Virus record (IMG/VR): IMGVR_UViG_3300001528_000174
Span: 128,001-180,499 of that record
Length of the DNA stretch: 52,499 bases
From: a virus
Lineage: Duplodnaviria > Heunggongvirae > Uroviricota > Caudoviricetes
Direction: 5' to 3' (one strand)
A program made the translations under genes and the position numbers. Shown in pieces: positions 1-52,499 of the stretch. A model generated the notes under the pieces. The model was given only the letters and a program-made list of their open reading frames with translations. It made no database searches and was not told the DNA's origin. How positions within the stretch are numbered: position 1 is the first letter of the stretch; each line of letters starts with the position of its first letter.

Positions 1-2
1 AA

Positions 3-1046
3 AAAGGAGTATTACTTGATTTATATAAACCAGATGAGCATGGTGAACAATTTTCTTTAACTACTTATAATTCTACAATACTCCCTGGACAAGTACTTCG
101 TTCTGTAAATGTCCAAATAGATAATAAAGCTTTTACTAATCAAATTTTAAATTTTAATTCTGAACAAGGTTTAAAATTTATATAGAAAAATAATAGTACT
201 GTAGATATTACTTAGTTAGATAGTTTAGAAAAGATATTAGTAACAGCTGCTAAAGTATAGGAAGGGTTAAATAAAGGAATTCAGGAAAATTTAACTGAAT
301 TTGTTAATAACCTTAATAACTATAATTATTACTATGTCAATAATGTAGACCAGAGTAAAGGTATGTAGCATATCATTCAATTATAGGAAATATCAAATAT
401 AAAAAGCAATGCTAATAGTCCTATTGGGTGGGTGTCTATGCCTTAGAGATTAACTTATTTTGCTAATAAAATAGAATCTAGGTTTGGAATACCTACATAG
501 GTTTTAAATAAATAGGCTATATCTTAGAATTATGGAGAACAATTTACTGATAAAAAAGCTTTTATTAATAATAACGAAATAATTATTAATGGAGAACTGG
601 CAACTAAATAGGATGTAGCGCATGAATATATGCATATATTTATGGGTATTGTTAAAAGCCAACCTGATTTGCAGGAAGATTATCTAACTCTATTACAAGA
701 TTTAGTAGAAAATACTGAACAAGGATAGTCTTAGTTATAGCAATATCAAAATGTATCAGAATATTCTGATATGGCTAGAATTGATTTATATGAAGAAGTT
801 GCTGCTAATATAATGGGAGAATATTTATCAGCATTAAATCCTAATACTTATCCACAAATATTTAGAGAATTTAGAAAATTTATTCAAAATAATACCTTTA
901 ATTAGGATTTAAAAGAAAATATACTAGATTTCACTGATTTTGCTGTAAATAATACTTATAAAATAAATACTAACAATAAAGAACGTTAGATTACTAATTT
1001 TTTATAGACAGCACTACAAAATAATATTATTAAAGAAATTTGTTAA
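3..1046 (+). CDS. C-terminal part of a large TAG-recoded virion/cargo-type protein with a zincin-like HExxH motif (5' truncated by the window)
   Basis: Frame starting at base 3 has no TAA/TGA until TAA 1044-1046 but about 15 in-frame TAGs. It translates ...DVAHEYMHIFMG...EEVAA (HExxH plus downstream E). Its stop overlaps the next ATG (TAATG). Confidence 0.85.
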
Positions 1047-4000
1047 TGAGTTGTAAATATTTTTTTAATGAGATATCTAAAAAATCGGAAAAAACATATT
1101 AGATACTTCAATAGCTTGTTGGGGATAAAGGTTTATCGTATTTTGAATTACATAATTTAATTTCAGATAATTTAGATTTAACTAATTATAGTGATACTCT
1201 ATTTTCTGCCTAGGAGGATGTTTCTAAAAAATTAACTGAACTAAAAGTATCACACCCTATATTTGATAAATGGGGTAATATAGTAGCAAATGACCCTGAA
1301 TCGGGTGTTTATAATATCTAGCATTTTTTAGATAGTCAATATTTTGACCCAGAGTAGAAGTATTATACTAAAATGAATGATGAAAATTATAAAGATGCTT
1401 TACGAAAAAGAGGATATACAGAGGATTAGATTAATCAAGAATTTGCTCGTTTTAAATTAATTGGAGCTGATGCCTATGCTATTCACTACATAGTTAATAA
1501 TTTAACAATTCCTCATGTAAATGACCCATATACTTGGAATGTATAGGTAGCTACAGTTATTGGTAATAAAATAACAGAATTAGAGCAAGAAATTACTTCT
1601 AGAAAAATAAAAAAACAAAATACTGAATTTCAAGAATCTTTGTTAAATAGTTTTCATAGAGTTTTAGATAGTATAGGTAATCATAATAATTTAGGTTCTC
1701 AAATTTTACAGTCTTTAATTACCACTGCTAAAGAAAATAAAATGGGAACTAATACTAAAAGAATAAGAAATCTTAGTGTTACCCAAGAAATTAAAAATTC
1801 TAATATAAGACTTCGTGGACATATTGATTAGATAATAGTTGATAAATATGGAAATATTTCTATTTATTAGAATGTGGTTTCTAGTTAGTCTTATGATAAC
1901 TGGATAAAAATTAAAAAATAGAAGTTTGAATTAGAATTATCTTTTTTAAAGAAAATGTTACAATCTAAGGGGTTTAATGCTAATAGAATTAGCTTACATT
2001 TAATTCCTACTTAGATAGTATATAATGATGATGGTACTATAAAAGATATTCGTATGGATAAACCTAAAAATATTTAGGTTCAAGGAGAATATCAATTAGG
2101 AGATATTGATGATGCTGTAGAAGCTTATATAGATGCTCCCGATTTAAGCTTTGGAAATATTGACGATAAAGTTCAGACTGCTTTAGATAAAACTAACTTA
2201 ATGTTTTTAAATGCTAATATTACTTAGAATAGAATAACTAAAACTATTGATAGTTATATAGCTTCTCAATATAATCCTAGAACAGGTACTGGAGATATTA
2301 TAAAATTAGAAGATGACCTCCAAGGATATAATTACGCGGTAACTATTGACGGAGAAGTCCATAAAATAAAAGAAGATTCTTTACCAAAAAATAATGAGGA
2401 ATTAAAAGAACTTTTACAAAAAGAGTTTGATAAAAAAGAGAAACAAATAAATACGGTACTTGACACTTTAGTTAAATAGATTCAAGTTGCTCGACATAAT
2501 CCTGAAAATACTACATTTGAAGCTTTTAAGAGAAGTAATTATAGGTTAATTTCTTTACTAGGTAAATATATTGAACCTTCTTATATAGCTGGCGAACCTG
2601 TATATGAATGGAATATTATTAATAATGAAGCTTTAAGAAATGCTCATATTTTATTATTCAAGAATAGTAAGGGACAAATTGACGTAGTTTCACTTGCTAA
2701 TTATAATTTATATGAAGTAAATAAACACAGAAGTAATGGTTCTAATATTATGAATAGTTATATTATGGATAATCAATCAGGTGATTTATATAACTATGAT
2801 TGTTCATTCGGGCATATGGAATAGATAAGAACTTTAAATATACTTAATGAAATATTACCTTCTTTAGATGGTAATTTTAAATTAGGAAACATTCAAATAA
2901 TATCTACATATGGTAGAGGTCAAGGAATGTATAGTACGGCTTCTGATTTAATTACTAAATATTATTCTCCAATATTAGAAGTAGTAAATAAATATAATAA
3001 TGAAATTAAATTAAATAATAATTTTGGAAATATTAATTTTATAGATTAGTATGATTTAGTTTCTAGTTATATAGATGATTTTTTAAAATTATCATCATAT
3101 CTTGATACTAATCCTATTCGATATAAATTAAAAGATGCTAAGGAGCAATTAGAAAATGCTAACTCTGAATCAGCTAAACGTACTGCTTTACAATCATTTT
3201 TAGAATATTTATAGAATAATCCTGTTATAAAAAATTTATAGAATGGAACGTCTGATATAACTTATGCTAATGAAAATACTAAAATGTTAGCTAATATATA
3301 TAATCAAGCTTGTTATGAATATACTAAGTTAATGGGTGTATATGTAGAAACTAAATATAAACCTTTAAGCTGGCTTGAAAGTAATATAATGAAACCTGAT
3401 GCTAATTCGGATAATAATTATAGAACTATTAAATAGATTGTTACCCAAACTACTTTTAGAGCTAATGAAAGAGTAATGAATGCAGCTAATCCTATTTAGA
3501 ATTTTACTAGAGAATATTTTAATAAAGCGGGGTATTCTACAGTTGAAGGTTCCTTAATAGGAGATGAAAATAAATATTTTGATAATATGTTTATGCATAA
3601 TGATAAGGGGGAAAAAATTATGATGTTTAAAAACCCTTATAAAGATGATGCTGCTAACTATATGACTAATAGTGAAAAAACTTTCCTAAAAAGAGCTTTA
3701 TTTGAATTTGCTAAAGTAACTTACTCTATGCATAATAAATCTTTTGATTTTACAAGCTATGAGGATCCAGAATTTGCTAAAGCAGTTGAAGAATAGGAGG
3801 TTCTTCGTTATGTTCCTTTAAAAAGAGCTTCTAGTACTTTATCGGTTAAATCTTTAAAAAATGGAGTGAACCAATTCTTTGATACTATTAAAGGATTTAC
3901 TTCCAAAGAAGATAACGTATTTGCCAAATGGTAGCAAACTCTTGATAAAGAAGGTGCTAATTTATCAATGCGAGATAGATTTGAGAACGGGGTAACTAAT

Positions 4001-5704
4001 CCTTTTGCTTCTAGTATGTCTTCTGATAAAAATGTGAGATAGGAAATATTAAATTAGCATACTAACGATTATTGGGAAACTAATATACCTGCATTACTAT
4101 ATAGTTATATAAACTCTAACGTACTAACTCAGGAATTTAATAAGTCATTAATTTTAGTAAAAGCTGTAATGTTTTAGGCGAAGATGCTAGCTTTAAATGC
4201 TGGAAATCTTAAATATCTTGAATGGTTTTAGAAAGAAGCCGATAAATATTTAACTGTTAATGTGTTTAATGATACTATATTGGAAGATACTTCTAAAAAA
4301 TTCTTTACAGTAATTAATCCAGTGAAACATTTTGTGTCTAAGATGTTTTTAAGTTTTAATATTAAATCAATGTTTAGAGATACTTTAGAAGGATTCCAAT
4401 AGAACTACATTAAAGCAGCTACTAAATATGGTACTGATATTTCTACAGCTAATTTAACTAAAGCTTATAATATAGTAATGAAAGGTTGTTGTTCTAATGT
4501 ACGTACTATATCTTTATTAAATCAATTATGTATTAAATACGGTTTATCTAATTTAGATTTTGCCAATATTGCTAATGGTTTAAGAACAGATAGAAGTGGA
4601 ATTAAACATTGGGACGATATAGCTTATAATACTATGAAGCGCCCTGACTTTCTAAATAGAATGACTTTATTTGTAGCTAGGGCTTTACAAGATGGAACTT
4701 GGGATGCTCTATCAATAGATAAAGATGGTAAAATTAAATATGAGTGGAAAAAAGATAAAAGATTTTAGGATATTACAAAATCTCCTAAAGGTAGTGAAAA
4801 ATATAATAAAGCTAAATCTTTATATTTTTCCGCTATTAGAGCTTATAACAGAGATCATATCGAATCTCCTATTAGCTATAATGATGACTTACCATCTCCT
4901 TATTCGTTAGAAGATATTGATAAAATCAAACAAGTTGCAGATAGTATTTACGGTAATTATGATAGAGGAGGTAGAGCTATGGCTGAAAATATGGCTATAG
5001 GAATGACTTTTGCTTAGTTTACTACTTATTCTAATGGTATTATAGCCAACTGGTTTGGAAAGAAACGAGTTATAAAAGGAGATAAAATGGAGTAGCAAAA
5101 GAATGAAGCTGGATAGCCTTTATATTTTCTAGAAGATGGAACTATTACTACTGAAAATACTGGAGTTCCAGTAATGGATGGTATACCTATGGTAGTACAG
5201 GGAGTATTTCATACATTCGGTGATATATTAGGAATATTATCAGATACTAATTAGGATGATAAAATCAAAAAAATAAAAGAAATGTTAAAAGCTAATCCTA
5301 ATGATGCTGCTAATATTAGAAAAGCCTGGACTAGTTTATTATGGGCACTATTTATGGGAATTCTGTTTAAAGAAGTATTTGACCCGGGTTATAAGGAATT
5401 ATTAAAGTCTTATGATAGTGATGACTATTTAGCCAGCGCTATGACTTATGTTATGTATAATGGAGGTAAATAGTCTACTTAGAATTTCCATGAATTTTTA
5501 GTTATTCCAGAATATTTTGCAGGAACTGGAGATATGAGTAATGGTATGACTATACCTTTTCAAAATTATCCAACATCATTAGTTAAGAATCTTTTTAATA
5601 CAGCTACTAATCCTGATAAGCATTGGGGTGAATATATTGTTAATAATATTCCTTCATTATCTATGTTTAAACAAGCAACTTAGGCTTATTATAAAGAAAA
5701 TTAA
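1046..5704 (+). CDS. Large (1552 aa) TAG-recoded protein, probable crAss-like virion cargo/ejection protein with a degenerate PD-(D/E)xK-like segment and C-terminal hydrophobic helices
   Basis: ATG at 1046 (MSCKYFFNE...) runs to TAA 5702-5704 in one frame, interrupted only by about 35 TAGs by my count. ORF-track fragments 1640, 3587, 4478 and 5282 all lie in this frame. Motif RLRGHIDxIIVDKYGNISIY; hydrophobic LLWALFMGILF near the C-terminus. Confidence 0.85.
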
Positions 5705-5752
5705 AAAAAATAAGGGGCGTAACCCAGGATTTCTCCTGAGCTACGCCCCTTA
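5703..5752 (-). terminator. Intrinsic terminator between the convergent late (+) and replication (-) blocks, possibly bidirectional
   Basis: TAAGGGGCGTA-ACCCAGGA-TTTC-TCCTGAGC-TACGCCCCTTA inverted repeat (5711-5752), preceded by an A8 run (U-tract on the minus strand). Confidence 0.85.
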
Positions 5753-5759
5753 AAATATA

Positions 5760-5972
5760 TTAATACCAATATAAAGTATTAATTAAGTTATCTTCTTCTA
5801 TTAGATCTTTTAATATACTTATATCTATAGTACCAATCATCGTAATTTTTGCATTTGGATTATTAAATAATTCTGGATATATAACTTCAGTATATACAAA
5901 TCCTTTATCAAAATGATTACAGCATTGCTGTGCTTCTATTACATTTACATCTAATAAATTTATTTTAAACAT
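5760..5972 (-). CDS. Hypothetical protein
   Basis: 70-aa ORF overlapping the kinase stop; last gene before the terminator. Confidence 0.6.
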   Translation of the reverse strand: MFKINLLDVNVIEAQQCCNHFDKGFVYTEVIYPELFNNPNAKITMIGTIDISILKDLIEEDNLINTLYWY

Positions 5973-6499
5973 TTAATTTTATTTTGTAGGTCTACTAAAG
6001 TACCATCATTTTTTATAACTTTATCAAAAGTATAATCATCTAATGCAATCTCACTAATATGATCCATTAATTGAATATTAGGTCTTTCTATTCTCCATAT
6101 TTCACCTCCTAAATCTTTTATCATTTTAAATTCATTAGGATAACGGACATCTGGAATTAATACAGTATCTATTGAGCCATTCTGTTTAATTGCTGCTATT
6201 TTACCAATCATAATATTTACCCAAAAATCTTCAGTAATACTTTGTCTAAAAGCATTACCAACATCTTGGAGTAAATTTCTTATAGTATAATCTTTACCCA
6301 TCCAAGGAATATTTAATTTTTTAGTCTCTTGTAAAGACATATCATAAGTACCGAATGGGATAAGTAATCCTTGACAACAATCTTTTAAAGAATCTGCAAA
6401 GTGTAGTATAGTACAATGCACTTTACTAAATCTACTATAATAATTAGCTACAGTGTCTTTACCTGAAGTAGCTTTTCCAGAAATTCCTATAATTACCAT
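5960..6499 (-). CDS. Deoxynucleoside monophosphate kinase
   Basis: IIGISGKATSGKDT P-loop, FADSLK, R-x-LLQ-x-G, DVRYPNE and H-x-SE motifs of phage dNMP kinases. Confidence 0.9.
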   Translation of the reverse strand: MVIIGISGKATSGKDTVANYYSRFSKVHCTILHFADSLKDCCQGLLIPFGTYDMSLQETKKLNIPWMGKDYTIRNLLQDVGNAFRQSITEDFWVNIMIGKIAAIKQNGSIDTVLIPDVRYPNEFKMIKDLGGEIWRIERPNIQLMDHISEIALDDYTFDKVIKNDGTLVDLQNKIKCLK

Positions 6500-6702
6500 T
6501 TATTAATATCAGTTATATCCTCTTCATTTTTACAAACATTGCATCTTATACTTACTAAATCACCTAATCCAAAAGTTGAAAATATATAACTAAATTTTGG
6601 ATAACCATTTGTACCTCCATAAGGAGTATCACATTGAGCATTATGTTTTTGTATAAATTCTTTTGCTAATTGATACTCCTTATCTGTTAATTTAAAATCC
6701 AA
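6493..6702 (-). CDS. Small hypothetical protein with CxxC
   Basis: 69-aa coupled ORF with the motif FSYIF...GLG...IRCNVC...DIT. Confidence 0.65.
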   Translation of the reverse strand: MDFKLTDKEYQLAKEFIQKHNAQCDTPYGGTNGYPKFSYIFSTFGLGDLVSIRCNVCKNEEDITDINKW

Positions 6703-7774
6703 TTTTCTTTGTTTTCTTTTCTCCGAAATCTATTCTTTCTTTATTATAGATTTCTGCTAAAGTTTCTGCTTTATCATCCCCACATATTGCTTTAGTCTTG
6801 TCTTTACTTAAAGCTTTAAATTCATATTTTAATTTAAGTCTTCCAGGTCTTAATAAAGCATCATCTATTTCAGTAAGCTTTGCATTAAAAGTACATAAAA
6901 ATCTAATATTTAAAGCGTCACCTACTAATCCATCAGTAATATTAAGAAGAGAGTTAATTAAAGAATTCTCATGAGTATCTCTACGTTTTAAGATATACTC
7001 ACAATCTTCCATTATAATTACGGCATTCTTTAATCCTAATAAGAAAGATAAAAATTGTCCTGAAACTATATTTTGAAGCATTGAAAAGTCCATTATGTAG
7101 AAATTAACATCAGAACAATCATAAATAAGCTTCTTTATGCTCGTCGTTTTTCCGGTTCCCGGGTCTCCATACATTAAAGCTAAGCCAGAACCGTCTTTTT
7201 CACAGAATTCTTTATATTTATCATAAGGAAAATCATCATTATAGTTCTTTTTTATATCAATATCAACGTTTCTAGTACTGGAACATTCAGTAGTACTAAA
7301 TCCATTTTGTGTTTGGACAACTAAATCATACTCCACAGTTTTTTCAGCATTCTCAGGTAAAGGTTTTACATAATTTAAAAACTCTCTTACCATAGTATGG
7401 TTGGTATAATTTATTTGAATATAAGTACTAAAAATTTGAACTTCTCCGTAGGTAGTAAAATAATGTCCTATCTCTTCTTCATCTACATAAATTCCATAAT
7501 CTACATTTTTAGTAAATTCTCTAATGAAGTACTCTTGATATATCTGCGGACTATCACATATACTGTCTAGTTCTAATTTTCCATTTTCCTCCTTAATTCT
7601 AGGATCAAAAGCATTTAATAATTGTGCTTTGTTGTCCTTATCTAATATTATAAAATAAGAACGTATATGATGATACATTGAGTACAAAACCATAGGTTTA
7701 ATTACTATATCATGTGTTTTATATAGTTCTCGTACTGTATTTTCTATATTATTTTGAATTGTATTACTATACAT
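6692..7774 (-). CDS. AAA+ ATPase
   Basis: Walker A GDPGTGKT, Walker B IIMEDCE, LLNITDG, and second region of homology DDALLRPGR. Confidence 0.9.
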   Translation of the reverse strand: MYSNTIQNNIENTVRELYKTHDIVIKPMVLYSMYHHIRSYFIILDKDNKAQLLNAFDPRIKEENGKLELDSICDSPQIYQEYFIREFTKNVDYGIYVDEEEIGHYFTTYGEVQIFSTYIQINYTNHTMVREFLNYVKPLPENAEKTVEYDLVVQTQNGFSTTECSSTRNVDIDIKKNYNDDFPYDKYKEFCEKDGSGLALMYGDPGTGKTTSIKKLIYDCSDVNFYIMDFSMLQNIVSGQFLSFLLGLKNAVIIMEDCEYILKRRDTHENSLINSLLNITDGLVGDALNIRFLCTFNAKLTEIDDALLRPGRLKLKYEFKALSKDKTKAICGDDKAETLAEIYNKERIDFGEKKTKKIGF

Positions 7775-7985
7775 TAATATAAAATGGGGTTAATGTTTTA
7801 TCAAAGCACTCTTTAGTAGCACCTAGTACATCTATGTTAGTTTTTCTATGTGAGTATACTGCTGTTACTCCATTAAAATCTGGCAAAGGATTATAAGATA
7901 ATGCCGAAGATGCTCCCTCTATAGCATCTAAAGAATTTTCTCCGTGAGTTAAAGTAATAGAAATAAATTCTTCCACCTCATCCAT
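7767..7985 (-). CDS. Hypothetical protein (ends TAG-TAA)
   Basis: 72-aa coupled ORF. Confidence 0.6.
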   Translation of the reverse strand: MDEVEEFISITLTHGENSLDAIEGASSALSYNPLPDFNGVTAVYSHRKTNIDVLGATKECFDKTLTPFYINV

Positions 7986-8857
7986 TATTTACAATAACCT
8001 AGCTTAATAAACTCCTCGTGCATTGGTTTGGCTATTTCCTGAGCCATAGGATGTGCATCAGAAGCATCTCTTCTATAAAAGAAATTAGACCAAGCATCTT
8101 CAAACCCGCAACTAATTAACTCAGATTTAATTCCTAATGGAAGTACAGAACGTGCTTGCTGAGGTGTCCAGCCTTTAGCTAATAAGGATAAATAATGATT
8201 CTCCGCTTCATTAAGTGCTACCAAAAACTCATTAGAACTACTAGACATATGAGTTCCTTCTGGAGTAACCACTTCATCTGCTGTTTTGATTTCCCAACAT
8301 GGCTCAATAAAAGTAACTTCTCCTCCAAATTTAGCTTTGTTGTACGCACAGTAACGAGTGCTTTCAGCTAAATGAGACAATCCCACATGAGTTCTAAACT
8401 CATCCATAACTCCCCTATCAAGAATCATATGGACTGTGTAGCGTTTAGGATAATATTCGGAATCAGACTCATCTAGTAATTCTTCAATCCAAGGATGTTG
8501 TTTAATAACTTCTAAAAAGTATCTATAATTAGTAGTTACAAATATATTATCATCACTATCTATAATTTCTTCTTTCCATTTTAGCCAGTAGTCGTTATAA
8601 ATACCTATACCTGCTAAGGTGTCTTGCAAGTCTACTAATTCCTCATAGGTCATTCTGAGATGAACAGTACCAAATTCAAGAGGTCTATCATGCCCTCTAT
8701 TTATGAGCATATTTACAAACTTCTCATAAGAATTTTCTGTGATTCTATTCTCGCTTTTATAGGATACACGAGCACATCTTTCAATATGCTTCTTAATTCC
8801 TACTAATGAGAAGTCTGTTTGATTAATTATTTCATAACTTTGTTTAATTAGCTTCAT
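7985..8857 (-). CDS. thyX: Flavin-dependent thymidylate synthase
   Basis: ARVSY, GH-x-x-PLE, ThyX-type motif RTH-x7-STRY, and QARSVLP. Confidence 0.9.
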   Translation of the reverse strand: MKLIKQSYEIINQTDFSLVGIKKHIERCARVSYKSENRITENSYEKFVNMLINRGHDRPLEFGTVHLRMTYEELVDLQDTLAGIGIYNDYWLKWKEEIIDSDDNIFVTTNYRYFLEVIKQHPWIEELLDESDSEYYPKRYTVHMILDRGVMDEFRTHVGLSHLAESTRYCAYNKAKFGGEVTFIEPCWEIKTADEVVTPEGTHMSSSSNEFLVALNEAENHYLSLLAKGWTPQQARSVLPLGIKSELISCGFEDAWSNFFYRRDASDAHPMAQEIAKPMHEEFIKLGYCK

Positions 8858-8862
8858 ATTAT

Positions 8863-9051
8863 TTAAATGTCTTTTTCTACTATAGTGTCTAAAGGATCTC
8901 CATATATTTGAATATCTGGAACTTCATCATAAAAACTTCCTTCTCCGAGATTTACTCGTTCTTTAGCTTCCTCTTCTGAATCAGTATCTATATAGTGGGT
9001 TATTGTAGTAGTTCCTTTACAGTGAAATTGTTGTATTACTAAATATTTCAT
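8863..9051 (-). CDS. Hypothetical acidic protein
   Basis: 62-aa coupled ORF. Confidence 0.55.
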   Translation of the reverse strand: MKYLVIQQFHCKGTTTITHYIDTDSEEEAKERVNLGEGSFYDEVPDIQIYGDPLDTIVEKDI

Positions 9052-9773
9052 TTTTTATAATAAAAATAAATATCAGGTTTTTCATCGGGCTTTAACCACC
9101 ATAAGAGTTTAGTTTTACCTGTTTGACTATTTAATATATCATAATCAATACCAAACCCGATAAATGGGATTCGACAAGCTACATTATGATATTTATAAGG
9201 CATTAATCTTTGAATATCATAATCATGTGGATAATAATCTATATAAATAGTTTTCTTTTCTCCAGTACTTAAAATAAATCTTCCTAAACATTGGGGAGTT
9301 TTTAACTCGATAAGGGCTTTAAGTTTGTGTGTAACATTAGATTCTTCAAAGGTATATTTATTATAAGTTTCCATAATTACCCTTGAATTATCTTTGATAA
9401 CCTGTTTATCTTGATATTTTAAAATTCCATCTTCAACGTAAAATCCTCCAAATCGTTTATCTATATTTTCTTTTTTACTAATATCAAGATAAAACTCTTC
9501 CATAGGATTATACATACGTAATTTATGGCATCTTTTCAAGAATTTAGAATAAACTTTATTAATTGGCTGTCCTATATGGTGTTTTAAGAACTTAATAAAA
9601 TTCCCATCAATAGCAGTGCCATCATCATCATTCCAATTATGCTTACAGTATCCCCATTCTTTTAAATTACGAGCTGTAGTTTCATAATTACTCTTAAACT
9701 TTTGTCTAGGAAATTTCTTATGATTTCTTTTACTTTTAGTACTAGTTCTTTTTAACTTAAATGTTAACGTCAT
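9048..9773 (-). CDS. Hypothetical basic protein
   Basis: 241-aa ORF with a Lys/Arg-rich N-terminus and motif KFLKHHIGQPINKVYSKF...GFYVEDGIL. Confidence 0.7.
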   Translation of the reverse strand: MTLTFKLKRTSTKSKRNHKKFPRQKFKSNYETTARNLKEWGYCKHNWNDDDGTAIDGNFIKFLKHHIGQPINKVYSKFLKRCHKLRMYNPMEEFYLDISKKENIDKRFGGFYVEDGILKYQDKQVIKDNSRVIMETYNKYTFEESNVTHKLKALIELKTPQCLGRFILSTGEKKTIYIDYYPHDYDIQRLMPYKYHNVACRIPFIGFGIDYDILNSQTGKTKLLWWLKPDEKPDIYFYYKK

Positions 9774-9844
9774 ACGATTTTATTTCTTTACATAAAACTT
9801 CCCAATTATCATTTATCCAGTTTTCAGAAAAAGTTATAAACTTT

Positions 9845-10051
9845 CTATCTAGATGTTCGTCCATATAGTCTTGTATTAATTTTCCTAGCTCTAAAGCTGA
9901 ATGAATAATTATTGGATGTTCTAAGTCTATAAATGGTTTTAATAAATTTTCTTTGCACATTATTTAACAATATAGGTTTACCATTTATGTAGATAAATCT
10001 TTCCATAAACTCTATAGGATGAGTTTTATAAAAATTGATATCATGTGTCAT
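9845..10051 (-). CDS. Hypothetical protein
   Basis: 68-aa ORF directly after the 10053 gene. Confidence 0.5.
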   Translation of the reverse strand: MTHDINFYKTHPIEFMERFIYINGKPILLNNVQRKFIKTIYRLRTSNNYSFSFRARKINTRLYGRTSR

Positions 10052-10052
10052 G

Positions 10053-10520
10053 TTAGTGTGGATCAGTTATTCCATAACCAGCACCTTCTAGAACATCTAA
10101 GGATTTCTCTTGTAAATCTCTTTCTTCCAATATAAAATTAGGATGTACTAATTTAACTATGTTTATAAAAATGTCTACAAACTCATCTGGAGCAGAACCA
10201 CTCTCTCCTACCCAATATGCTCCAACTGGACAATATTTACCATCTTTATTTAAATACTCTTTATCTATAATACCTTTATCTGCTAGAATTTTAGCATACT
10301 CAGGTTTTATATAGTATTCCTCATATTCAGAACAGCATTTTTTAACAAAGTCAAATCCTAATAATTTAGAAGCATGATTATAAGCTATTTCAATTTCCCA
10401 AGAGGCAAGGTTACTTATCATATGATATGTTTCATATCTGCCATGACCGTCTCCACTAGGGTCTCCTAAATTAAATACAATATTATACCAATGTGGTCCC
10501 ACATCAACTGCATTTCCCAT
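10053..10520 (-). CDS. Hypothetical protein
   Basis: 155 aa with LGDPSGDGHG and a C-terminal GYG motif. Confidence 0.7.
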   Translation of the reverse strand: MGNAVDVGPHWYNIVFNLGDPSGDGHGRYETYHMISNLASWEIEIAYNHASKLLGFDFVKKCCSEYEEYYIKPEYAKILADKGIIDKEYLNKDGKYCPVGAYWVGESGSAPDEFVDIFINIVKLVHPNFILEERDLQEKSLDVLEGAGYGITDPH

Positions 10521-10522
10521 AA

Positions 10523-10768
10523 TTATCCATTTTTAATACATCTGTTCTCAAATTTCTTATAGGCATCAAGATAGAACTCATCCTTTGCCTTGTTGTATGT
10601 AACCTCATAGTACATACCATCAGGAAGTGTTGTTGACAATAACCACTTGGCATTACCCAAGATGTAGCAATACCATACTACAAACACATCAAACACTTGC
10701 TTAGGGTCACTCTTATCCAAGTGCTCCTCAGCGTACTTTCTTACAAATTCAATTACTTTTTTGTTCAT
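10523..10768 (-). CDS. DUF6275-like small phage protein
   Basis: VFVVWYCYILGNAKWLLSTTLPDGMYYEVTYN...YLDAYKKFEN signature, recognised from memory. Confidence 0.75.
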   Translation of the reverse strand: MNKKVIEFVRKYAEEHLDKSDPKQVFDVFVVWYCYILGNAKWLLSTTLPDGMYYEVTYNKAKDEFYLDAYKKFENRCIKNG

Positions 10769-10896
10769 TTTTAATTATTTCGTTATAAACATCAGGCATT
10801 ATAATTTTATAATGTTCTTTTCTATTTGGGTATTTATCTAAATAACTTTTTAATATAATAGCTAATTGTTTAATATCTACTGGTTCATTGCTCTCT

Positions 10897-11277
10897 TTAA
10901 TTCCCAACATATTCATATATAATAGTAGTTACTTCTTTTGGCTTAACTTCTATCAATTCTTGATCACAGTCTACAAAATCTTCAAAATCGCCATCATAAC
11001 TATAATCATATTCAAATGAATAGTATTTATTATGAATTTTAATAATGCCTTTATAAGTTATATACCCTTTTTCTAAATCTACATATATGATTTTATACTC
11101 TGGGTTAATAACTTCTATATAGGAATATAAATCACTTATGTACTCACGGACTTCAATATCATCGTGATGCTTCCAAAACTCTATGAATTTGTCCGCCATA
11201 TCTTTTGGCATATATTCTTCTATATTATTCCAATATGAATGAATTACATAATAATATTCATCAAGTCTTAATTTCAT
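10897..11277 (-). CDS. Hypothetical acidic/Tyr-rich protein
   Basis: 126 aa with C-terminal EVKPKEVTTIIYE. Confidence 0.65.
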   Translation of the reverse strand: MKLRLDEYYYVIHSYWNNIEEYMPKDMADKFIEFWKHHDDIEVREYISDLYSYIEVINPEYKIIYVDLEKGYITYKGIIKIHNKYYSFEYDYSYDGDFEDFVDCDQELIEVKPKEVTTIIYEYVGN

Positions 11278-11789
11278 AGTTCTAAAAAGTCTCTAACATC
11301 AATATAATCTATACCAAAATTCTCAGCACACTTTTTATCAGAGTCTGAAAAATCCTCAGGTTTACCAGAAGCATCCCCTATCATAATACAGTCTTCCTTG
11401 AATCCTATACCATAATCATTAAATAACTCTTCTAACATTCCTGTATTAGGTTTTCTACTAGAATTAGCTTTATCTAATGCAGTGCAATAGTTACTATCAG
11501 AGCAGTAATATGTATCTATTCTATCACGAAAATACATATCACAAAAGTGTTCTATAGAGAACAGCTTTGTCTGAAAATCATTTTCAGTTGTAAATTTACC
11601 AATACCTCCTTGATTAGTCACAATAAAAAAGTGTTTCAAATTAGGTAATTTCTCTACAATTTTATCTAATACAGGTAATTGTATTCTAAAATCTGTAATA
11701 TCTTCTGGAAATGTTTTACCAGAAATAGTTTTAATTAGAGTGCCATCCAAATCAATGAACAGCACTCTCTTATTATCAAAATTTATCAC
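11274..11789 (-). CDS. HAD-IIIA phosphatase (polynucleotide 3'-phosphatase/GmhB-like)
   Basis: DLDGTLI, VTNQGGI, RKPNTGM and MIGDASG...SDSD motifs. Confidence 0.9.
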   Translation of the reverse strand: MINFDNKRVLFIDLDGTLIKTISGKTFPEDITDFRIQLPVLDKIVEKLPNLKHFFIVTNQGGIGKFTTENDFQTKLFSIEHFCDMYFRDRIDTYYCSDSNYCTALDKANSSRKPNTGMLEELFNDYGIGFKEDCIMIGDASGKPEDFSDSDKKCAENFGIDYIDVRDFLEL

Positions 11790-12001
11790 GCCAAAATACT
11801 TTTAAGACCTGTAATAAACTTATTAGCTTGCTCTTTTGTTTCTTCAATACTCTTAATTTCGTCTTGAAGTTCTTTAATAGTAGTTTCTTTATCTTGAATT
11901 TTAGAGTTCATATTTTCAATCAAAGATAATGTTTTATCATGTGCAGATTGAAATGCTGACTTAATACTAGAAAGTTGGTCTGTAAAAGACTTATTAAACA
12001 T
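11786..12001 (-). CDS. Coiled-coil protein
   Basis: 71 aa with a heptad pattern. Confidence 0.6.
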   Translation of the reverse strand: MFNKSFTDQLSSIKSAFQSAHDKTLSLIENMNSKIQDKETTIKELQDEIKSIEETKEQANKFITGLKSILA

Positions 12002-12176
12002 ATTAATTAATTTATGTAAATATTAAATTTTTATCTAAGGAATTGTATAAACAACTCCATCTAATATAATCATAGCTATAAACCATATTATGGTCGCAGT
12101 TATGATTTCATCTTTAGAAGCTTTAATAACTATTAAACATATTAATATTATAGCATATAAAGCCATGGCAACAATA

Positions 12177-12800
12177 TTAATTATTAGAAGCTCTTGTAGT
12201 ATTATCATCATAATATAAAACTGTTGGATTATCTTTATGAATGTCTAATGAATCTAATTTAATTATTGCTAATTTTTGTTTAAATTGTTCTAGATCAAAA
12301 CCTAGAGTAATTACATGAATACCGTTTACTGTAGGAATATAATATAATATTTTATCCTTATCAGGTCTACATTCTCTTACTACATCTAAATATTTATTTA
12401 TTATACTCCAATCTTTAGTATCAAAATCTAAAATCCATTTAGAAGTATAATTAGAGTTTCTTCTTTGACCTATAGCTTTAGATATACACTTAAATAATTT
12501 CTTAGAGTTACACTCAATAGCTTCTGTAGCTTCTCTAATTATTTCAAACTGTACTTGCTTACAATTTCTAGGATTTACCCAAAAATAAGCCCGGGCATTA
12601 AAAGCTTTACATAGAGTAGCTATTTCTAATTTCTTTTTTAAGAATGTTTCTTTATCAAAGAAGTGATAATCTTTAATTACGTTATTATTACTTCCAATAT
12701 TACATTCTTTTTTACGTTGTATTACTTGTACAAAATAAAAATCTCCCTGATCGGAGAGATTATCGAACCAGGGAGCTAATATATTAAAATTATCAATCAT
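12177..12800 (-). CDS. Putative AEP/prim-pol-fold protein
   Basis: hhhDxD (WILDFD) followed by T-x-NG-x-H (PTVNGIH), resembling AEP motifs I and II. Confidence 0.45.
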   Translation of the reverse strand: MIDNFNILAPWFDNLSDQGDFYFVQVIQRKKECNIGSNNNVIKDYHFFDKETFLKKKLEIATLCKAFNARAYFWVNPRNCKQVQFEIIREATEAIECNSKKLFKCISKAIGQRRNSNYTSKWILDFDTKDWSIINKYLDVVRECRPDKDKILYYIPTVNGIHVITLGFDLEQFKQKLAIIKLDSLDIHKDNPTVLYYDDNTTRASNN

Positions 12801-13006
12801 TCCTCGTCTATTTCAATAGTATCAACATACCATCCTTTATTTGTTAAATACCTTCTAATATCCTCAGTTGCTGAATCTATATCAGAAGTATTTATAATTT
12901 TATCCATTACTACACAAACTGTATAGTCTCTAGATGGAGCATCTGAATTAAGTTCTTCTAAAAGCTTTTCTTCAGATTGCATTAACGTTGGTGAATTACT
13001 AGCCAT
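12797..13006 (-). CDS. Hypothetical acidic protein
   Basis: 69-aa coupled ORF. Confidence 0.55.
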   Translation of the reverse strand: MASNSPTLMQSEEKLLEELNSDAPSRDYTVCVVMDKIINTSDIDSATEDIRRYLTNKGWYVDTIEIDEE

Positions 13007-13008
13007 AA

Positions 13009-13152
13009 TTAAAATTTCTCAATATATTCTGCATCGGGAAATTGACTATAAACATCATCCCAAGCAGCATCTACTTCCATTTCATCATCTTCGTCATAAC
13101 GATTAGAATACTGGGTTCTAGAACCATCTTTATTAAATATAATAAATGTCAT
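13009..13152 (-). CDS. Small acidic protein (47 aa; not in ORF track)
   Basis: MTFIIFNKDGSRTQYSNRYDEDDEMEVDAAWDDVYSQFPDAEYIEKF; fills the gap with an ATGA overlap. Confidence 0.6.
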   Translation of the reverse strand: MTFIIFNKDGSRTQYSNRYDEDDEMEVDAAWDDVYSQFPDAEYIEKF

Positions 13153-13388
13153 ATTTCTACTGTGTATTTATCAATATATTCTCCGCAAGTTTCACATTGA
13201 CCTAAATCTTCATACTCGCCCATTTCAGTACAAGCATTCTCTATAAATCTTTGTAAAACTCCTTCGGAAACTTTATCTACTAATTTATGACAGATTTCTT
13301 TCTGTCTATCATAGTTTATATCAACAAATTCTTCTCCGTCAATATCTAAAGAGTAATGCCCGTCAATAAAAGTTATTTGCATGCCCAA
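13149..13388 (-). CDS. Small protein with C-terminal CxxC
   Basis: 79 aa; CETCGE. Confidence 0.6.
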   Translation of the reverse strand: MGMQITFIDGHYSLDIDGEEFVDINYDRQKEICHKLVDKVSEGVLQRFIENACTEMGEYEDLGQCETCGEYIDKYTVEI

Positions 13389-13741
13389 TCACTTAGCATA
13401 TCAATACCCCAGTTACTTATGACTTTTTCGTCTATTTTTTCGGCGAACATATCAATACCTTCTCTTTGAGAATCATACCAATCATCATATTGTTCATCTT
13501 CAGATTCTTCTAAAGTATCGTCATATTCAAAGTCATCTCCAAGATAACTATAAGCATCAACACATTCATCTACTAGTTCACTCCACTCATCCTGAGACAT
13601 ATGTTCTATAGGATTTTCATCACTTTGTACAACTCTATAAATAGCTGCTGTACAAGCTACTGGGTATTGAGTAATTATTAACCACCAATTTCTGTCTTTT
13701 AATACTTGTTCTTCAGTTAATATCATAATTAATGAATCCAA
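13373..13741 (-). CDS. Very acidic hypothetical protein
   Basis: 122 aa, D/E-rich. Confidence 0.6.
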   Translation of the reverse strand: MDSLIMILTEEQVLKDRNWWLIITQYPVACTAAIYRVVQSDENPIEHMSQDEWSELVDECVDAYSYLGDDFEYDDTLEESEDEQYDDWYDSQREGIDMFAEKIDEKVISNWGIDMLSDWACK

Positions 13742-16700
13742 TAATTAGGTAATGTTCCATCTTTACATCTAGAAATATCTGCATCTAGTTTACATCTTGT
13801 ACAGAATATCTCTCCAGCCCTAACCATAATAGCATGAAGTCTAGTAGCTACTTCTTCAGCTATTTCTGTAGGAGCTTCACAATTAATTTCGTCATACGGC
13901 GTAACTGTGATTAAAACCTTATTAAAAAGATTATTTTCTAATATCCATTTAAAGAAATAAATCATACTAACCTTATAACATAAAGCTCCAGTATGTTGTA
14001 TTCTATAATTTATACTATTCCTTTCACACTCACCCTTCTTTTTAAAGAAATCTCTAACTTCTTGTACAGTTTCACAGTTAGGAGCTTCTTTTTTCATTTC
14101 CCGATAATACTTCCAAAATTCTTTATCTTTCATTTTTTCTTGCATCATACGTAAAGATTCAAAATCATATATATGAGCACGATACTTACTTATTGGGTTT
14201 AGAAGTATATACCCTTTTTCCATTACTATTTTTCTACAATATTCTTGGTATTTAGCTAAACCTGAGAAACCTGACATATAATTATCATAGATTTTCTTAG
14301 CTTCCTCTATAGAAATACCTTTATTTTGATGAATAGTGTTAAAATCTCCTCCATAATTGATCGCGATATAGGCTAACAGCAATAACCTATGGACTATATC
14401 TTCATCATTTAGATGTGCGGTACTCATAGCTGGTAATTAAGAGGACTAAACCTCTCCAGTAGTCTCTGCACCTTTAGAAAGTGTACTTTCTACTTGGCTC
14501 ATGATTGGCTCGGTCTTAGCTTTCCATGAATTCTCCGCATTTGCATAAGAGAGTTTCCAACTCTTAGGAGCTCGCTTAAAATATAAACCCTTATAAGCCT
14601 TACCATCTTTAATATGGTTAGCAATTTTAGAAGGGTCTAATGACCCGGTTCCATTTTTACGTAATTTCATTGGTAAATTATTAAACTCAGATTTACTATA
14701 TCCCACTAAATCTGAACTACACCAAAAAGTATTTAACCATTTGTGATTTCTATCATAGACCAATACATAATCTGCTCTATCTTTAGTTAGTTGTGAGTTT
14801 TTAATATGAACTTCTTTCATAGCCGCCGATACTCCATTTTTCTTTGGAGCGTGCATTTTTTTTTAGTTTGCTCTTCAGTCATTTTGATACCTTTGTTCCA
14901 AGGAATGCTTCCTTTAGCTTTACCTCTACTTTCAGCATACTTTTGCTTATATAAACTAAATTCTTCTGGAGTCATAGATTCTTTTAGTTCTTTCCACAAT
15001 CTTTTATGAGTTTCAGAACTTTTCATTTTAGAAGAGGTATTTAACATAGGAGACCTGCTAGGGGTAGGATTTTCATTATATCCATTATTATATGCATCAT
15101 ATTTTTCAATATAATATGCTTCTTTATCTAGTAAAATCTCTTCTTTTTCTACTATTTCCAAAATTTCTGCTACGAATTCATCAGTGCCATATTTATTAAA
15201 AGCATTTTGCATCTCATGACTATGATGGTTATTGGTATTTAATTTACTCAAATGCTGCTTCCATCTTGATCTGAAAGATTTCCATGTACTTCCTACATAG
15301 GACTTTCCATTTTCTAAGCAGAATATTCTATAAATTCCTTTTTTACGAATATCCTCTAGTGTTCTTGTGTTATTCTAACTTTCATAATTATATATTTATA
15401 TAAATATAGTTAGAATTAGGCAATTACCAAACTCAAAAAATGTTAAAAAAGATGAATTTATATTTACTCAATTCCTTTAGCTTCTTGACGGAGGTGATGA
15501 TACTTTTCCTTAATATCAGTAATCTTGGTATCTCTAGGTATTTGGTCAGGGTAGCTCATATAGGCAGTTAGAGCATGTAAATCTCCACTTCCTTCCATTA
15601 ACTCATGTATAAGAGCTTTATCATTAGAAATTGAAGCCATAATATATGATTCTTGTCCCGAATAATCAATGGAAATCCAAGAATTACCTTTTTCAGCTAT
15701 AAAACAACTTCTAGTTTCAGCATCTGCTGGAAGATTAAGAAAATTTACGTATTCTACTTTAGCACTTTTATCTTTTCCACCACTAGAAATTCTGGCAGTA
15801 TTAGTTCCTAATTGATTAAATTTAGTATATATTCTACCTGTTTCAGAATTTATTTGGTCAAGCCAGTTTTGCCCATAAGTAGAACATACTTTTTGTGCTT
15901 CTTTATAGTCAAGATATATTGGAAGAATAGGAAAATCTTTAGCTTGTGGTTCTAGAAGTTTAGCATCTACAGAATCTTTTAATTGTTTAGTTTTTTTATC
16001 AACTACTTTAGTATTAATACCGATAGCTTTGAATAAAGGAATTACTTGAGGAGCACTATTCCAATTTATGGTACACTGAGGGTCAGTATTATATCCACTA
16101 AATAAATCTCCTTGTAAATCTACCATAGTGAATCGTTTATCATCTCCATAATTTTCAACTACCCAAGTATTTAAATTCTGTAATGCAGGTTCTAGACGTT
16201 GTTTGTCTTTGACCATTTTAGCTTTCCATTTTTCAACGTCTAATTTAATTCCACACCATTCCATATAAGCTAGTGGTATAACAAACCTATTTTCTAGTTG
16301 GACTGCCTTTACTAAATCTTCTTTTTCCAAAGTTTTTATTTGAGCATTCATTAAATCTTCCAAATCTGGAACATCGTTAGCTGCATAAATTATAACTTCT
16401 TCAGTTAAACCTACCTTAGTAATTTTTCCCCGAACAGTCTTATCCATATATTTATTTAGATATTTTTGTTCAAGAGTTTTTAAGTCAGCATGATAAGTTC
16501 CCCTAGGATAACCTAAATACAAAATTTGCTCTCCCAACATAACATCATATACTTTTACTAATATAATATTATGTTTAAAGAAAAACTGTATATCAAATTT
16601 AGCATTAGCCAGAATATATAAAACATTGGGGTCTTCTAATATTTCTTTATATTCTTTTATATCTATAGTAGTGCAATCAATAACAACTTGATTCTCCTTA

Positions 16701-16876
16701 TTACCTATCTGAACAGTTAATAATGCTTTAGTATGAGGATTTAATCCCATAGTCTCAGTATCTAATCCTCTAATATTTCCCATAGAATCTATAATTTCTT
16801 TACTTTTTTCTATAGAAATACATTCATATTTAGAGGATTTAAATAATGCTTTAGTTCCTGTTACTAAATAAATCAT
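13729..16876 (-). CDS. polA: Family A DNA polymerase, spliced: exon 1 16876-15466, exon 2 14366-13729 (682 aa)
   Basis: 3'-5' exonuclease motifs DTET, NAKFD, YAAND; motif A IDYSGQE; splicing restores motif B RQEAKGIE-F-AINYG; NYRIQ; motif C variant PYDE. Confidence 0.92.
14446..15385 (-). pseudogene. Intron-encoded GIY-YIG homing endonuclease, frameshifted twice
   Basis: KKGIYRIFCLENGKSYVGST...RSRWKQH...E...GYN. ATG 15385 is out of frame with the GIY-YVG frame; a second shift at an A9 run (about 14846-14854) splits ORFs 14817-15251 and 14446-14856. Confidence 0.8.
15401..15431 (-). promoter_or_regulatory. Bacteroidota-type promoter-like site for the intron endonuclease
   Basis: TTTG-N19-TATATTTA, close to the Bacteroides TTTG-N19/21-TAnnTTTG consensus, 15 nt upstream of the ATG. 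Confidence 0.5.
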
Positions 16877-17700
16877 TAAATGCTTTTAAGGATTTTTTTC
16901 TTTCTAAGTTTTTTGATTGCATCTTTCCTAATTTGTCGGATACGCTCTGGAGTACATCCAAATAAAGGAGATATAAGTTCAGGAGTATATTCTTGCCCTG
17001 TAAAACCATAACACAAAATAATTATATCATGTTCTTTATTAGATAAACCATTTAAAACTTTATTTATAATTTTAGATTTAAATGATTGTTCTATATTATT
17101 ATCTGCTAAAGGACTATTATCATTTTTAACGACATCTACTAATGTAGAATCTCCATCATCTTCACTACTGCCCAATGGAGTATCTAGTGACATACATATT
17201 TTACGTGCATTTAACGCTCCATTAATTTGCTTCATAGTTTTACCAGTAGCAGCTTCTAATTCTTCATCTGAGGGAGGTCTATCTTCAGTTTGCCAATATT
17301 TATTTATAACTTTAGTAGCACTATTGCAAGTAAGTTTTTGACTTACAGGTACTCTTACTGTATCAGCTTTATAATGAATAGCTCTACGAATAGCTTCACT
17401 GATATGCCATACCGCATAAGTTATAAATTTAACATTGTATTCGCTTTTATATAAATGGCTAGCATGAATAAGTCCTATATTTCCTTCCGCAATAAGGTCA
17501 GATAGTGGAAGTCCTCTATTTTGAAATTTTTTAGCTACCGTTACTACAAACTTTAAGTTAGCATCTACTAATTTTTCCCAATCCCCTTTATCTGCGTACT
17601 CTTTTTCTTCTTCCAAAGATAATGGTGTAGAATAAGTAATATTATTTAAATAAGTTTGTAGAGCTTCACTATCATCAGTAATTAAATTATACCCAGCCAT
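16876..17700 (-). CDS. RpoD/RpoS-family sigma-70 factor (regions 1.2-4)
   Basis: ANLKFVVTVAKKF, DLIAEGNIGL, KFITYAVWHI, VRVP, SLDTP, and region 4 TPERIRQI...AIKKLR. Confidence 0.93.
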   Translation of the reverse strand: MAGYNLITDDSEALQTYLNNITYSTPLSLEEEKEYADKGDWEKLVDANLKFVVTVAKKFQNRGLPLSDLIAEGNIGLIHASHLYKSEYNVKFITYAVWHISEAIRRAIHYKADTVRVPVSQKLTCNSATKVINKYWQTEDRPPSDEELEAATGKTMKQINGALNARKICMSLDTPLGSSEDDGDSTLVDVVKNDNSPLADNNIEQSFKSKIINKVLNGLSNKEHDIIILCYGFTGQEYTPELISPLFGCTPERIRQIRKDAIKKLRKKKILKSI

Positions 17701-18043
17701 CAGTAGTCCACTCTTTAATTATAACACCTTCTTTATATACTCTATGTAATGTTACAATATAATTATTAAGTTCTTCTTCATCTACATCGAAGAAATCTTC
17801 ATCAAGTAAATCTTCATAAAATTCTCCCTGATACATATAACAATTAATTGTAACCTCTCCATCCCAAGGTTTATAATTTAAGTCAGAATAATCTAATACA
17901 TCAAATAAAGTATCATCAGTATTCATATATTCTGTAACATATATTGGGTCATAAGGATATAAATCACGTAATTGTTCAATTGTAGTTGATATTTGCTCTA
18001 CATGAGACCCTTGAGTAGTCTCCCCAATAACAAAATAAATCAT
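17687..18043 (-). CDS. Acidic hypothetical protein
   Basis: 118-aa coupled ORF. Confidence 0.6.
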   Translation of the reverse strand: MIYFVIGETTQGSHVEQISTTIEQLRDLYPYDPIYVTEYMNTDDTLFDVLDYSDLNYKPWDGEVTINCYMYQGEFYEDLLDEDFFDVDEEELNNYIVTLHRVYKEGVIIKEWTTDGWV

Positions 18044-18381
18044 TCGTCTTCTTTTATTAAATTTTGGTCAAATTTTATATTATCTATGGATATTACTTCT
18101 GTACAAAAAGAGCATTTATCTAGGATTGCTTGTGCAATGCAGTTACTAAGTTTAGTGACTACTTCATTCATCTCCCTTTTTGAAAAATCTTTTTTGTTAG
18201 CCCTAATACTATGAGGAATGGTGGGCTGAAGACCAGATTGTTTGACCTTAATGGTTGCTTCATAAGAAACAGTATAATCTTTAATAGGGGAAACGTATTT
18301 AATTTTAGGTTTCTTCTCTATTAATACTGGAGGTACTATTATCTTTTTCCTAGGCATATTCCTTAGTATTATTATATTCAC
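18040..18381 (-). CDS. Hypothetical protein (true start probably MPRKK at about 18357)
   Basis: ORF track; ATG overlaps the stop of the spliced peptidase. Confidence 0.6.
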   Translation of the reverse strand: MNIIILRNMPRKKIIVPPVLIEKKPKIKYVSPIKDYTVSYEATIKVKQSGLQPTIPHSIRANKKDFSKREMNEVVTKLSNCIAQAILDKCSFCTEVISIDNIKFDQNLIKEDE

Positions 18382-19949
18382 ACATTAGCATTGCAAAAGT
18401 ACTAGCAAGTGACTCATCAGTTCCAGTATTCCACAAATAGTTAAAGGCGTGCATACATTATTACTTTATATTTCTATAAAGATTAGACTATCCCTTCACC
18501 CATAATTTGGGGACTTATTATAGTCGTTGAATATCTCTCTTTTATATATTTTTCAAATTTATCACGTTTTCGATGTAACCATACAGTGGCATCTTTATAC
18601 ATATAATTATATAATCTAATAGAATCTTTTACACTAAACACCAATACCCATAAATTAGAATCTTTTCTTTTTTGTATAGTTTTGGTATGACAAGGTAATT
18701 TATTAGCAAGTTGTACCATAAATTGCTCTGAACCCGTGCAGAAACTACTTCTTAACGTATAATAGTTATTATTGCTAGCATTTTTATAAATACCTACAGA
18801 TCCATCACCATCGAAATATCCTCTAATAAAATGTGGAATTAAATTTTCTGAAATATTTGGAAAAGTTATTACTTTAGTTTTATTAGGAATACATCCTAAA
18901 GTATTTAAATCATCATGTAAGGTATCATCTCCTACAGTTAAACAATAGATATCCTTATTATATTTTTTATGAGTTTCTATATGATAAGTACCAGAGTAAT
19001 TTATTGCCGATATAAAAATACTTAACCAATCCTTATCAATAGTATTAAATCGTATTTGTTTACATTCTCCTTCTTTTGTAATATTACCATCGGCAAAAAA
19101 TACTCCTAACCAATAGGCTTTCTCTTCAGTATCTATTATTGAAAAATAATTACTATTTACTGTATATTTTCTAGGTACTCCCATGGAACGTATATGCTCT
19201 CCTAAAATAGCTCTAATAGTTGTTGATGAAGAATGATATATGTTTACTATTTGACGTACTGATTTATTTTGATTCACATATAAATCTATTATTTCTTCTT
19301 TTTTACTATAAATATCAGGCAACTTACCTTTTCTAACTTTTAGTGGAATATTATATTCTACTAGTATCTTCTTTATATTATAAGTACTTATATCTGTTAT
19401 ACTACTAATCTTACTATATGATAGATTTTCTTTAGTAAATAAATCTACTACCTGTTGTTTTTGTCCATTTGATAAATTTGATATTGAATTTTTCATAAAA
19501 ATTTTAATTATTCACTTTATGAATAATAATCATTTATAAAAAATTCGCAAGAGATTTTACTGCGGATTAACCAATTTTAACACTTGTTACTATACCTAAA
19601 ATAGCTACTTTTAGCCATTAACAAATCACTTTATTAATTTAGTATGTTAAACTCTAAGGCAGTCCCCGCAAATTAAAGTATTTTATAATCGTATTACTAC
19701 GAAAAGAGCCTATGCTAAATTAAGCTCATGCCAATATGTGTTAAGTATACACTCCCTTGATAATAACTTACCATTATCTTTATGTATTCTGATTCTAATG
19801 AGCAATTCCTCATAATCAAATTGTCCATATAAGGATTCATCTCCGTCGTATAATTCTTTATACAACTGCACTTTGAAGGTATGACCTCCGATAGTAAAGG
19901 TCTTCGGAAGGTATGAGAGTTTTTCATCAGTTAGCTTGTCTTCCATCAT
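18350..19949 (-). CDS. Small zincin-like HExxH metallopeptidase, spliced: exon 1 19949-19723, exon 2 18455-18350 (110 aa)
   Basis: Exon 1 ends NTYWHE-CT; exon 2 begins T-ATG-CAC, giving NTYWHELMHAFNYLWNTGTDESLASTFA (HExxH plus downstream E). Confidence 0.88.
18456..19722 (-). mobile_element. Group I intron carrying a LAGLIDADG endonuclease
   Basis: 5' exon GAGCU pairs IGS GGCUC (U-G at the splice site); adjacent GCAUA pairs the 3' exon UAUGC; terminal G at 18456. Core AAUUUGCGGGGA, UAAUCCGCAG, UUCAACGACUA, GAUAGUCUAA. Confidence 0.92.
18483..19496 (-). CDS. Intron-encoded double-motif LAGLIDADG homing endonuclease with N-terminal HTH repeats
   Basis: AYWLGVFFADGNI and HFIRGYFDGDGSV motifs; two HTH-like repeats (DLFTKENLSYSKIS; DLYVNQNKSVRQIV); the C-terminus runs into the intron core. 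Confidence 0.9.
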   Translation of the reverse strand: MKNSISNLSNGQKQQVVDLFTKENLSYSKISSITDISTYNIKKILVEYNIPLKVRKGKLPDIYSKKEEIIDLYVNQNKSVRQIVNIYHSSSTTIRAILGEHIRSMGVPRKYTVNSNYFSIIDTEEKAYWLGVFFADGNITKEGECKQIRFNTIDKDWLSIFISAINYSGTYHIETHKKYNKDIYCLTVGDDTLHDDLNTLGCIPNKTKVITFPNISENLIPHFIRGYFDGDGSVGIYKNASNNNYYTLRSSFCTGSEQFMVQLANKLPCHTKTIQKRKDSNLWVLVFSVKDSIRLYNYMYKDATVWLHRKRDKFEKYIKERYSTTIISPQIMGEGIV

Positions 19950-20181
19950 ATAACATTTCTAATCCTACGCAAGATTCATCATCTTCTGGAAATGGGATAA
20001 CACTACATATCCAATCTCCATCATCATCGTCATCATCCATGTAGTCATATTCCATATCACAGGCTCTATTATCTGCTTCCATTAAAAGATTCCTATCTTT
20101 ATCGCTTTCAGCATATGCTTCAAAATCGTCACATACTCCAGGATAATTAGGATGTTCAATATGAATTAAAAAATGTTTCAT
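19927..20181 (-). CDS. Acidic hypothetical protein
   Basis: 84 aa with a poly-D tract. Confidence 0.6.
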   Translation of the reverse strand: MKHFLIHIEHPNYPGVCDDFEAYAESDKDRNLLMEADNRACDMEYDYMDDDDDDGDWICSVIPFPEDDESCVGLEMLYDGRQAN

Positions 20182-20870
20182 TATATGTCTAGATATAAAG
20201 GTTCATAGACTTCCTGATAATTATTATTTAAAATAGATACGTTATATATTTCCGTATTATCTAGTTTTAAATATTTATCTTTACAAGTATGTAAATGCCC
20301 ACAAAATACATATCTAGGTTGAACTCTCTTAATAGCCTCCGCTAAAGATTGTCCTCCTGCATGAAGAGGTTCAGCATTCCATTGACTAGGAGGTAATAAA
20401 TCTAAATCTCCTAACATAGGAGTATCGTGAGTTAAAATTATATTAGTATCATCAGGAATATTTTCATAATAACCTTTTAACCAAGTTTCATTTTGCATAA
20501 ATGCCCAATTACCAAACTTATGACAATATGGAGAACCATATATCTTATAATGAGACCCTTCTTTATTTACATAATCATAGGTAAATCCTTCTAAATAAGT
20601 AAGTTTATAATCTGTTTGCATTTCAACAGCATGGGCAATAAAAGAAGCTCTTTCTAGAAGCTTATCATGATTACCTGCTATCATTAATACTTCATTACAA
20701 GGTAAATATTTAACCCAATTACTAAATTCATTTAAAAACCATAAAACTCCAGCAGAATGATTTGATTGTACATTCAGAGGAACAATATCTCCAGCTATTA
20801 ATACCAAATCACAAGGCTGAATGTTAGGTAGATGCCCGTGTAAATCACTTAAAGCACAAATTTTAATCAT
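20181..20870 (-). CDS. Calcineurin-like metallophosphoesterase
   Basis: SDLHG, AGD, AGNHD, THDTP and GHLH motifs. Confidence 0.9.
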   Translation of the reverse strand: MIKICALSDLHGHLPNIQPCDLVLIAGDIVPLNVQSNHSAGVLWFLNEFSNWVKYLPCNEVLMIAGNHDKLLERASFIAHAVEMQTDYKLTYLEGFTYDYVNKEGSHYKIYGSPYCHKFGNWAFMQNETWLKGYYENIPDDTNIILTHDTPMLGDLDLLPPSQWNAEPLHAGGQSLAEAIKRVQPRYVFCGHLHTCKDKYLKLDNTEIYNVSILNNNYQEVYEPLYLDI

Positions 20871-21178
20871 AAAGTTTTTATTGTTTCGTTATACAAATTA
20901 GTATCATCAATACTTAATATCTCAGAATTCAATTCTTTTATAATAGGATATAGTAAAACCCAATAATACTTAGTATCATTTATATCTATAAAAGCATTTA
21001 TCTGTTCACCATACTCAGGACAATTTAACGCAAACAAATCATAAATACTAGGAAATCTGGTTCTATCTGCTATATTCCAATCTCTTATAAGAGTTTTAGC
21101 TAATCTATATAGAGCTATATTAGCACATATATAATTTCTAAGTATATTTCCATTAGTTTTTCTTGTAATATAACTCAT
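20867..21178 (-). CDS. Hypothetical protein
   Basis: 103-aa coupled ORF. Confidence 0.6.
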   Translation of the reverse strand: MSYITRKTNGNILRNYICANIALYRLAKTLIRDWNIADRTRFPSIYDLFALNCPEYGEQINAFIDINDTKYYWVLLYPIIKELNSEILSIDDTNLYNETIKTL

Positions 21179-22431
21179 TAATATAATTGTTTAATAGTCT
21201 CATCCAAATCATCTCTTCTAGCTTTAAAGCTTGGTTGCAAAGGAATGCCGTCTTCAGAATAGTAGAAGAACTTGCATTCTCCGAAATGTCCTTTATATTC
21301 AGTATCAAAATTCTCTACATAGTATTCTTTTAATGCTCTATCTCCCCATGGTTTAGCCTTAAAAGTTCTACCATCAGGTAACTCCATTATAAAGACCATA
21401 TCTTCAGAGCCTCGTAAACCTAACTCATAATCTACAATTTTAAAGCAATCATCCTTATAATTTTTAAATTTAATCATTACATTCTTTCTAGAGCCAAACT
21501 CATATAGACCTTCTGGATCTCTACAGACAACTCCTTCCCAACCTTCAGCTACATATTGGTCATGTAATTTCATAATATTATCATAACCTGTAACTTTTAC
21601 TTGAGGTAAGATTTGTAAATGTAATTCAGAATCAGTAAAATCTTTATTAGGATTAAATCCAAGTTTAAGATATTTAGTAATTCCAATTAACATTTTTAGT
21701 CTAGTTTTAAATGGAATATTAGGAACCATTATGTCATAAATAAAATATTGTAGTTCGTCGCAATCTACAGCATTTTTTTCCATTCTAGCCGCACTATTTA
21801 TCTTAGCTAAAGACCAACCATGTTTATAAAGTTCTCCATCTAATTTGATTGAAGGATGCTCTTTAAAAAACTGTATTAAGAGTGGATGCTTTCTTATATG
21901 AGTAGTACCAAAGTCATAATTCCCTCCCCCTCTAGAAGCAGATTTTATTTCTTTACCATTCCAATAGAAAGAACATCTAAGTCCATCAACTTTTCTACTA
22001 GCATAATAGTAAGGAGTATTATCAATAGTTTTTCTAGCTACTTTACTGGCTTGCTTAGCTAGCATATGTTTAGGAAATCCGTTACCATCAGTATTATACT
22101 CAGGTAAAAAGTCAAGAATTACTTTTTCTTCCTTGGTGTCAGGGTCTTCTTTTACTTCTTTATAACCTTTATCTTTATATTCTTTAAGTTTAGAATTAAA
22201 TTGAAGTTGAGTTTGCTCTCTAAGAGTTCTATTTACTAAACCCTTCTTTATAGGAATATCTGGATGGTCTAATCTTTTTCCATTTAACTGCCAAGTCTGT
22301 CTTTTAATAAGGTAGGCATGAGCAGAATCACTCCACTCATACCATATTCTTACACATCTAACTTTACCTTTAGCATCTTTAGATACTAAGTAAGCGTTAG
22401 TTTTAAATTCTTTTTCAAATAAATCAGACAC
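21178..22431 (-). CDS. ATP-dependent DNA ligase
   Basis: KVDGLR adenylation motif, LDGELY, FIYD, EGVV, and KFK motif V. Confidence 0.93.
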   Translation of the reverse strand: MSDLFEKEFKTNAYLVSKDAKGKVRCVRIWYEWSDSAHAYLIKRQTWQLNGKRLDHPDIPIKKGLVNRTLREQTQLQFNSKLKEYKDKGYKEVKEDPDTKEEKVILDFLPEYNTDGNGFPKHMLAKQASKVARKTIDNTPYYYASRKVDGLRCSFYWNGKEIKSASRGGGNYDFGTTHIRKHPLLIQFFKEHPSIKLDGELYKHGWSLAKINSAARMEKNAVDCDELQYFIYDIMVPNIPFKTRLKMLIGITKYLKLGFNPNKDFTDSELHLQILPQVKVTGYDNIMKLHDQYVAEGWEGVVCRDPEGLYEFGSRKNVMIKFKNYKDDCFKIVDYELGLRGSEDMVFIMELPDGRTFKAKPWGDRALKEYYVENFDTEYKGHFGECKFFYYSEDGIPLQPSFKARRDDLDETIKQLY

Positions 22432-22879
22432 GTTCTAGAGTCTTTAAAGCATCATAAAGTTGTTCTGGAGTCTCGACTGTTACAGTTTCCCCATTTATTT
22501 CCCATTCCTTATCTACATCTTCGTACAACCACCAGTTAATATCATCAGCAGTATCGGAATCAAAATTAGCTAAAGCATCTATTAAGTATTGAATGATATA
22601 AGCTACAGATTCACATATAGAGGATTCAAATAATTCACACCCAAGAACCTCTTCAATTTTATCAAGTTCTTTTTGGTATTCTTGAATAAGTCTTAACGCT
22701 TTACAAAAACTTTCTTTCTTAACATCTCTAAAGACATCGTAGGCTTTATTTGCTCCTTCTATATAATCAGTATAAGCAGACTCTACAGCATCTGGATGTT
22801 TTTCTGGTTCAAGTATAACTTTATTGGCGTACTCTTTACCCAATACTTGCATTCTTTCTAAAAAAGTATTCTTTCTCAT
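22424..22879 (-). CDS. Hypothetical protein
   Basis: 151 aa with INWWLYE...TPEQLYDAL. Confidence 0.65.
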   Translation of the reverse strand: MRKNTFLERMQVLGKEYANKVILEPEKHPDAVESAYTDYIEGANKAYDVFRDVKKESFCKALRLIQEYQKELDKIEEVLGCELFESSICESVAYIIQYLIDALANFDSDTADDINWWLYEDVDKEWEINGETVTVETPEQLYDALKTLERV

Positions 22880-23376
22880 TACTTTACTCCTGATTTACCA
22901 TAACCACTATCACCTCTATCTGTATTATCTAAAGATTTTACACTAACAAAATTAGCTTTCTCTATTTTATTTAAAACTCCTTGAGCAATTCTATCACCTT
23001 GGCATACTACAAAAGGTTCTGTACCATTATTCATAAGAATTACTCCAATATTTCCTCTATAAGGAGCGTCAATAGTTCCTGGGGTATTTAATACAGTTAT
23101 TCCTTTCTTTAATGCAAGACCGCTACGAGGACGGACTTGCAATTCGTAACCTTCAGGAATAGCCATATAAAGACCTGTCGGAATAAGAGCACGACCACCT
23201 GGATTTATAGTTACTGTATCATCAAAATAATCAAGAGTGGCGTTAAATAAAAATTCATTACTATCTATTTCAATAACATTAGCTCTAAAATCAAATCCTG
23301 CATCGCCTTCATGTGCATATTTAGGAAGTTCATTACTAGATTTATTTACTACATTAATATCAATAGTTGTGCTCAT
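22879..23376 (-). CDS. dut: Trimeric dUTPase
   Basis: AGFD, RSGLA, GTIDAPYRG, GDRIAQ and RGDSGYGKSG motifs. Confidence 0.95.
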   Translation of the reverse strand: MSTTIDINVVNKSSNELPKYAHEGDAGFDFRANVIEIDSNEFLFNATLDYFDDTVTINPGGRALIPTGLYMAIPEGYELQVRPRSGLALKKGITVLNTPGTIDAPYRGNIGVILMNNGTEPFVVCQGDRIAQGVLNKIEKANFVSVKSLDNTDRGDSGYGKSGVK

Positions 23377-23629
23377 TAAGATAAGAAATTAAATTAGAAA
23401 TTACATTGTCATTATCTTCTGCATAAAAAGCTTTAATTACTTTATCATCTTTTTTAACTAATGCAAATGGAGTTTGATTACTTCCCCATTCTTGCTGTAT
23501 CTTGTAAGCTTTACTACGTTCTTTTTTAGAACCTCTATCTAAGAATTGCATAAATGCTTCTCCATTATAAGAATTTTTAAATAACTCTTCTAATTTGGGA
23601 TTATTATGAATTAATATTATATCAATCAT
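23360..23629 (-). CDS. Hypothetical protein, possible Cys-less thioredoxin fold
   Basis: 89 aa; WGSNQTPFALV resembles a cis-Pro loop. Confidence 0.5.
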   Translation of the reverse strand: MIDIILIHNNPKLEELFKNSYNGEAFMQFLDRGSKKERSKAYKIQQEWGSNQTPFALVKKDDKVIKAFYAEDNDNVISNLISYLNEHNY

Positions 23630-25095
23630 AATAGCATAGTTACATCACTTCTAGTTCTAGACATACTTACATACTGTAATTGTCTAAGAGTTTCTTCATC
23701 TTTAGCTCTAAAAATATCTTTCATATCTACAAATACATTATCATAAGATGAACCTTGTGAACGATGGGTAGTAATAGCATAACCATATTTGAAAGTTGCT
23801 TTTCTAATGCATCTGCCGTCTGTAAATAATTCTTTGGAAGTACAGAAACTCCCCATTAATGCATAGTAAATCCCCCATTTTTTACTTCTATCATAACCCT
23901 TAGCTCTAATGGCTTCAGTTCTTATGGATTCTATAGTTATAGCTAAATCTTCAGAGCATTCTTCTGGAGCTAATAAAGGAATTTCAAATGAAGTATCATT
24001 ATATTCATCATATAATTTTACTTTATAACCTTTACAAGTATTATAATAAGGCACTTTAATAGTAGTAGGAGTAAAACTTTCAACTATATAATCCATAGAA
24101 TTAGTTACTTCATACCCATCTTGTTTAAAGTTTTCATAAGCCATTAAAATTTCCCCTTTATGAAGAAATTGATTATCCTTCCATAGTAACTTATGAATAG
24201 CTTTATTATAATTATTTACACGAGCATTAGTATATGCTAGTATTTTTGTATGAAGAATATCCTTATTTGCAATCTCTTGTTTAAATTCAGAAACCGCCTT
24301 TTTACAAAAATTCTCCAAATCAGACTCTACAAAGAGACTTCCATCTTCACCTTCACAGTTGTTCCACTGATGTATTGAAGAGTCTCTAAGCGTCTGTAAA
24401 ATATCTTTTAGACCACTTTTTTCAGATTGACGATATATTTTAGTCAGTCTAAATTGATGTTTACATTTAAATACTTTTGATTGCTCATCTTCTTTTACAG
24501 GATTTAATTGAGCATAATCATCACAAAAGATAATCATAGTACCCATTAAGCTGCACTTCTCTACCAGCAAATCATATAAATCACTACTTACCATTGAAGC
24601 TTCATCACATATAATTATGCCGTCATATGGTATGGACATTTTTTTATCATCAGAAGCAAAAAATCTTAGCTCTCTAATATCTAGTTTAAGAATATCTACT
24701 TTAGGGGATAGTGCCAACATACTGTGAAGAGTAGCTGCATCATAATTGTTATACTTTTTAAGAACTAAAGCAGCTTTATGAGTAGGTGCACATAGTTTAA
24801 CAGAGAATCCTTTAGTATTTATCCACTCTAAAAGGAAGCTAGTGCAAAGCGATTTACCACAACCAGCTGCCCCACCTAAATTAATTGGATTTAAGAAGTC
24901 TTTATTTTTAAAATTATATAGTATAATATCAACTATATCGTGAAGAACTTGTAATTGTTCTTCTCCTAAAGTTATTTGCTTTTCCTCTTCAATAAATCTT
25001 AGCCAATCATTTCCTTCTACAAAAGGATTATCTATCATTTTTGGTCTTTCTGGAGATCCGTCAAAATTATCTATACAAATAAAATCACTTTGCAT
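23626..25095 (-). CDS. SF1B (Dda/RecD-like) DNA helicase
   Basis: GAAGCGKS, APTHKAA, DEASMV, QLNPV, LTKIYRQ, YAITTHRSQGSSY and YVSMSR motifs. Confidence 0.92.
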   Translation of the reverse strand: MQSDFICIDNFDGSPERPKMIDNPFVEGNDWLRFIEEEKQITLGEEQLQVLHDIVDIILYNFKNKDFLNPINLGGAAGCGKSLCTSFLLEWINTKGFSVKLCAPTHKAALVLKKYNNYDAATLHSMLALSPKVDILKLDIRELRFFASDDKKMSIPYDGIIICDEASMVSSDLYDLLVEKCSLMGTMIIFCDDYAQLNPVKEDEQSKVFKCKHQFRLTKIYRQSEKSGLKDILQTLRDSSIHQWNNCEGEDGSLFVESDLENFCKKAVSEFKQEIANKDILHTKILAYTNARVNNYNKAIHKLLWKDNQFLHKGEILMAYENFKQDGYEVTNSMDYIVESFTPTTIKVPYYNTCKGYKVKLYDEYNDTSFEIPLLAPEECSEDLAITIESIRTEAIRAKGYDRSKKWGIYYALMGSFCTSKELFTDGRCIRKATFKYGYAITTHRSQGSSYDNVFVDMKDIFRAKDEETLRQLQYVSMSRTRSDVTMLL

Positions 25096-25498
25096 ATAAA
25101 TATAGTTGCTCTCCTTTCGGAGTTAAGAAATTTAATGTAAAAGCATCTATTCCTTCTTTATTATAATTTTCCCAAGTGTTTCTTGCAATAGCTTCCTTTA
25201 AGGATTTATTATAATATACCATATCTAAGATTGTTTCCCAATATACATCATTATTTGATGTTTTGAAAGTTAATAATAATTGATATTTCTTAAAAAGTTC
25301 TAAATTTATTTGGGGTTCAAATTCAAATCTAGGACTATCATATTTATCTTTCCAGGTAACATCATAGCAATGTAATTCAATCCATTTATTAGGAAGACCC
25401 ATTGGAAGCCCCATTATTATAGGTCCAAAATAAATGGAAGGTTTAGGAAATTTAAACCATTTCCTAACCTTCCACCATGTTCTAAGAGGATTTTCCAT
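25085..25498 (-). CDS. Hypothetical protein
   Basis: 137 aa with WKDKYDSPRFE. Confidence 0.65.
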   Translation of the reverse strand: MENPLRTWWKVRKWFKFPKPSIYFGPIIMGLPMGLPNKWIELHCYDVTWKDKYDSPRFEFEPQINLELFKKYQLLLTFKTSNNDVYWETILDMVYYNKSLKEAIARNTWENYNKEGIDAFTLNFLTPKGEQLYLYAK

Positions 25499-25751
25499 CA
25501 GCTCTTTTTAGATAAGGTAATAATTCTTTTTCTATTAAAGAATAAAATGGAACATTATATTTAGGATCTATTCTTTCTCCATATATGGCTTGAATAATTC
25601 CTTCTTTATCTAAATTCCATTCATCCTCATAAGTCAACATAGAAGCTACAGATAAATCTGAATCTGTATGTAAGAGTTTTATATATTCAAATATATCTTT
25701 AATATTTACTTCTAATTCATCATTTGTAAGATAACAATATGGAATTTTCAT
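25482..25751 (-). CDS. Small hypothetical protein
   Basis: 89-aa coupled ORF. Confidence 0.6.
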   Translation of the reverse strand: MKIPYCYLTNDELEVNIKDIFEYIKLLHTDSDLSVASMLTYEDEWNLDKEGIIQAIYGERIDPKYNVPFYSLIEKELLPYLKRADGKSS

Positions 25752-25996
25752 GATTTTAAAGATAAAGTAGTTATATATTGAGCTATTTCTTGTATAATTT
25801 CTTTTAATCCTGAATCTGTAGGATTATTATCTTTATAGCCCCGTAATGTTAAAAATCTCTTAGTATAGACTCTAGCTTCTGGCATCCATTTATCAAACAC
25901 TTCTCTATCAGATAATGTTGAAGGAAATAAATACTTAATCCAATTCCAATATATAGAAGTATCTAATTTTAAATTTCCTATAAATTCTATATTCAT
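25748..25996 (-). CDS. Small hypothetical protein
   Basis: 82-aa coupled ORF. Confidence 0.6.
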   Translation of the reverse strand: MNIEFIGNLKLDTSIYWNWIKYLFPSTLSDREVFDKWMPEARVYTKRFLTLRGYKDNNPTDSGLKEIIQEIAQYITTLSLKS

Positions 25997-26241
25997 AAAT
26001 TTAAATATTTATAGACTTCATTACATATTTCATCTTCTAGTTCCTCATTAAAAGTATCGTGATATATAATTCCTTTACTTTTAAAGTAATTTTCTAAGTA
26101 ATAATATAAATTATCACCTATATCATATACCCAAGAATACTTATTTAATGTAGTCTCCAAAAGTTCTTTTTTTATAAACTTTGAAAAATCTTTTATATCT
26201 AATTTATGATATGCTGTGTATGGAATCATTATTTCGTCCAT
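25993..26241 (-). CDS. Small hypothetical protein
   Basis: 82-aa coupled ORF. Confidence 0.6.
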   Translation of the reverse strand: MDEIMIPYTAYHKLDIKDFSKFIKKELLETTLNKYSWVYDIGDNLYYYLENYFKSKGIIYHDTFNEELEDEICNEVYKYLNL

Positions 26242-26936
26242 GGTGCTATTTCTTTAGTAGCAGTGTCAAGCACAAAAGCTTTGCAACAATCTAGCATAGC
26301 AAACTCATCATTAATTACTGGCTCAGTTCTACCTCCCCAAGTATGTCCAAATATCTGGTAGTATTCAGGAAGATGATTCTCGGTTACATAATCTTCTAAA
26401 GAGTTCCAGATACAAGAACCATACTTAGAGTGTCCTCCTCTAGACCAAGGAACTTCTTCAAGCAACGTATAGTCTTTTATAGTAACATTTAACAAGCTAT
26501 CTATAGTAAGATTATGACTTACTAACCAATCTAAAGTAACTCCTGCATGACTAAATAGGAATTTATTAGTTGGTTCAATTGTCTTATCCCATAATTCATA
26601 AGTAATCTGCAAATTAAGTGCTTCAAGTAAACTCTTTACCTCCTCAGCATTATCATAATCATACCTACACTTCAAATTACCTGTAAAATATGGACAATCG
26701 TGATTACCTAATAAACAGATAGTAGAATAAGGATGCTCTGATTCTCTATTCTTCACAAACTTAACTAAATTTCTTAAATTAATTAAAGAATCATGCTTAT
26801 TAGGTTCATCATCTATATGTTCTCCATAAGGGTCGTGATAATCTCCTAAGAATACAATAGTATCTTTCCAACTCTTACACGGTTCTTCCCAGAAAGTACG
26901 TCCATGGATATCTGGTACAATTAATACTTTACTCAT
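26229..26936 (-). CDS. Calcineurin-like metallophosphoesterase (phage Ser/Thr phosphatase-like)
   Basis: PDIHG, LGDYHD, LGNHD, SHAG and FGHT motifs. Confidence 0.9.
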   Translation of the reverse strand: MSKVLIVPDIHGRTFWEEPCKSWKDTIVFLGDYHDPYGEHIDDEPNKHDSLINLRNLVKFVKNRESEHPYSTICLLGNHDCPYFTGNLKCRYDYDNAEEVKSLLEALNLQITYELWDKTIEPTNKFLFSHAGVTLDWLVSHNLTIDSLLNVTIKDYTLLEEVPWSRGGHSKYGSCIWNSLEDYVTENHLPEYYQIFGHTWGGRTEPVINDEFAMLDCCKAFVLDTATKEIAPWTK

Positions 26937-27222
26937 TTAACCACTCTTTAAATTCGTTTATAAATTCGGGATCTTCTAATAGAGCAGTGAAGTTTTGTTC
27001 ATCTATATCTAAATCACTGTCATATATAAAATCAACATTATTTAGAAATTCTCCTAGATAACATTCTAAATTATCTTGCAACCACTCTATTATAACTGTA
27101 ATGTGATTATATTCCATAGCACTATATTCATTAAATATATCTAAGAGTGCTTGAAATACTTTTTCTTTAGTTACAGTACAAGTATGTAACTCTGACCACA
27201 TTAGTATCACATTATTTGACAT
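26929..27222 (-). CDS. Acidic hypothetical protein
   Basis: 97-aa coupled ORF. Confidence 0.6.
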   Translation of the reverse strand: MSNNVILMWSELHTCTVTKEKVFQALLDIFNEYSAMEYNHITVIIEWLQDNLECYLGEFLNNVDFIYDSDLDIDEQNFTALLEDPEFINEFKEWLNE

Positions 27223-27541
27223 TTTCGGATTCTTTTAAATATTCAGTATAGTAATCTACTAATTTATTCTCACAAACTTCTTTTATTTGTTCAGCAATAT
27301 CTTCAGCAGCTGAGTTATCTATAACATCATCTTCTAAATCGAAATGCTGTATGAAATCATCATACCAAATATCTGGATTATAAAATATATCATCTACAAT
27401 ATCTTCGGCTGTTACGTCTTCACCATAATCAGTTATAATTTCTCCTGGGTCTATATAATCTTCTAACCATTCTACTATAGCATCCACATTATAGCTGTAT
27501 TCACTAGCCATATTTATTTGTTTCTGATATATGAAATACAT
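27212..27541 (-). CDS. Very acidic hypothetical protein
   Basis: 109 aa, D/E-rich. Confidence 0.6.
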   Translation of the reverse strand: MYFIYQKQINMASEYSYNVDAIVEWLEDYIDPGEIITDYGEDVTAEDIVDDIFYNPDIWYDDFIQHFDLEDDVIDNSAAEDIAEQIKEVCENKLVDYYTEYLKESENVK

Positions 27542-27984
27542 TATAAGAGAGATTTAAATATTTTAACAATAGTACCTCTCTGAGCTGTAGGATATTTACT
27601 TTGAACTTCTTCTATAACCATTTTTGTGTCTTTAATAGTTAGAGTGACAGCTTCTTCTAATTCAGAAATTAGCTCATACAGTTCTTGTTCTGACGGCTCC
27701 TTAGGTAGGAACTCTTTAATATAAGTAATCTCGGAAGCTTCTGTGTGCGCTAAATCATTTCTATTAGCCTTTACATAAGCTTCTATAGATTTTTCACGTT
27801 CCTTAATCATTCTTTGAAGAACTTCTATTTCAGCAATCTTTTTGTCAGAATGGCTATTGTTTAATAAAGCTGCTTTAACTAATTGAGCTGTATTTAGTAA
27901 TGTAGTATTGCCATTCTTTCTAAAGCTAATAATTTCGTTATCAATTCTCTTTTCTAATTCTGTTCTATTATCGTCTTTCATCAT
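27541..27984 (-). CDS. GatB/YqeY domain protein
   Basis: VLQRMIKEREKSIEAYVKANRNDLA...E...IKEFLPKEPSEQE matches the YqeY pattern. Confidence 0.85.
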   Translation of the reverse strand: MMKDDNRTELEKRIDNEIISFRKNGNTTLLNTAQLVKAALLNNSHSDKKIAEIEVLQRMIKEREKSIEAYVKANRNDLAHTEASEITYIKEFLPKEPSEQELYELISELEEAVTLTIKDTKMVIEEVQSKYPTAQRGTIVKIFKSLL

Positions 27985-28141
27985 GTATTGTTATTTGCCT
28001 ATTTACAGTATATTGAATGCCCATATCAAATCCCATAGAGAATATAAAATCATCTATCTCATCATCAGACATTCCTAATCTAGAAAGAGTATATAACCAA
28101 ATATCTCCTGTCATAGGATCGATTACAGCTAATTCTTCCAT
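27968..28141 (-). CDS. Small protein (57 aa; not in ORF track)
   Basis: MEELAVIDPMTGDIWLY...; fills the gap between neighbours. Confidence 0.5.
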   Translation of the reverse strand: MEELAVIDPMTGDIWLYTLSRLGMSDDEIDDFIFSMGFDMGIQYTVNRQITIHDERR

Positions 28142-28351
28142 TTAATCTTGAGTTTCATATCTCATTACTTGAATAAGATAATTAATAGCATCTAGTTCAT
28201 CTAAGGATAATGATAATAATCTTCCATTAATATCAATATCATATCCATCATCATTAGCCCATTTAGTTAATGTTATATAATCGGATTTATTGCCGCTATA
28301 GGTATACTTAGTTAATTCATCCGTAATTTGGTTCACCTTCCTCTTCTCCAT
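28142..28351 (-). CDS. Hypothetical protein
   Basis: 69 aa; DYITLTKWANDDGYDI. Confidence 0.6.
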   Translation of the reverse strand: MEKRKVNQITDELTKYTYSGNKSDYITLTKWANDDGYDIDINGRLLSLSLDELDAINYLIQVMRYETQD

Positions 28352-28718
28352 GATTTAATACCTTAAAACCATATTTTATTAATTCCCTAAAATCTTTTTC
28401 TTCCTTATCTGTTAAATCTAAAGGGCGTTCTCCTACCCACATAAACTCATAAACCTCTTCATGGTCATTATATTCAAACTCTGCTATTGTGTAACAAGAT
28501 TCTGGGTTTTTAAAACAGCTTTTATGTACTCTATGCCAAGAAAAATTAGGGTCTTGATACCAGTTATCATCTTCTTTTATAAAATCTTTTTCATGTCCAT
28601 AATAACAGTTTGGATAATATCTATTAATATGATAAGCTTTTATTTCGGGAGGATTTTTTAATAGATAAGTTGCTACTTTAAACTCCAAATTATTAATTCT
28701 TCTACTCTCTATCGTCAT
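28317..28718 (-). CDS. Hypothetical protein
   Basis: 133 aa; CYTIA...VGERP. Confidence 0.6.
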   Translation of the reverse strand: MTIESRRINNLEFKVATYLLKNPPEIKAYHINRYYPNCYYGHEKDFIKEDDNWYQDPNFSWHRVHKSCFKNPESCYTIAEFEYNDHEEVYEFMWVGERPLDLTDKEEKDFRELIKYGFKVLNHGEEEGEPNYG

Positions 28719-28878
28719 TTATCTCAATAGATTCGTCTTCTTTAACCATAAATTCTATTTCATCTTCATTATAATTAAGGACATCCCATAAATAAACTTC
28801 TACATCCTCAATATCATCTGGAACTGTTACTAAATCAACACTTCCTGTAGCATAATTTAAAATAGCGCATTCTGTCAT
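28702..28878 (-). CDS. Small acidic protein (58 aa; not in ORF track)
   Basis: MTECAILNYATGSVDLVTVPDDIEDVEVYL...; ends TAG with TAA three codons later. Confidence 0.55.
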   Translation of the reverse strand: MTECAILNYATGSVDLVTVPDDIEDVEVYLWDVLNYNEDEIEFMVKEDESIEINDDRE

Positions 28879-28893
28879 ACGAAAAAAGGAGAC

Positions 28894-29370
28894 TTATTCA
28901 GCCTCCTTCCAAAATAAATTAGTACACCAAATCATTATATGATTTTCTCTATCTATTTTATAAAACTTTTGATTAGTATTAGGGTTAGTTAATGGACCAA
29001 ATTGTTTCATATAAGGTCCTAATTTAATCCAATCAAAATTATCTATATCAATTACATCATCAGGTAATAATTGTTTACCACTATACCATCCTATATGTAA
29101 TAATGGATAGTTAACTCTAACCCAATGAGCTAAGTTATTTATCTCTTTAGAATCAGAATCCCCTCCCATAAATCCTATGCAAGTAATACCTTCATTCTTA
29201 TCAATAAGTTCTTTTAATCGCCCCATTGAAAGAACTTCTCCAATATCTTGCGACAAATAAGATGAATGGCAACCAGAACACTTACAAGGGCAATTACTGA
29301 TATTAATGCACAAAGATATTTCATTAGGAAATTCTGCAAAAGTAATAGCAGTGTCAGCATATTTAAGCAT
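28894..29370 (-). CDS. nrdG: Anaerobic ribonucleotide reductase activase (radical SAM)
   Basis: CxxxCxxC (CPCKCSGC), MGG, KLGPY and TNQKFY; in the nrdD operon. Confidence 0.92.
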   Translation of the reverse strand: MLKYADTAITFAEFPNEISLCINISNCPCKCSGCHSSYLSQDIGEVLSMGRLKELIDKNEGITCIGFMGGDSDSKEINNLAHWVRVNYPLLHIGWYSGKQLLPDDVIDIDNFDWIKLGPYMKQFGPLTNPNTNQKFYKIDRENHIMIWCTNLFWKEAE

Positions 29371-29626
29371 AAAACTCTTTAATTTTATCCTCTAATATAT
29401 CAGCCATTAAGACCCCTGTGGTTCTTCCTACCTCCATATTATCTTTTAAAAAGATGAGAGTTGGAAGGTTTCTAATATGGTATTTAAGAGTAGTTTCTTC
29501 TTCGGTTTCTATATCAACTTTAGTGAGAGTAATATCAGTATGATTTTCTAATACTCTTTTTAAAATAGGTGTTAAGGCTTTACATTGCCCACACCATTCT
29601 GCTTCAAATTTTAATATTTCTTTCAT
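29363..29626 (-). CDS. Thioredoxin
   Basis: AEWCGQCK active site and IRNLPT cis-Pro. Confidence 0.9.
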   Translation of the reverse strand: MKEILKFEAEWCGQCKALTPILKRVLENHTDITLTKVDIETEEETTLKYHIRNLPTLIFLKDNMEVGRTTGVLMADILEDKIKEFYA

Positions 29627-38944: not shown

Positions 38945-39489
38945 ACTAAGTTATTACTTTTAGAATAACATTCTAATAATGTATAAAAGAAATCCATAGG
39001 AACCATTGCTAATGCTCCAGGACTTACACTTCCTTCAGTTGGAGCTTTCTTCCAGCATAGTACAAATGGTTTATCTTTATATGGGCAAGAATTTTCTATT
39101 TTAAAGTAAGCTGGAGTATTAGCAGTATGTTTAGCTTGAATATTTATAGGTAGTTTATTAGTTCTATCTATAATATCAACCTTATTATTGTCTGTAAACT
39201 TACTTTCTCCTCTAGCACTTACACACTCAGTGAATCCTATATCTTTAAGATGATGAATTATATCACTTTCCCATGCACTTCCTTTATTTCTAGATTTTTT
39301 AGCCTGGTAACTCTTTTTTGTATGGGGATTTATCCACTCATAAAGAGTTCCATCAGCCATCTTACCTGATTTATTACATCTTATTTTTAAAGCTGCTTGA
39401 CTTATCTTAGTCTTTTCTGCACATTCTTCTATAGATGCATAGTCATGGATATCTCCATTTTTATATGTTATTCTAATTGATGTATCCAA
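38941..39489 (-). CDS. Holliday-junction-resolvase-like PD-(D/E)xK nuclease with N-terminal NUMOD1-like HTH
   Basis: SRNKGSAWE...VDII...IQAK; N-terminal YASIEECAEKTKIS. Confidence 0.75.
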   Translation of the reverse strand: MDTSIRITYKNGDIHDYASIEECAEKTKISQAALKIRCNKSGKMADGTLYEWINPHTKKSYQAKKSRNKGSAWESDIIHHLKDIGFTECVSARGESKFTDNNKVDIIDRTNKLPINIQAKHTANTPAYFKIENSCPYKDKPFVLCWKKAPTEGSVSPGALAMVPMDFFYTLLECYSKSNNLV

Positions 39490-39496
39490 ATTCTAA

Positions 39497-40507
39497 TTAC
39501 TTCTTGACATAATTACTTAATTCTTTAATGTAATACTTGATGAATTTTAAAGTGTTTTCTCTACCATATTTTTTATAAAAATCACTTATATCTTTAACTT
39601 TAAATTTATGAGGTATAAAAAAATAAAATAATTCTGGATGTTTTTTTCTAATTTTAAGCATATTAAGTTTACCTGCTCTATCATTATCATAAAAAGTTAC
39701 TATATAAGTAAATCTTTCTTTTAAATCAGATAGCATATTTTCAGATAGCCACTGTGTTTCACTATTTGGGGCACAAGCTGTTATACCTAATCCTTTTAAA
39801 CACATAGTATCTTTCATACTTTTAGTTATAACTAATAAATTTCCTTTTTTAGGAAGTTGATTATAACCTTGGACTTTTTTTGAAGGCCAATTAGTTAGAA
39901 ATCTATACTCTCTACGCTTAGGGTAGTAAATTCTCCATAATTCTTTACCTTTCATCATCCCTCCATAATATCCAAAAATAAAATTATCTTTAGTTTTTAT
40001 AGTTTGAATATTACCATTTAAAAATACAGTGCGGCAGGAAAATACTTTATATTTATTTAATAACTCTAAAGATACTCCTTGTCTACTCCACCATTTTAAC
40101 TCATCTTCAGAAAATTCTTTTATTTCTACTTTAATATCAGCTGGTTCATTAGTTTTAACAAAACTTGTACTTGATTGTATTACAGATTGATAATTATTTT
40201 GTCCTTTTAATAAACCAAAATCCTTAGCTATAATATCTAGAGCTTGGTGATATTTACAGGCATATTTAGCCATAACTACTGATATAAAGTTCCCATAGAA
40301 AGAACCATTGAAATCATGGAATATAAGTTCTCCTTTAGAATTACGAAAAAAGGAGGCAGTAGGATTTTTATCTTTCCGTAAAGGATTACAAATTAATTTT
40401 TTTGAAACCTTGACTCCAAGATAATACTCCATATATGCCTCCTCTGTATTATATTTAAGTAAGTAGTCTTTGGTAATATCTGGTTTAAATGAAAAATCTA
40501 ACTCCAT
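39497..40507 (-). CDS. DnaG-like DNA primase (degenerate Zn finger plus TOPRIM)
   Basis: CNPLRKDKNPTASF...FHDF, ITKSMKD and YDNDRAG motifs. Confidence 0.85.
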   Translation of the reverse strand: MELDFSFKPDITKDYLLKYNTEEAYMEYYLGVKVSKKLICNPLRKDKNPTASFFRNSKGELIFHDFNGSFYGNFISVVMAKYACKYHQALDIIAKDFGLLKGQNNYQSVIQSSTSFVKTNEPADIKVEIKEFSEDELKWWSRQGVSLELLNKYKVFSCRTVFLNGNIQTIKTKDNFIFGYYGGMMKGKELWRIYYPKRREYRFLTNWPSKKVQGYNQLPKKGNLLVITKSMKDTMCLKGLGITACAPNSETQWLSENMLSDLKERFTYIVTFYDNDRAGKLNMLKIRKKHPELFYFFIPHKFKVKDISDFYKKYGRENTLKFIKYYIKELSNYVKK

Positions 40508-40529
40508 AAAACTACTTACTTTTTAATTA

Positions 40530-41300
40530 CTACATACCTGCTAACATAGCATCGAAGTCTTCATCTTGAGCTTCTTTGCCTTCTGTAGAATCAATGGATT
40601 TAGCTTCTTCAGAATCGGCAGCTGGAACAGGAGCAGTTGGTCTACGCTTCTCCATATCTTGCTGCAACTGAATTTCTTTAGTAGTAAAAGACAATTTACC
40701 CTCTTCCAAACTTGCAAAATTATCACGAATATAAAATTGTCCATCACTATTTATAGCACCAATATCAGGAATACGAGCAAATACATTACCCGTTTCTTCT
40801 GCAATTCCTTGTGCATTCTTTTTCTTCTCCTTACGACCAGTAAGTTTCAGATAAAAATCTTTTTTCATACAATACTTAGATAATACTGCCTGAAAAAGTT
40901 GCATAAACTGATCAGTATTTTTACAAGCAGGAGCTTTAGTTACAAATAACTCTTTAGCTTTATCTCCACCTACTACTGCTATAATATGTAGCATAAAACC
41001 TTTAAGCTGTTCAAATGCTGAAGGAAGAGTGTATGCAAATTCATTACCATTAGAATCTTTGTTTTTACCTTCATATCTCTTAGTAGAGTTCTCTGTAGGA
41101 TAAAATAAAGATTCCTGATAAGTTCCATTTTCCCCTTCAAAATGAAGAACTAAAGACTTCCATGTAGTAGAAGGGTCTTGTTTACCTTTACCTTCCTTAG
41201 TTTCAATACTCTTCAACTGAACAAGATTAACAGTATAAGGACGAAGACCTTTCTTACTTGTTGCGTTAATTTCTCCAAGACCACCAAAATTCAAACTCAT
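40530..41300 (-). CDS. Putative single-stranded DNA-binding protein
   Basis: Lies between the primase and the Sak4-like ATPase; beta-rich N-terminus; acidic C-terminal tail. Confidence 0.55.
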   Translation of the reverse strand: MSLNFGGLGEINATSKKGLRPYTVNLVQLKSIETKEGKGKQDPSTTWKSLVLHFEGENGTYQESLFYPTENSTKRYEGKNKDSNGNEFAYTLPSAFEQLKGFMLHIIAVVGGDKAKELFVTKAPACKNTDQFMQLFQAVLSKYCMKKDFYLKLTGRKEKKKNAQGIAEETGNVFARIPDIGAINSDGQFYIRDNFASLEEGKLSFTTKEIQLQQDMEKRRPTAPVPAADSEEAKSIDSTEGKEAQDEDFDAMLAGM

Positions 41301-41312
41301 ATTGCTATATTA

Positions 41313-41918
41313 TTAAAGATTATCAAAATTAAAATCAGTATCTGAAATTTCTGTATCATCTGCATTGCCATCAATTAGGCTAGCCATTTCGTCATCTAAT
41401 TCATCTTCTGAAGCAATGTCTTCCGCCTCTGGAACGACATCTTCTTTAATCTCAGGTTCATTATTACCTGTTAATATAAACAACCCATCAATTTTAGGGT
41501 GTGGAGTAAAAGTAAATTCATTACCGTGCTCAGCAAGGTTCTGATTATTCTTTCCTCTATATGAGACTGCATTCTTCTGAGTTAACTTATTACCAGATTG
41601 CGTTCCAAATGTTTCAGCAGCTCCAATAACTAAGCATTCCTTCTTATTAAGCTTTTGCTGTTTAATATCTACTTTATCTCCAGGTTCTACACCAAGAGCT
41701 TCAACAGCTGCCTTATTAAGAATATATTTATTCTCTTCGAGAATTAACAGTGGATTTGGATTAGAGTCATCTATCTCGGTATCTTTCTTTTTAGAAGAAG
41801 ACTTACGAGTAGAAGGCTTTTTAATTGTATCGTCCTTAAGTTCACGTGTATCAGTGAAAGTCTCTCCAGTTTCTTCATCAAGCCATTCAGACTTGATTGT
41901 CATTTTAATTAGCTTCAT
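41313..41918 (-). CDS. Hypothetical protein with very acidic tail
   Basis: 201 aa; LNKAAVEALGVEPGDKV (AbrB-like) and GNKLT. Confidence 0.6.
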   Translation of the reverse strand: MKLIKMTIKSEWLDEETGETFTDTRELKDDTIKKPSTRKSSSKKKDTEIDDSNPNPLLILEENKYILNKAAVEALGVEPGDKVDIKQQKLNKKECLVIGAAETFGTQSGNKLTQKNAVSYRGKNNQNLAEHGNEFTFTPHPKIDGLFILTGNNEPEIKEDVVPEAEDIASEDELDDEMASLIDGNADDTEISDTDFNFDNL

Positions 41919-42660
41919 TTAAAATATCGTCCTCATTATTGGTTTCATTAGATTCATCTGCGATTTCTTCTTCATCATCGCCATACTCAAAGTTATGGAT
42001 GGTATCTAGAACCTTTTGCATATTTGGTTCAATCAATTTATCTTTAAAACATCCATCAACACTACGACAGGTATCGTTTCCATTAGTTTTTGTTCTAAAG
42101 AAATAGCTAATATTACCTTCATCATCAACTTGACGCTCAGTATATAAAATGTAAGAAAACAAACCATCAATGTTTACAGTTCTGTCCAACATTTTACCAC
42201 TAGAATACAGCTGCCAATGTTCCTCGAGGTCAGTACCTGCATTAATAATATGGCTAATGAATACTACATTAAGGTCTTCACGTAGCTCACTAGCTTCCAT
42301 GATTAAATCATAGTAATTTTTTGCAAATACAACGTGTTTATCCCACCCTTTCTCAAGTGCAGAATCCATTATATTATTTGAAAGGCAATAATTAGCATCA
42401 TCAATAATTACTGTCTTAATATCTGGACGTAATTTATCAATAACTTTTAACCATTTACCAATAGTTGAATAATCATTAGATACTAACCAGTTACCAACTG
42501 GTTTTTTATCCACAATTTCAACTTTCTTATATTTACGTCTAAATCCAGGAATTTGAAGTTGCTTATTAGTACAACTAATAATAAATGTTGATTTATAATC
42601 CAAATAACGCAATGAGGTACTTTTGCCAGTACCACTTAAACCTGCTAAACCAATAATCAT
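41905..42660 (-). CDS. Sak4/AAA_24-like P-loop ATPase (recombination)
   Basis: GLSGTGKSTS, IIDD, ISH and GKMLD...DGLF motifs. Confidence 0.85.
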   Translation of the reverse strand: MIIGLAGLSGTGKSTSLRYLDYKSTFIISCTNKQLQIPGFRRKYKKVEIVDKKPVGNWLVSNDYSTIGKWLKVIDKLRPDIKTVIIDDANYCLSNNIMDSALEKGWDKHVVFAKNYYDLIMEASELREDLNVVFISHIINAGTDLEEHWQLYSSGKMLDRTVNIDGLFSYILYTERQVDDEGNISYFFRTKTNGNDTCRSVDGCFKDKLIEPNMQKVLDTIHNFEYGDDEEEIADESNETNNEDDILNEAN

Positions 42661-43739
42661 AAACTATAGTCTAATTTATTATTCATTTTCTTATTTTCAT
42701 CTTCATTTTCTTGTATATTATCTGTTAAATTATTATCTGTAGTACGGTACTTAGAATAATCAAAGATTTCAGAAGGAGGTGGTAATTCTACCCATTTATT
42801 AGTCATTCCATCAAAGAAGCAGCAATCAGCTACTTGGTTTTCTCCATATCTTGATTTTAGAACAAGAATACTTCGGAATCTATAACCCATTTCTTTTACT
42901 TGATAGCCCCTATAAGAAGAACGTTTATCAACTTGGGGATTATAGACTGCTAAAATCAATTCGCTCGCTTCACTTGGTGTACCAGTTTCTTTGATATCTT
43001 CAACCATGGGCTCCATAAATGCCTCATTTTTCTTCCTATCCATATTAGCCACACTTCTATTAGATTGCATAATAAAGAGAACTGATAAATCTGTTTTATT
43101 TCTAACAACTACTAATTTATTAGCACAATCATCAATTTCTCCTTTCTTATTACGTCCATTAGAAGGAACTAATAATCCAGCGTGATCTATTATAGCTAAA
43201 ATAGTTTGCTCAGGATTATTTGGAGTATAAGTATCATTTTCAAAAGTGCCTTCTTCTTTAAGAATTTGCATAATTTCAGATATTACCTTATCAGAAGTAT
43301 GAGCACCATCAAAAATTATTAATTTTTTATATACTTTTTCTAACCATTCATATCCTAATTGTACATACTCATAAATATCATCAGGTAAAGTATAATCTTT
43401 ACCAATAGAAAGTATCTGTTTAGCAGATATTCTGATATGATATGTATCATACAAATATGTGCTTAATAATTTAGCTATAATAAAAGATTCTTTCATCTCA
43501 AGAGCAAAGAAAACAATTTTAATTTTATTATCTTCTAAGTGCTCTTTTAATGGAATATAAACATAAGAATACAATGCACAACTTGATTTACCCACTCCCG
43601 AAGAAGCAAATAGCAAAGTAAAAGTACTTTTAGTAAGTCCTCCTGTTATCTCTTCTAGCTTAGGTAATCCTATACTTAATCCATGATTTCTTCCTAATCT
43701 ACCATTTTCTACTTCTTTTTTAAAACTTTCTAAACTCAC
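42657..43739 (-). CDS. DnaB-like (SF4) replicative helicase
   Basis: ASSGVGKS, ALEM, IIDH, QSNR and LKSRYG motifs. Confidence 0.88.
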   Translation of the reverse strand: MSLESFKKEVENGRLGRNHGLSIGLPKLEEITGGLTKSTFTLLFASSGVGKSSCALYSYVYIPLKEHLEDNKIKIVFFALEMKESFIIAKLLSTYLYDTYHIRISAKQILSIGKDYTLPDDIYEYVQLGYEWLEKVYKKLIIFDGAHTSDKVISEIMQILKEEGTFENDTYTPNNPEQTILAIIDHAGLLVPSNGRNKKGEIDDCANKLVVVRNKTDLSVLFIMQSNRSVANMDRKKNEAFMEPMVEDIKETGTPSEASELILAVYNPQVDKRSSYRGYQVKEMGYRFRSILVLKSRYGENQVADCCFFDGMTNKWVELPPPSEIFDYSKYRTTDNNLTDNIQENEDENKKMNNKLDYSL

Positions 43740-44347
43740 AAAGTTGCGACAGTATTACAATCCATTCCAGTATCTCCATTCTTTAAAGCTTCAAGGTCTT
43801 CCCATTTTTCATCTACAATAAATGTAGCTAAGCTATAATTAATAATACCATTATCAGTAGTTGCTTCCCAATCCAATAAATCTATAATTTTTTTATGAAT
43901 TTCTCCATTCCAATGAATCTTTTTACCATAAGTACGGTAAGCATCCTCTAAACTATTGAATTTTTTAGAGACGCCTAACATACTAGTTAAGCATCCATTA
44001 ATATTTCTAAATCTTGGATAATGTTCTCTAAGTTCTTTCCCCATTTCAAAAGAACTCTTAGAGAGACATTTAAGAAAGTTTTTATTAAATGGTATTTCTT
44101 CAGGAACTAATTTCATTCCTGAAACAATTTTATAGCTTTTAAGAATTAAACCTTTATCTTGTAAAGATTTAAGAATATCTATAAAACTTCCTACATATTT
44201 TTTATCTATGGCTAAATATCTTTGAAGATAATTTTCTGAGTAATCTTCTATATAAGCGTTAATAGCTTTAACAACAAATAATTCAGTAGGAGTAATATTA
44301 TATTTTTCTAAAATTGTTATTTCTTCATCAATGTTTAAATCAAACAT
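43736..44347 (-). CDS. Putative replication initiator/helicase loader
   Basis: N-terminal winged-helix-like region, ELREHYP and C-terminal ATFI...W; directly upstream of the helicase. Confidence 0.45.
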   Translation of the reverse strand: MFDLNIDEEITILEKYNITPTELFVVKAINAYIEDYSENYLQRYLAIDKKYVGSFIDILKSLQDKGLILKSYKIVSGMKLVPEEIPFNKNFLKCLSKSSFEMGKELREHYPRFRNINGCLTSMLGVSKKFNSLEDAYRTYGKKIHWNGEIHKKIIDLLDWEATTDNGIINYSLATFIVDEKWEDLEALKNGDTGMDCNTVATL

Positions 44348-44425
44348 ACAGTAATTCGGATAATTAAAAGTCTTCCATACTGTAATTAAGTTAGTCTCTT
44401 TTCAGAGCGATATTAATACATAGAT

Positions 44426-46101
44426 TTAGAATCTAAAATCAAATTTAGGAACTATCTTTTCACCTGGAGTAAAGTCTTTACCTTGCAATACTTTATCCAA
44501 TTCTGATTCGTCTATAGTTATAAAAGAATCCCCCTTATGAGAATCATAAAACCACTTAGTTTCTTGAGTTCTATTTAATATTATATTAAATATCTCAGCT
44601 GTTTTACCTTGCTCAAAACGAATTGCTCGTCCTCTACGCTGAGTAGCACTAGTCTTAGAACTATCAATTCCAATCATAATAGCTACTGATAAACCTTTTA
44701 CATCAAGACCTTCATTTACTTTACGAATGGTAGAGAGTAATTTAATTTTTCCAGAATTGAAATCTTCAATAGCTGTACTACTTCTTTTTTTAGAAGTTTT
44801 ACTAGAATATACAGTAGCATTCGGAATTTTTTCTGCCATCTTTATATTATTGGCAAAAGTTATTATTTTTTTATCTTTCCTAGCTTCTATAATTTTCTTA
44901 GCTATTTCAATTTTTTTTGGATGGTTATTTATAAAAGCTTTTTTCTCTTGCATAGTTGCCCAAAATCTGATAGCATGATAGTTTATATTTTGTAATACTT
45001 CAGATTTTTTATTAGGGTCAGTACACATAGAATCTCTTAGGAGTAATTTATTTCGCCAGCCATTTGGACCAACTAGTTTATTTACTAACTCCCAAGAGAA
45101 TCCAAAAAACTCAAAATGGGAAACAAACTCTTTATTTAGTCTCTCATATTCTTCTAAATCATCCACATTAACTAATACCATATATTCCTTATATGGGCTT
45201 ATCCATCCATTTTCAAGACATTCAGCAGTAGTAATTGTATCAATTACTGGGCAATATTTTGCTAATATCTTATCTCTACCATCAAGACGTTCAAAAGTAG
45301 CTGTAAGACCTAAAATAAATTGATATTTTACTACTTCAAATAGTTTAACAAAGGTTTGAGCAGCATAACGATGACACTCATCCATTACTATAAGATCATA
45401 TTTAGCTGGGTATTTTATTACAGTATTTATTACTTTAACTTCACAGTTTAAACCTAGTCCATTAGAGTCTATATGACCATACCACTGCTTTAATAAAGTT
45501 TCTGTAGGTACAACTATAAGAACCCTATATTGAGGAAAATGTTTTAATACAGTTTTGATACAATTTAATCCTACACGAGATTTCAGTATTGTTATCATAT
45601 AGCTTTTTATCTATATTTCTTATTATTACTAATAAGCTCCGCATAGATTTTTACCCACTTATTTCAGTTGGGGCATCGAACACTCATGGAGAAATTATAT
45701 TCTAACAAAAATAGTCTAGATTAACTAGACTATTTATTAGGTTCATTCTCTATGCTGTACGGTGTAGAAGATTCTTTAGTTCCTTCTATTACCTCGGTAT
45801 TACCCTCTACAGGGCTTCCACCGATTTTGCTCGATAATAATTCCGAAGATTCCTCTATCGGAACGGCGTCGTAATTAACAGGTATATAGGTATCACTAAA
45901 ATAAAATTTATATCCGCTACTTTTTTAGCAGTAACTGGAAATTAAACCTATATGACCCGCTTTTACAGTACCAAATCCCGTCCCAGCAACTATAGTGCCT
46001 AAACAGCGATTTTTAACCCATTTTCTTCTACATTCTTCTTGTCGTTCGTCTCTAGTGATTTTATGAAATAACTCACCTTCAATCAGAGAGTTTGTAGCCA
46101 T
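44426..46101 (-). CDS. SF2 (DExH) helicase, spliced: exon 1 46101-45970, exon 2 45583-44426 (429 aa)
   Basis: Splicing restores Walker A AGTGFG|KS; VVPT, DECH, GLTAT, EGLD and QRRGR motifs. Confidence 0.9.
45584..45969 (-). mobile_element. ORF-less group I intron (386 nt) in the helicase Walker A
   Basis: 5' exon ends in U (GGU); intron ends in G. P3 AUCGAGCA/UGUUCGAU, P4 AUCGGUG/UACCGAG, P7 GCAUA/UAUGC. Confidence 0.88.
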
Positions 46102-47065
46102 TGTAATCAGCTACAGCTTTAATTTGCTTAATTCTCTTCTCCCATTCAGAGGCTTGCCATCTTACTTTATTTTCAAGATGTAATAGAACTTTATCACGTA
46201 AAGTTTCTAACTGAACTCTAGTTAAATCACTATAACGTTTATCATATTTATCTTTACGGAAGGTAAGCATAGCACCGAACTCCTTAAGAGTAAGACCTTT
46301 ACGGTCATCTATCTTAAGAACAAGACCCTTTTTATCTTCTGGATTCTTTGGGTCTCTTAATTTAATACCTAGAATTTCAGCAGCCTGCTTAATTCTATCT
46401 ACTAATTTACCATTTTCATCCTTTTTATTTAACTCCATTAATTCAGAACGTGTAAACCATAATCCAAGCTCTGTAATAAAAGTAAGAGTAATATGTTTAC
46501 GGACACATTTACCTAAAGCTGAGAGACAAGCCTCTCTAACAATATTTAATGGCAAAGATGCGAATATAGTGAATGAAGCTTCATCACTATTCATAATATC
46601 ATTAAGAGTCCATTCTTTAAATAAAGTATCTGCAATGGTACTAGCATTAGTTTCTCCCTCGCCTTTCTCAGCATTTTCTTTAGCAAAGACTTCTGCTTGA
46701 GCAGCAATTTGATTGTTGAGCATATTGAAGAAACTTGTTCTAACAATACCTTGTCTAGTACTACCTTCTCCTGGGTAAGCAAGCCAAATTAGAAATAGTT
46801 CAGCGTTACAACGTGTTCTTTGGTCTTCAATTTGCTCCAATAAAACTCGTCTACCAGGATTTTCATAATTATCACTATATAACATTGATTCACAATGCTT
46901 ATAAGCTTTACGAAGTTCATCCTCCGTCATATCTACCATTTTAATAGTAGATTGAACGCGTTCACCATTTACAATTTTTCTTGAACCTTTCCAAAGAAAA
47001 GTTTCTACATTGTTATTCTTAGCTTTAATAGCTTGATTAAGTTTATCACCTAAAACTGTTGTCAT
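46079..47065 (-). CDS. Hypothetical protein
   Basis: 328 aa; FLWKG, HCESMLY...NPGR, HITLTFI...G. Confidence 0.75.
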   Translation of the reverse strand: MTTVLGDKLNQAIKAKNNNVETFLWKGSRKIVNGERVQSTIKMVDMTEDELRKAYKHCESMLYSDNYENPGRRVLLEQIEDQRTRCNAELFLIWLAYPGEGSTRQGIVRTSFFNMLNNQIAAQAEVFAKENAEKGEGETNASTIADTLFKEWTLNDIMNSDEASFTIFASLPLNIVREACLSALGKCVRKHITLTFITELGLWFTRSELMELNKKDENGKLVDRIKQAAEILGIKLRDPKNPEDKKGLVLKIDDRKGLTLKEFGAMLTFRKDKYDKRYSDLTRVQLETLRDKVLLHLENKVRWQASEWEKRIKQIKAVADYNGYKLSD

Positions 47066-47082
47066 AAATCTTAAAAGATTAT

Positions 47083-47397
47083 TTATTCTATTATCATGTC
47101 ATCTACGTTTTTAGGTCGTTGTGGAACAAATTTAATAAACCAAATATTATTATATTTATATTTCTGTTGTGTATTTCCATCGTACCATTCATCTATTCCT
47201 GCCATCACGGGTTTTACTTCAAGATACCCAATATCTCCAAAATTAATATTTGGAGTATTCCAATTAGGAGGTTGGGTACACATAAGATATTTAGTTTTTT
47301 CTCGAAGTTTATCCTCGTTGTCTAACAATTCAAATACATATATTATATAGCCTAAGCCATCATTAAATTTCTCAAGTAGTTTACTATAAACAACCAT
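47083..47397 (-). CDS. Hypothetical protein, possible OB fold
   Basis: 104 aa; YLMCTQPPNW...GDIGYL...AGIDEWYDG. Confidence 0.65.
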   Translation of the reverse strand: MVVYSKLLEKFNDGLGYIIYVFELLDNEDKLREKTKYLMCTQPPNWNTPNINFGDIGYLEVKPVMAGIDEWYDGNTQQKYKYNNIWFIKFVPQRPKNVDDMIIE

Positions 47398-47481
47398 TAA
47401 TTGATAAATAATGTTTCCTCAATAATATGGTAATCCTTTTTCAAGGCGTAAATATTATTTATCAATTTTTAGTAATTTTAG

Positions 47482-47649
47482 TTATCTAGGACTATAATTT
47501 TTACATCCATATTTTGCAAAATTGCATTTAAGCATATCCATGTTCATTAAACATTTATATCTTTTACAATTTTTACAATCTCTATCTGGAAATTTAAATT
47601 TTTTACCATCAGTATCTTTTATGTATGTATCTAATGTATTAGAGCACAT
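47482..47649 (-). CDS. Small Cys-rich protein (55 aa; not in ORF track)
   Basis: MCSNTLDTYIKDTDGKKFKFPDRDCKNCKRYKCLMNMDMLKCNFAKYGCKNYSPR. Confidence 0.6.
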   Translation of the reverse strand: MCSNTLDTYIKDTDGKKFKFPDRDCKNCKRYKCLMNMDMLKCNFAKYGCKNYSPR

Positions 47650-47996
47650 ATTATAGACAATATACTTATACCTCCAAATAAATAATTCAATTTTGATAAT
47701 TTTTTATTTTGTATATACAATTCTTTATTTTTATCAGATTGAGTTTTTATTTGGTAATCTTTATATACTATTGTGCTATCTAGAGTATTTACTAAAGATT
47801 TATAGTTATTTAATTGTATTTTTTGTAAGCTATCATTCTTTAATAAGTACTTATGTTCATTAAAAATAAGATTAGTTACTTTTAATTGATATGGTGTCAA
47901 TAAGAAGTTTTCTCCCGACTTCTCGAATGTAGTTTGTGAAAAACTGCATATCGCTATCAGGAGACTGGCTAATAATATTGTTCCTCTCTTTAACAT
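47631..47996 (-). CDS. Secreted/membrane coiled-coil protein, possible spanin component
   Basis: N-terminal signal-like sequence, coiled coil and C-terminal TM helix; overlaps the upstream gene. Confidence 0.45.
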   Translation of the reverse strand: MLKRGTILLASLLIAICSFSQTTFEKSGENFLLTPYQLKVTNLIFNEHKYLLKNDSLQKIQLNNYKSLVNTLDSTIVYKDYQIKTQSDKNKELYIQNKKLSKLNYLFGGISILSIICALIH

Positions 47997-48204
47997 AGAT
48001 GGTTTTATTATTATAGATAGCAGTATCTCCCTTATTAATAGTAATTTTAATAGAATCTTTTTTACTATTTAGAGAGTCTAACTTTCTTTCTACATTATTT
48101 TCAGAAATTACAGGCTTATTACTATAACCTTTATATAAAAATATAGAAGCCCCTATAATAGTTAAAAGAATAATTATTAAAATTACTCTATCTATAACTT
48201 TCAT
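47872..48204 (-). CDS. Membrane-anchored protein, possible i-spanin
   Basis: N-terminal TM helix followed by a polar helical region. Confidence 0.45.
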   Translation of the reverse strand: MKVIDRVILIIILLTIIGASIFLYKGYSNKPVISENNVERKLDSLNSKKDSIKITINKGDTAIYNNKTIYVKERNNIISQSPDSDMQFFTNYIREVGRKLLIDTISIKSN

Positions 48205-48620
48205 TAGTTAGCTATTTTATGACTTATTAAAGCAGTCTGCTTAGCCTGTTCAAATTTAGCTTTAGCTTTAGCGTAAGGTTTACTATACTGTTCAGGATAT
48301 TGCTTTACATGATTAACTTCATTATCTAGCATATACTTAACAGTGGCAATATTCAGAAGTCCAGCTCTACCTATAATATCATTTCCGTCTCTACAAACTG
48401 ATGCTTTACCATAAGCAATCTTTTTACCAAGTTGAGAATTGTTCTTATCAACTGGGTTACACAAAGATACTCCAAACCTAAGTATTCTATGTAAAGAGTT
48501 CATAGCAGTAAACTCTGTAAGAAGGGCACATACTACAAAATAATGGTCTTTGCCTTCAAAATCAATAAAGCTACCTTCTCTATACTCTACTAATTTTTCT
48601 TTTTCGTTTTCGAAAGTCAT
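48204..48620 (-). CDS. Protein with GxSxCxPxD...GxxIAxxxA motif (gp49/gp66-like)
   Basis: FGVSLCNPVDKNNSQLGKKIAYGKA. Confidence 0.55.
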   Translation of the reverse strand: MTFENEKEKLVEYREGSFIDFEGKDHYFVVCALLTEFTAMNSLHRILRFGVSLCNPVDKNNSQLGKKIAYGKASVCRDGNDIIGRAGLLNIATVKYMLDNEVNHVKQYPEQYSKPYAKAKAKFEQAKQTALISHKIAN

Positions 48621-48886
48621 AATTTTTTATAATTTGAATTATTAAAAATATAATCTAAAGGAGCAGATATTAAATCTATTGATTTAATGATTCTATATCC
48701 AATTTTTTTAGTAACTTGAATACGCTCCTTTAATGGTTTATTTGAAGATATAAATTTACTGCCTAACAACTCTACTCTATCTTTATAATGAGCATACGCA
48801 GTAAGTTCATAGATGAACACTTTAGAAACTGTAATATCTCTAAAGTGTTCATCTCTCCAAGTAGTTACTGGAATGGATTTAATCAT
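48617..48886 (-). CDS. Hypothetical protein
   Basis: 89-aa coupled ORF. Confidence 0.55.
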   Translation of the reverse strand: MIKSIPVTTWRDEHFRDITVSKVFIYELTAYAHYKDRVELLGSKFISSNKPLKERIQVTKKIGYRIIKSIDLISAPLDYIFNNSNYKKL

Positions 48887-49200
48887 TCCTCCATTAATGT
48901 GGTATTATTAGGTTTTTCACCTACTATCTCATATAATCTATGAAGTTCTTTTGTATATGAATCTAAATATTGCTGCATAGTTAAAGCTTTGTCAAGGTTA
49001 GCTTTAGCTACTCTATATCTAGCAATAGACGCCATAGCTCCAGATAATGTTAACCCATAGCCTACTAAAGTAAGTTCTTCTCTAGCTTCTCTAGTTTTAG
49101 ATTTAGCATTAATGGTCTTCATTACAGATAAATCCCAATGTGGAGAGCTCTCGTCTGTTGTTGAGGATTTTAATTCAAAATCAGATTCTTTAATTATCAT
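48883..49200 (-). CDS. Hypothetical protein
   Basis: 105 aa; WDL...GYG. Confidence 0.65.
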   Translation of the reverse strand: MIIKESDFELKSSTTDESSPHWDLSVMKTINAKSKTREAREELTLVGYGLTLSGAMASIARYRVAKANLDKALTMQQYLDSYTKELHRLYEIVGEKPNNTTLMEE

Positions 49201-49203
49201 AAA

Positions 49204-49317
49204 TTATTTAGAGCCAATACCACCCGGTCTTGTTGTTGAATTTTTCACTGTCTGAGGAAGTTTGTCCCACCAGCACTGTTTTTGACGCAATCTTTCAAGC
49301 TTATTCTTATATTTCAC
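49204..49317 (-). CDS. Small basic protein (37 aa, GTG start; not in ORF track)
   Basis: MKYKNKLERLRQKQCWWDKLPQTVKNSTTRPGGIGSK. Confidence 0.55.
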   Translation of the reverse strand: MKYKNKLERLRQKQCWWDKLPQTVKNSTTRPGGIGSK

Positions 49318-49476
49318 TTTAACTAGAATTTAAAATTAAAAGAAAATCAATCATCTTAAAAATATAAAATTATCTAGGTAAAATACCATAATTTAGTCAT
49401 AGACATATCTAGAATAGCCTACAATCTTCTGAATTTAGAACCATGAACAATTTATCATTCTAGAAATGAAAGTGCT

Positions 49477-49656
49477 TTAAAGGGACTCCGAGATAGAACC
49501 ATCAAAGTGCTCCTCAGCATATTCACGAGCAGTTTTAGCACTATCAAAATATCGACTAGGCTTCTTTCTGTCACTTCGTTTTACAGCAATTTTTCCACCA
49601 ATAGTACGATAAATTGTAATTTCTTCTACAGTTGCTTTTACAATTTCTTTAGCCAT
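49477..49656 (-). CDS. Small protein (59 aa; not in ORF track)
   Basis: MAKEIVKATVEEITIYRTIGGKIAVKRSDRKKPSRYFDSAKTAREYAEEHF... Confidence 0.6.
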   Translation of the reverse strand: MAKEIVKATVEEITIYRTIGGKIAVKRSDRKKPSRYFDSAKTAREYAEEHFDGSISESL

Positions 49657-49658
49657 AA

Positions 49659-49877
49659 TTATTTATTTTTAAAAATTTTATAAAAAGTTTCTTTATATTC
49701 TGGATATGTATAATAAATAGCCAATATAGCATTTAAAACAGGAAGAAATACTACAATTATTGATACTAAATTTGTAGGTACTTTTCTTTTTTCAAGAGTT
49801 GAGGCTATCGTAACCATAGAACCTATATATATGCCAAAACTTCCAAAAACTATAAGTACTATTATAAATGAACTCAT
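49659..49877 (-). CDS. Small two-TM membrane protein
   Basis: 72 aa with two hydrophobic segments. Confidence 0.6.
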   Translation of the reverse strand: MSSFIIVLIVFGSFGIYIGSMVTIASTLEKRKVPTNLVSIIVVFLPVLNAILAIYYTYPEYKETFYKIFKNK

Positions 49878-50287
49878 TCTAATAATTCTAAACTTGCATC
49901 ACTAGCTAATTCATCTGCTAGATTATTACCAAAACAATCTTGATGTCCTCTAACATGAGTAAATTTAATATTCTTTATTAAAGATTTAATTCTCTCATAT
50001 TCTTCATCTAAAAGTTTCCAAAGTTCCACATTTTTTTTCTTTTTCCAACCTTTAGTAAGGCATCCTAGAACATATTGACTATCACTTATAAACTCTACTT
50101 CTTCTACGGAATTTTTAATGGATTTAAAAGCACATAACATAGCAATTAATTCCATTTTATTATTAGTAGTATGTTTAAATCCTTTTGAGTATTTTTTAAA
50201 TACTTTATTATCATTCATCCATACAACTCCTATTCCTCCCTGGTCTATAGAAGATTTATAAGCTCCATCTGTATAAATCTGCATCAT
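49874..50287 (-). CDS. rnhA: Ribonuclease HI
   Basis: YTDGA, TTNNKMEL, SDSQYV, HVRGH and GNNLADELA motifs. Confidence 0.95.
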   Translation of the reverse strand: MMQIYTDGAYKSSIDQGGIGVVWMNDNKVFKKYSKGFKHTTNNKMELIAMLCAFKSIKNSVEEVEFISDSQYVLGCLTKGWKKKKNVELWKLLDEEYERIKSLIKNIKFTHVRGHQDCFGNNLADELASDASLELLE

Positions 50288-50616
50288 ATATTTATTGTTT
50301 CTAAAGTAATAAAATCTGTATATTCTAATACTATAGCATGTTTTAGCGGGTCATAATAAGAGGTAGAAGTACAGAGCTTAATATTAGAATCTCTATAAGT
50401 GTTTATTAGGGATAATATTGTCCATTCAATATCTTGAATACTACTGACATAACAATGTCCTGAACCTCTAATTATTATTTGTACAATAGAAGCTTTATAA
50501 AAATTCCAACTATTTGTATTTATTTCCCAAGTTCTATTAGATTCAAATAATTCAGTTAATTCTAAATCAATATCATGTATTAAATCAGAATCTATTTCTT
50601 CCTTGTTTATAATCAT
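50284..50616 (-). CDS. Hypothetical protein
   Basis: 110-aa coupled ORF. Confidence 0.55.
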   Translation of the reverse strand: MIINKEEIDSDLIHDIDLELTELFESNRTWEINTNSWNFYKASIVQIIIRGSGHCYVSSIQDIEWTILSLINTYRDSNIKLCTSTSYYDPLKHAIVLEYTDFITLETINI

Positions 50617-50754
50617 TCTTCCAAAGAATTATATACCGACGTTCTCTATCTAAATCTGTATACCATAATATTATTTGACCATCACTATTATCTAATTTTG
50701 GATTAAAAAGAATCTTTACCAAAAATATTATAATAACAATACATACAATAGTCA

Positions 50755-51561
50755 TTAAATTACTTTAAGCATTGTCACATTTTTAGGAAGATTATCCCAG
50801 TCCTTATAAGAATTAGTAATCCATACATGGTCAAAATTCTTAGATAGATTTTCGATACCTTTTGGATTAACCATGTGAACTACAGAGATGCTAAGCTTTT
50901 CCTTAGACACTCCTAACTTTCTAAAAGCTTCAGCAATACCACAGAAAGTTCCTCCCCCGTCACATAAATCATCTAATATCATTAGTGGACGGTCATCAAT
51001 CTTTTCAGGATTGTTAACTTTAATTTCTAATATCTTACCAGTAGTAGTATCACGTACTTTACTACATATGACATAAGAATCTAGCCCTCCATAGCGTTCT
51101 GCTGCTCCTGCATCAGGGAGAACTATTTGATAATTTTGTGTTTTCAAATCGGGGCGATCAAATTCTTCTAGATATAAAGCTCTGAATTTATTACCAAACC
51201 TGCAATCATATATTACATCAGAATGAGGTTCTAGAATGGCAATATTTTCGGCATTAGAGCTACCTAGAATTTTTAGTACCACTTTAAGAGTAAAAGGACG
51301 ATTGAAATTCATAACTCTATCCATTCTCATTCCCATAAGATAGAAAATATCAATATCATAACTAACGTCATGTCTATCAAGAATATCAATCACTTGAGCT
51401 ATAACAAATAGTTCTTCAGCATTAGTGATTCTACACTTTACACAGATTTGATCTTTACGATTAAATTCTCCTAAAGAGATTTGAACTTCCCCATCAGGAA
51501 ATCTAGATAGAGTGTAAGAAATATCACTATCTGCTAGATTTACTAAATTTAAGATTTGCAT
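50755..51561 (-). CDS. Ribose-phosphate pyrophosphokinase family protein (Adps-like ADPR-PP synthetase)
   Basis: FPDGE, RMDR, EPHS, PDAGA, KVRD and LDDLCDGGGTF motifs. Confidence 0.88.
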   Translation of the reverse strand: MQILNLVNLADSDISYTLSRFPDGEVQISLGEFNRKDQICVKCRITNAEELFVIAQVIDILDRHDVSYDIDIFYLMGMRMDRVMNFNRPFTLKVVLKILGSSNAENIAILEPHSDVIYDCRFGNKFRALYLEEFDRPDLKTQNYQIVLPDAGAAERYGGLDSYVICSKVRDTTTGKILEIKVNNPEKIDDRPLMILDDLCDGGGTFCGIAEAFRKLGVSKEKLSISVVHMVNPKGIENLSKNFDHVWITNSYKDWDNLPKNVTMLKVI

Positions 51562-52043
51562 AATTTATAAATATAAAGGGTTATTGTTGAATCATTTTCA
51601 AAAAGCTCTTGAAGCATAGGATAGACTACTCCATCCCAGTCTCCTCCAGCTAAACCACATCCTAATTTATAAGGAATACCTATTTCTGTTATGTTCTCAT
51701 CCTTACAAAATTCTTTTAAATCTAATAATGCTGCTTTAAGGGCATCATAATTAGTATGTCTATTTTCATAAGGCGCAACAGATTCTGTAAAGGAATATTC
51801 ACCAAATAAATTAGCTACAAGATTAATGGACTCATCTCCAGTTATACACACTTGACATTTTCCTAATAATCCTGTAGAATAGTTAAAATTCTTACAGAAG
51901 TTAACATATTGAGTATATACTTGACTCCATTTGTTTTTAATAGATCTAGCTATACCCGCTCCCATTACCCCTAAACAATTAGTTTGGTGAGCAATAAGAG
52001 GTAAATTTGATTGAAGTAAATCTCCATTGACAATTTCTATCAT
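51549..52043 (-). CDS. Macrodomain (ADP-ribose binding/hydrolase; TARG1/DarG-like)
   Basis: GDLL, HQTNCLGVMGAGIA and PYKLGCGLAGGDW motifs. Confidence 0.9.
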   Translation of the reverse strand: MIEIVNGDLLQSNLPLIAHQTNCLGVMGAGIARSIKNKWSQVYTQYVNFCKNFNYSTGLLGKCQVCITGDESINLVANLFGEYSFTESVAPYENRHTNYDALKAALLDLKEFCKDENITEIGIPYKLGCGLAGGDWDGVVYPMLQELFENDSTITLYIYKLCKS

Positions 52044-52499
52044 TTTAATGTTGAATTTACACGTTCACGAATTTCAGAAAGAGTATAATCTCTTACTAAT
52101 TCACCATTTACAAAGACTGTTTCCAAGCAGCCTTCAGTTTCTTCTTCTTCAGTCTGCTGGTCATAGGCAACATACTTACCATTTTCTTCCTCGACTCTTA
52201 TAAGACCTTTAAGAGAGTTCTTAGTTCCATCATCAGTCTTTGGATGTTTGAAGATTTCTCTAAGTTCTCCATTGATTTTACAAGCGGTTGCCTTAACAGC
52301 AAACCCAAGGGAATCTCTACTTTTAAATTGATAAGTAAATGAGCCTACACCAAGTACGAGATTGCATGCTGCCATGTGAGCACTTTCCAATCTAGTATAG
52401 ATGTCTCTCTGACGCTCTAGTGTTATAGAGTCACCATAGAGTAGTCCAACCTTGGTACTTGGATAACGATAATCGTTTACTGTAGTGTTCCAACCGAAG
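52040..52499 (-). CDS. Nicotinamide phosphoribosyltransferase-like protein (Namat/NadV family), C-terminal part; truncated by the window
   Basis: LLYGDSIT, LGVGSFTYQ, SRDSLGFAVKAT and KHPKTDDGTKNSLKG motifs. Confidence 0.9.
   Translation of the reverse strand, partial: FGWNTTVNDYRYPSTKVGLLYGDSITLERQRDIYTRLESAHMAACNLVLGVGSFTYQFKSRDSLGFAVKATACKINGELREIFKHPKTDDGTKNSLKGLIRVEEENGKYVAYDQQTEEEETEGCLETVFVNGELVRDYTLSEIRERVNSTLK

Follow-up and report, generated by a model that had tools for sequence, protein, structure and literature searches.

Read with translation table 11, the opening 5.7 kb of the window (the whole stretch of 52,499 nt analysed here, which is the final 52.5 kb of the 180,499-bp genome IMGVR_UViG_3300001528_000174) gives only fragments of up to 96 aa, and roughly 100 kb of the genome breaks into fragments under the same table. 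How is this DNA read, and what would allow the phage to read it? In the plus strand, the frame at window 3–1046, whose 5' end is open, contains 16 in-frame TAG, and the frame at 1046–5704 contains 36. Both had been described in the first-pass annotation as open frames with about 50 in-frame TAG in total; on re-translation no TAA or TGA is found in either, and the exact total is 52. The overlap that was said to join them was also confirmed in the sequence, where TAATG at 1044–1048 (+; TAA at 1044–1046, ATG at 1046–1048) couples the two ORFs.

The upstream frame covers the closing 347 codons of a late ORF of 774 codons (genome 126722–129046, +), which contains 30 TAG over its whole length and an HExxH motif (HEYMH, window 621–635) and has no family match in Pfam or PHROG. 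The downstream frame (window 1046–5704, +) encodes P0002, a protein of 1552 aa with 36 TAG, 33 CAA and 4 CAG codons, which is the final gene of the recoded late block. Its residues ~252–330 line up with a PD-(D/E)XK nuclease domain of distant homologs, with the catalytic residues replaced. Profile searches against Pfam, PHROGs and PDB assigned no family to either window protein or to the neighbouring giant ORFs.

The amino acid that TAG stands for was read from homolog DNA taken from related loci in IMG/VR. In 11 distinct relatives (84–87% identity), the cells at TAG positions of P0002 hold TAG (261), CAA (91), CAG (24), AAA (17), AAG (2) and TAT (1); CAA and CAG make up 85% of the changed cells. 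Among the 44 TAG-polymorphic columns, CAA is present in 29 and CAG in 15, and TAG likewise swaps mainly with CAA/CAG in the neighbouring ORFs, including the 774-codon one. In homologs whose gene has no in-frame TAG, column 1324 of P0002 is CAA/CAG in all 8 sequences and column 1350 in 5 of 7, which are Gln positions and not random residues. In distant homologs, the residue profile at TAG columns equals that at CAA/CAG columns, a signal that is diluted when only distant homologs are used. Moreover, in more than 40 related IMG/VR genomes the P0002 homolog is interrupted by TAG only, and the others are uninterrupted or interrupted by TGA only. The exchange in relatives and the conserved Gln columns support the view, considered probable at first pass, that TAG is read as glutamine in the late genes.

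In the whole genome, TAG-rich genes occur only at 31.5–133.7 kb, a block of ~102 kb with genes on both strands, in which 53 long ORFs contain 794 TAG. This block includes lysis genes, terminase, portal, capsid and tail genes and a series of giant ORFs. For example, TerL (phrog_6681, 5e-67), the portal (phrog_6547), a tail protein and a reverse transcriptase are all TAG-rich, and the SLT domain (transglycosylase), the tail lysozyme and the Crass_capsid exon are located within it. The recoded genes are thus late and virion genes, as had been proposed. Their confinement to the plus strand did not hold: the minus-strand genes at genome 31.5–38.9 kb, including the SLT transglycosylase and the tail lysozyme, contain 2–48 TAG each, which makes recoding a property of the module and not of the strand. 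Inside the plus-strand part, homing-endonuclease ORFs and one capsid exon are TAG-free.

In the window, the two blocks converge on a G+C-rich hairpin of 19 bp at 5711–5752 (−26.9 kcal/mol, z = −5.95), beyond which TAG-containing genes cease. A terminator was expected just after the late frames, and a strong hairpin does begin 7 nt past the stop at 5704; its T-run lies on the minus-strand side, so it is first of all a terminator for the minus-strand gene that converges from 5760–5972. From there the early/replication block (5760–52498, −) is tiled by ORFs without any in-frame TAG, and these genes are indeed clean in the standard code. In-frame TAG is also avoided in the minus-strand blocks flanking the recoded block on the genome. 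Counted over stop-to-stop frames, there are 10 TAG in 14,779 early codons and 794 in 31,821 late codons. TAG ends only 7 of 105 early-block ORFs, with the next stop 0–20 codons downstream; the early genes therefore fit both codes, and the claim of two codes that switch at the strand boundary was overstated. Recoding is restricted to the late module, and the early genes are readable in the standard code. The predicted Gln content with TAG as Gln is 5.1% in late proteins and 2.8% in early proteins, a difference that weighs against the explanation proposed below.

This gut phage is crAss-like and probably of the Zeta type, the latter on the basis of its 180,499 bp, its features and its distance to other groups. 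IMG/VR classes the genome as "linear", and CheckV estimates it as 100% complete. TerL, the portal, PF23898 Crass_capsid (28.6 bits; cut-off 27) and tblastn matches at 21–30% identity, almost all to crAss-like phages, agree with the parallel to crAss-like phages drawn at first pass, and the capsid gene contains introns.

Decoding had been expected to need a suppressor tRNA or a release-factor change located outside the window. A domain search found neither RF-1/RF-2 (PF00472) nor GlnRS (PF00749) in the whole genome. The genome contains 13–19 tRNA genes; tRNA(CUA) was not found by ARAGORN with default parameters or by Rfam at the gathering threshold, and ARAGORN at very low thresholds returned only noise for it. 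The intact tRNA(CUA) of relatives, 72–73 nt long, matches this genome as two halves at 30744–30778 and 30998–31035 (gene 30744–31035, +), outside the window and at the recoded block's opposite edge, which supplies the tRNA-CUA candidate that the first-pass annotation had called for. Between anticodon bases U35 and A36 lies an ORF-less insert of 219 nt. When the halves are joined in silico, they form a canonical cloverleaf that ARAGORN calls tRNA(cta). Compared with intact alleles, the T stem has a compensatory change from A50-U64 to U50-A64, which together with the intact exons indicates continued selection on the split tRNA(CUA).

The intact allele occurs in 21 contigs, and the same tRNA(CUA) is used by all 5 relatives examined. 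A second genome (L094), recovered only with a gapped pattern, contains the same split allele with an intron 97% identical, and a search of IMG/VR did not find the exact exon-intron junction of our genome anywhere else. Gln identity is not evident from the suppressor's own sequence. A 15-nt stretch of its D arm also occurs in the phage tRNA-Gln(UUG); a derivation from that tRNA is not supported, because their overall identity is no higher than that to other phage tRNAs. Two further candidates were set aside. An "intron-containing tRNA-Asp" called by ARAGORN in a relative (G004) is without group I signal and probably false. A YqeY-domain protein (window 27544–27984, PF09424) is not linked to recoding as a suppressor-charging helper, because the domain is present in 3 of 5 relatives that recode TAG and also in 4 of 5 whose P0002 homolog is free of in-frame stops.

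The insert is probably a small self-splicing group I intron. A U precedes the 5' splice site and pairs with G of GGAG in P1, and the intron ends in G. P1, P2, P3, P4/5, P5a, P6, P7, P8, P9.0 and P9 show full complementarity and follow the canonical order, and the core agrees with the Intron_gpI consensus of Rfam around GACUA and GAUGAAGA.AUAGUC. The Rfam score is only 17 bits (gathering score 50; E = 0.074), while 18–20 bits were used for bacterial tRNA introns by Williams 2020, since bacterial sequences are missing from the Rfam seed. The minimum free energy fold recovers the acceptor stem, the D arm, P1, P2, P3, P5a, P6, P8 and P9, with a z-score of only −1.42 for the pre-tRNA. The insertion is clean compared with the uninterrupted alleles of relatives, and the two intron alleles, at 97% identity, differ too little to reveal covariation. 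A further locus (L096) shows a possible, partial match to the intron core.

We propose that these 5.7 kb form the distal end of a recoded late block in a crAss-like phage of the Zeta type, where UAG means Gln and translation is gated by a phage tRNA(CUA) that would be matured by group I self-splicing, and we give this reading a probability of about 0.85. The early blocks, in which in-frame TAG is avoided, could be translated by an unmodified host ribosome. The late block would be translatable only when the phage amber-suppressor tRNA(CUA) is available, which would make UAG a translational gate on the late genes. The mature suppressor would be produced by RNA self-splicing of the 219-nt intron and presumably charged by host GlnRS.

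Several other explanations were weighed against this reading. That the region is decaying, non-functional DNA, or that its frames are open by chance, is suggested by the fragments obtained with table 11 and is already refuted: TAA and TGA are 10.9% of codons in the two alternative frames of this strand, which gives a probability of ~1e-78 for a 1552-codon frame free of both, and in more than 50 genomes homologs are conserved over the full length, at identities as low as 24%, with never more than one kind of interrupting codon per gene. A different amino acid for TAG (e.g. Lys, Glu, Tyr or pyrrolysine) is very improbable. Some TAG cells do exchange with AAA/AAG or GAA, and ARAGORN labels the tRNA "Pyl", a label that it gives to any CUA tRNA. 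Against this, Lys and Glu are the usual substitutes for Gln, CAA/CAG dominate the changed cells of P0002, the standard-code homologs have Gln at conserved TAG columns, and the compact tRNA-Pyl features are all absent from the suppressor.

The remaining two explanations accept UAG as Gln and concern how and when it is decoded. The split tRNA(CUA) may be dead, with UAG decoded by a suppressor of the host or of a co-infecting phage, or by the phage's odd tRNA-like genes. The intron's Rfam score below threshold would fit a dead gene, as would three more tRNA-like genes with anticodon-arm inserts (L002:2268–2389, 2720–2803 and 3234–3314) and published surveys in which no suppressor is detectable for many recoded phages (PMC7886860). 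None of these three genes has a CUA anticodon, however, and both exons are intact with a compensatory T-stem change, the insert has every group I helix, U(−1) and the terminal G, a second genome has the same allele, and the relatives examined all rely on the same tRNA; we consider a dead gene unlikely, though it is the strongest of the alternatives. Somewhat less probable still is the absence of any temporal switch, with UAG read as Gln throughout infection in a host without UAG termination or with the suppressor present from the start. The early genes would tolerate UAG read-through because backup stops lie 0–20 codons downstream, and the temporal order is something we infer. The near exclusion of TAG from early codons, against its abundance in late ones, would be expected only when early genes have to be translated ahead of suppression, and the standard code is reported for the hosts of recoded gut phages (10.1101/2021.08.26.457843).

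Recoding itself is already well documented, and our observations match Yutin 2021, Borges 2021/22 and Peters 2022; it matters mainly for annotation. The split suppressor goes beyond published descriptions, is the only unusual point here and matters more. We put at about even odds the stricter claim that the amber suppressor unlocking ~800 late TAG is a split gene whose anticodon is assembled only by group I self-splicing. If true, it would be, within the literature searched, the first group I intron reported from a tRNA gene of a phage, and would explain in concrete terms why the suppressor tRNA is "missing" from some recoded phages. It could also add a guanosine- and Mg2+-dependent ribozyme step to the early-to-late code switch, and the whole late programme would then depend on a ribozyme. 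As a remedy for undetected suppressors, we suggest seeking tRNA halves that flank small group I introns.

Late-gene recoding of TAG or TGA is known from Zeta crAss-like phages of 145–192 kb with many introns (PMC7886860, Yutin et al. 2021). With the amber members of this group (PMC7886860; Zeta survey 2025, PMC12386605) our genome shares its 180.5 kb size, sense TAG in late genes only, distantly crAss-like TerL, portal and MCP, many tRNAs, many group I introns including those in the capsid gene, a reverse transcriptase near tail genes, and early TAG stops followed by another stop. In the surveyed genomes tRNA(CUA) was called directly or was reported to be undetectable, whereas here it is present and split by an anticodon intron. 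Proteomics has proven code 15 in crAss-like phages (PMC9523058, Peters et al. 2022); those phages also have TAG as Gln in structural genes and come from the human gut, but belong to other lineages and are peptide-validated. In the code-change module of Borges et al. (10.1101/2021.08.26.457843), who described the gate model and detected suppressor tRNAs in only 40% of TAG-recoded phages, standard-code-compatible early genes likewise accompany recoded lysis and structural genes, with a suppressor tRNA at the edge of the recoded block adjoining lysis-type genes. Our genome differs in having no RF2 or aminoacyl-tRNA synthetase gene and in a tRNA that needs splicing. Surveys ascribe the remaining suppressor-less phages to host factors or undetectable tRNAs.

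According to a 2014 review, all phage group I introns then known were in protein-coding genes (PMC3984707). The insert described here resembles the group I introns of tRNA anticodon loops in its size class (~200–250 nt), its lack of an ORF, its site in the anticodon loop, the U at −1 and the terminal G, in exons able to pair as acceptor and anticodon stems, and in a low Rfam score, which is typical of them. It differs from them in that its host gene is a phage amber suppressor and in its insertion between positions 35 and 36.

In the first 5704 bases of the window, translation table 11 gives only ORF fragments of at most 96 aa on the + strand. When TAG is read as sense, two + strand frames appear: a late ORF at 3-1046, open at its 5' end at the window start, with 16 in-frame TAGs, and the ORF of the 1552-aa protein P0002 at 1046-5704, with 36. 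No in-frame TAA or TGA was found in either on re-translation, as the first-pass annotation had claimed, and the TAATG overlap said to join them can be read in the sequence at 1044-1048 (+). In the other two + strand frames, 10.9% of codons are TAA or TGA, which puts the chance probability of a 1552-codon frame without them at ~1e-78. The frames were also described as ending just before a terminator. A 19-bp hairpin (5711-5752; -26.9 kcal/mol, z = -5.95) does lie immediately 3' of the stop of 1046-5704, but with the T-run located on the minus-strand side, it is mainly the terminator of the converging gene at 5760-5972. From 5760 to the window end, the minus strand is tiled by ORFs without in-frame TAG, which agrees with the clean reading in code 11 reported before.

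Full-length homologs of P0002 were found and their DNA was taken from IMG/VR. The gene is interrupted by TAG only in 34 loci (9-50 per gene), uninterrupted in 11 and interrupted by TGA only in 2. In 11 distinct relatives (84-87% identity), the cells aligned to P0002 TAG codons are TAG (261), CAA (91), CAG (24), AAA (17), AAG (2) and TAT (1), and the reverse comparison in these relatives gives 190 CAA and 33 CAG. Among the 44 TAG-polymorphic columns, 29 contain CAA and 15 CAG, and the three neighbouring ORFs, including the one ending in the window, likewise favour CAA/CAG at TAG. In homologs without in-frame TAG in the gene, TAG column 1324 is CAA/CAG in 8 of 8 and TAG column 1350 in 5 of 7. 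Distant homologs alone give a diluted signal, in which the residue profile of TAG columns is that of CAA/CAG columns, not of Tyr, Trp, Leu, Lys or Glu columns. From the above, the earlier suggestion that TAG is probably Gln is borne out, and we assign Gln to TAG in the late block with a probability of about 0.95.

Neither window protein matches a curated family. The 774-aa late protein carries a zinc-peptidase-like HExxH motif (HEYMH; window 621-635). P0002 residues 252-330 (window 1799-2035) are PD-(D/E)XK nuclease-like: in distant homologs, the aligned segment is a PDDEXK_1 domain. At the catalytic Asp column this genome has TAG/Gln, most recoded Zeta relatives have Asn and standard-code homologs have Asp. 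This genome also has Val in place of the catalytic Lys, and the predicted nuclease is thus probably inactive. The two genes end the giant-ORF block, a position occupied in crAss-like phages by the "transcription" block of large proteins (PMC7886860), and it is from position only that we infer a virion location.

The whole contig is 180,499 bp (window: bases 128001-180499), rated 100% complete by CheckV, with ends classed as linear in IMG/VR. A map of stop-to-stop frames, with TAG counted as sense, gives TAG-free minus-strand genes at genome 1-31.5 kb and 133.9-180.5 kb, and TAG-rich genes on both strands at 31.5-133.7 kb. Recoding had been thought limited to + strand late genes. The late-zone restriction stands, but the strand rule does not: minus-strand genes at genome 31.5-38.9 kb, including SLT transglycosylase and phage tail lysozyme, hold 2-48 TAGs each. 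Recoded + strand genes extend from 39 kb onward, including the terminase large subunit (TerL; phrog_6681, 5e-67), portal (phrog_6547), tail protein and reverse transcriptase, and the zone finishes with a + strand run of ORFs of 585-2650 codons, the two window ORFs last. Portal and TerL match crAss-like phages almost exclusively (21-30% identity), which marks the phage as crAss-like.

The TAG-free ORFs within this zone are homing endonucleases (phrog_314; LAGLIDADG) and a capsid exon. Two group I introns on either side of the Crass_capsid exon (genome 80507-81743; L005:507-719 and L005:1533-1743 in our stretches of the genome; Rfam 70 and 77 bits) split the major capsid gene; immediately upstream is a homing endonuclease ORF (L004:17866-18966). 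A LAGLIDADG ORF (PF03161, 9e-33; genome 123353-124291, L007:3353-4288) lies in a 1.2-kb insert interrupting the giant late ORF at genome 115334-126728, which relatives such as L008 have as one uninterrupted frame. The reverse transcriptase (genome 54732-56006, L003:14732-16003; phrog_1423, 3e-114; RVT_1) adjoins tail and tail-fibre genes, which suggests a diversity-generating retroelement, as reported from some Zeta phages.

Late ORFs (31,821 codons) contain 693 CAA, 130 CAG and 794 TAG, and early ORFs (14,779 codons, counted from stop-to-stop frames) 311, 92 and 10. With TAG as Gln, Gln content is 5.1% in late versus 2.8% in early proteins; the late block has an unchanged CAA+CAG frequency, with TAG in addition to these codons and not in place of them. 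Only 7 of 105 early minus-strand ORFs (>=80 aa) end in TAG, and read-through adds 0-20 codons to the next TAA/TGA (one has TAG directly followed by TAA). Because TAG stops are few and backup stops this near, the early blocks are readable under both codes, in agreement with a Zeta survey (PMC12386605). Of the "one genome, two codes" proposed earlier, the late block indeed needs TAG as sense, while the early blocks fit both readings.

A suppressor tRNA or release-factor change had been expected outside the window. The window contains no tRNA gene, none of the 13 ARAGORN tRNAs of the whole genome has a CUA anticodon, and a genome-wide domain search found no RF-1/RF-2 or GlnRS. For the tRNA, the genome holds a candidate gene in two halves. 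Intact tRNA(CUA) is present in all five relatives examined, and the 73-nt tRNA(CUA) of close relatives matches this genome at 30744-30778 (nt 1-35) and 30998-31035 (nt 36-73), with collinear flanks and a 219-nt insert (30779-30997) between anticodon U35 and A36. Joined in silico, the halves form a regular cloverleaf called tRNA(cta) by ARAGORN, whose T stem carries a compensatory change (A50-U64 to U50-A64) relative to intact alleles; ARAGORN intron mode flags the locus as "tRNA-His(atg) i(34,217)". By gapped pattern scan of IMG/VR, the split allele occurs in one further genome (L094; intron of 223 nt, 97% identical) and the intact allele in 21 contigs. Its locus is a small + strand island of short ORFs, flanked by the left early block on one side and by recoded, minus-strand lysis-type genes on the other; the split gene is likely the functional suppressor.

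In the whole genome, Rfam further reports three odd tRNA-like genes, a tmRNA-like match and the two group I introns. The tRNA-like genes (L002:2268-2389, L002:2720-2803, L002:3234-3314; genome 22268-23314) lie on the minus strand within the tRNA array, with anticodon arms lengthened by 10-48 bases, mismatched T stems, Rfam tRNA scores of 40-47 bits and no default ARAGORN call. None has a CUA anticodon; for one of them, the homologs in relatives receive a tRNA(UUA) call and have a long variable arm. The tmRNA-like match (L001:16249-16632, minus, left early block; RF00023, 54 bits, gathering score 47) has no ARAGORN call. A YqeY-domain protein (PF09424, 62.9 bits; window 27544-27984, minus, early block) was considered as a TAG-decoding helper and set aside, since the domain is found in TAG-recoded relatives and equally in those with a P0002 homolog free of in-frame stops, and so shows no link to TAG decoding.

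The insert shows the features typical of group I introns. The 5' exon ends in U, paired with G of GGAG in the P1 hairpin, and the last base of the insert is G. Helices P2 (GCGA loop), P3, P4/5, P5a (GUAA loop), P6, P7, P8, P9.0 and P9 are fully complementary and in canonical order, with P3' directly after P7 and P7' after a J8/7-like AAGAA. The MFE fold gives the acceptor stem, D arm, P1, P2, P3, P5a, P6, P8 and P9 (z = -1.42). The alignment of its core (AGAGACUAUA; GAUGAAGAAAUAGUC) to the Rfam model reaches no more than 17 bits (E = 0.074); the Rfam seed is without bacterial introns, and 18-20 bits is a working threshold for tRNA introns (Williams, 10.1101/2020.01.27.920355). A regulatory role of the putative intron, rather than that of a selfish passenger, seems quite unlikely.

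In the proposed mechanism, the unmodified host apparatus would translate the early genes, and the phage would then provide tRNA(CUA), in this genome only after self-splicing. Charged with Gln, presumably by host GlnRS, it would make 53 long late ORFs readable through TAG only from then on. TAG-to-Gln recoding of late genes is already known from crAss-like phages. According to a 2014 review (PMC3984707), all phage introns known by then were in protein genes, and our literature search turned up no group I intron described for a phage tRNA gene or a suppressor tRNA; as this search was limited, novelty is claimed tentatively. The phage resembles the Zeta group of crAss-like phages (PMC7886860; PMC12386605) in genome size, tRNA arrays and introns, and the assignment is made from these features. 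Compared with the gating model already published (10.1101/2021.08.26.457843), the ribozyme step would be the addition of this genome.

What the first reader, a model, noticed from the sequence alone, without database searches (positions are those of the whole stretch)
14367..15465. Group I intron in the essential DNA polymerase appears to end in A instead of the canonical terminal G
Seen: exon 1 ends GAG-T. The IGS 5'-GCGAGCUC pairs GAGU (U-G at the 5' site) and exon-2 UCGC (P10). That junction gives T|TC-GCG-ATC-AAT-TAT-GGA and restores motif B with correct spacing (RQEAKGIEFAINYG). The base before TCGCG is A (...UAGCCUAUA). Splicing after the nearest in-frame G gives KGIESINYG, one residue short and lacking the Phe. 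Known: terminal G is nearly invariant; the Coxiella 23S intron is a rare terminal-A case with reduced splicing. The other two introns here end in G. Inference: slow or factor-dependent splicing could throttle polymerase output.
Basis: partly seen in the sequence, partly recalled or inferred. Interest (0 to 1): 0.8.

Follow-up and report, generated by a model that had tools for sequence, protein, structure and literature searches.

The report
Phage polymerase intron ending in A
The only DNA polymerase gene of a 180-kb crAss-like gut phage is split by a self-splicing group I intron whose last base is A instead of the near-universal G, and a second, diverged copy from another sample also ends in A, so the oddity is real and inherited.

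Summary
Confirmed. On the minus strand polA exon 1 ends GAG-U at 15466, a 1099-nt intron runs 15465..14367, and exon 2 starts UCGCG at 14366. Joining them gives AKGIEFAINYG, identical to intronless relatives.

The intron has a complete group I core. On 10 homologues 98.8% of cells pair, 16 pairs show compensatory changes, and 0 of 500 shuffles do as well. The P7 guanosine pocket is canonical. The 8-nt guide GCGAGCUC lies 890 nt downstream of the 5' splice site, behind a decayed GIY-YIG endonuclease gene.

I found 13 distinct homologous introns at exactly this site, and all end in G. The window ends in A. So does one independent Logan contig (L204), whose intron is about 95% identical but whose polA exon 1 is only 81% identical.

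The two A-ending cores differ at 9 positions, and none breaks a helix. Both, unlike all 13 G-ending copies, have P9 base-paired flush up to the last base.

An assembly error is therefore very unlikely, and the A-ending intron appears to be under selection to fold. Natural A-ending group I introns are rare but known (Coxiella 23S, hexacoral ND5-717). Slower splicing as a polymerase throttle remains untested.

The parts
15466..16876 (-). polA exon 1: 3'-5' exonuclease domain and the N-terminal part of the polymerase domain. It ends ...RQEAKGIE plus the first base of the Phe codon. The last four bases, GAGU (15469-15466), form the 5' strand of P1.
   Evidence: Translation. PF00476 match. 88% aa identity to the intronless MT835492.
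14367..15465 (-). Group I intron, 1099 nt, subgroup IA-like. First base A15465, last base A14367 (the omega position).
   Evidence: Boundaries come from intronless relatives, from the P1/P10 guide, and from 14 homologous introns at the same site.
15454..15465 (-). First 12 intron bases, AAAUAUAAAUUC. They can pair with 14590-14579 (GGGUUUAUAUUU) as a P1 extension that closes the 890-nt loop L1.
   Evidence: Duplex energy -10.6 kcal/mol, 0 of 200 shuffles as good, in the window and in L204. The pairing is weak in the G-ending homologues. This helix is inferred, not shown.
14437..15385 (-). Decayed GIY-YIG homing endonuclease gene lying in L1 and running into the ribozyme core. ATG at 15385-15383. 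A 1-nt deletion between 15360 and 15359. Two extra bases at or next to the A9 run (14864-14856) shift the frame. Stop TAG at 14448-14446, or TAA at 14439-14437 if TAG is read as Q.
   Evidence: PF01541 match, E 5.8e-13. tblastn against the intact 334-aa homologue of L180 splits into two frames. Alignment with L204 shows the indels. Translations.
14568..14575 (-). Internal guide sequence GCGAGCUC. GCUC pairs with exon-1 GAGU to form P1, with U.G at the splice site. GCGA pairs with exon-2 UCGC to form P10.
   Evidence: Read from the sequence. Invariant in 10 of 10 aligned homologues.
14391..14564 (-). Ribozyme core.
- P2: 14564-14560 / 14554-14550
- P3: 14539-14533 / 14422-14416
- P4: 14529-14524 / 14504-14499
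- P5: 14520-14518 / 14510-14508
- P6: 14498-14496 / 14472-14470
- P6a: 14492-14486 / 14481-14475
- P7: 14466-14460 / 14396-14391, with A14465 bulged and the G-binding pair G14464-C14392
- P7.1/7.1a: 14459-14430
- P8: 14415-14412 / 14406-14403
- J8/7 AAGAUA: 14402-14397
   Evidence: Covariation count on alignment A1: 98.8% of cells paired, 16 pairs changed on both sides, 0 of 500 shuffles reach this, slid controls 36-45% paired.
14368..14390 (-). P9 with P9.0: an 8-bp hairpin, AUAGGUUA / UAGCCUAU. It leaves no unpaired base between P7 and P9, or between P9 and the last intron base.
   Evidence: Folding of this segment in all 15 family members gives 0 unpaired flanking bases in the two A-ending copies and 1-3 on each side in all 13 G-ending copies.
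14367..14367 (-). The omega position, last base of the intron: A. It is T on the plus strand.
   Evidence: Also A in the independent contig L204. G in 13 distinct homologues.
13729..14366 (-). polA exon 2. It starts UC GCG AUC AAU UAU GGA, completing F-A-I-N-Y-G of motif B, and runs to the stop at 13731-13729.
   Evidence: Translation. PF00476 match. Relatives.

Best explanation
This is a genuine group I (subgroup IA-like) self-splicing intron in the motif-B Phe codon of the phage's only DNA polymerase gene.

How it is built:
- P1 is formed over a long range. GAGU at the end of exon 1 pairs with GCUC of a guide that lies 890 nt downstream. The loop between them holds a now-dead GIY-YIG homing endonuclease gene.
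- The other half of the guide, GCGA, pairs with the first four bases of exon 2 (P10).
- The guanosine pocket in P7 is canonical, so the first step should use free guanosine as usual.

The last intron base is A, not G. This is a real, inherited state that arose once from a G-ending ancestor. It is now carried by at least two diverged phage polA genes.

Exons are most likely still joined at GAGU|UCGC, which gives the conserved AKGIEFAINYG. I infer that the 3' site is held in place by P10 and by an unusually strong P9.0/P9 helix, fully paired right up to the terminal A, and that this partly makes up for poor binding of A in a G pocket. The second step is probably slower than in the G-ending sisters.

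Shown: the boundaries, the fold, the canonical pocket, the terminal A in two copies, and the derived state. Inferred: that it splices in vivo, compensation by P9.0, and reduced rate.
For: Boundaries:
- The intronless MT835492 and IMG/VR relatives fix the protein across the junction.
- Fourteen homologous introns sit at the identical site, with the guide conserved (one reads GCGUGCUC). The 5' exon ends ...GAGU|AA in all ten copies whose 5' splice site lies on the contig.

Fold:
- 52 pairs, 98.8% of cells paired, 16 pairs with compensatory change, 0 of 500 shuffles as good, slid controls about 40%.
- P7, its bulged A and the G-C pocket pair are invariant.

The terminal A is real:
- L204, a Logan contig from another run, ends ...GCCUAUA|UCGC.
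- Its intron is about 95% identical to the window's (alignment). Its exon 1 differs at 235 of 1242 nt and is an open frame.

Selection on the A-ending ribozyme:
- The two cores differ at 9 of 209 positions.
- Two of the changes are compensatory pairs: P3 C-G to U-A at 14537/14418, and P8 U-A to C-G at 14413/14405.
- Two keep pairing in P9, three lie in loops, and none breaks a helix.
- Meanwhile the endonuclease gene carries different lethal lesions in each copy.

Derived state: window and L204 form a clade with 98/96 support among G-ending introns.

Clade-specific flush P9: 0 unpaired flanking bases, against 1-3 in all 13 G-ending copies.

Essential host gene: one polA and no polB in the 180-kb record.

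Precedent for correct ligation with a terminal A: hexacoral ND5-717 yields perfectly ligated exons in vivo at lower efficiency (PMC6545197). The Coxiella 23S intron is known to me here only from its title, as cited in PMC3428280.
Against: - No RNA evidence: spliced junction reads were not obtainable.
- Only two A-ending copies are known, and L204 stops 4 nt into exon 2, so its exon 2 is unseen.
- The P7 pocket shows no change that would favour A. From my own knowledge of Tetrahymena mutants (Price and Cech 1988; Been and Perrotta 1991, the latter cited in PMC2588497), a G-to-A change at this position strongly impairs exon ligation.
- Rfam finds no group I match here.
- The compensating role of the flush P9 rests on a correlation in a single clade.
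Confidence: 0.8

Rival explanations
1. The A is real, but the intron is splicing-defective or mis-splices, for example at the next G (14364), which would give KGIESINYG. On this view these genomes are crippled variants that persist through co-infection or recent mutation.
For: A canonical G pocket with a terminal A is expected to ligate poorly (own knowledge of Tetrahymena and td mutants). The endonuclease gene is already decaying. No RNA data are available.
Against: - The A is shared by two copies whose host exons differ by 19% and are both open frames.
- Since they split, the ribozyme has fixed two compensatory pairs and no helix-breaking change, which implies selection for folding.
- polA is the only DNA polymerase in the record.
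- The G14364 site has no P10 pairing and deletes the conserved Phe.
- The record is rated 100% complete.
Confidence: 0.1
2. The A at 14367 is a sequencing or assembly error, or a minority variant picked up by the assembler, and the true base is G.
For: All 13 other homologues have G. The window's endonuclease remnant carries two extra bases at or next to a 9-A run, which can be an error signature. Reads could not be inspected.
Against: An independent assembly from another run (L204), 5% diverged in the intron and 19% in exon 1, has the same A in the same context. Neighbouring genes in the window are intact and tightly packed. The chance that an error falls on this one base in two assemblies is negligible.
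Confidence: 0.05
3. The insert is not spliced at all, and the polymerase works as two separate polypeptides. The first would end at the UAA after GAG. The second would start at ATG 14427 inside the insert.
For: Exon 1 is followed at once by UAA, and an in-frame ATG (14427) opens a 232-aa frame running into exon 2.
Against: - The break would cut the motif-B helix between K-G-I-E and F-A-I-N-Y-G.
- The ATG is TTG in L204.
- The insert has a covarying group I core and a guide that matches both exon ends.
- Relatives without the insert have one continuous gene.
Confidence: 0.02

Closest known systems
Coxiella burnetii 23S rRNA intron Cbu.L1917 (Raghavan et al. 2007, J Bacteriol 189:6572; seen here only as a title cited in PMC3428280)
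   Same: A bacterial-world group I intron that lacks the canonical terminal G, according to the paper's title. That the terminal base is A and that the intron self-splices is my recollection.
   Different: It sits in rRNA, not a protein gene. It belongs to an unrelated intron family. No set of G-ending sister introns at the same site is known to me. I could not read the paper here.
Hexacoral mitochondrial ND5-717 group I intron (PMC6545197)
   Same: [quoted passage not shown]
   Different: It is an organellar, strictly vertically inherited, giant intron with genes in P8, removed by back-splicing. The phage intron is mobile-type, has its ORF in L1, and has close G-ending relatives.
Group I introns in phage family-A DNA polymerase genes (SPO1/SP82/Bastille, Pf-WMP3, phiL7, PhiI/W31; PMC3428280)
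   Same: IA-type introns with homing endonuclease genes in conserved polymerase-domain sites. UAA sits at or just after the 5' splice site and acts as the exon-1 stop.
   Different: The published sites are 674, 676 and 881 in E. coli Pol I numbering. This one is in the motif-B Phe codon, equivalent to F762 by my own numbering. Those introns end in G as far as I know. Their endonucleases are of the HNH type in the cases I recall.
Intron-rich Zeta-group crAss-like phages (Yutin et al. 2021, PMC7886860)
   Same: Genomes of 145-192 kb, TAG read-through in late genes, and a high density of group I introns and inteins in core genes. The window fits: a 180-kb record with TAG=Q frames.
   Different: In the passages I read, that paper identified introns through their endonuclease domains. 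I saw no description there of ribozyme structures, splice sites or terminal bases.
Phage T4 td intron with I-TevI
   Same: A group IA intron that carries a GIY-YIG homing endonuclease gene in a phage DNA-metabolism gene (own knowledge; listed in PMC1995217).
   Different: In td the ORF sits in the P6 loop and the guide follows the 5' splice site directly. Here the ORF lies in L1, runs 190 nt into the core, and ends in the P7.1 loop. td ends in G.

Membership tests
Group I self-splicing intron | Conserved core helices P3-P9, with the P3/P7 pseudoknot | tested here: met
   52 pairs, 98.8% of cells paired, 16 pairs with changes on both sides, 0 of 500 shuffles as good, slid controls 36-45%.
Group I self-splicing intron | Guanosine-binding site: a G-C pair in P7 next to a bulged base, with conserved J6/7 and J8/7 | tested here: met
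   G-A(bulge)-GACUA pairs with UAGUCC, invariant in 10 of 10 sequences. J8/7 is AAGAUA. Assigning these bases to the pocket rests on my knowledge of Tetrahymena G264-C311.
Group I self-splicing intron | The 5' splice site follows a U that forms a U.G wobble with an internal guide (P1) | tested here: met
   GAGU pairs with GCUC. The exon end and the guide are conserved in all homologues whose 5' site is on the contig.
Group I self-splicing intron | P10 pairing between the guide and the first bases of the 3' exon | tested here: met
   UCGC pairs with GCGA, directly next to P1 in the guide. UCGC starts exon 2 in all 15 family members.
Group I self-splicing intron | Last intron base is G (omega-G) | tested here: not met
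   A at 14367 and in L204. G in 13 homologues.
Group I self-splicing intron | Match to the curated covariance model (Rfam Intron_gpI) | tested here: not met
   No match at the gathering threshold or at E up to 10. The 890-nt insert in L1 and the model's limited reach for IA introns (my opinion) make this weak evidence.
Group I self-splicing intron | Self-splicing with guanosine, giving ligated exons | not testable with these tools
This needs RT-PCR or an in vitro assay.
Subgroup IA | An extra hairpin or hairpins (P7.1 with P7.1a or P7.2) between P7 and the 3' strand of P3 | tested here: met
   A 30-nt two-step hairpin at 14459-14430, with 3 pairs covarying. The subgroup definition is from my memory of Michel and Westhof 1990.
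GIY-YIG homing endonuclease | GIY-YIG catalytic domain | tested here: met
   PF01541, E 5.8e-13, 49 bits against a cut-off of 22.6.
GIY-YIG homing endonuclease | Intact reading frame | tested here: not met
   Two frameshifts relative to the 334-aa homologue of L180 and to L204.
Family A DNA polymerase | Polymerase domain with motif B, R-x-x-A-K-x-x-x-F-x-x-x-Y-G | tested here: met
   PF00476 matches both exons. The spliced junction gives RQEAKGIEFAINYG (with 13 and 20 for comparison).

The most novel reading that the evidence does not exclude
The A-ending clade may have evolved a structural way round the need for a terminal G. Its P9.0/P9 helix is fully base-paired and flush with both P7 and the last base, and it has a 12-bp P1 extension. 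Together these could pre-position the 3' splice site so that an unchanged guanosine pocket ligates exons efficiently with a terminal A. If so, this would be a natural, transferable design rule for G-independent 3' splice-site choice. The A-ending form would also have spread by homing between diverged phages while it was already A-ending.
Probability: 0.25. Interest if true: 0.7.

Novelty: new member of a known kind. Interest (0 to 1): 0.55.

Why it matters
The terminal G is one of the most conserved features of group I introns, because it occupies the same pocket as the guanosine cofactor in the second step. I know of only two natural exceptions, one in Coxiella rRNA and one in hexacoral mitochondria, and I know of no close G-ending sisters for either.

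Here an A-ending intron sits in an essential phage gene and has 13 G-ending homologues at the same site. That is a ready-made natural comparison. Swapping the last base and the P9.0 flanks between sister introns would show directly what lets a G pocket work with A, and whether splicing rate limits polymerase supply.

The result also matters for annotation. In these intron-rich, recoded crAss-like genomes polA is called as two genes. The exact junction given here restores the real protein.

Tried and rejected
- Rfam at the gathering threshold and at E up to 10 found no group I match.
- A minimum-free-energy fold of the core did not recover the pseudoknotted core, so I did not use it.
No read pile-up or RNA junction check was possible, and read laying was not used.
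- Exact-protein look-ups for the window's exon-1 frame, exon-2 frame and endonuclease fragment found nothing on record.
- Pattern scans of IMG/VR for more A-ending copies found none. The one metagenome scan and the family pattern in IMG/VR gave only G-ending homologues.
- The third protein search, with the endonuclease N-terminal part, gave no further close relative besides L204.
- Alternative junctions were considered and rejected:
  - A same-length junction using G14373 gives AKGTYIAINYG, with the 5' site after A and no P10.
  - 3' sites after G14364 or G14362 give a residue lost or a frameshift.
  - A one-base shift either way gives a terminal U and a non-U 5' site.
- TAG=Q reading does not rescue the endonuclease frame.
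- The close polA relatives L120, L123, L128, L129, L132, L134, L163 and L172 looked at first like copies of this intron. They carry a different intron 7 nt downstream.
- The Coxiella papers PMC2045182, PMC3187410 and PMC4104754 are not held.

Full report
**What the window is.** The window is the last 52.5 kb of a 180,499-nt IMG/VR virus record rated 100% complete. Its family-A DNA polymerase is 52-57% identical to those of crAss001 and IAS virus. Plus-strand genes at 3-5704 open only when TAG is read as an amino acid: one frame of 1554 aa has 36 in-frame TAGs. TGA=W does not open them. The record holds one polA, in two pieces, and no polB.

**Checking the observation.** On the minus strand the 470-aa frame 16876..15464 ends ...RQEAKGIE followed by UAA. 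The polymerase resumes at ...AINYGGDF.
- The intronless polA in MT835492, 88% identical, reads RQLAKKIEFGFNYGG without interruption.
- Of 61 IMG/VR relatives, most have exactly one codon between the two matches. The closest ones read AKGIEFAINYG.
- So the removed stretch must be 1099 nt.
- I went through the other junctions. The only same-length solution that ends in G gives AKGTYIAINYG, has A at the 5' site and has no P10. Sites after G14364 or G14362 lose a residue or the frame. One-base shifts give a terminal U.
- The base at 14367 is A.

**It is a group I intron, and the fold is supported by covariation.** Rfam gives nothing. The last 210 nt nevertheless carry the classical elements, including GCAGAGACUAC and AAGAUAUAGUCC. 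The exon-2 frame called by gene finders starts inside the intron. Searching with it found relatives whose N-termini translate the same ribozyme core. Their contigs, plus pattern scans for the guide-P2 segment, gave homologous introns at the identical site.

An alignment of 10 of them (A1) supports P2, P3, P4, P5, P6, P6a, P7, P7.1/7.1a, P8 and P9:
- 98.8% of 520 cells are standard pairs.
- 16 of 52 pairs change on both sides.
- 0 of 500 shuffles reach these values.
- Sliding the partners by 1-3 columns drops pairing to 36-45%.

P7, with its bulged A and the G-C pair that I take to be the guanosine pocket, is invariant. The extra hairpin between P7 and the 3' strand of P3 places the intron in subgroup IA, by my memory of the classification.

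**Unusual layout.** The guide GCGAGCUC (14575-14568) lies 890 nt downstream of the 5' splice site. The interval is loop L1 and holds a GIY-YIG homing endonuclease gene (PF01541). That gene runs on through the guide, P2-P7 and into the P7.1 loop. In L180 it is an intact 334-aa frame. In L181 most of it is deleted, so the guide lies 284 nt from the splice site. In the window the gene has a 1-nt deletion near its start and two extra bases at or next to a 9-A run, so it is a pseudogene. In the window and L204 the first 12 intron bases can pair with the 12 bases that end three bases before the guide (-10.6 kcal/mol, 0 of 200 shuffles). This closes L1 and leaves the P10 half of the guide in an internal loop.

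**The terminal base across the family.** Thirteen distinct homologues end in G directly before UCGC: L180, L181, L183, L186, L187, L189, L190, L191, L192, L195, L196, L205 and L206.

The window ends in A. So does L204, an 8.6-kb Logan contig from run SRR13434605. I found it through the endonuclease remnant, and it ends ...GCCUAUA|UCGC, four bases into exon 2.

L204 is not the same genome. Its intron is about 95% identical to the window's (alignment), but its polA exon 1 differs at 235 of 1242 nt (99 synonymous and 72 non-synonymous codons, open frame). Identity rises towards the splice site, and the last 34 nt are identical. An intron far more alike than its host gene fits spread by homing. 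Stronger conservation near motif B could also contribute to that gradient. In a maximum-likelihood tree of the 15 cores, window and L204 form a clade (98/96 support) among G-ending introns. The A is therefore a single derived change that has since been inherited.

**Is the A-ending ribozyme still under selection?** The two A-ending cores differ at 9 of 209 positions:
- C-G to U-A in P3 (14537/14418) and U-A to C-G in P8 (14413/14405), both compensatory.
- A-U to G.U and U.G to C-G in P9.
- Three changes in L5, J7.1/3 and L9.
- None breaks a pair.

Over the same time the endonuclease gene picked up different disabling lesions in each copy. The window has two frameshifts. L204 has TAA at codon 7 and TAG in place of a Trp codon. 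This pattern is what one expects of a ribozyme that must still fold because its host gene is essential. It argues against both an assembly error and a dead intron.

**A structural correlate.** I folded the segment between P7 and the last base in all 15 members. All 13 G-ending introns have 1-3 unpaired bases on each side of P9. Both A-ending introns have none. Three extra Watson-Crick pairs (AUA or GUA with UAU) make P9.0/P9 one continuous helix of 8-9 bp, flush with P7 and with the terminal A. The A-ending clade also has a shortened P8. I read the strong P9.0, together with P10, as the likely means of holding the 3' site in the pocket when the base itself binds poorly. This is an inference from one clade.

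**Comparison with what is known.**
- A terminal A is rare but documented. [quoted passage not shown]
- One Coxiella 23S intron 'lacks the canonical Omega G' according to the title cited in PMC3428280. I could not read that paper.
- Published phage polA introns sit at sites 674, 676 and 881 in E. coli numbering. This one is in the motif-B Phe codon.
- Relatives of this phage carry a different, G-ending intron only 7 nt downstream, so motif B holds two adjacent insertion sites.
- High intron density in large crAss-like genomes is known. I did not find terminal bases or ribozyme structures discussed in the passages I read.

**Verdict.** The observation and the structural interpretation are confirmed and strengthened. 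The A is real, derived, inherited and carried by a ribozyme that is still constrained. What remains open is whether splicing is slow and whether that matters to the phage. Nothing here tests that, because reads and RNA data were not available. This is a new and well-controlled member of a very small known class, not a new kind of element.

Noticed in passing
window 3-5704 (+): Late-type genes open only if TAG is read as an amino acid: 1040-5704 gives 1554 aa with 36 in-frame TAGs, and 3-1046 has 16. TGA=W does not open them. ARAGORN found no tRNA gene, and so no suppressor tRNA, in this window.
   Followed up: partly
L120, L134 (272 nt, no ORF); L123, L128, L129, L132 (about 1230 nt); L172, L163: Close polA relatives (90-95% aa) lack this intron. 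They carry a different, G-ending group I intron 7 nt downstream, after the second base of the Ile/Phe codon of F-A-I-N-Y-G. Motif B therefore has two adjacent intron insertion sites.
   Followed up: partly
window 14437-14575 (-); L180 2827-2962: The endonuclease reading frame runs about 140-190 nt into the ribozyme, through the guide, P2-P6 and P7, and stops in the P7.1 loop. The same bases therefore serve as protein code and as catalytic core. The window's TAG at 14448-14446 corresponds to CAG in L180.
   Followed up: partly
L181 / L182 2542-3047: A homologous intron in which most of the endonuclease gene has been deleted, leaving 105 aa. The guide lies 284 nt from the 5' splice site and the core is untouched. 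This is a natural mini-intron.
   Followed up: no
L195 1-1971 (Logan SRR25448492, 104-kb contig): This polA is split at least twice. A LAGLIDADG ORF, then a 92-aa polA fragment, then the GIY-YIG intron of this family (G-ending) lie within 2 kb.
   Followed up: no
The flanks read ...GGA UUU GGU | ACUGUAAAAG ... AAUACUG | AAA UCU, so it does end in G. I did not examine its fold.
   Followed up: partly
window 14427 (-) and homologues: An in-frame ATG or GTG inside or just before the 3' strand of P8 makes gene callers start an 'exon-2 protein' inside the intron, for example MHGDDIVQ..., which translates the conserved GAUGAUAUAGUCC element. Searching for such N-termini is a handy way to find introns of this family in protein databases.
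   Followed up: yes
L206 / L207: One G-ending homologue has the guide GCGUGCUC, which puts a U opposite the first exon-2 base and weakens P10 to three pairs.
   Followed up: no
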